A stretch of 64,000 nucleotides of DNA from Mobula hypostoma (taxonomy: Eukaryota). Below the pieces are notes generated by a model that was given only the letters and a program-made list of their open reading frames with translations, was not told where the DNA came from and ran no database searches. The position numbers were made by a program, and so were the translations under genes. The first letter of the stretch is position 1. Each line of letters begins with the position of its first letter. This document shows positions 1 through 64,000 of this stretch, in pieces. The stretch lies in NCBI RefSeq assembly GCF_963921235.1, contig NC_086097.1, positions 158,722,001-158,786,000 on the forward strand, given 5' to 3'.

Positions 1-368
1 TCTCACTCTCCTTTTTCTCCCTCTGTCCCTCTGAATATACCTCTTGCCCATCCTCTGGGTCACCCCCCCCCGTCTTTCTTCCCGGACCTCCTGTCCCATG
101 ATCCTCTCGTATCCCCTTTTGCCTATCACCTGTCCAGCTCTCGGCTCTATCCCTCCCCCTCCTGTCTTCTCCTATCATTTTGCATCTCCCCCTCCCCCTC
201 CCACTTTCAAATCCCTTACTCACTCTTCCTTCAGTTAGTCCTGACGAAGGGTCTCGGCCTGAAATGTCGACTGCGCCTCTTCCTATAGATGCTGCTTGGC
301 CTGCTGCGTTCACCAGCAACTTTGGTGTGTGTTGCTTGAATTTCCAGCATCTGCAGAATTCCTGTTGT
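1..368 (+). mobile_element. Penelope-like element (PLE) 3' end / pseudo-LTR fragment, truncated by the window start
   Basis: Pyrimidine-rich tract, hammerhead motif, then the tail GATGCTGC..TGCTGCGTTCACCAGCAAC..CCAGCATCTGCAG. Near-identical to 60272-60609, which is preceded by a PLE ORF C-terminus. Confidence 0.75.
237..272 (+). ncRNA. Minimal type-I hammerhead ribozyme (catalytic core intact)
   Basis: AGTC-CTGACGA-AGG-GTCTCGG-CCT-GAAA-T-GTC-GACT: helix I AGUC/GACU, core CUGANGA, helix II AGG/CCU, GAAA, GUC cleavage triplet. Confidence 0.7.
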
Positions 369-996
369 AACAGTTGTCTTAGATTGTCCAGATTTTTGCG
401 TGACCTCGGTAGCTCACAGTTTACACCCTTGTGGAGTTTTCTTTTGCACTCATTGAAATTGCAAGGTTATAAACAGCGTAGCAAGAGCAGTGGGATATCT
501 GGCAACTCTATAAAAAAGGGAGTACCAATGGGATTTAAGGATTATGAAAGGAACAATAATTAAAGTGTGAATTGGATTCAATTCAGAAAGAAAACAAGTA
601 CATAGACTCTGAAAGATTGGAGAGAGTAAAACAGGGAAAACAAGATTAAAGTGTGATGTTTTGAAGGATTTTATAAATAATTTGCTACAGGAAGAAATGG
701 GAGTGAACAGTTAATTTATTCCCCTTCTGTGCCAAAAAGGTTGATTGGAACCCCATTAACAATTAGCACAATGTTAAAAGGGTACTTGTATACTGAATTA
801 TCAGTCTTTAACTTTCTGCAGTAGATGTAATGGGCAACTAATTTGCACCTCTTGCTTGTTCTTGAAAATAACAAGGAGGCCAAGGGCAAGATAACATTTA
901 TGTGATGCAGATGGTGAGTAGTGCATTGCAACTAATAAATTTTGCAGTCAAAACTGACATCAAACCTCTTAATACCCAACTTCTCATTTTTTATTC

Positions 997-1100
997 CAGT
1001 CCTCACGAAGGGTCTCAGCCCAAAACGTCAACAGTTTACTCTTTTCCATAGATGCTGCTTGGCCTTCTGAGTTCCTCCAGCATTTTGGATTTGTTGCTTT
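997..1100 (+). repeat. PLE-derived 3' fragment with degenerate hammerhead
   Basis: CAGTCCTCACGAAGGGTCTCAGCCCAAAACGTCAACAG followed by the GATGCTGC..GAGTTCCTCCAGCA tail; core mutated (CTCACGA, AAAA). Confidence 0.7.
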
Positions 1101-1491
1101 TAAATACCCTGATCTTTTTGGCCATTTTGGGCATTAATAACTCATGCACAATTAACTATCAGCTAATTCTCGAACAACATTGGGGCTATTAAATTTCTAC
1201 CCTGGATTTAGGCCAAGGTTTTAAATTATATATGTTTGATCTCAGGTGATGATGGGATTAGCTGTACTCAATAGGTCGGAATAGAAAAGTGTTATTGTCA
1301 GTAAGACTTTTACCTTACTCAATAACACAAATAAGCAAAAGTTAATGACATAGTTTTCAACACACCTTAGATATCTAAGACGTTTATTTCATTTTATTAT
1401 TGAGGTACAGCATGGAATAGGCCCTTCGCAATCCCCCAATCTAATCACGGCACAGTTTACAATGACCAATCAACCTACCAATCTTCACCTA

Positions 1492-1724
1492 TATGGTAAC
1501 TTCTACTTTGAAAAGGCACACTTGACAACTTCATGCCAAAGAAACAACTTTTATCTCGAACTTCAAAAAGTTACCTATATACAGAGGGTTTCACAACCCG
1601 TATGGCATGGCAGGAACACTATGTACACGAGGGCCACCGGAAGAACAACAAACGGAAGTAGACCCCTGCCCCCCCATATCCTAATCAGTATTAACTTACT
1701 TTTAATTACGCTCACATTACAACA
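1492..1724 (-). repeat. 3' LTR of Gypsy element
   Basis: Direct repeat of 5246-5477 with ~15 differences by eye; minus strand TGTTGTAA..GTTACCATA; preceded by the PPT. Confidence 0.95.
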
Positions 1725-1737
1725 CTTCTCTCCCTTT
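1725..1737 (-). other. Polypurine tract (AAAGGGAGAGAAG)
   Basis: Purine run abutting the TG start of the 3' LTR on the minus strand. Confidence 0.85.
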
Positions 1738-1921
1738 AAAATCCAATATCCCCAAATGTAAAAAAACTAGGAAATAAAAAAACAGTGGTGTTATTAACTA
1801 GCGTACCCCTGAAAACTTATACTAGTACCTTAGCAACAGTTTACCAATACAAAACATTTGGAAAACGTGACAGATTCAACATTCAATCTAACAACACCAA
1901 ATAAACTGTTCCATCAAAGAT

Positions 1922-4900
1922 TCAGTCTGTTAGGAGGATACGAGTGCACTGTGATCTGCGCACTACCCCCGGTGACCCAGCAGGCACCGCTGGTAAGGGT
2001 GTTTTGGGTGGATCTGGTTTTGGGGGCATGAGAGGGGTCTGTGTGTCAGCATGAGAATGTCCATCCTCTTCAGGGGACTCCGACCCCTCAGCCAGTGTCT
2101 CACCCTCTGGAAAAGTCACTGGTGGATAGGCTTCCACCGTAGTCTGACTCACAAATGGAAACTCCATGGAACTGTCTGTCTCTGAGCCAGTATCATGACG
2201 CAGGCGCACATGGTCCTGATGTCTGCAGAAAACACGCCCATCAGTCAGCTGAACAACATAGGAGACAGGACCACTCTGCTTAAGAATAACCCCAGGCAAC
2301 CATTGCTGATTGTTTCTCACATAGACATTGTCAACCGGTTTTAACTGCCTCTCTCGCGCATGTTGATCATGTCCCTCCTTCTGCTTTTCCTGCTTTCTGT
2401 CCGCTTTCGCCTTCATGTCCGGGCGCAGCAGGTCCAATCTTGACTTGGGCCCACGCCCCATCAGCATCTTTACTGGAGTGCAGGCAGTCGTAGTCTGTGG
2501 CGCGAGGCGGTATTTAAACAGGAAACGTGAAAGCGGCATGTTAAGGGAATCCCCTGTCATCCGCTTCAGGCCTTCCTTCACTGTCTGAACAGCCCGCTCA
2601 GCCAAACCATTTGAGGCTGGGCGGAAAGGGGCCGTCTGAATGTGACGAATGCCATTCTGCTGCATGAACTCAATGAACAGTTCACTAGTGAATGTCGGGC
2701 CATTATCAGTGACCAGAGTGTCAGGTAGCCTGTGAACGGCAAACACTTGCCTGAGTTTGTCTATGGTTGAGGGGGCTGTGATGTTGCTCATGATGTGAGC
2801 TTCAATCCACTTAGAATGCACATCTACCATGACAAGAAACATCTGCCCCATAAAAGGGCCAGCAAAGTCCAAATGTAGCCTAGACCAGGGGTGGTCTGGC
2901 CACTCCCATGGGTGTAAAGGAGCTGGTGGTGGCATATTCTGATTAGTCTGACATTGCGTGCATGATTTTACCTTGTTCTCCAGATCCTGATCAATTCCTG
3001 GCCACCAAACATAGGATCTTGCAAGGCTTTTCATTCGAGACACTCCTGGGTGAGCCTCATGAATTTCCTCCACAATCTGTGAATGGCCAGGGGGAGGCAC
3101 AATGACCCTCGCCCCCCAGAAAATGCAGCCATCCTGCAGACTGAGTCCTGTCTTGCATTTAGTATAAGGCCTCAGTTCCTCTCTTTCCACGACTCTGGGC
3201 CAACCTTGTAAAAGAAAAGTATCTTTTTCTTTTCTTGCTGGCAGTTTGATGTTCATTTTTAGAAGCTTTTTGTATGACGCATGACTCTGGGGTTGTACAC
3301 CTAATGGGCTCTTTTTTTCTCACTTTTCTGCTTAGTTTTTTTTTATTATCACAAAATTTTTTTCAATCTTTAAGATACTGTTTTTTTTGAGACATTGTAA
3401 GTGTTGTTACTTCAATGTACTCATGTTATTTTTCCTGTATAATATAACAATAAAAAGATTTGAAAAGAAAGAAAGAAAAGTCTTGACTTGGGACAGGACT
3501 GGGTCCCTCTCTGTCCACTGCTTGATCTGGGTCGCCTTTACAGGTGTCTCTGACAACCTGTCCAATGTAAACACAGTCTCTGGAGGCACATGTGTAGTAA
3601 CAGGTGTCTCAGGTAAAGGTAGTCGACTCAGTGCATCAGCATTGGCATTATTCCCCACCCGCTCTGTACACTATAGTGTACTGGTAGCTGACAAGGTAAG
3701 AGCCCAATGCTGTATCCTGGCTGAGGCTAGTGGTGGGATGCCTCTAGTCTCACTGAACAGGCTCATCAGTGGTTTGTGGTCCGTATAAATTGTAAATGTG
3801 CGTCCATAAAGGTACTGATGGAAGCGTTTGACTGCAAAAACAATGGCCAGACCTTCTTTGTCTAGCTGTGAATATCCCTTCTCTGCAGCTGTCATGGTAC
3901 GGGAAGCAAAACCAATAGGCCTCTCTGAACGGTCCTCCATTACATGCGAGAGAACTGCGCCAACTCCATAGGGTGAGGCATCGCATGCCAGGGTGATCTC
4001 CTTGTCTGGGTCATAGTGAACAAGCAGCTTAGCTGAGTGGAGGAGTTCTTTCACTTCCTTGAAAGCTTTCTCCTGCTCTTCACCCCACTGCCACTTAGTG
4101 TCATTGTGAAGCAGCTTATACAGTGGGGTCAAAACCCTTGAGAGGTCAGAAAGAAACTTGCCATAATAGTTCACCATGCCCAAAAATGATCTGAGTTCCA
4201 TGACGGTCTTAGAGCTTGGCACTTTCTTAGTAGCTCTCACTTTGTCCTCCACAGGGCAAAGCCCCTCAGCTGTGATCTTGTGTCCCAGGTAAGTCACACT
4301 CGATGCTAGGAACACACATTTTCCACGTTTCAACCGCAGCCCTGCATCTGAGAGCCTCTTCAGCACCTGTTCTAAGTTAGCCAGATGTTCCGCCTCCATA
4401 GCCCCCGTGATCAAAATATCTTCAAGGTACACTGCTACGTGCGGAATCCCCTGCAGTGAAGTGTCCATTGTCCTTTGGAAAATGGCAGGGCTGGAAGCCA
4501 AGCCAAACACCAGTCGATTGTACTTGAATAATCCCTTGTGCGTAGTAATTGTGACATACTCCTTGGAATCCTCATCGAGTAGCAGCTGTTGGTAGGTGTG
4601 GCTCATGTCCAGCTTTGTGAACAGCTTACCCCCCTGACAGGGTCGTAAACAGGTCATCCACCTGTGGCAATGTGTACTCCTCTAGCCTAGAGACCTGATT
4701 CACTGTAAGCTTATAATCCCCACATATCCTCACCGTTTTTTCTCCTTCAAAACTGGAACAATGGGAGCCGCCCAGCTTGAAAACTGGACGGGCTCAATAA
4801 TACCCTGCCTCTATAAACATTCTAGCTCCTCCTTGACTTTGCCTTTCATGGCATAGGGCACCGACTTGGACTCAAAAAAACGTGTACATACTTAATTTCA

Positions 4901-5218
4901 TGCCGGTTTAGCCGGATTTTGCGAAGCCAATCGCGACCCAAAAGACTGAGCCCCCTGCCCCTTAGCTATCACTAGCCTGGCTTCAGCCTTCTGACCACCG
5001 GCTGAAATGTCCACATATAACACCCCTAAATGAGGTATGGGCTGCCCCGTATAGGTCCTAAGTTTGAGCTTTGATGGTCTAATGGGAGGCAGGTTGGACC
5101 CCCATGTCCTCCTGTAGGTCTCCTCACTAATGACCAATGCAGTAGCCCCTGAATCAATCTCAAACGTAATGTCCTTTCCCCTGACGGTGACTGTGGCATA
5201 ATATGGTTCAGGTGGTTC
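1922..5218 (-). pseudogene. pol: Gypsy pol (protease, RT, RNase H, integrase), frameshifted and interrupted
   Basis: Protease FEIDSGA (~5140-5165); RT VAVYLEDILIT (YLDD mutated); RNase H CDASPYGVGAVL and TDHKPL (ORF 3671-4657); integrase HHCC, HLDFAGP, VTDNG, SNGLAERAV (ORF 1922-3256). Confidence 0.93.
3221..3471 (+). mobile_element. 5'-truncated non-LTR retrotransposon 3' end (L1-like) inserted in Gypsy pol
   Basis: T-rich body, AATAAA and (GAAA)n tail, flanked by a 10-bp TSD AAAGAAAAGT (3211-3220, 3472-3481). Removing it restores VKTFLLQG in pol. Confidence 0.8.
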
Positions 5219-5221
5219 CTC

Positions 5222-5239
5222 ATCCCATCCTCGTCACCA
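5222..5239 (-). other. Primer-binding site, tRNA-Ser(GCU) type
   Basis: Plus strand ATCCCATCCTCGTCACCA versus the recalled vertebrate tRNA-Ser(GCU) 3' end ATCCCATCCTCGTCGCCA (17/18); lies 6 nt from the 5' LTR. Confidence 0.8.
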
Positions 5240-5245
5240 AAAATA

Positions 5246-5477
5246 TGTGGTAACTTCTACTTTGAAAAGGCACACTCGACAACTTCATGCCAAAGAAACA
5301 ACTTTTATCTCGAACTTCAAAATGTTATGTATATACAGAGGGTTTCACAACCCGTATGGCATGGCGGGAACACTATGTACACGAGGGCCACCGGATGAAC
5401 AACAAACGAAAGTAGACCCCCCCCCCCGATATCTTAATTAGTATTAACTTATTTTTAATTACGCTCATATTACAACA
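5246..5477 (-). repeat. 5' LTR of Gypsy element
   Basis: TG...CA termini; direct repeat of 1492-1724. Confidence 0.95.
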
Positions 5478-5999
5478 ACCTACATCTTTGGACTGTTTGA
5501 AGAAACTGAAAGTATTGGAGGAAACCTGCGCAGTCACAGGGAGAACATACAAACTCCTTACAGATCGTGGCGCGAAATGAACCCAGGTTGCTGGTACTGT
5601 AAAGCATTGTGCTAACAACTATGCTGCCATGCCACCTCAAACACATAATGTTGCTGAATTTTAATTTGGATCAACAGAGGAATGGGCATTTATTATTTTG
5701 CACTAAACAGGCAATAATGCAATGCTGTGTTTTGAAACAATAAAATTGTTTAATTGGAAGGAAATTGAAATAAGAAAATTACTCAAGCAGTTTTCTCGTT
5801 TGGAAGTAAAGCATTAACATTGTTATAGTTATTTCAAAGTACTTCCTTCCCCCCAGTTTTCTCTTCCCACATTTGAAATCTACATCCCGCATGCAGAGGT
5901 GTTAGGTGATGATGATGAAATGACAAATGAGCAACATTTTTTTGTCACTGAGTTACTTTTTATTATAGGTTTTGCTCCTGTATTCTGAAACATTTGAGA

Positions 6000-6724
6000 G
6001 AAGCTTGGGAGTGTTTGTGCATGAATCAGAAAAGGTTGGCTTGCAGGTGCAGCAGGCTATCAAAAAGGCAAATGGAATGTTGGCCTCCATTGCTAGAGGG
6101 ATTAAATTTAAGAGCAGGGAGGTTATGCTGCAACCGTACAGGGTATAGGTGAGGCCGCATCTGGAGAACTGCGTGCAGTTCTGGTCTCCTTACTTGAGGA
6201 AGGATATACTGGCTTTGCAGGCAGTACAGAGGAGGCTCACCAGGTTGATTCCAGAGATGAGGGGGTTAGATTATGAGGAGAGATTGAGTCGCCTGGGACT
6301 GTACTCGCTGGAATTCAGAAGAATGAGAGGAATTCTTATAGAACTTATATAATTATGAAAGGGATAGATAAGATCGAGGCAGGAAAGTTGTTTCCTCCGA
6401 TAGGTGAGACTAGAACTAGGTGACATAGCCTCAAGATTTGGCAGAGTAGAACAGAGATTAGGATGGAGATGAGGAGGAGTTGCATTTCCCAGAGAGAGGT
6501 GAATCTGTGGAATTCTCTGCCCAATGAAGCAGTGGAGGCTACCTCAGTAAATATATTTAAGACAATGTTGGATAGATTTTTGCATAGTAGGGGAATTAAG
6601 GGTTAGGGGAAAAGGCAGGTAGGTGGAGATGACTCCATGGCCAGATCAGCCATGATCTTATTGAATGGCGGAGCAGGCTCAACGGGCTCGGTGGCCTACT
6701 CCTGCTCCTGTTTCTTTTGTTCTA
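6000..6724 (+). mobile_element. CR1/L3 LINE 3' fragment
   Basis: RPHLENCVQFWSP..LGLYSLEFRRMRG motif and CR1 3' UTR ending TGGCCTACTCCTGCTCCT. Confidence 0.9.
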
Positions 6725-7294
6725 ACATTTGATTTTAACGTCACTGTACTGATTTTTATCTGGAGGTGAAAGCTGTTCCCTTACTTTCCACAACTACACT
6801 ATGTGACTTAATCTCTGCCATTTGAATCAAGTCCACAGATTGGAAACAGAAAGGTGTTTGAATTGCTGGTGATTCCACATTCCTTTTAGTCATCCTCCAC
6901 AGCTTTAAAAGGTGGTGGTATATTACTAGTCTATAGTTAAGCTACAAACTGTTACATGCACAGTTGCTAAAAGCATAAGTAATTGAGAACAAAATATTGA
7001 CAGAAAGACTTACATTTATGCCATGCTTCGCCTGCGGTTTAGTATCTTGAGAGCTGATGTAGAACTGCACTAAAATCTGACAACGTAATCAAAAGCAAGA
7101 TATTGTAGATGCTGGAGATCGGAAATTAAAACTGAATGTGCCAGAAATGGTCAGCAAATCAGGCACCCTCTGTGGAGAGGGCGTTCTTTAGTTTGTTCTG
7201 TTTTATATTGAATGATATTAGATGGTTCACCGTAGGATTGCAGTGTAACACAAAGGGACTGCAGTTATGGTGTAACACACACAGTAGAATTACA

Positions 7295-7597
7295 GTTAGC
7301 TTTGCTGAGCTGAAGTGCAACCAGGACCAAGCATGTCAGGTATTTAAATGAAACATTTTACTCCTTTTAGACAGCCCACATCTGTTACATTATACTTGCT
7401 GGAAAAATTGTTGGATTGTCTAAAAGGAGTAAAATGTTTCATTTAAACACAAGCCTCTTCTGGTAAAATTAATGATACAACTTAATCTATGAAAAGGGGC
7501 CAGCTCGCAAAACACCATCAGCAACCCACAGCATGGCCTCATATTCAGATACCTGACATGCTTGGTCCTGGTTGTACTTCAGCTCAGCAAAGCTAAC
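7295..7597. repeat. Nested inverted repeat (49-bp outer and 31-bp inner arms)
   Basis: 7295-7343 is the reverse complement of 7549-7597 (1 mismatch); 7343-7373 is the perfect reverse complement of 7417-7447. Confidence 0.9.
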
Positions 7598-7608
7598 ATT
7601 CAAGATCT

Positions 7609-7743
7609 GTAAAGTAAAGTAAAGTAAAGGCATGCGAGACCATGGATCTGTGCCTGGAAAGTCTTCACTCTCCAGGGCGCAGGCCTGGGTAAGGTTGTAT
7701 GGAAGACCAGCAGATGCCCATGCTGCAAGTCTCCCCTCTCCAC
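7609..7743 (-). repeat. 3' end of an RTE-type non-autonomous retroposon with (CTTTA)n tail
   Basis: Reverse-complement similarity to 57267-57370; GTAAA tandem at 7609-7628. Confidence 0.65.
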
Positions 7744-8564
7744 TGTAGGTGAGTGTAATTTAGCTGAACAATGGCATCTGCAGTATATCACTCCCTTACT
7801 TTATATTTTTCTGCTGAGGTATCTAGGAATTAAGCCCTTAGTCTTCTGCCTAAGAATTATAGTTGAGACAACCAAAGAATAGTGTCACAAAATAAAAGAC
7901 ATGGACAGTTAGTACTTAGAAGAGCATTGTTTAAGCTTGAATAAAGCTATTGATGCAAGGAAAACCTGAAAGATGCCTTTAACTGGTATTGGTTTATTAT
8001 TATCAAATGTACTAAGATACAGTGAAAAGCTTTTCTTACATACTTTTTATACAAATCAAATCATTACACAGTGAAACATAGAAACACAGAAACATAGAAA
8101 TCCTACAGCGCAATACAGGTCCTTCAGCCCACAAAGTTGTGCCGAACATCTCCCTACCTTAGAAATTACTAGGCTAACTCATAGCCCTCCAAAAGTCTCT
8201 TAGAAGACCCTATTGTATCCGCCTCCACCACTGTTGCCGGCAGCCCATTCCATGCAATCACCACTCTGTGAGTAAAAAAATTACCCCTGACATCTCCTCT
8301 GTACCCACTCCCCAGCACCTTAAACCTGTGTCCTCTTGTGGCAACCATTTCACCCAAGGGAAAAAGCCTCTGACTATCCACACGATCAATGCCTCTCATC
8401 ATCTTATACACCTCTATCAGGTCACCTCTCATTCTCCGTCACTCCAAGGAGAAAAGGCTGAGTTCACTCAACCTGTTTTCACAAGTCATGCTCTCCAATC
8501 CAGGCAACATCCTTGTAAGTCTCCTCTGCACCCTTTCTAAGGCTTCCACATCCTTCTTGTAGTG

Positions 8565-9782
8565 CAGGGGTCCCCAAGCTTTTTTGCACTGCGGACTGGT
8601 TTAATATTGACAATATTCTTGCGGACCGGCTGACCCGGGGGCGGGAGGGTAGGGTTGCCAACGGACAAGAGTAGCAGTCAGATATGTTGAGCTTACCCCA
8701 ATAAAGATTACAATGACCATGAGCCTTGCGCAGGCACCAGTGCGCATGTGTCTATGTGCCATTATTTTTTCTGCAAATCGTTTTTGGCGATTCTGTTCGG
8801 GGAGGGGGGTGGGGTGGTGTTAATCACGACCGGAATATAGGTGATAAGTGGCTAATACACTCAATTTTGTTTCTAAAAGGATTTATCTAACTAAATATTA
8901 AACACACAGCACATATTTTCCTCGCATGAATATAGTGATAAGTCAATTATCAGGGGAGGACAGGGGAGCTTGAAGTAAGTATTGAACGAACTTCCAGTAG
9001 AAGTGGCAGAGGCAGGTTCAACATTATCATTTAAAGAAAAATTGGAGCGGTATATGGACAGGAAAGGAAGAGAGGGTTGTGGGCTGACTGCAGGTCGGTG
9101 CGACCAGGTGAGAGTGGCATTCGGCACGGACTAGAAGGGCCGAGATGGCCTGTTTCCATGCTGTAATTGTTATAGGGTTATATAAGTAAGTCAATAGCAT
9201 CATAACATTTTAAGTAACGTTTGGATATTAAACACACAGCACATATTTTCCCCTTATGAACATATAAAATCATTGCAACACACCAATATCGCTGAATCAG
9301 TGGGAGCCCTGGGCTTGTTTCCCTGCAACAGGACGGTCCTATCTAGGGGTGATGGGAGACAGCGATACTCGAAGGGGTTCCTTGTGTCCGGTCTATTGCG
9401 CAATTTAGTTTTCGTTGCATTCATTGCAGAAAACTCCACTTTGCAGAAAAATGATGGAAATGGAAGCAACGTTTTCAGTGCTTTCATGGCTATCTCAGGA
9501 TATTTAGCCTTGACTTTGATCTAGAATGCCGGCAGAGATGTTATGTCAAACATACTTTTCAGCCCGCCGTCATTTGCAAGCTCGAGGAGTTGATCTTCCT
9601 GAGCTGACATAGATGATGCGTGGGTCATGACCTCGCGAGCGTTCAAGCTCAACAGTGGGTGTGACAGGGAATGAGGAAAGGTGCAGCTGACTCATCACCA
9701 AATCATATTGTTTCCTTGCGGCCTGGTAGCGCATGCTCTGTGGCCCGGTACTGGTCCACGGCCCAGTGGTTGGGGACCGCTG
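8565..9782 (-). mobile_element. Non-autonomous hAT (Charlie-type) DNA transposon
   Basis: TIRs CAGGGGTCCCCAA / TTGGGGACCGCTG; 8-bp TSD TTGTAGTG / CTGTAGTG; transposase C-terminal remnant ALKTLLPF..FSAMNATKTKLRNR (9254-9600). Confidence 0.9.
8980..9183 (+). mobile_element. CR1 3' end carried inside the hAT element
   Basis: GAACTTCCAGTAGAAGTGG..GGGCCGAGATGGCCTGTTTCCATGCTGTAA, typical CR1 3' UTR. Confidence 0.75.
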
Positions 9783-10068
9783 CTGTAGTGAGGCGACCAG
9801 AACTGAGCACAGTACTCCAAGTGGGGTCTGACCAGGGTCTAATATAGCTGCAACATTACCTCTCGGCTCCTAATTTCAATTCCACGATTGATGAAGGCCA
9901 ATACACCGTATGCCTGCTTAACCACAGAGTCAACCTGCGCAGCTGCTTTGAGCGTCCTATGGACTTGGATCCCAATAACCCTCTGATCCTCCACACTGCC
10001 AAGAGTCTTACGATTAATACTATATTCTGCCATCATATTTGACCTACCAAAATGAACCATTTCACACT

Positions 10069-10154
10069 GCCTGGCCTGCTGCATTCACCAGCAACTTTGA
10101 TGTGTGTTGCTTGAACTTCCAGCATCTGCAGAATTCCTGTTGTTTGTGTTTTTA
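10069..10154 (+). mobile_element. 86-bp PLE 3' tail insertion in CR1 RT
   Basis: Matches 293-368; flanked by a perfect 11-bp TSD CATTTCACACT (10058-10068, 10155-10165). Confidence 0.85.
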
Positions 10155-13100
10155 CATTTCACACTTAACTGGATTGAACTCCATCTGCCACTTCTCAGCC
10201 CAGTTTTACATCCTATCAATGTCCAATTGTAACCTCTGACAACCCTCCACACTATCCAGAACACCTCCATCCTTTGTGTCATCAGCAAACTTACCAACCC
10301 ATCCCTTCACTTCCTCAACCAGGTCATTTCTAAAAATCACGAAGAGTAAGGGTCCCAGAACAGATCCCTGAGGCACACCACTGATCACTGACCTCCATGC
10401 ACAATATGACCCGTCTACAACTACTCTTTGCTTTCTGTGGGCAAGCCAGTTCTGGATCCCATGCCTCCTTACCTTCTCAATAAGCCTTACATGGGGTAAA
10501 TTGTCAAATGCCTTGCTGAAATCCATATACACTGCATCTCCTGCTCTTCCTTCATCAATGTGTTTAGTCACATCCTCAAAAAATTCAATCAGGCTCGTAA
10601 GGCATGACCTGCCCTTGACAAAGCCATGCTGACTATTCCTAATCATATTAACCTCTCCAAATATTCATAAATCCTGCCTCTCAGGATCTTCTCCATCAAC
10701 TTACCAACCACTGAGGTAAGGCTCACTGATCTACAATTTCCTGGGCTATCTCTACTCCCTTTCTTGAATAAAAGAACAACATCCGCAACCCTCCAATCCT
10801 CCAGAACCTCTCCCATCTCCATTGATGATGTAAAGATCATCGCCAGAGGCTCAGCAATCTCTTCCTTCGCCTCCCACAGTAGCCTGGGGTACATCTCATC
10901 CAGTCCCAGCGACTTATCCAACTTGAAGCTTTCCAAAAGCTCCAGCACATCCTCTTTCTTAGTATCTACATGCTCAAGCTTTTCAGTCTGCTGCAAGTCA
11001 GCACTACAATCACCAAGATCCTTTTCCACAGTGAATACTGAAGTAAGGTTTTCATTAAGTACCTCCACTATTACCTCAGGTTGCATACATACTTTCCCAC
11101 TGTCACTTGATAGGACCTATTCTTTCACGAATTATCCTCTTGCCCTTCACATACTTGTAGAATGCCTTGGGGTTTTCCTTAATCCTGCCTGCTAAGGCCT
11201 TCTCATGGTCCATTCTGGCTCTCCTAATTTCCTTCTTAAGCTCCTTCCTGCTAGCCTTATAATCTTCTAGATCTCTAACATTACCTAGCTCTCTGAACCT
11301 TTTGTAAGCTTTTCATTTCTTCTTGACTAGATTTATTACAGCCTTTGTATACCACGGTTCCTGTACCCTACCATAACTTCCCTGTCTCATTGGAACGTAC
11401 CCATGCAGAACCCCACACAAATATCCCATGAATATTTGCCACATTTCTTCTGTACTTTTCCCTGAGAACTTCTGTTTCCAATTTAAGCTTCCAATTTCCT
11501 GCCTAATAGCATCATAATTCCCCTTACTCCAATTAAACACTTTTCTAACTTGTCTATTCCTTTCTCTCCCCAATGCTATTGTAAAGGAGATAGAATTATG
11601 ATCACTATCTCCAAAATGCTCTCCCACTGAGAGATCTGACACCTGACCAGGTTCATTTCCCAATACTAATTCAAGTACAGCCTCTCCTCTTGTAGGCTTA
11701 CCTACATATTGTGTCAAGAAACCTCCCTGAACACACCTAACAAACTCCACCCCTTCTAAACCCCTTGCTCTAGCGAGATTCCAATCGATATTTGGGAAAT
11801 TAAAATCTCCCATCATGACAACTCTTGTTATTACACCTTTCGAGGATCTGTTTTCCAATCTGCTCCTCAATATCCCTGTTACTATTGGGCGGCCTATAAA
11901 ACACACCCAGTAAAGTGATTGACCCCTTCCTGTTACTGAACTCCACTCACAGAGACTCAGTAGACAATCCCTCCATGGCGTCCACCTTTTCTGCAGCCGT
12001 GACACTATCTCTGATGAACTGTGCCACCTCTTTTGCCTCCCTCCCTGTCCTTTCTGAAACATCTAAAACCCGGCACTTGAAGTAACCATTCTTGTCCCTG
12101 AGCCATTCAAGTCACTGTAATGGCCACTACCTCATATCTCCAAGTACTGATCCACGCCCTAAGCTCATCCGCTTTGTTTACAACACTCCTTGCGTTAAAA
12201 TAGACGCATCTCAAACCTTCAGTCTGAGCGTGCCCCTTCTCTATCATCTACCTATGCTCCCTCTCATACTGTCTACAAGCTTTCTCTATTTGTGAGCCAA
12301 CTGCCCCTTCCTCTATCTCTTCAGTTAGGTTCCTTCCCCCCAACAATTCTAGTTTAAACTCTCCCCAGTAGCATTAGCAAACCTCCCCGCCAGGATATTG
12401 GTCCCCTTGCGATTGAAGTGCAATCTGTCCTTTTTGTGTAGGTTACACCTGCCCCAAAGAGGTCCCAATGATCCAGAAATCTGAATCTCTGCCCCCTGCT
12501 CCCAATCTCTCAGCCACACATTTATCCTCCACCTCATTCTATTCCTATTCTCACTGTCATGTGGCACAGGCAGTAATCCCAAGATTACTACCTTTGTGGT
12601 CCTGCTTCTTAACTTCCTTCCTAACCCCCTGTAGTCTGTTTTCAGGACCCCTTCCCTTTTCCTACCTATGTCGTTGGTACCAATATGTACCACGACATCT
12701 GGCTGTTCTCCCTTCCGCTGCAGGATACCTTGGACGCGACCTGAAACATCCCGGACCCTGGCACCTGGGAAGCAAACTACCATCCGAGTTTCTTTCCTGC
12801 ATCCACAGAATCACCTGTCTGTCCCCTTAACTATAGACTAACTATCACTACTGCTTTCCTCTTCCTTTCCCTACCCATCTGAGCCACAGGGCCAAACTCT
12901 GTGCCAGAGGCACGGCCACTGTCGCTTCCCCCAGGTAGGCTGTCTCCACCCCCCCCCCCCCCCAGCAGTACTCAAACAGGAGTACTTATTGTCAAGGGGT
13001 ACAGCCACAGGAGTACTCTCTAGTACCTGACCTTTCCCCTTCCCCCTCCTGACTGTGACCCACTTGTCTGTCTCCCGTGGCCCCGGTGTGACCACCTGCC

Positions 13101-13408
13101 TATAACTCCTTTCTATCACCTCCTCGCTCTCCCTGACCAGGTGAAGGTCATTGAGCTGCATCTCCAGTTCCATAACTCGGTCCCTCAAGAGCTGCAGCTC
13201 GACACACCAGGTACAGATATGGCCGTCCAGGAGGCTGGGAGACTCCAGAGCCTCCCACATCTGACACCGAGCACAGAAAACTGGCCTCACACACATACTT
13301 CCTCCTTTCCGCAAATAACACCGGTAAACCTACCTCGCCGCGACCCATTACCACCTAAGCCCGTTGAGCCAAAGCCCTGTCACTCTGCTGCCTGCTAGGT
13401 ATGGCGGT

Positions 13409-13444
13409 CTTTTTAAATCTTTTGCGCTCTATTGGCTGACGTCA
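13409..13444 (-). promoter_or_regulatory. CRE + CCAAT + TATA-like cluster in the CR1 5' UTR
   Basis: Minus strand TGACGTCA-G-CCAAT-N13-TTTAAAAAG upstream of ORF1. Confidence 0.45.
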
Positions 13445-14302
13445 CGCGCCTGCACAGTCTTGCCTCTCTTTTATCCCGAGTGGTACAAACTGCCTTGGTT
13501 CCGAAAATCAGCCATTCACTCACAGCTTTCCTGCTCCAAATAATCATGATTGATTATGCTGGCTGTTTTACTGAGGCAGAGTCCACAGAGTAGAGGCTAG
13601 TTCTTGTGTTGTGGTAAGTTCTGTTCACAACACTCTGTAGTTTCTTACAGTTACTTGCGGGGCAGTTGCCATACCAAGCTGTTGGTAAGAGTTGACGGGG
13701 CATACCAAATTTCTTCAGCCTCCTGAAGAAGTAGAGGAGTTGTTGAGGTTTCTTGGTCATGACATCAACGTAGCTGAACCAGGACAGGACAAGCTATTGA
13801 TAATATTCACACCAAGGAACTCGAAGCCGTCAAGCCTCTCAACCTCACCACCATTGACATAGGCAAGAGCCTGTGTACTGCTCCCCTTTCTGAAGTCAAT
13901 GACCAGTTCTTTTGTAAACGTTCACAGAAAGGTTGTTGAAATGACATCATATCATAAAGCTCTCTGTATTCTTCCTGTACTCCAACTCATTGTTATTTGA
14001 TATATGACCCACTGCAGTGGTTTCATCTACAAACTTGCAGATGGAGTTAGAGCAGAATCGGGCCACACACTCATGAGTGTACAAGAAGTAGAGTAGGAAG
14101 CTGAGGACATAACCTTGTGATAATTGTTTGAGCTATTTGATTGTTGGCCAGGCATAAATGGAGAAGGGGAACATCTAAGTGTTGTTCAAGTTTGGCTACT
14201 TTGGACTTTGGAGACCAGGACAAATAGCATAAGAGTGCATATCCAGCATTTACTGTTGCCAATAATATCAATGGCCCAGCATACACCTATATACCAACTA
14301 TA

Positions 14303-14650
14303 GACACAAGAGACGGCAGATGATCATTAGACGCTGCAATTTGGAGCAAAAGAAAACAAGTTGTTGGAGGATTTCAGCAAGTCAAACAGCATCTGGACTG
14401 GGAAATACAGGGAACTGGGTCAGGCCCTTCAACATACTAGTGTTATATATGAGTGTAAGAGCAGCTAGCCCCTACCTACTGTTGGGGACCTTGACCTGGA
14501 GACTGACAGAGGAGCAGTAGGATCCAGGCTTTGTATTGGGAGCTCTCACTTAGAGGCAGTCCAGATGAAAGGTCCCGACACAAAATGGTGACTGTCCATT
14601 TTCCTCCACAGATGCTGCCTGACCTGTGAATTTGCTCCAGCAACTTTGTG
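14303..14650. repeat. Old fold-back PLE-derived element with degenerate hammerhead (14558-14595)
   Basis: An inverted copy of the PLE tail at 14303-14395 faces a forward copy at 14558-14650. Confidence 0.55.
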
Positions 14651-14664
14651 TACCAATTAGAGAG

Positions 14665-15415
14665 ATCTGAATTTGAATTGACTTTATCACTTACATCTTT
14701 CACATACATGAGGAGTAAAAATCTTTATATTACATCTCCGTCTAAAAGTGCAATTTATAGTAATTTGTAATAAATAGTGTGTCAATATAACATAGAAATA
14801 CACTTGTATCGGCGTGAATTAATCAGTCTGATGGCCTGGTGGAAGAAGATGTCCCAGAGCCTGTTGGTTTTATACTGCAGTATCATTTCCCAGATGGTAG
14901 CAGCTGGAACAGTTTGTGGTTGCAGTGACTTGGGTTCCCAATGATCCTACAGGCCCTTTTTACACGCCTGTCTTTGTAAGTGACCTGAATAGTGGAAAGT
15001 TCACATCTACAGATATGCTGGGCTGTCCGCACTACTCTCTGCAGAGTTCAGCAATTGAGGGAAGTACAGTTCCAATGCCAGGTAGAGATGCAGCCAGCTG
15101 GGACGCTTTAAGCCCTGTAGAAAGTTGTTAGCATCTGGGGACTCATGCCAAACTTCTTCAACCGTCTGAGCTGAAAGAGGCGCTATTGTGCTTTTTTCAC
15201 CACACAGCTGGTATGTACAGACCACATGAGATCCTCGGTGATGTGTATGCTGAGAAAATTAAAGCTGTTCACCCTCTCAACCTCAGATTCATCGATGTCA
15301 ATAGGGGTTAGCCTGTCTTCATTCCTCCTGTGGTCCACAACCAGCTCCTTTGTTTTTGCAACATTGCGACATTGGTTGTTTTCTTGTGGATGATCAGCAT
15401 GTTTCTGTCCCATTC
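14665..15415 (-). mobile_element. Rex1/Babar-like LINE fragment
   Basis: NVAKTKELVVDHRR..ERVNSFNFLSIHITEDL..KKAQ in ORF 15183-15413. Confidence 0.8.
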
Positions 15416-15589
15416 ACTGTAGCCAAGTATTGAGAAGATGAGATCTGAACAATAACACATGAGGGTTTAGTGTTGGTTTGGTGTTCCACTTTATTCAAAG
15501 TGGCTATGCAGAGTGGGTGAGTAATAATAGAAAAAATGTGGGATGCCATTCCTCAGAAATACAGCCTTATCCCTATCTTGATCCTTACT

Positions 15590-15905
15590 TACATTCTCAT
15601 CTTTGGCAGTATCTCTGAAAACACTGCATGAGTTTTCACAGATATGTCGATGAAATCCAGTTTCACCTCACCATATCCTCTTCCACTTTCTCTAGTGTCT
15701 CTAAATTGTCAGGCTGCCAGCCCAATATCCTGGAAAGGAGAATGGACATCTTCTTCAAGCATTGGGAGGACTAATGCCATTGTCTTTCGTTTCTGCTATA
15801 AAATCTTCCTTACCTACCAACTCTGTGGTAGCTGTCTGAAACTGAGACCAACACTATTCACAACCTTGGTGTCATATCTGATGTTGAGTTGATTTTCAGG
15901 TTTGC
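15590..15905 (+). mobile_element. Ancient L2-like LINE RT fragment
   Basis: Degenerate YVDEIQ.., IGRTNAIVF and HNLGVISD resembling L2 YADDTQ / IGKTEAIVF / RNLGVIFD. Confidence 0.5.
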
Positions 15906-16309
15906 CACGTACGTTCTTTTGTTTCTGGAAAGATAGGAGAAAAGGATTGATTCTAAGTGACAGAGGAATGGAATCAGAAGGGCCACTTTATAGAGTTGTC
16001 CTTATAGCTCCAAAATATGGACTAGGAGAGGTCAACATGGTTGTGAACGTGGCTGGAAATCTAAAATAAACATATTTAATGCCAGAATATTCAGCAGATG
16101 AAGCAACATCTGTGGGAAGAGAAACAGGGTTAATGTTTCAGTTTGAACAAGGACCACAAAACATGGAAACGCTGCCACCACCTGCAGTTTTCCCTTTGAG
16201 TCGCACACCATACTACCTGAGGAAAAACATAGTCATTCCTTTAATAATGCTGGATCCAAATCCCATATCACATGCCTAAAAAAACTGAGGTAGTGTTTTC
16301 TCAGAGTCG

Positions 16310-16497
16310 CAGATATGAGGAAGTTTGCATATGCTGGAAATCTAGAGCAGCAGACAAGATGGTGGAGGAACTTAGCAGGCATCATCTGTGGAGGGAAATA
16401 GTCAACATGTTGAATCAAGACCCATCATGGGGACTCATTAATGATGTCCATTCCCTCCATAGATGCTACCTGATTTGCTGAGAACCTACAGTGTTTG
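16310..16497. repeat. Fold-back PLE-derived element (old)
   Basis: CAGCAGG..CATCTGTGGAGGGAA / TTCCCTCCATAGATG..TGCTGAG inverted arms; flanking GTGTTT(T)CTCAGA direct repeats. Confidence 0.55.
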
Positions 16498-16506
16498 GTG
16501 TTTCTC

Positions 16507-17990
16507 AGAATCAGAATTTGATTGATTACCACTAACTTCTATGACATGAAATTTGTTGGTTTGTACCAGCAATACAGTGCAAAGACATGAATCTACTTTA
16601 AATATAAAATAAAAAATGGATAAAAAAGAATCATGTGGTCAGGTTCGTGGGTTTATGGATCATTCAGAGATCTGATGGCAAGGTGGGTGAAGCTGTTGCT
16701 GTAGTTTCTCCCTGATGGTATTAATGGGAAGAGGGCATGTCTCAGATGGTGGGGTCCTCAGCGATGGTTGCTGACTTCTTGAGGCACTACATCTTGAAGA
16801 AGGTGAGAAGGGTTGTTTCTGAGTCAGAACTGGCTGAGTCTACAACTCTTTGCAGCTTCTTGCAGTCCTGTGCATTATTGGCTCAAGCCAGGCTGCTAAG
16901 CAACCAGTCAGAATGCTCTCCACTGTACATCTATAGAAATGTCTTTGGTAACTACCAAGCCTCCTCAAACTCTAAACAAAGTAGAGCCTCTGGTACATCT
17001 TCTTTGTGATCGCATTAGTAGGCTGGTTCCAGACTAGATCCTCCAAAACGCTGATGCCCAGGAACTTGAAGCTGCTTTCCCTTTACACACTGATGTGTGT
17101 TCTCCTTACTTTCCTCTCCTGAAATCAACAATTAATTCCTTGGTTCACTGATGTTGTTTATGAAGTTCTTGTTGTGACACCACTCAACTGGCCAAACTAT
17201 CTCACTCCTGTACACCACTTTGTCACCATCGGAGGTTTTCCCAACAACAGTGGTGTTATCTGTAGATGATGTTTAAGCCATGCCTAACCACACAGTCGTG
17301 ACTGTAGAGAGAGTAGTGCATTGGACTAAGCATGCATCCTCAAGGTGTGCCTGTTTTGTTTGCCAGTGCTTAAGAGATCTTATCACCAATCCATATTGAC
17401 TGTGGTCTCCCAATGGGAAAGTTGATGATCTAGTACAAAGACCCATGTTTTGAAGTTTTATGGTTAGTACTGAGAGGATGATGGTGTTGAAACTGCAACT
17501 GATATAAAGTAGCCTTGCATAGATTCTGATGTCATTTAGGTGCTCCAAAGCCAAGCGGAAAGCTAATAAAATTGCGTCTATTGTAGACCTGTTGTGGCAA
17601 TAGGTGAATTACGGTGCATACTGGTCCTTGCTGAGGCAGAAGTTCATTCTAGCCGTAACCAGCCTCGCATATGCTTTATCACAGTAAATGTGAGTGCTAC
17701 CAGGTTGGAGTTATTAAGGCAGTTCACACTGCTCTTCTTGGGCACGGGTATAATTGATGCCCTTTTGAAGTGGTGAGAGATTGAAAATGTCCTTGAACAC
17801 TCCAGCTATTTGGTCATCACAGGTTTTCAGTGTCCTGCCAAGTACACCAGCAGGACCTGGTGCCTTCCAAGGGTTCACCCTCTTGAGGGAATGTTCTGAC
17901 ATTGGCCTCTGAGACAGAGATCACAGGCTTTATGGATGTTGTGGGCTTTCACGTAGGTATAGTGCTAAACTCCCTTTCAAAGTGTACATA
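16507..17990 (-). mobile_element. Rex1/Babar-like LINE fragment
   Basis: [37 protein letters not shown] and YARLL..SFNTII motifs; (TCTGAT) tail. Confidence 0.8.
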
Positions 17991-19083
17991 GAAGATTCAT
18001 CCATGATTGTACTAATCCAAGAAGGCAAATCACTACTCAAGGAATTTTAGCAAAGAGCAATAAGCACTGTCCTGCTGGCAACACCTACATTGAAACTGTA
18101 AATAAAAACAATATGTCTATAAAACAGAATAAGATAAAAAAAAATTGAATTTGATTATAATGGTGAGAAACATTTTTTTCAGTGAAAAGTGTCAAATAAC
18201 CTAACTTAGTTGCTGTAAGGAAAGCATTTCATTCACATTCTGGGATAATTTATTTGAATAAAAGAGCTCAAAGACTCTGCATTTATCTCGCCATCTGAGC
18301 TTTTAAAATCTACATTAGGAGGGAACATAGCAGTAAGGAGCTCAGAGTGTGAGGTCCTCAGAGTAGAAGACATTTCAATGATTCTCGAGTTAACTGTGAT
18401 AGGGATTGGAACTACAGAGAGAATGTCGGACAGTTAACAGAGCAGCATACAAAGCCAATGTAGAGATGTTATTTGTTATTACATATATGCTGTGTTAGCG
18501 ATTTTGATGCATCCATTGTTTCAATAATGCATTATCACTTACACATATCGGCGTGGTTTACAACCTCTGGTAGCTAACTTTCTCTACTAGCACCCAGGAA
18601 TTTACGAGGCTGCCTTTTCCCTCTGAACTTACATAAAATTACTGCTGGCTGCTAATGATTTTGCTCTACACTGCCTGTGTAGTTTCTCCAGGGTGCATGT
18701 ATCAAAAAAACACAGTTGTCACAAAACAGAATAGATGTGGAATCTGCAAATGTGCTCCTCTGAGACCCACATTTAGGCCCAATGCCATCATGCAAATATT
18801 TTCTGTTTTATTACTCAGAGCAGGTGCCAAGAATCTTATCAGTTGCTCTGATGGATCAAAGAATATCTCATTTCTTGTCAATGGGAATCATCTCATTTAA
18901 CATGAGCTAGTAGTGTCAGCATTCTTACAACAGTCCCTACAAAAGTGTATTTCAATAATTAAGTGCCATAGGCAAAGCGCAGGTTCTTAAATTCATTTGA
19001 GGTGTTGAGGATTGGGAAGGGGAAGGCATCTTATTCGAGGCAACTGGAAATGCAATAGATATAATCTTTCATCTTGCTTATAA

Positions 19084-19617
19084 CAGACATCCTACCCTAC
19101 AAAAACTCATTTCAGGGAGGTAGCACCATCAATTTGCGGGAGACTTCCGGGAGGGGTGGGATGTCTGCAGTAGAGTAGCTCCTTAGCAGCTGGCCAGCTA
19201 GTTTAAATAATGTTAGCTATGCTAATGAACGAATGACACCTGTTAAACTCACCTCAACATGTCTTTTACAGTCTTAACCCACCATGGGCAATGGAAAAGT
19301 CACTGTTGTAAACAGTGCAGCAAGCAACACTGTCATTATTTTGACCCCTATTAGGCAGGGGTACACTTTAGTGTAGTCTGGGGTGATGTACGTTTTATTT
19401 TTTTTGGAACACTCTGCCATGGCGCGCTCTCGCTTTCTCGCACGCTCTCCCTCGTGCGTGCACTCTCTCTCGTGGTCACTTCCGCGCTCTCTTGTTTTCT
19501 CTCGCTCGCTCTCAAAAAAATTGATTTCCGTGATATTGTATATAATTTGCGGGCATCAGGGAGCCACTATTAATATGCGGGAGACTCCCGGAAGTTCCGA
19601 GAGAGGTGGGATGTCTG
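19084..19617. mobile_element. Non-autonomous DNA transposon with 6-bp TSD (copy 1)
   Basis: TIRs CAGACATCCTACC / GGTGGGATGTCTG; flanks TTATAA | TTATAA; homologous to 51308-51710. Confidence 0.85.
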
Positions 19618-19629
19618 TTATAATGAAGG

Positions 19630-20625
19630 ATAGTTTAGCTGAAATACATTGAGCTGGTGTAAGTAAGTGGGGGTCATTTTTAGGATAGCAAATTGCACGT
19701 CAGGAGGGACCTCACAATCTGGTCTGTCTGGGACCTTGATTTTATCCACATTGATGATATGATGAAGGATTATAACCAAATTTGCTACTGGTGCAAAGAC
19801 TGATGAGAAAGTAAATGAGAGGAATATGAAAATATATAGGTAAGCACAGGAGCTATCATTTGACAGGTTAAATGTAATGTTGGGAAATGTTAGGCTTTGA
19901 ACTTGGACAGAAAGAACAGGAAAACAGAATATTTTTTAACCGGAGAGAGATAACCAAATGTTATGGAGAGAGATATGGTTTGGGCTGTACTCTAAAACAG
20001 AGAATAGAGACAAGCACAGCAAGTAATTAAGAAGGTGAATACACTTTTGGTCATTATTGCAAGGAGAATGAGGCAGATAAGTGACAATGTACTACTTCCG
20101 CTTTATAGGGCATAGGGAAAACATGGAACACTGCACATGTTTTGTTTGAATTTGTAATGAAGAACACGCCTTTATGGGAGGCAGTTCACAGGAAGGGTCA
20201 CTAAGATGAAAGAGTTCTCTTCTGAAGAAAACTTGACCAGTTTGCGCATATAGTCATTTTGGTTTAGAAGAATGGGAGGTAAACAGAGTAGATGCTAAGG
20301 ATGTTCCCTTTCCAAATGAAATGCAGAAATATGGGAGTTTAATTTCAGAGAAGGGCGCACCTATTTATTACAGAGGTGAGATGGAGTAAGTGTTTCTCTC
20401 AGAGGATTGCAAATCTTTGGAATTCTTCACTCCAGAGAGCTGAGAAACTGACTCATTGAATATATTCAAGACTGCAATACATATAATTTTTGGATGATCG
20501 GGGGTGTGGAAGTTAGTACTTGTGGGGAATGGGGAAAGGGGACAAGATCAGATCAGCCATGACTTTGTTGAGTGATGGAACAGATTTGAAGGGCCTTAAA
20601 ACCCACTCCTGCTCCTTCTATGTTT
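19630..20625 (+). mobile_element. Old CR1/L3 RT-3' fragment
   Basis: Degenerate KFA..K and CR1 3' UTR (AGATCAGCCATGA..CCACTCCTGCTCCT). Confidence 0.65.
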
Positions 20626-21409
20626 ATGACACTGAATTTTGTCAATAAATAAACACATTCATAATGTTGAGCAACTTGTAAGTAGAAGAAATGCAAACAA
20701 GTTGTGCTTTTTAATTAAACTTAATGACTGCCTGCTGACCTAAACTGGCTGCTGATCTAGTACTGCCACCTTGTTAAAGTTCTCACTCTTATTTTCAAAT
20801 CACTTCATGCCTCATTTTTTTCTTTCTCAAAATTCCCTTTAGTATGAACCCTATTTTAATGGCTCCAATATTGGCAGTCATACCTTGAGCTGCTTGCCTT
20901 AGGTTCCAGACTTTTTTGTGGGTTGCCGAGGTGGGTTGGGTTTTGGTATTTTAACATCAGTAGTTCATAGTACTTACTGATATTTTGAATCCATTCTACT
21001 GAGTGTAAAATGCTGTATTTGTTTGCTTCATACACACAGGCAGATTGATGTGCTCTACTTTTTCTCCTGATAATGTTCTCAGACAGGCAAGAAAAGATTT
21101 CTTTTGTTCAAAAACAGCCAGTATTACTGATAATGGAGTAGACTATTTGGTATCAGTTTGAACTGCAAGGAAGTGACAGCTTCCGACATGAAGCCCCTTC
21201 ACACTGGTACAAGTGAATTCCTGATCCTGATCATTGATAGATAGAATTGGTGGGTTTATGTTAAAAAATATTTGGGCCATCACAGATAATGTACTAAGAA
21301 GCAAAGTATTTACTGAACATATTCTTGCCTTTGGTGCTTATTTTGTATTCTAAAGGGAATTTTCACACGACCACATTCAAGTGTAGAAGTATGCCAAATT
21401 GTTTGTCTC

Positions 21410-21548
21410 ATCCCGATGAAGGGTCTTAGCCCAAAATGTCAACTGTTTACTCTTTTCCATAGATGCCGTTTGGTCTACTGAGTTCCCCTGGCATTTTGTG
21501 TGTGTGTTGTTTAGATTTCCAGCATCTGCAGATTTTCTCAAGTTTCTG
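21410..21548 (+). repeat. PLE 3' fragment with degenerate hammerhead
   Basis: CCGATGAAGGGTCTTAGCCCAAAATGTCAACTG followed by the tail ending CCAGCATCTGCAGATTTTCT. Confidence 0.7.
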
Positions 21549-22557
21549 ATTTAAGAGTGACTGATATTAACATCCTTATATCTGCAGTATGTGTTAATTT
21601 GTGACTGAAAATTCATGATTCCATTTTTTTAAAATTTAAATTATGTGTAAATGATTGTTTTATATTTCAGGAATTTAGAAAGTTCAGATTTATTGTTGAA
21701 TGGGGCAGTTTTGTCTCCCATCCACTGGAATTTCAGCTCCATGCCCTTTCAAGATGAAAGTGGGGAAAGAGCCCTGGAAAATCATTGTCTCATGCCTCCC
21801 TCTAATCAAACTTTCTCTCTACCTCTGTAGCTCTCTCATTTTGCATGCCACAGTGCTGAGGACACACTGAGTTGCATAGAGGGGGAGAGAGTTTAAAAGA
21901 AGTAAGCGGGGCAGTCAGCACATTCTGCACGCCACAGTCCCAGAGGAGATATTGGATTATGCATAATTAGGCACTTGGCAAGGACCAGTAAAAAGAAGTT
22001 AGATTGAAGTGGAGTGGCCTTTGTGAGAATGGGCCAGTATTGGATTGGGAGTTGAGGCTTTGACTCATAAGGCTTCCCAGAGGAGAGGCGTAGGTCTCTC
22101 AGTAGGTTGATTTTTTTCATTAATTATTCTTTCTTTTTTTCTCATTGCACATTTAGAGCAGTGGGGATGCCAGAGAGGATAGTGAGATGCTCCACTTGCG
22201 GGATGTTGGATGTAGTCTCTGATAAACAACTCAAACAAAAATTGCACCTAGCTGTAGTTTCTACTAGACTGTGTGAAAGAGCTGGAGCTGGAACTGGATA
22301 TTCAGGAGGCCGAGGGATACAGGACATACAGGGAGATAGTTATACGTAAAGTGCAGGACACGTGTAACTGGGTGACCGTCAGGAGGTGGGAAAGGGACTA
22401 GGCAGCCAGTGCAGAGTACATTGTGGCAGTTCCCCTCAACGACAGGTATAATACTTTAGGTACCGTGGGGGGGGGGGGGGGTGAGGGTTGGGGATGAGCA
22501 AGCAGAGGAAATTCACAGCGTTCAGGTCTCTGGCAACAAGATTGGCACTGTGCCACC

Positions 22558-23257
22558 ATGAGACATAAGACCATAAGATATAGGAGCAGATTTAGGCCAT
22601 TTGGCCTATTGAGTCTACTCCACCATTTCATCATGGCTGATTCATTTCCCTGTCAGCACCAATCTTCTGCCTTCTCCCTGTAACCCCTAATGCCCTGACT
22701 AATCAAGATTCTATCATCTTCTGCCTTAAATATACCAAATGACTTGGCCTTTACATCTGTCTATAGCAATGAATTCCCCAGATTCATCATTCTCTGACTA
22801 AAGAAGTTCATCCTCATCTCTGTTCTAAATGGACATCCCTCTATTCTGATGCTGCGTGCTCTTATCCTAGACTCCTTCACCGTAGGAAACATACTCTTTT
22901 GTTTTAATATTCTAGTCCTCTCAAAATGAATGCTAACATTGCATTTGCCTTCCTCACTGCAGATTCAACCTGCAAATTAACCTCTAGGGATTCCTGCATG
23001 AGGACTCCCAAGTCCACTTGCACCTTGGATTTTTGAATTTTCTCTCCACTTAGAAAATAGTTTATGCTTTTATTTCTTCTACCAAAGTGCATGACCATAA
23101 CTTCCTGGCACTGTATTTCATTTGCCACCTTTTTGCCCATTCTCCTGATCTGTCTAAGCTTTCCTGCAGCCTCTGCCTCCTCTAGTACCAGCCCCTCCAC
23201 CTTTCTTGGAATTGTCCGCAAACTTGGCTACAAATTCCATCAACCAAATGATTGACA
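22558..23257 (-). mobile_element. CR1 3' fragment
   Basis: VMHFGRRN..DLGVLMQESL..RKANAMLAFI; (TCTTATGG)n tail at ~22560-22580. Confidence 0.85.
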
Positions 23258-23259
23258 TA

Positions 23260-24979
23260 CAGTGCTTATAAAAAATATTCACCCCCCCCCCCCACCCCGG
23301 AAGTTTTCCTGTTTTATTGTTTTACAACGCTGAAACACAGTGGATTTAATTTGGCTTTTTTTCAACAGGAAAAGACTCTTTGGTGTCAAAGTGAAAACAG
23401 ATCTCAACAAAGTGATCTAAATTAATTGCAAATTTAAAACATAAAACACAAAATAATTCATTGCACAAGTATTCACCCTCTTTAATATGACACACCAAAT
23501 CATCACTGGTGCAGCCATTTGGTTTTAGAAGTCACATAAATAGTTAAATGGATATCACCATGTGCAGTCAAGGTGTTTCAATTGATTCTCGTAAAAATAC
23601 ACCGATATCTGGAAGGTCCATCTGCTGGTGAGTCAGTATCCTGGCTAAAACTACATCAGGAAGACAAAAGAACACTCCTAGCAACTCCGCGTAAAGGTCA
23701 TTGAAAAGCACAAGTCAGGAGATGGATACAAGAAAATTTCCAAGTCACTGAATATCACTTGGTGTACAGTTACAGGGTATGTCAATCATCAAGAAGTGGA
23801 AAGAATAGTGCACAACTATAAATCTGCCTAGAGTAGGCCATCCTCAAAAACTGAGTGACCGTGCAAGAAGGGGACTATTGAGGGAGGCCACCAAAAGATC
23901 TATGACAGCTCCGGAGGAGTTACAAGCTTCAGTGGCTGGGCTGGGGGAGACTGCACATATAACAATACACAACAAGCTGGAGGGACTCAGCAGGTCGGGC
24001 AGCATCCGGGGAAACGATCAGACGACGGTTTGGGCTGACCTGCTGAGTCCCTCCAGCTTGTTGTGAGTGTTGCTTTGACACCAGCATCTGCAGATTATTT
24101 TGTGCATACAACAACTGTTGCCCAGATGCTTCACCTGTCGCAGCTTTTTGTGAGTGTGGCAAAGAGAAAACCACTGTTGAAAAGATTCACATGAAATCTC
24201 AGCTAGAGTTTACCAGAAGGCATGTGGGGGACTCCAAGGTCAGCTGGAAGAAGGTTGTATGGTTTGACGAAACCAAAATTGAGCTTTTAGGCCACCAGAC
24301 AAATCACTATGTTTGGCATAAAGCTTGGTGGTGGCAGCATCATGCTACAGGGATGGTTCACTGCAGCTAGCTCTGGAAGGCTTGTGAAGGTTGAGGGTAA
24401 AATGAATGCAGCAAAAGGCAGGGAAATCCTGGACAAAAACCTGATGCAGTTTGCAAGAGAACTGTGACTTGGGAGAAGGTTTGTTTTCCTGCAAGACAAC
24501 GACCCAAGCATAAATCCAAAGCTACACAAGAATAGCTTAAAAACAACAAAGTTAATATCTTGAAGTGGCCAAGTCAGAGTCCAGACCTCAATCCAAATGA
24601 GTGTTTGGGGCTAGACTTGTAATGGGCTATTCTGTCATCATCCCCACAGTTTTGTAAAGAAGAATGAGGAAAAATTGCAGTGTCCAGATGTGCAAAGCTG
24701 ATAGAGACCTATCCACACAGACCCAAGGCTGTAATTGCTGCCAGAGGTGCCTCTGCTAAATACTGACTAGAAGGGGATGAATGCAATCAATTATTTTGTG
24801 TTATGTATTTATAATTAATTTTGATCACTTTGTAGAGATCTGTTTTCACTTGAACATAAAAGCGTCTTTTTCTGTTGAACGGTGTGAAAAAAGCCAAATT
24901 AAATCCACTGTGATTCAATGTTGTAAAACAATAAAACATGAAAACTTCAAAGGGAAATGAATACCTTTTATAGGAACTG
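23260..24979 (+). mobile_element. Tc1-like (Passport-like, IR/DR type) DNA transposon, decayed
   Basis: TA TSDs; ~200-bp TIRs beginning CAGTGCTTATAAAA; transposase remnants KTKEHS..KSGDGYKKISKSLNI, WFDETK, QDNDPKH, WPSQSPDLNP. Confidence 0.9.
23966..24104 (+). mobile_element. 139-bp fold-back PLE-derived insertion in the Tc1
   Basis: Arms CACAACAAGCTGGAGGGACTCAGCAGGTC / GACCTGCTGAGTCCCTCCAGCTTGTTGTG plus tail; TSD CATATAACAA / CATACAACAA. Confidence 0.85.
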
Positions 24980-25164
24980 TATAACATGGAAAGAAGGCTC
25001 AGAAGGGAAGGGAAGAGAAGAGAGAGGCAAACTGTACTAATCAGAATCCCATGTCATAAAATTTGTTGTTATATGATGGCAGTACATTGAAATACATAAT
25101 AAAAACTGTAAATTGCAGTAAGAAGTATATACAGTTCTGTGCAAAAGTCTTAGGCATATACGAG

Positions 25165-25847
25165 TGTAGCCCCCCGGCCACCCTCAGGGTCGCTCGGCTC
25201 GCTGTCGTCTAGGGAAACAGCCTCGGCCCCGCCAAACTGGATAATTCGTTTGTGTGATGTACCCCACCCTGCCCAAATAACAGACAATACACCAGATGCA
25301 ATTAAATGATATACAGTTTATAGATATTACTGGAACTATATATTTAAAAGAGAATAAAATATAAAAGGAAAATAAAAGGCGCCACACTTATCAAAGTTCA
25401 ATCTCTTCGTGCACAAAAACCGTTGGAGCTCAAGGACCTTCTTCTTCACCCTGCGACCCCCTCGGACCACCTCGACCGGCCGTCTGGGACCAACAACGGT
25501 GGTCGACCAGACGCTCCACACGAGTCCATCTCCGTTTCCTCGCCGAATGTCCCACTCGGGGTCCGACCCCGTTAGCGGACTCACAGCACCTCGTCCATCC
25601 TCTGTATCGCTCTCCCGCCTTCTCCCCCAAAACCCCGCCCATACAGTATCTTCAAATACACCAAAACCATAACAACTATCCCAATTGGTTAATAGCACTC
25701 TCTTATCACACACTAAAGCAAAAACAAACTGTTAGCGCAAACTTTCTCAGCGTTTAACACAACAAAGCCGCATTCCTCAGATTAACATAACAAAGACGCC
25801 ATTTTAATTAGCCTCTGCAGTAACATAAAAGTCGAAACCCCCTTACA
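25165..25847. mobile_element. Solo LTR (683 bp)
   Basis: TGTAG...TTACA termini; 4-bp flanks CGAG / GGAG; CpG-rich; interrupts a mariner TIR. Confidence 0.75.
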
Positions 25848-25851
25848 GGAG

Positions 25852-26341
25852 GGATAATTGATAAGAAGGAGTCAATTTTAGAAAACCTATCACATTTATT
25901 TTTCAACATAGTCCCCTCCTACATTCATACACTTAGTCCAGCGGTCGTGGAGCATACGGATCCCTTCTTTGTAGAAGTTGGCGTCTTGGACCTCCAGAAG
26001 TGGTCCACAGCAGGGGTGATTGATAAGTTCGTGGCCTAAGGTAGAAAGAGATGAGTAATTAACTTCAAACTTTCTGCATAATCTCTCAAAGAGGTGAACT
26101 GCACGTGTATGTAATGAGAGCTGTATAACTCATCTCCTTCTACCTTAGGCCACAAGCTTACAAATCACCCCTGTGGACCACTTCTGGAGGGCCAAGAGGC
26201 CGACTTCTACAAAGAAGGGATCGTATGCTCCATAACTGCTTTACTAAATGTAGGATGGGACTATGTTGAAAAATAAATGTGCTAGGTTTTCTAAAATTGA
26301 CTCCTTCTACCTTAGGCCATGACCTTATCAATCACCCCTTG
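25852..26341. mobile_element. Palindromic mariner-derived MITE (first 4 bp lie at 25161-25164)
   Basis: TIR (C)GAGGGGTGATTGATAAG with TA flanks; both arms carry a mariner transposase C-terminus DFYKEG..DYVEK* in inverted orientation. Confidence 0.8.
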
Positions 26342-26454
26342 TATATGTAGCCAGGGCGTCTAAGACTTATGCACAGTACTGTTGTAATTTTACTTATTGC
26401 ATTGTACAGCTGCTACTGAAATAAACATATTTCATGACATATGTCAGTGATTCT

Positions 26455-26905
26455 GGGAATGAAGGGATTAACATATGAGCCCTGGGCAACTTTGGGCCTG
26501 TACTCACTGGAATTTAAAAGAATGTGTGGGGATCTCACTGAAACTGAACAAATGTTGAAATGCTGGATGTGGTGGATCTGAAGAGGATGTTTCCTCTGGT
26601 GCGGGTGTCCAGAACCAGCAGGGACAGCGTCAAAAGTGAGGGGTGACCCTTCAGAACAGAGGTAAGGAAGAGAGTAGTGAATTTGTGGAATGCTCTGCCA
26701 CAGATAATTGTGCAGGCCAAGACTATGGGTATATTTAAAGCAAAATTGGTAGTTTCCTGATTGGTCAGGGCATCAATGTTTAGGGTGGGAAGGCAGGTGT
26801 ATGGGGTTGGATGGGATCCAGGATCAGCCATGATGGAATGGCAAAACAGACTCGATGGGCTGAATGGCCTAATTCTGCTCCTTTGTCCTGTGATCTTATG
26901 ATAAA
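26455..26905 (+). mobile_element. CR1 3' fragment inside the composite element
   Basis: GGCCTGTACTCACTGGAATTT.. and GGGCTGAATGGCCTAATTCTGCTCC 3' UTR. Confidence 0.8.
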
Positions 26906-29900
26906 CCCTATTCTGATATGGGTCTCTCTTGTCGACTGAGAATGGGAAAGGGGCAGGAAGAGGGATTCATGTTTGGGAAAAGGTGAAGGGAGAGGGGAGG
27001 GAGCAGGAAGCACCAGAGAGACATTCTGTAATGATCATTAAACCAAATGACCTTGCCTGATGTCTCAGTGTTGGTGTCTGCATCCACTCCCCCCCCTGCT
27101 GTTAGTAGTCCTAGTGCACCTGTCCTACACATATCCCATGGTGCTCTGCCCTCGCCATTCCCAATTTGCTTTGCTCCTGCCAGATTTACAAACTTAATCT
27201 CTGCTCCGCATTGACAAATACAGTACATTGCAGAAGTTTTAGGCACCTAGTTATATATATGTGCTTAAGACTTTTGCACAGTGCTGTATATATTTACGAA
27301 GTTAAATTAATTGTGCAAAAAGAGAAAACAAAATATAGTGCAATAGTGTTCATGGGTTCAATGTCCATTCAGAAATCTAATAGCGGGGAGGGGGGAGGGG
27401 AGAAGCCATTCCTAAATCATTGAGTATGTGCCTTCAGGCTTCTATTTCTCTTCATCTCCTAGTGATGGGGGTCCTTAATGATTGATGCCAGCTTTTTGAG
27501 GCATTGCTCCTTGAAGATGTCCTGGATGCTGGGCAGGCCAGTGCCATAGGTGGAGCTGACTGAGTTTACAACTTTCTGAAGCTTGATTTGATCCTGTGCA
27601 GTGACACTCCCCAAAACCAGAGGGTGATGTAGCCAGTTAGAATGCTCTTCATGATACATCTGTAGAAATTTGCGAGTGTTTTTGGTGATGTACCAAATCT
27701 CTTCAAATTCCTAATGAAATATAGTTGCCTTCTTTGTAACTGCACTAATAGATCCTCAGAGATATTACATCCAGGAACTTGAAATTGTTCATCCTTTCCA
27801 CTTCTGATCTCTCAATGAGGAATGGTGTGTGTTCCCTCATCTTATTCCTTTCTGAAGTCCACAATCATTTCTCTGCTCTTACTGACAATGAGTGCAAGGT
27901 TGTTGCTATGACACCATTCAACCAGCTGATCTGTCTTCTCAGCAACATCTGAAGTTCTGCTGACAATAGTTGTGTCATCAGCAAATTTATAGATGGCATT
28001 TGAGCTGTGCCCAGACATACAGTCATGGCTGTAGAGAGAGTAGAGCTGTGGGTTAACGCACATCCGTGAGGTGCGCCAGAGAGAGGATTCGTTGGTTAGG
28101 GGAAAGTAAAGGAGGTTCTGCGGACAAGAATGTGATTCTCAGAAGGATTGTTGCTTCCTAGATGCCAGCATTGGGGACATCTCAGATCAAGTCGACAGCG
28201 TTCTTAAGTGTGAGAGTGAGCTACCAAAGGTTCTGGTCCATGTCAGTACCAATGATGTGGGTCAGATGGGTGACGTGTCCCTGCAATGTGAGTTCAGGGA
28301 GTTAGGTGTTAAGTTAACCTAAAGGATGGGACCTCCAGGGGTGTGATCTCAGGATTCCTGCCCATGCCGCATGCCAGGGAGACCAGAGCTAATAAGGTCA
28401 GACAATTTAACATGAGGCTAAGGAGTCAGTGCAGGAGGGAAAGCTTCAGATTTTTGGATCACTGGGCTCACTTCCAGGGAAGATGGACCTGTACAGAGGG
28501 TCACTTTGCAACCGGACAGTAAGGGGACTGATATCCTAGCCTTGTTAGTTCTGCACTTAGCAGGTTTAAACTAGAGTTGCCAAGGGATGGGAACAAGAGT
28601 ACCAGAATAGATAGTGGAGTGGTTGTGGAGAAAGGGCCTACATACAAAGTCATGAATCAAAAGATTGAGCATTGTGGTACTAATGTTCTGAACTTTGTAT
28701 ATTTCAATGCAAGAGTATTGTAGGAAAGGCGGTTAAACTTAGGCCATGGATCAGCATGTGTAATTATGACATTGTAGCCATTAGTGAGACTTGGTTACAG
28801 GAGGGACAGGACTGGCAGGTCAATGTTCTGGGGTTCTGCTGTAATTGGACATGAAAGGGCTGGAAGGATTGAAGGAGGAGGACTGGCATTACAAGATACG
28901 GAAAATGGCATGGCAGTGCTCAGACAGGGCAAACTGAAGAGCTTGTCTACTGAGGCTATTTTGGAGAAATTGAGGAATAAGAAAGGAATAACCAAGTTAC
29001 TAGGGTTATATTATAGACCACCCAAGAGTCCACAGGATTTAGAGGAACAAACTTGTCATAAACCATTGCAAGAAACATGAAGTTGTGATGATAGGTGATT
29101 TTAACTTTCCAGATATTGACTGGGACTCACATGCCGTAAAAGGGCCGGATGGGAAGGAGTTTGTCAGAGGTGTTCTGGAAAGTTTCTTTAATCAGTGCAT
29201 ACAAGTCCCAAAGTCCCAACTAGAAAGAGTGTAGTATAGATCTCCTATTAGGGAATGAGTCTTAAGAGGGTGACAGAAGATATTGTAGCAGAACACTTTG
29301 CATCTAGTGATTATAATACCATTAGTTTCAAGGTAATTATGGAAAAAAGATAGGTTCGGTCCTTGGGTTGGGATTCTAAATTGGAGAAAGTCCAGTTTTG
29401 ATGGTATTATAAAGGATCTAACAGGTTTTTTTCTAGTAAAGGTGTGCTTGGTAAGTGGGAGACCTTCAAAAGTGAAACTTTGGGAGAACAAAGTTTGGGT
29501 ATTCTTGTCAGAGTAAAAGGCAAAAATAACAGGTTTAGGGAACCTTGGTTTTTGAGAGATATTGAGGCACTGGTTAAGAAAAAGAAGGAGGTACATAACA
29601 GGTATAGGCAGGGAGGAACAAGTGAGGTACTTGAAGATTATACGAAATGCAGGAGAGCACATAAGGAAATCAGGAGGGCTAAAAGAAGACATGAGGGTGC
29701 TCTAGCAGACAAGATGAAGGAGAATCTGAAGAGCTTTTACAGATATATTAAGAGCAAAGGGAGAGCAAGGGACAGAATTGGTCCTTTGGAAGTTCAGAGT
29801 GGTAATCTACGCATAGAACTGAAAGAGGTGGGGGAGATCTTTGATGTTTTTTTTGCATCTCTATTTACTCGCAAGATGCAAGAGTCTATAAATGTGAGGC

Positions 29901-30978
29901 AATGCAGCAGTGAGATCTTGGATCCTATAAAGATTACAGGGGAGAAGTTGTTTGCTGTCTTGAAGCAAAATATGGTGGATACGACCCATGGCCTGACAAC
30001 ATGCTACCTCAGACCCTGTGGAAAGCTAGTGCAGAAATTGTAGGGGGCCCTCGCAGAGATATGTATTTTAGCTACTGGTGAGGTGCTAAAGGATTGAAGG
30101 ATAGCTAATGTTGTTCTGTGTTTGAGATAGGTTCTAAGAATAAGCTAGACAATTATAGGCTGGTAAACTGACATCAGTTATGGGAATGTTATTGAAAGGT
30201 TTTCTAAGGGATCTGCTATATAAGTATTTGGATTGACAGGGACTGACTAGGGACAATCTTTGTGGCTTTATGTGTTCTAAATCGTGTCTAACCAATCTTA
30301 AAGAGTTTCTTTTTAAGGAAGTTAACAGGAAGGTTGATGAGGGTAAGGCAGTGGATGTTGTCTGCATAGACTTTAGCAAGGTTTTGACAAGGGAGTTAGG
30401 TGAAGCAGGTTCAGTCGCTTGGTATTCATGATGAGGTAGTAAATTGGATCAGACATTAGCTTTGTGGGAGAAGCCAGAGAGTGGTTGTAGATGATTGATT
30501 CTCTGACTGGAGGCCTGTGACTATGGTGTGCCACAGGGATCATTGCTGGATTTGTTGTTGTTTGTTATCTACATCAATAATTTGAATGATAATGTGGTAT
30601 ACTGTATCAGCAAATTTGCAGATTGGGGGTGTAGTTGACAGCGAGGAAGACTACCAAAGCTTGTAGCAGGACCTAACCAGCTGGAAAAATGGGTGAAAAA
30701 TAGCAAATGGAATTTAATGCAGACAACTGTGAGGTGTTGCACTTTGGGAGGACCAACCAGGTATGTCATAACACAGTTAGCGGTAGGGTAGTGAGTAACT
30801 TGGTAGAACCGAGGGATCTGGGAATACAGATCCACAATTCCTTGAATGTGGGCATCACAGATAGATAAGGTCTTAAAAAAGCTTTTGGTACATTAGCCAA
30901 AATTCATTGTATTGAGTACAGGTGTTGGGATGATATTTTTAAAATGTGTAAGATGTTGGTGAGGTCTAATTTGGAGTA

Positions 30979-32238
30979 CAGGTGGCCCCCATTTTCCGAA
31001 CGTTCACTTTACGACACCTCGCTGTTACAAAAGACCAACATTAGTTACCTGTTTTCGCTAACAGAAGGTGTTTTCACTGTTATGAAAACAGGCAGTGCAC
31101 GAAAAAGACAGCGTGCGCCCGAACAGCCAAACTCCACCCCCGGAACTGCATTCTAGCCGCCATTGCTTAAACACATGCTTTATCTCGATTTATTTTCTGC
31201 ATCCATTAACAAGATGAGTTCTAAGATATCGGAAAAGCCTAAAAGAGCTTGTAAGGCTGTTACACTTAGCGTAAAACTAGACATAATTAAGCGTTTCGAT
31301 CGTGGTGAACGAAGTAAAGACATTGTCCGCGCGTTGAACTTGCCTGCGTCCACCATTCGCACTATTTATACGCAGAGAGAAAGAATTTTGAAAGCTGCCA
31401 ATATTACTGTTGGTTCTGCTCGTAGCAAAGTGGTCTCTCTTAGTCGGCATTCAATAATGGATAAAATGTAAAGTCTATTGCTTGAGTGGATTGATGGGTG
31501 TTAAGTTTTCTTATACTTAAGGAGAAACCAGTCAGTCTTTTAAATAAGCTGAAACAGAAAGGACTGGATGATGGTGATAAAAGTGTTGCGAAAGTGGAAT
31601 TTAAAGGTGGTCATGGGTGGTTTGATCGGTTTCTGAGGCAAGGGCAGCTTCATAGTTTAACGTTTACTGGAGAGAGTGCTTCGGCTGTTACTGAAGCTGC
31701 CGAAAAGTTCCCAGCAGAACTGAAGAAAATAATTACAGAAGGTGGTTATTCGTATAAGCAAGTGTTTAACTGTGATGAAACTGCAATTTATTGGAGTCTT
31801 CTGGATTCCGGTAAGTGAAACTACACTGTACTTAAATTATTTCTACTTTATATAGGCTGTGTATTTTTATGTATTATTTGGTATGATTTGACAGCTTCAT
31901 AGCTTTAAAGGTTACTGGGGAGAGTGTTTCTGCCGAGAGCGCTTGCGCCGAGAGTGCTGCCGTGAGATTTTTGCTGCGCTAGACGGTGCTGCAGGAAAGT
32001 ATTTCTACTTTATATAGGCTGTGTATTTATCATATCATTCCTGCTTTTACTATATGTTACTGTTATTTTAGGTTTTATGTGCTATTGGGCATGATTTTGT
32101 AGGTTATTTTTTGGGTCTGGGAACACTCAAAAATTTTTCCCATATAAATAAATGGTAATTGCCTATTCACTTTACAACATTCCGGCTTACGAACCGTTTC
32201 ATAGGAACGCTTTACCTTCGGATAGCAGGGGAAACCAG
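30979..32238 (+). mobile_element. Tigger/pogo DNA transposon, internally deleted
   Basis: TA TSD inside the CR1 LEY|CVQ codons; ~25-bp imperfect TIRs CAGGTGGCCCCC.. / ..GGGGAAACCAG; CENP-B-type HTH (TLSVKLDIIKRFDRG, GWFDRF) and FNCDET. Confidence 0.9.
31214..31818 (+). pseudogene. Tigger transposase N-terminal half (two HTH domains up to the first catalytic Asp)
   Basis: ORFs 31163-31471 and 31498-31818 separated by a stop/frameshift; similarity ends after NCDETAIYW. Confidence 0.85.
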
Positions 32239-34956
32239 TATTGTGTGCAGTTTTGGTCACCTACCACAGGAATGAAGTAAATAAGATTGTAAGAGTGCAG
32301 AGAAAGTTTGCAGCTTTGTTGCCAGGACTTGAGGACCTGAGTAAGGTTGAACAGAATGTAGAAAATTGAGGGAAGATTTGATGGAAGTATACAAAGTTAT
32401 AAGGGATGCAGATAGAGTAAATGCAAGCAGCCTTCTTCCACTAAGATTGGGTGAGACTACAACTAGAGGTCATGGGGGGTTAAGGGTGAAAGGTGAAATG
32501 TTTAAAGGGAACATGAAAGGGAACTTTTTCACTCAGGTTGGTGAGAGTGTGGAATGAGCTGCCAGTGCATGTGGTGGATGTGGTATTGATTTCAAAATTT
32601 ATGAGATGTTTGGATAGATACATGGATGGAAGGGAAATGGAGGGCTATGGTCAAGGTGCTGGTTGATGGGACAAGGCAGATTAATGGTTCAGCATGGACT
32701 AGATGGACCAAAGGGCCTGTTTCTGTGCTGTAGTATTTTATGACTTTTTGACCCCTGTCTATCTCTCTACCTCTCTCTGTATCTCTCCCTTTCTGTCTGT
32801 ATCTTTCTCTCTCTCCCCCTTCCCTCCCTCCCTCCCTCACTATACGAGTATGGCATTCAGGCTGAATTTACTGGAACATTCAAACAAAACTTTCTCAAAA
32901 GGAGAGACATGGGCAGATGCAGGCACAATCACGTTTACCTCACGTGAGATGTCCTGGGTTTTCTGCGGAGTGTCTGAGAATAGAAAGAATAGGCAAGAGG
33001 GAAAACAGAATGTACACAGTGTGAGCATTTACTACATGACTTCATTTTGCACATTGTTTGTAGATGAAGAGTCAGTTCTAAACTTGTTTGTTTTCAATGT
33101 TTAACTCTTTGCTGATTTCAGCAGCATTTAGTAATGTTAAGCAGATAACCATTCTCGCGATTTGAGTTTTGCAACGTTGATCTCCAACAAATGAATTCTT
33201 TCCTTGATACTATCCAAGATAATCTCAGTTGTGATGCTAAAGATCATTATAGTAATTTTAGTGTTAGATTTTCAAAAGTAGACATGTTTTGATTTATTGG
33301 TTTGCAGAAGTAGATAAATCTTACAGATTCAAGTCAATCAGGTAATCTTTTTCCATAGTGTTATTGCATTTGCTTTACCTTCTAGTATAGCCCTTAACCT
33401 GTCATTAATAAAGATGCAAGAATAATTAGAATTCTAGATTGTAGTGCCTCACAAAGACCGGTTTATTGTTCATCTTTACCTAATGGTTGTGATTTGCATC
33501 TTTTTTAAAGATGCAATAGAATTATTGATTCATTGCTTGAAAACAAGCTTCCCTTCTATTGAGTAAGGTTTAACATTAGCTTATTTTGATTGCTAAATGC
33601 TTTAAATATGTTGGGAAGATGCATATACTTAACAAGGCAAAAAGTAAAAGTTAAAAAAGTGCAGAGTTATTGCTTTTAACACATTTGCACCATTGGAACT
33701 GAAGTGCCTGTATGAAGCCTTGTTTTAGTTATCTGTGGTTGACTGGCCTGATGGTAATAGGGGTTAAGGCCCATATTACTTATGCCTTTGGCCTATCCAT
33801 TTCAGGAACAGGAATGCTATCTGCAACTGCTCTGAATGTCACAAAAACTGTCTCAGCATATGGATAGTAGAGAGAATTTGGCCTTTTAAACTTCAATTCT
33901 ACCTTTTATATGTGGAAGTGTTCATTATATTCATTTAGGCTTACAGTGTTGTGCTTCACTTACCTTTGGATTTCAGGCTCAAGTCCCTAGAATTATTTTG
34001 AGAATTAGTGACCACAAATACTATTCAGATGCAGGCATCCAAGTTCATAAAGTTCAACGAGGATGCAAAATTCCACAACTGCATTACAAATTTGTAAAAC
34101 TATCTCTTCGGACCAACTTCATCCAGCTTTGTTCCTTTTATACGAAATTGGTGATGTCCATTTAGTTTCCTTAGAGAGCTTCATCGTATTGAAAATGAGT
34201 GTTACTTAACATCCTTTGGTCTTTGCTGGAATGGAAACATAATGTCACGTTTCCTTTCTGAGCATTTTGTTTACATATTTATCCAGTGAATGCTGATTTA
34301 AAATTATTACAAAAAATTACTTTGTCTTGCAGATTTATTGAAACAGATAGCCTTTCGCAAACACCAGTGAACTAAACTACCCATTACATCAAGTTCCTTA
34401 AAATTCAAATTGTATTAAGTATCCCTTTGGGATTAGTTCCTTATTTTCCATCAGAATGTGCTGGTGAGAGGCCTAGTGATGGTCGCTCACACTGACTAGC
34501 AAGTGCTGGTGGTTAGATTGCCTTGCTGCAGATGGTCATTGCTTGGTACTCTACTGTGTGGATGTTAATTGTCCCGGATTCATGCCTAGATGTGGTCTAG
34601 GTCTCACTGCATGTAGACATGGAGTGCTTAATTTGCTGAGGAATTGTGAAGGATGACTAGCTATAACAGTGTCAGTCAAACAGAAAACGAAAATAAGCTT
34701 GACAGGTCAACATGGGATTGTCCGTAATGGGGCATTTTTATTTCTAATATTCTGCTCACACATTCTATAATGCCACAATTCCCTCAGCAAATATTGAAGT
34801 AACACTTATTGTAAGTTTCTTTCCAGTTTCATTCCGGCTAAATTCCAGTTTCCAGTGGCGCCATTAAGAAGGCAACTTGTGCCTGCAGCTCCGGTAGAAA
34901 TCTTCAGGTATTCCCATTTTAGTCTGCTACAGCTGAAGTTCACAGTTACAACCATG

Positions 34957-35106
34957 GACTGTTAACTGTCGGGCCAAGACCCTTCTGCAGGAATGAGTCC
35001 AGCTGGAAATGAGTCCTGTTGAAGGGTCTCAGCCCAAAACATCGACTGTACTTCTTTCTATAGATGTTGCCTGGCCTGTTGAGTTCCTCCAGCATTTTGT
35101 GTGTGT
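34957..35106. repeat. Two divergently oriented degenerate hammerhead/PLE ends
   Basis: Minus copy 34957-34993 (CCTGCAGAAGGGTCTTGGCCCGACAG) and plus copy 35012-35049 (GTCCTGTTGAAGGGTCTCAGCCCAAAACATCGACT) plus tail. Confidence 0.65.
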
Positions 35107-35107
35107 T

Positions 35108-35830
35108 ACAAAAAGAGTAAAATGAGGGGACACATGCCAGTCTTCTTTGAGGGATCAGAAGTGGAAAGGGTGAGCAATTTCAAGGCCCTGGGTGTCAACG
35201 TCCCTGAGGATCTATCCTGGGCCCAAGGTATTGATGCAATTACAAAGAAAGCATGACAGCGGCTACTTTTCATTAGGAGATTTGGTATGTCACCAAAGAC
35301 ATTCACAAATTTCTACAGATGTGAGTGCATTCTAACAGAATGCATCACTGTCTGGTATTGGGGGCCACTGCACAGGATCGAAATAAGCCGCAAAAAGTTG
35401 TGAAGTCAGTCAGCTTCATCATGAACACTAGCCTCACCATCATTCAGAACACCTTCAAGGAGCAGTGCCTCAAAAAAAGTGCCGTCCATCATTAAGGACC
35501 CCCATCACCCAGGACATGCCCTCTTCTCATTGCTGCCATCAGGGAGGAGATACAGGAGCCTGAATGCACACACTCGACGATTCAGGAATAGCTTCTTCCC
35601 CACAGCCATCAGATTTCTGAATGGACATTGGACCCGTGAACACTATCTTACTACTTTTTTTCTCTTTTTGCACTACTTATTTAATTTAACTTTTTTAAAA
35701 AAGTGTAAGAACTTCTTACTGGAATGTACAGTTTTTATTATTATCTGTTTCAAGGTACTGCTGCCACATAGCAACAAATTTCACAACATATGCCAGTGAT
35801 ATTAAACTTGATTTTGATTTTGGTTCTGAA
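35108..35830 (+). mobile_element. Rex1/Babar-like LINE 3' fragment
   Basis: SIIKDPHHPGHALFSLLPSGRRYRSL..RFRNSFFPTAIRFLN. Confidence 0.85.
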
Positions 35831-36419
35831 TAACTCTGATGCCTCCTGAGGTGCAGAATTAAACTGAATCTGTTTGCATGTACTGGAATTGCTACTGACG
35901 CACACTTGATCTACCGGGAAACATATGCTATTCATTAGTTTTCATTTCACCTCAATACAGACTATTATTTCACCCATGGTGTTAGGTGTTGCTGTAGTGT
36001 GATATTTCATCCTCTAGCACTTTGAAAAATATGGATCATATTTTATTGTTTTAAAATCAGCACAGCAGTAATTTAGACAGATAGCAGTAGTTACTTCTCA
36101 CCTTTAATGCAAACACGGATAAATGCAGGCAGTTCTCTCACGTTTGACTTACTTCATATTTGACACTTCCGCATGGTTCAGCATCTGCTCCTATGCCTGG
36201 GTGCTGCAGACTGGGTAATTGATATGGCTACTGCACTAGACCAGCTGGAAATTGATGATAGAAGCTGTGTGAGTGATGGAGCGACCAGTGAGGTAGAGCA
36301 AGGGTATACTGTAAATGACATGAAAACTTGTCTCCAAGAATGTACACCTCCAATATAAGCTGTCCGCGTATTCTGTTTTATTCCCGTGTAACGTCAGATG
36401 GAAGAAAGGATGTTTGGTG

Positions 36420-36870
36420 AAACAGTTTATTGCCAATGAAGTACTTTTGATGTGCTGTCACTGTTGTAATATAAGAAACACAGTATCTGATTTAGACACA
36501 GCAAGCTCTTCACAAACAGCAACGTGGTAATGACTGGTTTCTCCGTAATAGAAATGTTAGTTCAGAGGTGGTTATTGAGCAGGAGACCATAGCCAGCTCA
36601 GTTCCAATGAAAGTTTTCAATCTGAAATATTTACTCAGTTTCTTTATTCCATAGCTGCTGCCAGATCTGCTGTTTCCAGTTTTTATTTTAAATGAGGATA
36701 AGTCCTCAGATTTTACAGAAACAGTGCTAAATATTTTGTTCTATAAAACTGAAAAAGCAGGTGCAGAGGCAGCATCTCTAACAGTGTAGCACTACCCCAG
36801 TACTGCACCAAAGTGTCTGCATAGATTTCTAGAGGGAACCGTGTACTGGAGGTAAGGGTACTACCAAAAC
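36420..36870 (-). mobile_element. Ancient Deu-domain SINE (SacSINE1/AmnSINE1-like)
   Basis: GCCAATGAAGTACTTTTGA..CACTGTTGTAAT..CACAGCAAG..CACAAACAGCAA and CAGTGTAGCACT..CAGTACTGCAC resemble the recalled Deu-SINE consensus. Confidence 0.55.
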
Positions 36871-38404
36871 AAAAATACACCTGTCACTCAAAATGTCCAT
36901 ATTTGCACAGTGTATTCTGATAACCATCAAAAGTACACGGCCTATCTTTCAACCTTATTTTCAGTAAGAAGAAAGGACAGTTAGTTATTTACTTATATTG
37001 GATTAGTAAATTAAGCTATTGTATAAAATATACTGATCAGCTGTTGAAGTATTTGAGAAAAATAAGTTTGATTCAAAGGGTGGAGGTTGAATACTTGGAA
37101 CAAGGATGGGCTCTGCGATTTTTATCAGTCATTAATGGGATCAGAGTGGATGCAGTTCACACATCATCCAATTTTATATCCATTAAAACTGTAAGATGTA
37201 AAACCAGGCGCGTTGTAAATCAAATCGTTGACAGATTTGTAAATTTCATGCCTGTAATTTTCTCAACCTGTGGTGCCGGCTAAAATTACCCTTCTAACTT
37301 TTTCTATCTGCTGCCAGGAGCATTGAGATACAGATCGTCTTCACAACTTTATTCATTTCATTTAATGAAAGGCATAATAAATTAAAGAGCTTTTAGTACA
37401 GCAATTCCACTCTTGGTATCTGCTCCATTTCACCTCTAAGCAGGATGCTGCATGTAATTAAGTGAGTTCTGTTGACCCTGATGGCAAGGTAGTTCTGATT
37501 AAAGAGGAGTTATTGCTCTGGGGAATTCCACACTGAAGAGATGGAAATCACAGATGAAATCAAAATAAATAACAGTGTCAGTTTGCTGTCAATCCCTGTG
37601 TTCAGTTACTCTCTCAAGTTATCAGTGTATGCCAAGGGAGAAGTTTGGAGCAGGTTCTTTGACCATTGGGGACTGGCAATCAAGCCAAGTGCTGTCTTCC
37701 CATGAAGCCTATGAATGCATTTTCCAGCAAGTGTTACTGGACCAGATTCAAAAATGGCGAAATCGAGCTGTCTTTTATTTTCTCTCCATAGTCTGGGATT
37801 ATTTACAGCATTCATCGAATATGAACACCTGCTAAAGTTAACTCCCTTAGCAGAGACTGGGAATTAAACCAAACTTTGTGGTTGATAATGCTCAGTTACT
37901 TGCTATCTTTAGCTGAATCATTAGGAAGATCACTGGGGACCTTTTTGTACTTCTGCTTTTAGAGGTTGAACGTAAAATGTTACAAAATTGATTTTAGCTC
38001 AAAATATGAATGCCAGAGTTACTTCAAACTTTGTAGTTTCTATTTTAGAGATAAATCACTGCAATATCCAGCAATAAACCACCATTCATCAAAAATGAAA
38101 GAAACATATATCATTTGCATCTGAAGTGGTCAAACTGTAAGGGTAAAAAGACCCTGATGGTAGTTGTATACAGACCCCCAAACAGTAGTAAGGATGTGGT
38201 CAACATATACAATGGGAGATAGAAAATGCATGCCAAAAATGCAATGTTACAATAGTCATAGGGGACTTCAATATGCAGGTAGATTGGGAAAATCAGGTTG
38301 GTGCTGTATCCTAAGAGGAGGATGTTCTCGAATGACTACGAGAGATGCTTGTGGTTCAGCCCACAAGGGTATCAGCTATGCTGGGTTGGGTGTTGTGCAA
38401 TGAA

Positions 38405-39570
38405 CTGGAATTGATTAGCAAACTTAAGGTAAAAGAACCTTTAGGGGAAAGTGATCATAATATGATAGGATTCACCCTGAAATTTGAGAAACAGAAGCTA
38501 AAGTCAGAAGTATCGTAATTACAGTGGAGTAAAGGGAACTACAGAGAGATGAGAGAGGAGGTGGACAGAATTGATTGGAAAAGAACACTGGCAGGGATGA
38601 TGGCAGAGCAGCAATAGCTGGAATTTCTGGAAGCTACTCAGAAGGCACAGGATATATACATCCCAAAGATGATGAGGTATTCTAAAGGCAAGATGACACA
38701 AGTGTGGCTAATAGGAGAAGTCAATGCCAACATAAAAACCAAAGAGAGGGCATATAATAGAGCAAAAATTAGTGGGAAGTTAAAGGATGTGGAAGCTTTT
38801 AGAATCCAACAGAAAACAACTAAAAAAGCCATTAAGAAAGCAAAGAAGGAGTATGAAAGTAAGGGTGCCAATAATATTAGCGAGTAACAAAAGTTTCCTC
38901 AGATTCATAAAGTGTAAAAGAAAGGCGAGAGTGGATCTCGGACCACTGAAAAATGATACTGGAGAGGTAGTACTGGGGGACAACAGAATGGCAGATGAAA
39001 TGAATAGGTATTTTGCATCATTTTTCACTGTGGAAGACACTAGCAGTATGGTGGATGTTCCAGCTGTCAGGAGTTATGAAGTGTGTGAAGTTGCCATCAC
39101 TAAGGAAAAGGTTCTTGGGAAACTGAAAGATCTGAAGGTAGATAGTTCTGTAAGATTGGAAAATTGCAAATGTCACTCCACTCTTCAAGAAGGGAGAGAG
39201 GCAAAAGAAAGGAAATTATAGGCTAGTTTGTCTGATCTCCGTAGTTGGGAAAATGTTGGAGTCGATTGTAAGGATGTGTTTTGGGGTACTTGGAGGCACA
39301 TGAATTTCTTCAGTCAGAGTGTGATGAATCTGTGGAATTAGTTGCCACAGGCAGTTGCAGTTGTGGCGGCCATGTCTTTATGTATATTTAAGGCAGAGGT
39401 TGATAGACTCTTGTTTGGTCAGGGGATGTAGGGATGAAGAGATAGAGGGAGAAGGCAGGAGACTGGAGCTGAAAGGAAAAATGTATCAGCCATGATGAAA
39501 TGGTGGAGCAGACCGGATAGGCCAAATGGCCTAATTCTGCTCCTGTATCCTAAGGTCTTATGGTCTTAAA
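38405..39570 (+). mobile_element. CR1 ORF2 fragments with large internal deletions
   Basis: LGESDHN, GPLKNDTG..MNRYFASFFT, and 3' UTR with (TCTTATGG) tail. Confidence 0.85.
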
Positions 39571-39689
39571 TTGAAGAAGCTGACCCTTGTCAAACTAAGA
39601 GACTTTTACTGTGCGTGTGTTTCTTGGCTAAAGGCGAATAATCCCAGAATATATTTGTCAGTTCCTCCCCTGTAGGCAATTGTGTCTTA

Positions 39690-40400
39690 TTGGTAATTAG
39701 TTTATTAATGTTACATGAAGTGAATTACCATGAAAAGCACTGTTTGCATGCCAGATCAGAATCAGGTATATTATCATTATCTTCTGTGATGTGAAATTTG
39801 TCGGTTTGTGGCATCAGTTCAGTGCTAAACCAATAAATCTATCACTCTCAATTACAATATAAACAATTATTGAAAAAAAGGAATAATGAGGTAGTGTCTC
39901 TGGATTCATAGACTGCTTAGAGGGGAAGAACTGGTTTTGAATCATTGAGTGTGAGTCCTCAGGCTCCTTCACCTCCTCCCTGATAATGGTAGTGAGAAGA
40001 GCACATATCCCGGATGTTAAGGGTCCTCAGTGATGGATGCTACCTTCGTGAGGATGCCCTTGATGATGGAGAGGGCTGTGATTGTGATAGAGCTGGCTGA
40101 GTCTATAACTCTGCAGCCTCTTGTGATCCTGTGCACTGGAGCTTCCATACTAGGCTGTGATGCAATCAGTCACCATGCGTACTAAGAAACTTACAAGAGT
40201 CTTTCCTGACACACCAAATGCCCTCAAATTCCTAATCAAATCGAGTCACTGGCATGCCTTTTTTCTGATTGCATGAACGTATTAGGCCCAGGATAGATCC
40301 ACCAAGATGCTGGTGCCCAGGAATTTGAAGTTGCTCATGTTTTTCACTGCTGACCCTTCAATGAGGACTGGTACCAACTTCCCCTTTCTTAAGTCCGTGG
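39690..40400 (-). mobile_element. Rex1/Babar-like LINE fragment
   Basis: Homologous to 27290-27850 (CCCAGGAATTTGAAGTTGCTCA.. ; ATCAGAATCAGG tail). Confidence 0.7.
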
Positions 40401-40483
40401 ATTATTTCATCAAGGTAGTACAAAATGTAAACAGTACATTGAAGCAGTATAAGGGAAATCAAGAACAGAATGGAGAGCATGTT

Positions 40484-40992
40484 ACATAGAAACATAGAAA
40501 ACCTACAGCACAATGCAGGCCCTTCGGCCCACAAAGCTGTGCCGAACATGTCCCTATCTTAGAACTACCTAGGCTTTACCCATAGCCCTCTAAGCTTCAT
40601 GTAGCTATCCAGGAGTCTCTTAAAAGACCCTATCGTTTCCGCCTCCACCACCGCCACTGGCAGCCCATTCCACGTACTCACCACTCTCTGTGTAAAAAAC
40701 TTACCCCTGACATCTCATCTGTACCTTCTTCCAAGCACCCTAAAACTATGCCTTCTTGTGCTAGCCATTTCAGCTCGGTGGAAAATCCTCTGGCTATCCA
40801 CAGGATCAATGCCTCTCATTATCTTGTACACCTCTATCAGGCCACCTCTCATCCCCCGTCGCTCCAAGGAGAAAAGACAGAGTTCACTCAACCTATTCTC
40901 ATAAGACATGCTCTCCAATCCAGGCAATGGTTTTCACGCCCTTCCTGTAGTGAGGTGACCAGAATTGAGCACAGTTCTCCAAGTGGGGTCTG
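40484..40992 (-). mobile_element. CR1 3' fragment (same subfamily as 8073-8564)
   Basis: LFSLERRGMRGGLIEVYKIMRG; (TTCTATGT)n tail. Confidence 0.9.
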
Positions 40993-42421
40993 AAGTAACA
41001 GAGAAGGTGCAGTGCAGGTAGACAAATAAGGTGCAAGTGCTATGACAAGTTAGACTGAGAGCCTTTGAATTACATTTCATTGCTAATCAACTACCTCTGT
41101 TTCTAGAGAACTAGAATATGTGAGTCTAGAAATCATGCTGCAATAATTGAAAGCACTCATCAGAGTGCATATGATGTACCACAAGCAGTTCTGGACAATA
41201 TATCAGAGTGCGTGCAGAGGACTTGGAACAGCATGCAGTGTAACATGTTGCCTGGACTAAGGTTTGATTTATGATGAAGAATTGAATTTCCTTGGATATT
41301 TTTGGGAAATGATTAAAGAAGTGATTTTTATCCAATGAATGGCAAACTGGACCAGAGGGCTTTTTAGGAGTGATTCACACTGAAAAATTGGAAGAAGTTT
41401 GAAATACTTTGAAAATATTGCATCATTTTACATTTGAACTAATAGATTTTAGTTAACAAAGATGTTAAAGATGGAGGTAAGACAGAGAAATGCAGTTATG
41501 TCACAGAACAATCAGGACCTCATTGAATGTGAAAAATATTGAAGGGGTTAAATGGCCAGTCCCTCTTGGTAACAATTCCATATCCCTATGGAAGGCAGTC
41601 TACTCTATTCAATTGCTTAATGCACTTCAGCAGATCCATATTGTTATTTCTATTTTAGGAATTTAAGTTTTATTTCTGTTCCAAATATATGGTAGATAAC
41701 AGATTATTTGGCACAAGTTCTAATTGCTAAAAATTAAGGTGAATATATGTCAGAATGTTGACATTTGTTCAGAGGGAGAGTTACCCAAAAATCTAGAACG
41801 GCTAATGCTAGAAATCTGAAATAAAAACAGGGTACAGGAAATACTCAACAGTTCATGTAGCAGCTGTGGAAAGAGAAATACAAATAATTGCAGGTCAATA
41901 AAGATCATCAGCATGAAGCATTAACTCTTTTGCTCTGTACGTGTCCTGTCTTAGCTTCTGTCCATTTTCTGCATTTCTGATTTATTCCGAAGAAAAACCG
42001 TGCTTTGAAAAAAGAGCCCCTGGGTTGATTTTAGAAAACCTTCATGTCACTGCAGTTCCATTACTCAAACTATTAACTAAATTTACTTTAGCATTAGGTG
42101 ATTAAAGCATATACATATTTAATATAGTCGTATACTTAAAGGTATTTAAAGACATCCATATTTAAGCGATAATGGATTTTAACAGAATGTTTTGAAGATA
42201 AAGTATTCTGTTTTCTTTAACCTATCCATAATTTAAGGGTAACAAGTGCTGCTGTCATGGGCTTTAGATCTTACATTTGGGATTCTAGGATAAGAGTCTA
42301 AATATCAAAGCCACACATGTTTAGATTAACACTGCAAACTATATATAAAAGAAATATGGAACTGTCATTGGCCAATAGTAAATGATGCTCGGTCAGTTAT
42401 TAACTTTAATTTATAATATAA

Positions 42422-42692
42422 CGACATGGTAGTGCAATGATTAGCACAACGCTTTACAGAACCAGTGGCCCAGATTCAATACCTGCTGCTGCTTTTAAGG
42501 AGTTTGTGCATACTCCCCATGATCATGTAGGCTTCCTTTTAGTGCTTTAGTTTCCTCCCACAGTCCAAAGACATACGGGTTAGTAGGCTAATTGGTCATT
42601 GTAAGTTGTGCCGTATTTAGGCTAGGATTAAATCAAGGGATTGCTGGATGGTGCGGCTCAAAGGTCTGCCTGTACCTTAGTAAATAAATAAA
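42422..42692 (+). mobile_element. V-SINE/HE1-like tRNA SINE
   Basis: A/B box-like TGGTAGTGCAATG..GATTCAATACC; core GGAGTTTG..TTTCCTCCCACAGTCCAAAGAC; (TAAA)n tail. Confidence 0.75.
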
Positions 42693-42839
42693 TCTGAAAT
42701 TGTTGGGGAAGTAGAATCACAGTGAGATCAGCTGTGATCTCTCTGAATAGTAGAACATGCTCAAGGAGTTAACAGGCTTCATCCTGACCCTATATATTCT
42801 GCTGTCTTGCTGTGACCATTCAGAATGATTATAATGATT

Positions 42840-44710
42840 TCCATGCAGACAAGTGTGAGGTGTTGCACTTTGGAGAGGATGTCAGAATTAAAATTACACA
42901 GTAAATGGTAGAGAACTGAGGAGGGTGGTGAATCAAATGGATCTGGGAATACAGCTGCATAATTTTCTTGAAACTGGCATCGCAGATAGGGTCATTAAGA
43001 GAGCTTTTGGCACAAAGTTGGCAAGGCTGAATTTGAAATATTGTGTGCAGTTCCGGTTACCTACCAACAGGAAAGATAACAATAGCTTGAAAGAGTACAG
43101 AGGGAGTTTACAAGGATGTTGTCAGAACCTTGAGGATCCGGGTTATAGGAGAAGGTTGAATAGGTTAGGACATATTTCCCTTTACACAGGAGAATAAGTT
43201 CAATGTTCAAAGTAAATTTATATCAAAATACATATATGTCACCATATACATCCCTGAAATTCATTTTCTTGTGGGATACTCAATAAATATGTAATAGAAG
43301 AATAGCTGTAATACAATCAATAAAAGTTTCCACCAATTGGGCATTCAACCAGTGTGCAAAAGACAACTAACTATGAAATATACAAAAGGAAAGAAATAAT
43401 AAATAAATAAACAATAAATATTGAGAACATGAGTTGAAGAGTCTTTGAAAGTGAGTCCATAGGTTGTGGGAACATTTCAGTGACGGGGTAAGTGAAGTTA
43501 TCCCCTTTGGTTCAAAGTCTGATTGCTGAGGGGTAATAATTCTTCTTGAACCAGGTGGTGTGAGTCCTGCGGCTTCTGTGCCACCTTCCTGATGGTAGCA
43601 GTGAGAAGAGAGCATGACCTGGTGCTGGAGGGCCGTGATGATAGGTGCTGCTTCCTTGCAGCAAGCTCTGTCGATAGGCTCAGTGGTGGGGAGGGCTTTA
43701 CCTGCGATGAACTGGGCCGAATCCACTAATTTCGTAGGATTTTCTGTTCAAAGGCTTTGATGTTTCCATACCAGGCTGTGATGCAGCCCATCATACACTC
43801 TCCACCACACATCTATAGAAATCTGTCAAAGTTTTAGATGTCATGCCGAACCTTCACAAACTCTTAACGAAGTGGAGGTATTGCCATGCTTTCTTCCTAA
43901 TTACACTTACGTGCTGGGTGTATGACAGGTCTTCTGAAATGATAACACCAAAGAATTTAAAGTTGCTAACCCTCTTCATCTCTGATCCTCTGATGAGGAT
44001 TGGCTCATGGATCTCTGATTTCCTCCTCCTGAACTCAGTAATCAGCTCCTTCATTAAGAGGCTGTCGCTGTGACACCACTCAGCCAGATTTCCAATCTCC
44101 CTCCTATATGCTGATTTGGCCTATGGCAGTGCTGTCGTCAACAAACTTGAATATGGCATTGGAGCTGTGCCTAGCCACAGAATCACCAGTGTAAAGTGAG
44201 TAGAGCAGGGGGCTAAATACGCAGTCTTGTGGTGCAGCTGTGCTGATGGAGATTGCGGAAGAGATGTTGTTGCCAATCTGAACTGACTGGGGTCTGCAAG
44301 TGAGAAAATTGACAATTCAATTGCACAAGGAGGTATTGAGGCCAAGGTCTTAAAACTTATTGATTAATTTTAAGCGGAGGATGGTATTGAATACCGAGCG
44401 GTAGTCAATAAAGAACATCCCAACGTATGCATCTTTGCCGTATAGATGTTTCAGCATTGAGCAAAGAGCCAACGAGATAGCATCTAGTTCGGATTTGTTG
44501 CGCCGGTAAGCAAATTGGACCAGATCCAAGTCGCTTCTCTGGCAGTAGTTGATATATTATATCATAAAATTCTCAAAACATCTTATCACTGTGGATCACT
44601 TAGCGTGCCAGGAGATTTGATAGAGGTAGACAAAATTATGAGTGTTACAAATAGGGGAAATGCATGCAGGCTTTTTTCCCTCATGTTGACTGATGCTAGA
44701 ACTAGAGGTC
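42840..44710 (+). mobile_element. CR1 RT-3' fragment split by a Rex-like LINE (pieces 42840-43196 and ~44600-44710)
   Basis: DKCEVLHFG, LKYCVQF, then GDLIEVDKIM resuming after the insert. Confidence 0.7.
43197..44595 (-). mobile_element. Rex1/Babar-like LINE fragment
   Basis: KELITEFRRR..RVSNFKFFGVIISEDLS..KKAWQYLHF; (TTGAAC) tail. Confidence 0.8.
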
Positions 44711-44747
44711 GAGCAAGATATAGGAAAACAAAGGGATGGTTGATATT

Positions 44748-45430
44748 TCAAGTCAAGACAAGTCACTTTTTATAGTCATTTCGACCAAAACTGCTGGTAC
44801 AGTACAGAATAAAAACGAGACAACGTTTTTCAGGACCATGGTGCGACATGAAACAATACAAAAATTACATTGAACTATGTAAAACAACACAAAAACTACA
44901 CTAGACTACAGACCTACCCAGGACTGCATAAAGTGCACAAAACAGTGCAGGCATTACAATAAATAATAAACAAGACAATAGGCACAGTAGAGAGCAGTAG
45001 GTTGGTGTCAGTCCAGGCTCTGGGTATTGAGGAGTCTGATGGCTTGGGGGAAGAAACTGTTACATAGTCTGGTCCTGAGAGCCTGAGTGCTTCGGTGTCT
45101 TTTGCCAGATGGCAGGAGGGAGAAGAGTTTGTATGAGGGGTGCGTGGGGTCCTTCACAATGCTGTTTGCTTTACGGATGCAGTGTGTGGTGTAAGTGTCT
45201 GTAATGGTGGGAAGAGGGACCCCAGTGATCTTCTCAGCTGACCTCACTATCCGCTGCAGGGTCTTGCAATCCGAGACGGTGCAATTTTCAAACCAGGCAG
45301 TGATTCAGCTGCTCAGGATGCTCTCAATACAACCTCCATAGAATGTGGTGAGGGCAGGGGGGTGGGAGATGGACTTTTCTCAGCCTTCGCAGAAGGAGAC
45401 GCTGCTGGGCTTTCTTTGCTATGGAGCTGG
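44748..45430 (-). mobile_element. Rex1/Babar-like LINE 3' fragment (younger subfamily)
   Basis: RSAEKITGVPLP..IVKDPTHPSYKLFSLLPSG..NSFFPQAIRLLN; (GACTT)n tail. Confidence 0.85.
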
Positions 45431-47282
45431 TGTCCAGCCCCAAGCCCCTACATCAAGTTGAGAGTGAAGAGGAAGAGTAGTCCGTTTAAAGAGGTGCGAT
45501 GGTGAGACAGTAGCTGGTTGGTGACGGATGGAACCAGGTGAGGTGGGTGGAGCTGATATGCAGATGGAGCGGAGGGAGTTTGGGATCGTAGTTACTTGGT
45601 AATAGGTAGGAACAGGTAGAGTATAATGAATTGGACAGGTGGAGTCAGGTGGGGGGGTGTGGAAGGAAGAGATAGGTGGAACCATTATGCAGGAGATCAT
45701 GGACAAATGATGTCAGGGGGATTGAGGGGAAGGGGATATTTAGTGTCAGAGACCAGTAGGTGAACAAGAGAAACAAAACCTCTGTGGACAGTTGATGGAG
45801 CTAGTTGGGGTAGTAACATATCTGGGCAACAATGGAGAAGAGGGAATGGGAGAAATGAACCAAGGAAGGCAGATCTGGATGAGCACTAGGAGTGGGAAAG
45901 GAATGTTGATGGTTTGGCCTTCCTGAAAATGGAGTATGTACCATTGGATTGTAGGTTTCTTGTGTGAAATATGTGGTGCTGTGCCTCTAGTTTGGATTTG
46001 AAAAACACATCCATATTTATAGGATAAAGCTCAACATAGTGCTGTTTAGTTGATCAAATCAGCAGCCATTACTTTCCATGTAACAATTCCTACTCTTGAG
46101 CAACTTAGAGTGCCAGAAGCATTACAAAAGTTAACTCCAAGGAAGCTCAGTAACATAAAGCTATTTTTCATCTATAGTACAGTGAGACTCATGTGAATAA
46201 TTGAAACCTTGAATCTGAGTGTTACAACAATACTGTGTTATTGGAACTTGCTGTCATTGTTGATTTGGTCAACATATCAAACATTGTCAGCATATGTGTT
46301 CTCTTTCTTCTTACTAGCACTAGGTTTGAAGAGCAACATTAGGGAAATCCATGCAAGCTGTGAACTATTTTTTACTGTCAAAGATAACCAATGGCTATTA
46401 TACTGCAAACCAAAAATCATTCGAATTTTAATACAATAACCAGCCTGCTGTTGTTCTGGAGGCTCCAACCACAGTAAAAGAATCATAGAAGCTCTGAAAC
46501 ATTGCCAAAGATTCATTCAAACATTCAGTTGTCGACTTCTACCTGGAGCCACAAGCTACCTAAGTGAGATGTGGTGAACAGTGGAAAACAGATGGCTGGC
46601 ACCAGGTAAAACACAGGGGCTAGTGTGGTAGTGTAAACTGTGAGCACAAAGCTCTAGCAGCTTGCAGTTTTGCTATTACAAACTGGCAGCTGTGTTTTTC
46701 TTGAGTTCAAAACACCTTCTCCGCCCCCCCTCTTCCCCTCCCCAGAGTCCCAGCCTTCTTTTAAACTTTTCCACTGAGTGTTTCATAATGGTTGACTATA
46801 CTTTTATTTAAAGCACCTCATGCAACCTCATTCTCCCATTAACATTTGTCACCTGACGGAAAGCGGAAGATTAACAAGCCCTTACTGGACTCCTGCTCAG
46901 TGCAGGATCAGGATCAGCTGCACACATGTCTGTGGGCCACTTTGCTGCCAGCATTCACTGCAGGGTTCATGTGCAAAGATTGATACTTGGTCCAAATGCC
47001 AGAGGGCTGCTGGTGCCTGTGAGTCTGTAACCCAGTAATGAGTCTTCACCTTTGGGCAGGAAAAGGAGGATCACTGGCAGAAGAAATCAGAGAACAGCTT
47101 AACTGTTGCCACAGTTTCTTAAATTGATTTATGTTCTTCTTTCAGTGACCTCAGTGACAATTGTTTTATTTTCCTCAATCTCCATTTCCTTCCAGGCAAT
47201 TATTATGGCATTTTCCCATCTATTTGCATTTATACAGTATGTACGTTTGTAGTATAAGGAGCAAAATCTGGACATATTTTAA

Positions 47283-47953
47283 ATTCAGACTCAGATTAAT
47301 TTATCACATGTACATCGAAGCATACAGTGAAATGCATCATTTGTACTAACAACTAACACACCCAAGGATGTGCTAGGGGCAGCCCACAACTGTCACCACA
47401 CACTCCAGCACTAACTTGGCATGTTCACCATACTTGGCAGAACAACACAGGACACAACAAAAGAGAACATACCAGGTGACAAAGCAACTACAGCAAAACA
47501 AATTCTGTTCCTCCTCCCCACCCACCCACCCACCAACTCACATCCAAAGTCCTCTAACCCCAGGACAGGTCAGTTTTGGCCTCCAGCGGACTCCTAAGTT
47601 CGTATTGGGCGCTTTGATCTTCAGTATCGACACAGGACTCACGAATGGCGACGAGTGATGTCCCTGGCTGAGTACCTGACCTCTAGAGCTCAAACTTCAG
47701 ACCCGCCAATAATGGGACCCTAATCTTCTTCACTGGTCTGCCATATTGTCTTCCAACCACACCCATATTGCTGATGTTCGAACATGGAGTGTTCCAGCCT
47801 GTCCTCAAATTCCCCCACATCCCTGCCCCTAAACCCTAACCTGTCACTTAACTCCCCTCGGTGTCCCTAAAATCATCCCTATGAAATAAAAAGCCTGTAA
47901 GTACAAGTCTGAGCCGTGACCTCGACGGAGACTGTGGCTCGGTGGCATCTTGA
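47283..47953 (-). mobile_element. Non-autonomous retroposon with CAAGATG(G/C)C 5' end and Rex-like tail
   Basis: Minus strand starts TCAAGATGCCACC and ends ..ATAAATTAATCTGAGTCTGAAT; related to ~61540-62400. Confidence 0.5.
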
Positions 47954-48407
47954 TAAATATCGGGGTATTTTATTTTATATTATACTTGATGCTGAGTCAC
48001 AAAGGGACATTTTGGATCAGGCCACAGACTTTGTCAAAGAGGAATGTTTAAAGGATGAATATTAAAGCCTGAAAGACAGGGAATAGTGTAGAGAGGAAAT
48101 TTTGAAACTAATATGAACATTGATGTCATTGATGAACCTTGGTGTCATTTTTATCCATAGTAATTTCTTGCCTTTTCCCAAAACCACACAGTCCATTGAA
48201 AGTTTAGATCCTCTGACACATGGAAATTGGTTGTTTGGTCCATTTGGTCTTTGTTGCATAAAAGCTGATATTTCAGTGTTTTTTTTTGGTTAATTTCTCA
48301 CTTAGGTGGAGATAATCTGTCCCTGTTCGGAAGATGTAAAGTTCACTACAGCTCATTTTGTAGCTTCATTGCTGTTAAATAGAGTCCCGTTCCAGAAACA
48401 TAAGCAC

Positions 48408-49130
48408 AAAGACATAGGCTGACCCTCCAGTGGAGTTAAAAAAAAATTATTTAGAGATACAGTGCGGGAACAGGCTCTTCCGACCAGTTATCCACCTATT
48501 TAACACACCAAGCCTAATTACAGGATAATTTACTATGACCAAATAACCTACTAACCAGTACATCTTTTGACTGTGCAGAGGTTACCGGAGCACACGGGGG
48601 AAACACACATGCTCACAGAAAGGACATCCAAACTTCTTACAGACGGCTTTGAAATTGAACTCCGAACTCCGACGCCAAGCTGTAATAGTGTCGCACTATG
48701 CTAAGTGTGCCTCAGAAGCACTGGTTATTGAGTGAGTTGTTAAACTGAGCTCTGTTGAGCCTCCCAGGTCTGTGTCGGTCCTCAGGAAGTGTACTGGGTT
48801 ATCCCCATTATCCTGACTAATAATAACGCTCCATCAACATCTCTGTTGTTTAGCACTATTTTGCACGATTTATTTTATTTATTCTAACTTTTAGAGCTTT
48901 TTATGTCTTACGCCATACTGGCGCTACTGAAACAACAAAGTTCACACATATGTCAGTGATAATGAATATGATTCTGATTCTGAACGACATCATCTGGTCA
49001 TTATCATATTGCTATTTGTGGATACTTGTGTACAAATTAAGCACTGTCTTCATTATAATACAACTGTCTCTTTGTCAAAATATTTCATAAATGTTACAGT
49101 GTTTTGTGATGTCCTTGAATGGTTGTGAAT
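48408..49130 (+). mobile_element. Deu-domain SINE remnant with a nested V-SINE (48445-48705, minus) and Rex tail
   Basis: TAGGCTGACCCTCCAGTG and CTGGTCATTATCATATTGCT..GTGG motifs are the reverse of those at 36420-36870. Confidence 0.5.
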
Positions 49131-49819
49131 GTTGGTTGAGGAAGTGAAGCAGTGCCTCACTGATTGATGAGAATTCTTTGGGAAAGTGGACATAGACAAT
49201 CCATTGAATAGAACTTGCCCATGTTTCTGGAACACAATTAATGGAGTTGTGTTTTGCAGATTTTAACACAGTTAATTTTTTGAAATATGTCTGATTTTGC
49301 TTTTGTGAAGGCTCTGTATAAATCAAATAATTGGGAAAATGCCATTACAAATGCCTGATGGGAAATGGAGACAGAGGAAAAGGAAACAATTGTCACTGAG
49401 AAAATGATTGAAGAACATGAATTCAATTCAAGAAATCATGGCAACAATTAATGGCTTGAATGGAAACTCGGGAGTGGGAAAGTGTTGATGCTGGATAGCG
49501 TCAGGGGAATGTCTCCTGGATCTCTGCAGCTTCTTCAGTGGAAGATGGTCAGAGAGAGGAGAGAGTTGCATTCATGTCATGGCGAGATGCAGAACTGAAA
49601 TGTCAGGATTCCTTAAGTCTGTGGTCATTTAATACACATAATTGTGCATTTATTTTTTAAACAATTTGCTCAGAACTCCTGTCACACAATAAAGGGTTAG
49701 GTTACCTTCTGATGTTACAGAGAAGCTTCTGTGATGTCAGAACCATGTCATAAAGATGTAATCTGCTGTAATTAATCTTTTATTTAATTTTATCAATGTA
49801 TTTACTTTCAAATGTATTA

Positions 49820-50026
49820 CCTTTGAACAGGTGATATTGACTGTCTCAGTGAATTAGTTCTAAGTAGTACACTTCTTGACGTCATTGGCCTTGACATCGT
49901 GCTCCGAGAAACCATAGCTCCAACAGTGGGACACAACCGCATAAATAAACAGAATTTTAGGGGCAGGGTGGAAGCCTTGAGAAGACACTGCCAAAACGGA
50001 GGTAAGAACCTCCAACACAGTGGCAA
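49820..50026 (-). CDS. Candidate host coding exon (possible alternative first exon), product unknown
   Basis: Non-repetitive, locally CpG-enriched; open frame ..MRLCPTVGAMVSRSTMSRPMTSRSVLLRTNSLRQSISPVQ ending at donor AAG|GTAAT. A plus-strand exon reading (49831-50001) is also possible. Confidence 0.35.
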
Positions 50027-50726
50027 TTTGTCCCACTTTCTCTCAGCAGAGTAACGTGGACCAGAAGTAGTTCAACAGAAGAGAAAGTACGTACTACAGT
50101 TTGACTCCGTCCTTTCTAAACAGCATGACTTCAACCAATCCGTTTAGTCTGTATTTCTTTTGTGCATTTTATAAAGGAAAAAACTTTGAACAAATCTTAG
50201 GACATGACAGTATTCTGTCTGACATTTCCAGCACCACAGATAAAGGAAGTCACTTGATACAGACTAGCATTCAGCTGTCATTATCTTATCTCTTTGTTCT
50301 CCTCTCTCAGTGGAAGTATCTGTTCATTTTCATTCAGCTTACAGATATAAGGAAAGCTTTTCAGGTGGCTGAGCAGTGTGAACCTCATCAGCTATTGCTG
50401 GCAATAGAATCATTTCCTTTTATTCATTTGTAGGATCTGGGCTTCACTGGCAAGGCCAGCTCCTTATTACTTGTCTCTAGCATTTTGTTGCACCTGAGAG
50501 GTTTGATGAGGGCTGTTAAAGAGTGAACCACATTGCTGTGGGTCTGGAATCAGTCCTTAAAGGAACAGCTGAACCTGTTTGAGTTTTACACTAAAACAAC
50601 TCCATGGCCATTTTTTTTTAAGTTTCTTTTTTATTATTAAATTAATCTTACATTTTCTTTATCAATCAGCCTTTTTAAGCTTTGCATGTCTCATTTAAGT
50701 TAAGTTCAAAGTACAATTATTATCAA

Positions 50727-50895
50727 CAACACAAAATAATCTGCAGATGCTGCGGTCAAAGCAACACTCACAACACGCTGGAGGAACTCAGCAGGTCAGG
50801 CAGCATCCGTGGAAACGATCCGGCCCAAATGGTTGACTGATCATTTCCACGGATGCTGCACGACCCGCTGAGTTCCTCCAACATGTTGTGAGTGT
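50727..50895 (-). mobile_element. 169-bp fold-back PLE-derived insertion
   Basis: Arms AACACTCACAACA..CAGCATCCGTGGAAA / TTTCCACGGATGCTG..TGTTGTGAGTGTT; 15-bp TSD TACAATTATTATCAA / TACAATTATAATCAA. Confidence 0.85.
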
Positions 50896-51307
50896 TACAA
50901 TTATAATCAAAATACATTATACAGCCTTGAGATTTGTCTCCTAATAGACAGCCATGAAACAAAGAAACACAAAAGAACCCATTATAAAAAGGGAGGCCAT
51001 CAAACACCCAATATACAGAGAGAAAAATCACAAATAAAGCAAACAATAAACACAAGCAAATAGCATTCTGAACTGAAGTCCACAGAGAGTCTGTCCCCAG
51101 ACATTGACTTCAGCGCAGAGCGGAACAGTGAGTTGAACTGGCCCATCACTTAATGCGGTCCCAACATTTTGACATTTTCAATCTGGCCTGGTGTTTAGAT
51201 CATCGTCTAAATGTTGGGTTCAGTCGGTTTGGTACGCTTTGGAGCCTGGACCCCGCCACCTCAATTCGGCTTGTGCCTGACCTTTCTGATTTGGCCCCCG
51301 GCACTTA

Positions 51308-51545
51308 CAAACATCCCACCCTGCAAAAACTCATTTCATGGAGGTAGCACCATCAATTTGCGGGAGACTCCCGGAACTTCCAGGAGAGGTGGGATGTCTG
51401 CAATAGAGTAGCTCCCTAGCAGCTAGCCAGCTAGTTTAAATAATGTTAGCTATGCTAATGAACAAATGACACCTGCTAAAGTCACTTCAACATGTCTTTT
51501 ACAGTCTTAACCCACCATGGGCAATAGAAAAGTCACTGTTGCAAA

Positions 51546-51576
<31 letters not shown>

Positions 51577-51710
51577 CCTCTCTCTCGTGCTCTCTCGCTT
51601 GCTTGCTCTCAAATTGATTTCCGTGATATTGTATATAATTTGCGGGCATCAGGGAGCCACTATTAATATGCAGGAGACTCCCGGAACTTCCGGGAGAGGT
51701 GGGATGTCTG
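51308..51710. mobile_element. Non-autonomous DNA transposon with 6-bp TSD (copy 2)
   Basis: CAAACATCCCACC..GGTGGGATGTCTG flanked by perfect CACTTA | CACTTA. Confidence 0.88.
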
Positions 51711-51789
51711 CACTTAAATGGCATGGCACCTATATCATCTCCTATGGAATCAGACAGCCATAGAAGTCTTGTGTTGGAAGTGTTGCTGT

Positions 51790-52100
51790 CTTGGTATAGC
51801 TGGTAGAGTCGCTCTTTCACAGTATCAGAGACCCAGGTTCAATCCTGACCTCAGTTGATGCCTGGGTGGAATTTGCATACTTTCCCCGTGTCCATTTGGG
51901 TTTCCTCCCACATTCCAAAGTCATACGGGATAGTGGGTGAATCAGCCACAGTAAATTGTCCATAGTGTGCTGGAGACTGGGAGGATCTGTGTGCCTGTGT
52001 GTAGGGATGTTGATGGAAATGTGCACAGAATAAAGGATAGGATTAAAGAAGGATTTGTGTCAGTGGGTGGCTGGTGTTGAGTGCAGACATTGTGAGCTGT
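51790..52100 (+). mobile_element. V-SINE/HE1-like tRNA SINE
   Basis: TGGTATAGCTGG..GGTTCAATCC A/B boxes; GGAATTTGCATACTTTCCCCGTG core. Confidence 0.7.
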
Positions 52101-53677
52101 GTGGAAATATAAGGCAGCACAGTCTAAGAGGAGCTAGTAGATGTTAGATACTGGGACTTTCCTGTCGGTCATCTTGTTGCTTTTCCAACACAAAAAAAAA
52201 ACAAACAATGCCAGAACCACTCAATAGGTCAGGCAGTGTCTGTTGAGAGAGAAAAAGATCTAGCACTTTAGTTCAAAGAGATGCTTCTTCAGAACTATGC
52301 TAGCAGGAAGCCTCTATCACCATTTACATTTCAGTTAGATTGTGTTCATTCTCATCCAGCACTCTAGCCATGTGACATTTAATGTGCCTTGCATCTTCCA
52401 GTTGTCCTTTCATGGTCCACAAGTGGACCGTCTTCTATGGGTTATTTCATGCCCTTTGGTGGTTTGTTTAACTGTCTCTACATGCCTCATAACCAAAAAC
52501 ATTTTACTAACAATGGAAATTGGTCTAATTAAATAAAAGAATTCTGAGAATGCCAAATAATAAATGTATTTAAAATACGTAATGAAAATGATTGAAATAA
52601 AGAGAAATAAGTAGACTGAGTTAAACTTAGCTTTGTAATGAGGTTAACGATCCAACCCAAGTGAATCTTTCTTCTGATGCCTGGCTAAAAGCTGGGGCTT
52701 TGTTCAGCTCAGTGCATTACAGAGATAACACTGAGTGCAAGGCCAGCGGGGCACCAGACACACTACTATTTGACCTCTGGAGCATTCTGTTCTTCTCCAC
52801 CGCTGTAATATGCTGATACAGAAGTCTGAAACACACTGAAGTGTGCACTGCGTGGTCTATGAAAATGGGGCCTTTTCAATTAATGTAGCTAGCCCTTAAT
52901 GTTTGTGTCCATTGCAGTGAACTTTATAAGTTGCAGATAATTACCATAGTTTGCTATTGGAGATCACTGCCTGAAGATATAAAGGGGTGAGTGAACACAT
53001 CCATGTATTCAGTAAGCATAAATTGTAGAGTTGAAGCTCTCTGCTGATGGAGTTGCTGGTGCGTTCTGTCAAAGGGTGATCGAGTTACTCTGGTAGGAAT
53101 AAGGCTGACTTCTAACAGTAGCTGAATGAATTAAATCAGTTATGTTACAGAACTGACAGAGAGCACATGAAACTTAACAATGACAAATGCAAAGTTATTC
53201 AATAAATGTATGGCCTAAGTGTGCAGTTAATCAGGTTAAATTGCCTCACAAATATTTAGAAAGGGACTGTAGAACATATTACAAGAGACGTATTGCTAAC
53301 AATATAGAAAATGACATTGCTGAAACAGTCTGAATAATAGATTATATGCAGTAATTTGATCTGACAATAGGATAAACACTTTATGCTATATATTGGAAAG
53401 AAGATTGTTAAATGGCAAAAGGTTGATATAATATATAATCAACAAAGATAGAATGTCATATGGTATAAATCACAATGGGAAGTACTGATGAGGGAGCCAA
53501 GCCACTTCAGTGTTTAGCTCTCTCTCTTTTGCTACCATTAACTTAAACAGTTTAATTTTATTAAGGCTGGAAATACGTGGTATTGATTACATATTTTGAT
53601 AATCCTGACCACTGCACACAGTGCATCAATGTCTTGATTCCTAGTTGGGAAGCTTTATGTGTGTTAGAAGCAAGCAA

Positions 53678-54022
53678 TAGTGGCACAGATAACAGATAAC
53701 CTTCATGGTTGCAGCAACCCAGGTTTAATCCTGACCTCCAGGACTGTCTGTATGATTTTAGTACATTCTCCTGGCAATAGCATGGGTGTCCTCACTACAT
53801 CCCAAAAAATACGTAACTTGCTGGGATATGCAGCCATTGTGAATTGTCCTTGGTATGTAATTGAGTAGTCAAATCTGGAGGGGACGGAGCTGAAGAGAAT
53901 GTGGGGAGAATAAAATGGGTTAGAATAGGACTGGTGTAAAAAATGGGTGCTTGTTTTCTTTGTGGATTTAGGAAGCCAAAAGCCCTGTTTTGGGCTGTAT
54001 CTCTCTTTGAATCTATAACTCT
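53678..54022 (+). mobile_element. V-SINE/HE1-like tRNA SINE (degenerate)
   Basis: GGTTTAATCCTGACCTC..TTTAGTACATTCTCC; CR1-like 3' tail. Confidence 0.6.
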
Positions 54023-54604
54023 AAGGACTGAGAAATTCTTACGCAGCTGATTTTTTTGTATGTTACATAAAGGAATTAAATCTGATTGCTTGTGGGTCCT
54101 TTCTTTGCAGGTTGTATATCGGTATTTCGAAGCAGGGGCCTGCATGTATTTCATTAGTATAATCATGCCCAAGCATGGCATGGTTCACTGCCCGGGAAGC
54201 AGAAATGTTGAGGCTTATTTTTGTGTTGCTCTAACCTCACCTGATTTATAAGTGCAAGCTGGCTAACCTTTTCATAGGTCCTGCTTTAATGGCCCTCCTG
54301 ATTAGAGATGCCAAATTCCCTGAGGTTCATCCCCCTCTCTCCATTGTCTCTCTTTTCCCAAAGCTGCAGTTCCACTGTTGTCAGAGGGGCTTTCACAAAC
54401 AAGTTGCACTCTGTTCGGAAATTTACTGCCTTCTGGTGACCCAGGAATGAAAATGGTTATCAGCTCTCTGTAGGTGGCAGGTCTCGGGCACACCATCTCT
54501 CCCTGTGATACAATTCCATAAATATTGATTTTCGTTAGAGCTTGGGTCTCGCACACAGAGTTCCACACTCTGATATTAATTTGCAGATGCTAACTCACTA
54601 GGAT

Positions 54605-55190
54605 AAAGTTGACTTATTATTGTTATCACAAGTACTCAGGTACAGTGAAACAATTGTCCTGGCTACTGTTTATACAGATCAAATCATTACATGGACTGTA
54701 CATTGAGCTAGGATAAGGTAAAACAGTAACAATGCAGAATAAAATGTAAAAATGTAGTGCAGGTAAATGTAAGTGCAAAATCATAATGATGTCGATTGCG
54801 AGCCAATCTTGTTGTATAAAAGGTTTGTTCAAGGGTCTGATAACAGTGAGGTTGAGCCCGGTGATACATGCATTGCAACTTTTGTATCTTCTGCCTGATG
54901 GGAGAGGGGAGAAGAGAGAATGTCCTGGGTCAGTGGGTCTTTGCTTATGCTGACTGCTTCATTGAGGCGGCAAGATGCATGGACAAAATCCAGAGAGGGG
55001 AGGCTGGTTCCTTTGATGTGTTGAGCTGTGTCTATAACTCCCCGCAGTTTCTTGTAGTCGTGTGCAGAGCAGTTGATCTGCTAAACCATAATGTATCCAG
55101 ACAGATTGCTTGGTAAGAGTTGGCAAAGACATGCTACATTTCATTAGCCTCCTGAGGAATTAGAGGCTTTGATGAGTTTTTTTGCCTATG
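54605..55190 (-). mobile_element. Rex1/Babar-like LINE 3' fragment
   Basis: Homologous to 7985-8072 / 13545-13760. Confidence 0.65.
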
Positions 55191-55557
55191 ACTTGCCTAT
55201 GAATGTCAGGTTATTGGCTCCCAAGGAATTAACACCTCCACATTTGCCTGTATCCAAATCTATTTGCTACAAATATGTCATGTAAATTCATTTATTAATT
55301 TTACTTTTTAAAAGTCTTTCTTTAGTAATAAAACTAATAAAGCTAAAGAACATAACACATAGGGATTTGGTAATCCCTGCAATATATCTGAAATGACAAT
55401 ATGTTGAGGTTGCACTACAATAATTTATTCCTCTTTTTTTCCTGCTCATTTGCAATTATATTTAGTTACTTCTTCAGTAGATCATTGGATACTTTGTTAG
55501 ACATGATTGATTCTACCAATATGTTTTTGAATTCATAATCAATCTTACTTATTCAGT

Positions 55558-56441
55558 CAAGATGGCGCCAGTGTACAACGCTCCCTCAGTCGAAGTCTTC
55601 CAGACAGCAAACAAAAATAGATTTTTTTAACTTCTTTTACATCTGTTTTTCACCGTAAATCTGTTTCTGGAGCTGCTAGAGCCTGCGATTTCCACCTTGG
55701 AGATGATTTAAGTGATTCCGTGCTTTGCTGGCTCCACGAAGGTTCTGGGAAACAGGCGTGTTCTTGGATGGTGTCAATGTGAAGAAACTTCGAGACAGGG
55801 CGCGAGCCAATGTTCAACCCCATTTTGCCATTTAAAGCCTCAAGGAAGATTGAGACATTGAGGTGAATACAGAGGCGAGCAGGAGTTTCAGCACTGACTG
55901 CCTATTTTTTGATCACTGCCAGAGAAGGAGTCTGTGAGTGGCCTGTTGCTATGTGCTCACTGTGGCAGGTGAGAAGGCCTCTCTGCCTCAAGTGATGTCC
56001 CTGTCCCTCAACGAACATCAGTGACATCGTAGGATGCTATTACATTCTGCGCTTATTGATTGGACTATTACATTTATGGACTGTGGACTTTTTCAGACTT
56101 AAGTTTTTCATATTCTGTGTTTTTTTTAATTACCTAGTCCTTTTCGGTTTTGTTGTGCGAGGGGAGGTGTTTAGCAATTGGTGTTCTGTTAATTTTTTGT
56201 GTGGGGAGGGTTGTTTTTTTGGGGGGACGATGTTCCTGTTGCGTTTTGTGCAGGGCGAGGGTTTTTTTTTGAGTTTTTAGGAGGGGTTGATGATTGGGAA
56301 GTTGTGCTTTTTTTGTACAGGGTGGGGTTTGATGTTACGATCTGAATGACTTCCATGTTCTTTCTTTGTTTCGTGGCTGTCTGGAGAAACACAGTTGTAT
56401 AGGGATACACGCTTAGATAATAAATGAACCTTTGAACCTTT
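55558..56441 (+). mobile_element. Non-autonomous retroposon with YY1-motif 5' end, G/T-rich body and Rex-like tail
   Basis: Starts CAAGATGGCG and ends ATAATAAA-TGAACCTT-TGAACCTT; relatives at ~50700-51300 and 56760-57870 (minus). Confidence 0.55.
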
Positions 56442-56804
56442 TCTTTATTTAGAGACGGAATCTGTAAGGTCTCCAACAGCCACCCAGGAATGAACAACAG
56501 TTGTGAACTTATATGAACCGTGCACCACTTCCCATGCTGATAATTAAAATTTTGGCTAAAATATCTTGAAGTATACAGTTTAATGATGCAAAATGTGAGA
56601 ATGAGAAATAGGAGCAGGGATATATTATTTAGTCTGTGAAGACTGCTCCATCATTTAACAAGATCTCAGCTTGTCTTCCTCTTCAACAATTTTTTTCAGA
56701 TTCAGATTTATTTATCACATGTACAGTACATCGAAACATAGTGTGATATGGTTCAGAAAAGGTTCAAAGTTCAAAGGTTCATTTATTATGAAAGTATGCA
56801 TGCA

Positions 56805-57382
56805 AGTTCCAAGGTTGTCAAGCCAAGGACTGGTAGTGGGGACAAGCTCCCACTATCTAAAAGTGCTCCTCACGGCATGCATCTCAAATAGCCTCTGACA
56901 ACCAAGTCCAACTCCTGGCCTTCTCGTGTGGCTTAGCCTCTAAGCCCGGCCGAACTGTTTCTACTGACAGGAGAAGGGGCGAAGGCGGGTCCTGGCGCCT
57001 TAAAACCAGTGCTTCGGGTGGATGGAGCTCGTCAGCCTGGGAAGGGAGTCCATCTAAGAGAGGAAAGCTCTGATTTCAAACCTCTGCTGCCTTGCGGCCA
57101 TACCCACTCATGGGAGGGGCTTCAAGAGTAAACCCTGAGGCAAACCCGGAGCTGGAGTTACTAAGGCATTCCGATGTTGCCTACAACCTCATTCTGGCAA
57201 TTCCTGCAATAACACTGGTGCCAAGCTGTATCAGCCCTTGCCCTTCCCTTGGACAACATCAGTGTCGTGGAGAGGGGAGACTTGCTGCATGGACAACAGC
57301 TGGTCATCCATACAACCTTGCCCAGGCCTGCGCCCTGGAAAGACTTTCCAGGCACAGATCCATGGTATCGCTAAACTAACAG
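56805..57382 (+). mobile_element. RTE-type non-autonomous retroposon (5' UTR-like, highly structured)
   Basis: GC-rich hairpin array; approximate TSD ATGCATGCA / ATGTATGCA; 3' part matches 7630-7743. The RTE assignment is from recalled similarity. Confidence 0.55.
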
Positions 57383-60188
57383 ATGTATGCAGTATACAAC
57401 TCTGAAACTGACCCTCTCCAGATAGCCACAAAACACAGACAAACCGTGGAAGTCAGTTGAGAGACAAACAGCAACCCACTCCCCCTGCACATAAAAGAAC
57501 GGCAACAAGATCATCAAACCCGAAACCTCCCCTCCCTCCGCATAAAACTCAACAAGAACATTGGCCCCGAAATTCCCCTCTCTTGGCACAAAAAACTAAC
57601 AAAAACGCAATAAGAACATCGACATGTCAAACCCCCTCCCCCACACACAAAATGCAACAAGGATATCAACCTCCAAATCCGCCTCTCCCCGTAGAAAAAA
57701 ATAACTAAAAATGCAACAAGAACATCAACTTTGGACCCCTCCCCTCCCAAACACAAAATACCACAAGAATGTTGACCCCATAAATCCCCCTACCCCCACG
57801 TAAAAAATGAGAAAGAATGGGCAAAAACACAGAATATTAAAAACTATATGATTGACAAAAGTTCATAGCCTACATAGAACATACATAGAATAGTACAGCA
57901 CAGTACCGGCCCTTTGGCCCACAATGTTATGCCGACCCTCAAACCCTGCCTCCCATATAAGCCCCCACCTTAAATTCCTCCATATACCTGTCTAGTAGTC
58001 TCTTAAACTTCACTAGTGTATCTGCCTCCACCACTGACTCAGGCAGTGCATTACACGCACCAACCACTCTCTGAGTAAAAAACCTTCTTCTAATATTCCC
58101 CTTGAACTTCCCACCCCTTACCTTAAAGCCATGTCCTCTTGTATTGAGCAGTCGTGCCCTGGGGAAGAGGCGCTGGCTATCCACTCTATCTATCCCTCTT
58201 ATTATCTTGTACACCTCTATCATGTCTCCTCTCATCCTCCTTCTCTCCAAAGAGTAAAGCCCTAGCTCCCTTAATCTCTGATCATAATGCATACTCTCTA
58301 AGCTAGGCAGCATTCTGGTAAATCTCCTCTGTACCCTTTCCAATGCTTCCACATCCTTCCTATAGTGAGGGGACCAGAACTGGACACAGTACTCCAAGTG
58401 TGGCCTAACCAGAGTTTTATAGAGCTGCAACATTACATCGCGACTCTTAAACTCTATCCCTCGACTTATGAAAGATGATACCCCATAAGCTTTCTTAACA
58501 ACCCTATCCACCTGTGAGGCAACTTTCAGGGATCTGTGGACATGTAGCCCCAGATCCCTCTGCTCCTCCACACTACCAAGTGTCCTGCCATTTACTTTGT
58601 ACTCTGCCTTGGATTTTGTCCTTCCAAAGTGTACCACCTCACACTTCTCCAGGTTAAACTCCATCTGCCACTTCTCAGCCCACTTCTGCATCCTATCAAT
58701 GTCCCTCTGCAACCTTTGACAATCCTCTACACTATCTACAACATCACCAACCTTTGTGTCGTCTGCAAACTTGCCAACCCACCCTACTCTCCCCACATCC
58801 AGGTCATTAATAAAACTCACGAAAAGTAGAGGTCCCAGAACAGATCCTTGTGGGACACCACTAGTCACAATCCTTCAATCTGAATGTACTCCCTCTACCA
58901 CCACCCTCTGCCTTCTGCAGGCAAGCCAACTCAGAATCCACCTGGCCAAACTTCCCTGGATCCTATGCCTTCTGGCTTTCTGAATAAGCCTACCGTGTGG
59001 AACCTTGTCAAATGCCTTACTAAAATCCATATAGATCACATCCACTGCACTACCCCCATCTATATGCCTGGTCACCTCCTCAAAGAACACTATCAGGCAT
59101 GTTAGACACGATCTGCCCTTCACAAAGCCATGCTGACTGTCCCTGATCAGACCATGATTCTCTAAATGCCCAGAGATCCTATCTCTAAGTATCTTTTCCA
59201 ACAGCTTTCCCATCACAGACGTAAGGCTCACTGGTCTATAATTACCCGGACTATCGCTACTACCTTTCTTGAACAAGGGGACAACATTCGCCTCCCTCCA
59301 ATCCTCCGGTACCATTCCCATGGACAACGAGGACATAAAGATCCTAGCCAGAGGCTCAGCAATCTCTTCCCTGGCCTCGTGGAGCAGCCTGGGAAATATT
59401 CTGTCAGGCCCCGGGGACTTATCCGTCCTAATGTATTTTAACAACTCCAACACCTCCTCTCCCTTAATATCAACATGCTCCAGAACATCAACCTCACTCA
59501 TATTGCCCTCACCATCAAGTTCCCTCTCATTGGTGAGTACCGAAGAGAAGTATTCATTGAGGACCTCGCTCACTTCCACAGCCTCCAGGCACATCTTCCC
59601 ACCTTTATCTCTAATCGGTCCTACCTTCACTCCTGTCATCCTTTTTTTCTTCACATAACTGAAGAATGCCTTGGGGTTTTCCTTTACCCTATTCGCCAAG
59701 GCCTTCTCATGCCACCTTCTTGCTCTTCTCAGCCCCTTCTTAAGCTCCTTTCTTGCTTCCCTATATTCCTCAATAGACCCATCTGATCCTTGCTTCCTAA
59801 ACCTCATGTATGCTGCCTTCTTCCACCTGACTAGATTTTCCACCTCACTTGTCACCCATGATTCCTTCACCCTACCGTTCTTTATCTTCCTCACCGGGAC
59901 AAATTTATCCCTAACATCCTGCAAGAGCTCTCTAAACATCAACCACATGTCCATAGTACATTTCCCTGCAAAAACATCATCCCAATTCACACCCACATGT
60001 TCTAGCCTTATAGCCTCTTAATTTGCCTTTCCCCAATTAAAAATTTTCCTGTCCTCTCTGATTCTATCCTTTTCCATGATAATGCTAAAGGCCAGGGAGC
60101 GGTGGTCACTGTCCCCCAGATGCTTACCCACTGAGAGATCTGTGACCTGACCCGGTTTATTACCAAGTACTAGATCTGGTATGGCATT

Positions 60189-60609
60189 AACATCGACTTC
60201 TCTAACTTTCGCTAATGCCCCACCTCCCCCTCGTACCCCATCTGTTATTTATTTTTATACACACATTCTTACTCTCACTCTCCTTTTTCTCCCTCTGTCC
60301 CTCTGACTATACCCCTTGCCCATCCTCTGGATTCCGCCCCCCCCCCGTCTTTCTCCCCAGACCTCCTGTCCCATGATCCTCTCATATCCCCTTTGCCAAT
60401 CACCTGTCCAGCTCCTGGCTCCATCCCTCCCCCTCCTGTCTTCTCCTATCATTTTGGATCTCCCCCCTCCCCCTCCCACTATCAAATCTCTTACTAACTC
60501 TTCCTTCAGTTAGTCCTGACGAAGGGTCTCGGCCTGAAACGTCGACTGTACCTCTTCCTAGAGATGCTGCCTGGCCTGCTGTGTTCACCAGCAACTTTGA
60601 TGTGTGTTG
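60189..60609 (+). mobile_element. 5'-truncated Penelope-like element inserted in the young CR1
   Basis: Begins with the ORF C-terminus (G)INIDFSNFR*, then polypyrimidine tract, hammerhead and tail; flanked by TGGCATT (60182-60188, 60610-60616). Confidence 0.85.
60512..60547 (+). ncRNA. Minimal type-I hammerhead ribozyme, consensus core
   Basis: AGTC-CTGACGA-AGG-GTCTCGG-CCT-GAAA-C-GTC-GACT with palindromic ACGT in place of helix III. Confidence 0.8.
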
Positions 60610-62766
60610 TGGCATTCTCCCTAGTCGGCCTGTCCACATACGGTGACAGGAATCCGTCCTGGACACGCTTAACAAACTCTGCCCCATCTAAACCCTTGGA
60701 ACTAATCAGGTGCCAATCAATATTAGGGAAGTTAAAGTCATCCATGATAACTACCCTGTTATGTTTGCACCTTTCCAAAATCTGCATCCCAATCTGCTTC
60801 TCTGTATCTCTGCTGCTATCAGGGGGCCTATAGAATACCCCCAGTAGAGTAACTGCTCTCTTCCTGTTCCTGACTTCCACCCATACTGACTCAAAAGAGG
60901 AACCTGCTACATTACCCACCCTTTCTGTAGCTGTAATAGTATCCCTGACCAGTAATGCCACCCCTCTTCCCCTTTTTCCGCCCTCTCTATCCCTTTTAAA
61001 GCACTGAAATCCAGGAATTATTGAGAATCCATTCCTGCCCTGGTGCCAGCCAAGTGTCTGTAATGGCCACTACATCATAATTCCATGTACGTATCCAAGC
61101 TCTAAATCCATTAATGCAGAAAACCTCAGTAAGATACTCCATCATCTCGAAAGAGAGAAACCTAGAGAGTTACCATTGGGGCACAGGACTAGGCCATACA
61201 GCCTCCCCTCTCTAGCAGCAGAGTATCCGACCAACGATAAGAAGGCAGACAGTCAGTCCTTGCCCTCTTCATTTGCCTCAATGTTTCTATCTCCCTCGTC
61301 GCTTGAATCGGCGAAATAGAGTCCTGCAGCCCAACCTCCTCATCTTGAGGCTCACACGTGCTGCCTCCGGGAATGCTCTTGGAAACGGCAAAGCATTGAA
61401 TCACCCAAATGATCTCCAAACTGCAAATTGCAGGCTCCAACAGTTCCAGAAGCACACTCAAGATGAAAAACAGACAGAAAAGAAGTGAAATAAATAGTTA
61501 AGTGGTCTATCCAGAAGATGTTGACCGAGGAGACATTATATGCGGGTGCCATCTTGACCTGAAGACTTGTGTTGTTTGCATTAACACGATGGATGTGCTG
61601 GGGGCCACCTGCAAGTGTCACCACATATCTGGCATCAACATAGCATGCCCACAATGTTCAACAGAACAATACAAGCAGCAGCAACAACAGCAAAACAAAA
61701 CAACAGGACAGCAGTAAAACAAATCCCATACCCACCCTCCCACTCATGGATAACAGACAGGCCTCCAACTCCAAGTCAAGCCACCTCCAATCCTTGGCTC
61801 CACTCTCTCAGACTCGCTGACATTGGACCTCCAGTTTCCAGTCCTGGGCCCGGATCCATGGATTCACAGAGTTGCAGCTATTGGGCCTCTACTCTCTGGA
61901 CAAATCGACCCAGGGGTTTCAACATTCGGGCATCTAGCTCCAGACTTGCCAACTTCAGTCTTTGATCTTCAGGAATCTGCCCTTGGACTTGCTCTGGATT
62001 TTGACCCTCAACCTGGCCTGCCTGAGTTCACCAACCTCGGGTTATCGGCCACAGAACTCTCCAATTATGGGCTTGACCTTCCAGTCTTGACTTCCAAACT
62101 TGCAGTCTTCCAATCCCAGTGACCTGGGGTGGGGGTGGGGTGTGAGTCACTGGGATTTGTGTCTCCCGCCTGTACAGACCTCTGATCTGGGACCTGGGGG
62201 TTGCTCGTCTCCTCACCTGCCGGCTTGACCTCCGCAATTACTGACCTGTGACCAGGGATTCTGAATGCCAACTCCTGCCCTGACTCTTTATTTACTGTCC
62301 CTGGCTACTAACTTTCCCTCATCCTGTTCCTAAACTCTAACCTGACCCCTAACTCTCCACACTGTTCCAAAAACCATTGCTGTGAATGAAAATTTTCTAC
62401 CTTTGCTCACATCCCTCAAATTTAGGGAAAGCAAGTTATGGATATTTGAAAGCATAACAAAAGTCTTATGTTGTGGATTCCCAAAATTTTTAATCAAGTA
62501 GTTCTGTATCAATATTAATGAAGTTACTGGCCATAATGATACATGGTAGTAAGAACAAATGACTGGAAAAGAAGAAAGAAAATTGGAGAAAAATTCAATA
62601 AATCTCAAAACCTTCTTTTGAGTTTTTTTATTGAATTGTTGTAAACAGAATTGGGGTGGATCACATTCTTTCTTCCATTATTCTAAAGCTGCATCAAGTG
62701 CAGGATTGGCTGATATTTAAGATTTGTTTGTGCCCTGCCTGTCTTATAGGTTACACTACATTTATA

Positions 62767-62900
62767 AATGCAAGAGATTCTGCAGATGTTGGAAATCCTG
62801 AGCAACATGCACATAGTACTGAAGGACCTTAGCAGATCAGGTAGGACTTAGGGAAATTAATAAATAGTCAACATTTTGGGCTGAGACCCTTCTTCAGGAC
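62767..62900 (-). repeat. PLE 3' fragment with degenerate hammerhead
   Basis: Minus strand GTCCTGAAGAAGGGTCTCAGCCCAAAATGTTGACTA plus tail. Confidence 0.7.
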
Positions 62901-62921
62901 ACTATGTTTATATTGAATATA

Positions 62922-63450
62922 CACTCATTGGCCACTTTTTTAAGTACATCCTGTAGTAGTTCGTAGTCTACTGTGGCTGTAGTACATTCACTGAAAGGTT
63001 CAATGTGTTTGTTCAGAAATGCTCTTTTGCAACCACTGTTGCACAATTTCCTATTTGAGTTACCATCACCTGTCAGCTTGAACCAGTCTGGCTATTTTCT
63101 TTGACATCTCTCCTTAATAAGGCATTTTCACCCACAGAACTGCCGCTCACTAATTTTTTGTTGTTTTTTTGCATCATTCCCTGTAAACTCTAGAGACTGT
63201 TGTGCATGAAAACCACAGGAGATCAACAGCTTCTGTGATGCTCCAACCAGCCTATCTGGCACCAACAAGCATTTCACATTAAAGGTTCCTCAATCACATT
63301 TCTTCCCCTTTTGGATGTTTGGTCAGAACAACAAGCTAAACCTCTTGGCCATGCTTACATGCTTTTCTGCCTTGAGTTACTACCATGTGATTGGTGGATT
63401 AGATACTTGCATTAATGAACATGTGTGCCTACTGTGTAAGTAGCCACTCT
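62922..63450. mobile_element. Tc1-like MITE remnant
   Basis: TA|CACTCATTGGCCACTTT..AAGTACA left TIR; degenerate right TIR TGTGCCTA..AAGTAGCCACT. Confidence 0.6.
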
Positions 63451-63505
63451 CATCATATCAAATTGGACTTTAATTGAAGATTGCCTGTATAGGTTGATGA
63501 CATTC

Positions 63506-63552
<47 letters not shown>

Positions 63553-64000
63553 TGAGCACGATGACATTCCTAAGTGTTCTTGATTAGATGTGGTCTGGTT
63601 CTTTGTTAATTATTTTTAGTAATCTTATCAAATGTTAGCTAATCATCTAAATCAATTACAGGAAAATTTTATGAAGGTCAACTTTGTTATAATTTATTAA
63701 TGTTTTATTTTGCTCCATACTTACAATTTGATTATATAGTTGAGCATTCGAATGGTTAAAGTTATTTGCATAATGTGTTTCTCAGTACGTTGTAATTCTG
63801 AATAGATAGAAGAGTGGCAGTCTCTGTCAATGTGAAATCATTACATTGAAGTACATTACAGATTGCCAAAATACCAGAGAATCCATATTCATCTGCAAGC
63901 AACTTTGCCAATGTCAAAGTTTGTGTTCAGTCAATAATTATGATTAGTTGTTGTGATTTATTAATACACAATGAGTTTGTTGGCTGCCTTTGTATCAGGA

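What the first reader, a model, noticed from the sequence alone, without database searches (positions are those of the whole stretch)
60189..60616. Intact minimal hammerhead ribozyme in a recently inserted Penelope-like 3' end
Seen: CUGACGA, AGG:CCU, GAAA-C-GUC with helix I AGUC:GACU, about 290 nt after an ORF end GINIDFSNFR*. The insert sits inside the least-decayed LINE of the window, so it is younger still. Established: Penelope-like elements carry minimal type-I hammerheads whose palindromic helix III is completed by dimerisation. Inference: this is a recently active, ribozyme-bearing PLE lineage, and the copy may still self-cleave if transcribed.
Basis: partly seen in the sequence, partly recalled or inferred. 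Interest (0 to 1): 0.72.

Follow-up and report, generated by a model that had tools for sequence, protein, structure and literature searches.

The report
Ray Penelope stump with minimal hammerhead
A 421-base insertion in an older LINE of a likely ray genome carries a tiny hammerhead ribozyme sequence; it is likely the dead tail end of a known kind of jumping gene (Penelope-like) and, alone and predicted to misfold, likely does not cut RNA here, so it is ordinary.

Summary
The hammerhead core is at 60516-60543, the ORF end stops at 60215, and the insert (60189-60609) has a 7-nt target duplication. Leaving it out restores the host LINE frame; the empty site occurs in 3 of 4 runs. It fits the minimal type I hammerhead described for Penelope-like pseudo-LTRs (PMC4209133). 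This scan found the same family many times on other DNA. Corrections: (1) Helix II is better read with the usual extra A (60523) and pairs 60524-27/60532-35. The conserved G10.1-C11.1 pair is then G-U, probably inherited from a subfamily source, so 'intact' holds for the core only. (2) 'Recently active' is not shown: at least 5 near-private changes, and 23 substitutions in 338 columns from its sibling copy. (3) Cleavage here is unlikely: no tandem partner, predicted core-trapping rod, antisense to the host LINE, no host gene found. No covariation among 7 window copies (weak test). The link to a GIY-YIG ORF rests on an upstream extension in reads and a recalled motif; no parent protein was retrieved. 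New member of a known kind; low interest.

The parts
57939..61069 (-). Host LINE ORF2 (AP-endonuclease plus reverse transcriptase; CR1-like by recalled C-terminal motifs), interrupted by the insert
   Evidence: Pfam Exo_endo_phos_2 (below cut-off) and RVT_1; one frame with 2 premature stops in 900 codons when the insert is left out
60182..60188 (+). 5' copy of the 7-nt target-site duplication TGGCATT; also the 7-8 nt microhomology with the element body (60181-60188)
   Evidence: Empty-site joint 60181 to 60610 with 7 letters fitting both sides in X1, X5, X11; family contigs match back to 60181 and then run on unlike the window (table 7)
60183..60215 (+). Last 10 codons and stop of the element's ORF (GINIDFSNFR*), likely the C-terminus of a GIY-YIG endonuclease
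   Evidence: Sequence; loose ends in 3 runs extend it in frame as R-L-G-S-L-Q-P-D (read by eye); the GIY-YIG assignment is a recalled motif, not a database hit
60189..60609 (+). The insert: 5'-truncated 3' end (pseudo-LTR) of a high-copy Penelope-like family
   Evidence: 91.7% identical over 338 columns to the copy at 1-334; 150,634 contigs laid in run X1
60216..60509 (+). Pyrimidine-rich pseudo-LTR body (79% C+T), ending in an acceptor-like pyrimidine tract and CAG
   Evidence: splicing not shown
60511..60548 (+). Minimal type I hammerhead: helix I 60511-15/60544-48, core CUGACGA 60516-22, extra A 60523, helix II 60524-27/60532-35 (first pair G-U), GAAA 60536-39, palindrome ACGU 60539-42, C17 at 60543
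60549..60609 (+). Tail after the ribozyme, ending at the nearer of two family 3' ends; holds a second pyrimidine tract with AG before ATG (60564)
   Evidence: Siblings at 237, 10067, 21410 and 62901 run about 30-40 nt further; 445 loose ends behind 60609 in X1; YAG in 13 of 18 tail copies
60610..60616 (+). 3' copy of the target-site duplication

Best explanation
The 421-nt insert sits antisense in a LINE ORF2 between 7-nt target duplications and holds a minimal type I hammerhead sequence; it is likely the dead, 5'-truncated 3' end of an endonuclease-bearing Penelope-like element, and its lone ribozyme is likely passive cargo that is predicted to misfold and likely does not cleave here. Shown: the insertion, duplication, empty site, high copy number, upstream continuation of the frame in other copies, and core sequence. 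Inferred from PMC11167929 and PMC3846280: the element's GIY-YIG domain nicked the LINE DNA, its reverse transcriptase began copying at an internal site in the tail (60609, the nearer of two family ends), and copying stopped after about 420 nt when the cDNA annealed to the target through 7-8 nt of microhomology. In the source element the hammerhead would cleave after C17 only as a dimer completing helix III (ACGU with ACGU), or with the element's protein. The U at 11.1 most likely arose by CpG deamination in a source copy that went on amplifying, which fits cleavage being dispensable or a G-U pair being tolerated.
For: Empty site with 7 shared letters in 3 of 4 runs; loose ends before 60181 in X1 (78), X5 (59) and X11 (18) share one upstream sequence in frame with the ORF end. 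LINE frame restored. 20 family hits in the window by nhmmer with 0 in the reversed window, 20 by covariance model; only 2 of 12 stretches covering the motif keep the whole core. Architecture matches PMC4209133 point by point: short helix I, extra nucleotide between 9 and 10.1, palindromic 15.2-16.2. Two 3' ends 30-40 nt apart match the PLE tail. A related hammerhead-plus-tail stretch is 74% identical in translation to part of a Mobula birostris predicted protein. Monomer MFE pairs core GACG with CGUC; active dimer -11.5 against -30.3 kcal/mol for the best dimer fold; helix I probability at most 0.002 once 30 nt or more of flank are included. T at 60535 is in both long window copies and C takes only 26-41% of laid depth in four runs, against 8-16% decay at the CpG at 60520.
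Against: No parent RT/GIY-YIG protein or full-length element was retrieved, so PLE membership rests on a short peptide, a recalled motif and architecture. No Rfam match. No covariation in 7 window copies. ViennaRNA does not score the tertiary core, so the fold argument against cleavage is soft. The 7-nt duplication is shorter than the 11 and 14 nt seen for two other window copies. Laid depth is not copy number and favours contigs like the query, so the T share is inflated by an unknown amount. All 13 core positions and an R10.1-Y11.1 pair are present, so some cleavage in vitro as a dimer remains possible.
Confidence: 0.82

Rival explanations
1. One reading: a recently active lineage, and this copy still self-cleaves when transcribed, using helix II AGG:CCU without the extra nucleotide or the G-U register, paired with another copy's RNA in trans.
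For: All core positions present; family very abundant, also in runs guessed to be RNA, so partners in trans are plausible; T at 60535 is the majority letter in laid depth; one contig in X19 matches all 54 bases.
Against: AGG:CCU register predicted at 2% and cannot form in copies with C (4 of 7 window copies); no tandem partner (nearest same-strand copy with a whole core is 60 kb away); antisense to the host LINE; no host gene among the 100 longest of 179 unmasked frames; monomers inactive and dimers weak in PMC4209133; no RNA ends at the cleavage site for the anole element in PMC11167929.
Confidence: 0.1
2. The insert belongs to a non-autonomous, SINE-like or retrozyme-like family derived from a Penelope end and mobilised as its own unit, not a truncated copy of the full element.
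For: Many window copies are short and begin within a few bases of the 5' foot of helix I (loose ends at 60512-14); retrozymes derive from PLE pseudo-LTRs (bioRxiv 10.64898/2026.07.22.740005).
Against: This copy starts inside the ORF, and other copies run on upstream in frame; no tandem array; the 5' junction is a microhomology, as in truncation.
Confidence: 0.06
3. The hammerhead-like string is a relic with no ribozyme role even in the source element, kept because it overlaps splice, promoter or protein-binding signals of the pseudo-LTR.
For: No covariation; amplification with U11.1; acceptor-like sites on both sides of the motif; ribozyme mutants do not affect insertion in vitro (PMC11167929).
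Against: The same core is kept across distant PLE clades, with covarying families (PMC4209133), and the anole motif cleaves with protein (PMC11167929). Compatible in part with the best explanation.
Confidence: 0.1

Closest known systems
Minimal hammerheads (min-HHR) in pseudo-LTRs of metazoan Penelope-like elements, including fish Xena, Poseidon and Neptune (Cervera and De la Pena 2014, PMC4209133)
   Same: Type I core, 4-5 bp helix I, unpaired nucleotide between 9 and 10.1, no helix III beyond a palindrome, position after the ORF stop, mostly single dispersed motifs from truncated copies.
   Different: Helix II is only 4 bp (7-8 in Schistosoma, 6 in D. virilis); the pair 10.1-11.1 is G-U, where the paper calls G-C highly conserved; no cartilaginous fish found in the parts read or in 2 of 3 supplementary files searched.
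PAc, Poseidon element of Anolis carolinensis (Frangieh et al. 2024, PMC11167929)
   Same: Hammerhead near the pseudo-LTR end, two 3' ends 30-40 nt apart; the duplication here ends in ATT, the motif PAc prefers to cut (one case, may be chance).
   Different: In PAc the ORF starts at stem II; here no ORF start was established. No biochemistry exists for this family in the papers read.
Non-LTR retrozymes (bioRxiv 10.64898/2026.07.22.740005; PMC7229834 seen as listing only)
   Same: Type I hammerhead derived from a PLE end; reported in one chondrichthyan genome.
   Different: Retrozymes are tandem arrays with at least two ribozymes; this is a single copy with an ORF remnant and a target duplication.

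Membership tests
Minimal type I hammerhead (min-HHR) | Core C3 U4 G5 A6 N7 G8 A9, G12 A13 A14 A15.1, U16.1 H17 | tested here: met
Minimal type I hammerhead (min-HHR) | Helix I of 4-5 bp and a helix II | tested here: met
   5 bp and 4 bp in the isolated motif; not formed in longer contexts in the same model
Minimal type I hammerhead (min-HHR) | Extra nucleotide between 9 and 10.1; palindromic 15.1-16.1 | tested here: met
   A60523; ACGU 60539-42
Minimal type I hammerhead (min-HHR) | G10.1-C11.1 pair (highly conserved, not invariant) | tested here: not met
   G-U in this copy and its sibling; G-C in 4 of 7 aligned window copies and C in 26-41% of laid depth
Minimal type I hammerhead (min-HHR) | Covariation in helices I and II | tested here: inconclusive
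   0 of 8 pairs with two-sided change in 7 decayed copies; the second read-laying gave no variant table
Minimal type I hammerhead (min-HHR) | Self-cleavage after H17 | not testable with these tools
   needs an in vitro assay
Rfam hammerhead families | Match to a covariance model | tested here: not met
   no hammerhead family at E up to 10; minimal forms likely fall outside these models (inference)
EN+ Penelope-like element | Single ORF with telomerase-like RT and C-terminal GIY-YIG endonuclease | tested here: inconclusive
   only the last 10 codons present; 8 more residues from loose ends; motif recalled; searches for a parent found none
EN+ Penelope-like element | Pseudo-LTR with hammerhead after the ORF | tested here: met
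EN+ Penelope-like element | 5' truncation, target duplication, optional 30-40 nt tail, inverted copies | tested here: met
   head-to-head pairs near 14.5, 16.4, 24.0, 35.0 and 50.8 kb
Neptune clade | RT phylogeny and Zn-finger-like linker | not testable with these tools
   no RT sequence obtained
Non-LTR retrozyme | Tandem units each with a hammerhead | tested here: not met
   no tandem repeat in 56000-64000

The most novel reading that the evidence does not exclude
A major ray subfamily amplified after losing the conserved G10.1-C11.1 pair, and its hammerhead lies between two splice-acceptor-like sites (CAG/TAG at 60509-13 and a pyrimidine tract with AG before ATG at 60560-64). The ribozyme would then sit at the end of the pseudo-LTR intron, with splicing or the element's protein deciding whether it folds, and thousands of copies would act as ready-made acceptors that can be exonised, as one Mobula gene model suggests.
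Probability: 0.13. Interest if true: 0.45.

Novelty: new member of a known kind. Interest (0 to 1): 0.13.

Why it matters
As it stands it matters little: one more dead Penelope end among about 20 family hits in this window. Its small value is as a clean record of insertion (empty site, duplication, microhomology, tail end) and as a natural G-U variant of the 10.1-11.1 pair. If the U11.1 subfamily proves cleavage-dead yet amplified widely, that would be genomic support for the in vitro result that ribozyme cleavage is not needed for Penelope insertion, which bears on the open question of what these ribozymes do.

Tried and rejected
No whole genome is held for this window, so no genome-wide census or parent search was possible. 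Pattern scans found nothing in metagenome contigs, viral contigs or prokaryote genomes. A homologue search with an alternative frame over the ORF end scored none of 17 candidates; a search with a frame over the ribozyme gave 1 of 91 candidates, a Mobula protein with no Pfam domain listed, not a PLE ORF. Motif scans of six frames found no PLE RT or GIY-YIG piece elsewhere in the window; Pfam on the 100 longest of 179 unmasked frames found only other transposons; 79 shorter frames were not scanned. The second read-laying on 60503-60556 returned no variant table, and the two raw-read runs X21 and X22 held nothing, so family-wide covariation and the share of A at 60536 are unknown. No splice joint appeared among the 15 joints shown of 120; runs X11 and X13 are only guessed to be RNA and are contigs, so they show neither expression nor ends. 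My first reading, that U11.1 is private CpG decay of this copy, was dropped: both long copies share it and it is the majority letter. An exact TACTAAC before the first acceptor-like site was set aside because 60496-97 vary widely in the family. The count was off by one base and is replaced. Literature searches for the effect of a G-U at 10.1-11.1 and for the GIY-YIG end motif gave nothing usable.

Full report
Observation. A strict descriptor finds 2 such motifs on both strands of the window, at 241 and 60516, against a mean of 0.02 in 100 shuffles. Rfam has no hammerhead match at E up to 10 in 56000-64000, and the motif is no more stable than its shuffles.

The insertion. The insert is 60189-60609, flanked by TGGCATT on both sides. 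Contigs of 3 of 4 laid runs join 60181 to 60610 with 7 letters fitting either side; these are most likely other copies of the LINE without the insert. Leaving the insert out gives one minus-strand frame of 900 codons with 2 premature stops and no frameshift, with Pfam RVT_1 and a sub-threshold Exo_endo_phos_2 match. The other LINE copies found by tblastn have frame changes or more stops, or are short pieces. So the insert is younger than the best-preserved LINE, and antisense to it. The label CR1-like is recalled from C-terminal motifs and comes from no call.

The family. nhmmer finds 20 hits in the window and none in the reversed window; a covariance model built from 7 of them finds 20. Run X1 alone lays 150,634 contigs on the 601-nt stretch (not a copy number). 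Twenty of 24 listed runs hold the sequence or a part, among them runs of five organism labels with shares of 0.35-0.89. A frame over the ribozyme and tail is 74% identical over 42 residues to part of a Mobula birostris predicted protein, which places the family in rays. Upstream of 60181, loose ends in X1 (78), X5 (59) and X11 (18) share a sequence that continues the frame as R-L-G-S-L-Q-P-D (read by eye). I recall this kind of ending as the C-terminus of Penelope GIY-YIG domains; no call confirmed it, and no parent protein was retrieved. The family matches the window back to 60181, so the whole duplication is also microhomology. Siblings at 237, 10067, 21410 and 62901 run about 30-40 nt past 60609, the optional tail of PLEs (PMC8557442 passages; PMC11167929).

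Helix II. In the isolated motif it is predicted at 2%, against 96% for 60524-27/60532-35 with A60523 unpaired. The second reading is the published pattern: a nucleotide between 9 and 10.1 (PMC4209133). It also works for copies with C at 60535 (4 of 7 aligned copies). In it the first pair is G-U, not the conserved G-C, and the hairpin is 2.6 kcal/mol weaker. U is shared by both long window copies, and C takes only 26-41% of laid depth in four runs, while the CpG at 60520 shows 8-16% decay. U11.1 is therefore probably a subfamily trait (about 0.8, inference), though laying favours contigs like the query and 42 of 82 variant rows were not shown. No pair covaries among the 7 copies (0 of 8); this counts against function only weakly, as 10 of 12 stretches over the motif have a broken core.

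Age. Among the 40 rows shown, 5 insert positions differ from at least 90% of laid depth in X1 (60271, 60331, 60336, 60415, 60481), as do 3 in about 170 nt of LINE flank. The sibling at 1-334 differs by 23 substitutions in 338 columns. The copy is young for this window, but present activity is not shown.

Mechanism. Shown: insertion, duplication, microhomology, truncation, core sequence. Inferred from PMC11167929 (parts 1-2 of 4 read) and PMC3846280 (passages): endonuclease nick, reverse transcription starting inside the tail with no homology to the target, early stop by annealing at the 5' junction. The ribozyme was copied as part of the pseudo-LTR. Here it has no tandem partner, lies antisense to the LINE, and no host gene was seen in the 100 longest of 179 unmasked frames. 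The monomer is predicted to pair core GACG with CGUC; the active dimer scores -11.5 against -30.3 kcal/mol for the best dimer fold, and helix I falls to 0.002 or less with flanks. These models ignore tertiary contacts. Published minimal hammerheads did not cleave as monomers and cleaved weakly as dimers (PMC4209133), and the anole motif needed the element's protein and was dispensable for insertion in vitro (PMC11167929). I put meaningful cleavage of this copy in vivo at about 0.1.

A side lead. Helix I begins at an acceptor-like site in three upstream variants (window, and loose ends in X1 and X19), as the D. virilis intron end does in PMC4209133. A second pyrimidine tract with YAG lies 20 nt after the cleavage site in 13 of 18 tail copies (this copy has GAG there and TAG 2 nt before). 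The match in the Mobula protein begins at about the first site. Copies share descent, and no splice joint was seen, so this is untested. An earlier scan note had raised the first acceptor.

Prior knowledge. Papers: PMC4209133, parts 1-2 of 4 and a search of 2 of 3 supplementary files (no shark or skate terms; the unsearched file may list fish motifs); bioRxiv 10.64898/2026.07.22.740005, part 1 of 5, passages and Discussion (one chondrichthyan genome with retrozymes; supplements not seen); PMC6155905, PMC8557442, PMC3846280, PMC544870 and PMC2837043, passages. Searches turned up no description of this ray family; the one paper with hammerhead ribozyme, Penelope and shark uses shark only for the motif's shape. 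The library lacks most subscription papers and repeat databases were not searched. The scan itself noted this family in 29 findings from at least 16 genomes and repeatedly in this genome; these are unchecked AI notes.

Verdict. Real, correctly classed, ordinary: new member of a known kind, interest 0.13.

Noticed in passing
window:1-372: Sibling copy of the same subfamily, cut by the window edge, with a whole core, U11.1, C15.2 changed to U and the longer tail.
   Followed up: yes
window:10058-10165: Tail-only piece of the same subfamily inside the second LINE copy, with an 11-nt duplication CATTTCACACT.
   Followed up: partly
window:62753-62912: Minus-strand older copy with a 14-nt duplication (2 mismatches that look like opposite CpG decay) that starts at the foot of helix I; G12 changed to A.
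   Followed up: partly
window:998, 14558, 16435, 21410, 35012, 36600, 52295, 62901: Many short copies begin within a few bases of the 5' foot of helix I, not at the cleavage site (loose ends at 60512-14). Unexplained; may partly reflect different upstream subfamilies.
   Followed up: partly
window:14356-14679, 16324-16519, 23961-24095, 34954-35116, 50739-50903: Head-to-head inverted pairs of the hammerhead/tail family, a known PLE arrangement.
   Followed up: no
window:63499-63559 (-): 5' part of a U6 snRNA (Rfam 46.8 bits, above cut-off; model positions 1-59), likely a retroposed pseudogene.
   Followed up: no
window:1925-5233 (-): Broken Ty3/Gypsy-type pol (protease, RT, RNase H, integrase) with premature stops and an inserted stretch.
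   Followed up: no
window:8092-12810 (-): Second, more decayed LINE of the host's type with an upstream GDSL-esterase frame at 12352-12810.
   Followed up: no
window:31157-31468 (+): CENP-B N-terminal domain match, likely a Tigger/pogo DNA transposon remnant.
   Followed up: no
P0001 residues 150-181: A Mobula birostris gene model contains the hammerhead and tail in sense translation, starting near the acceptor-like site; real exonisation or prediction artefact not known.
   Followed up: partly
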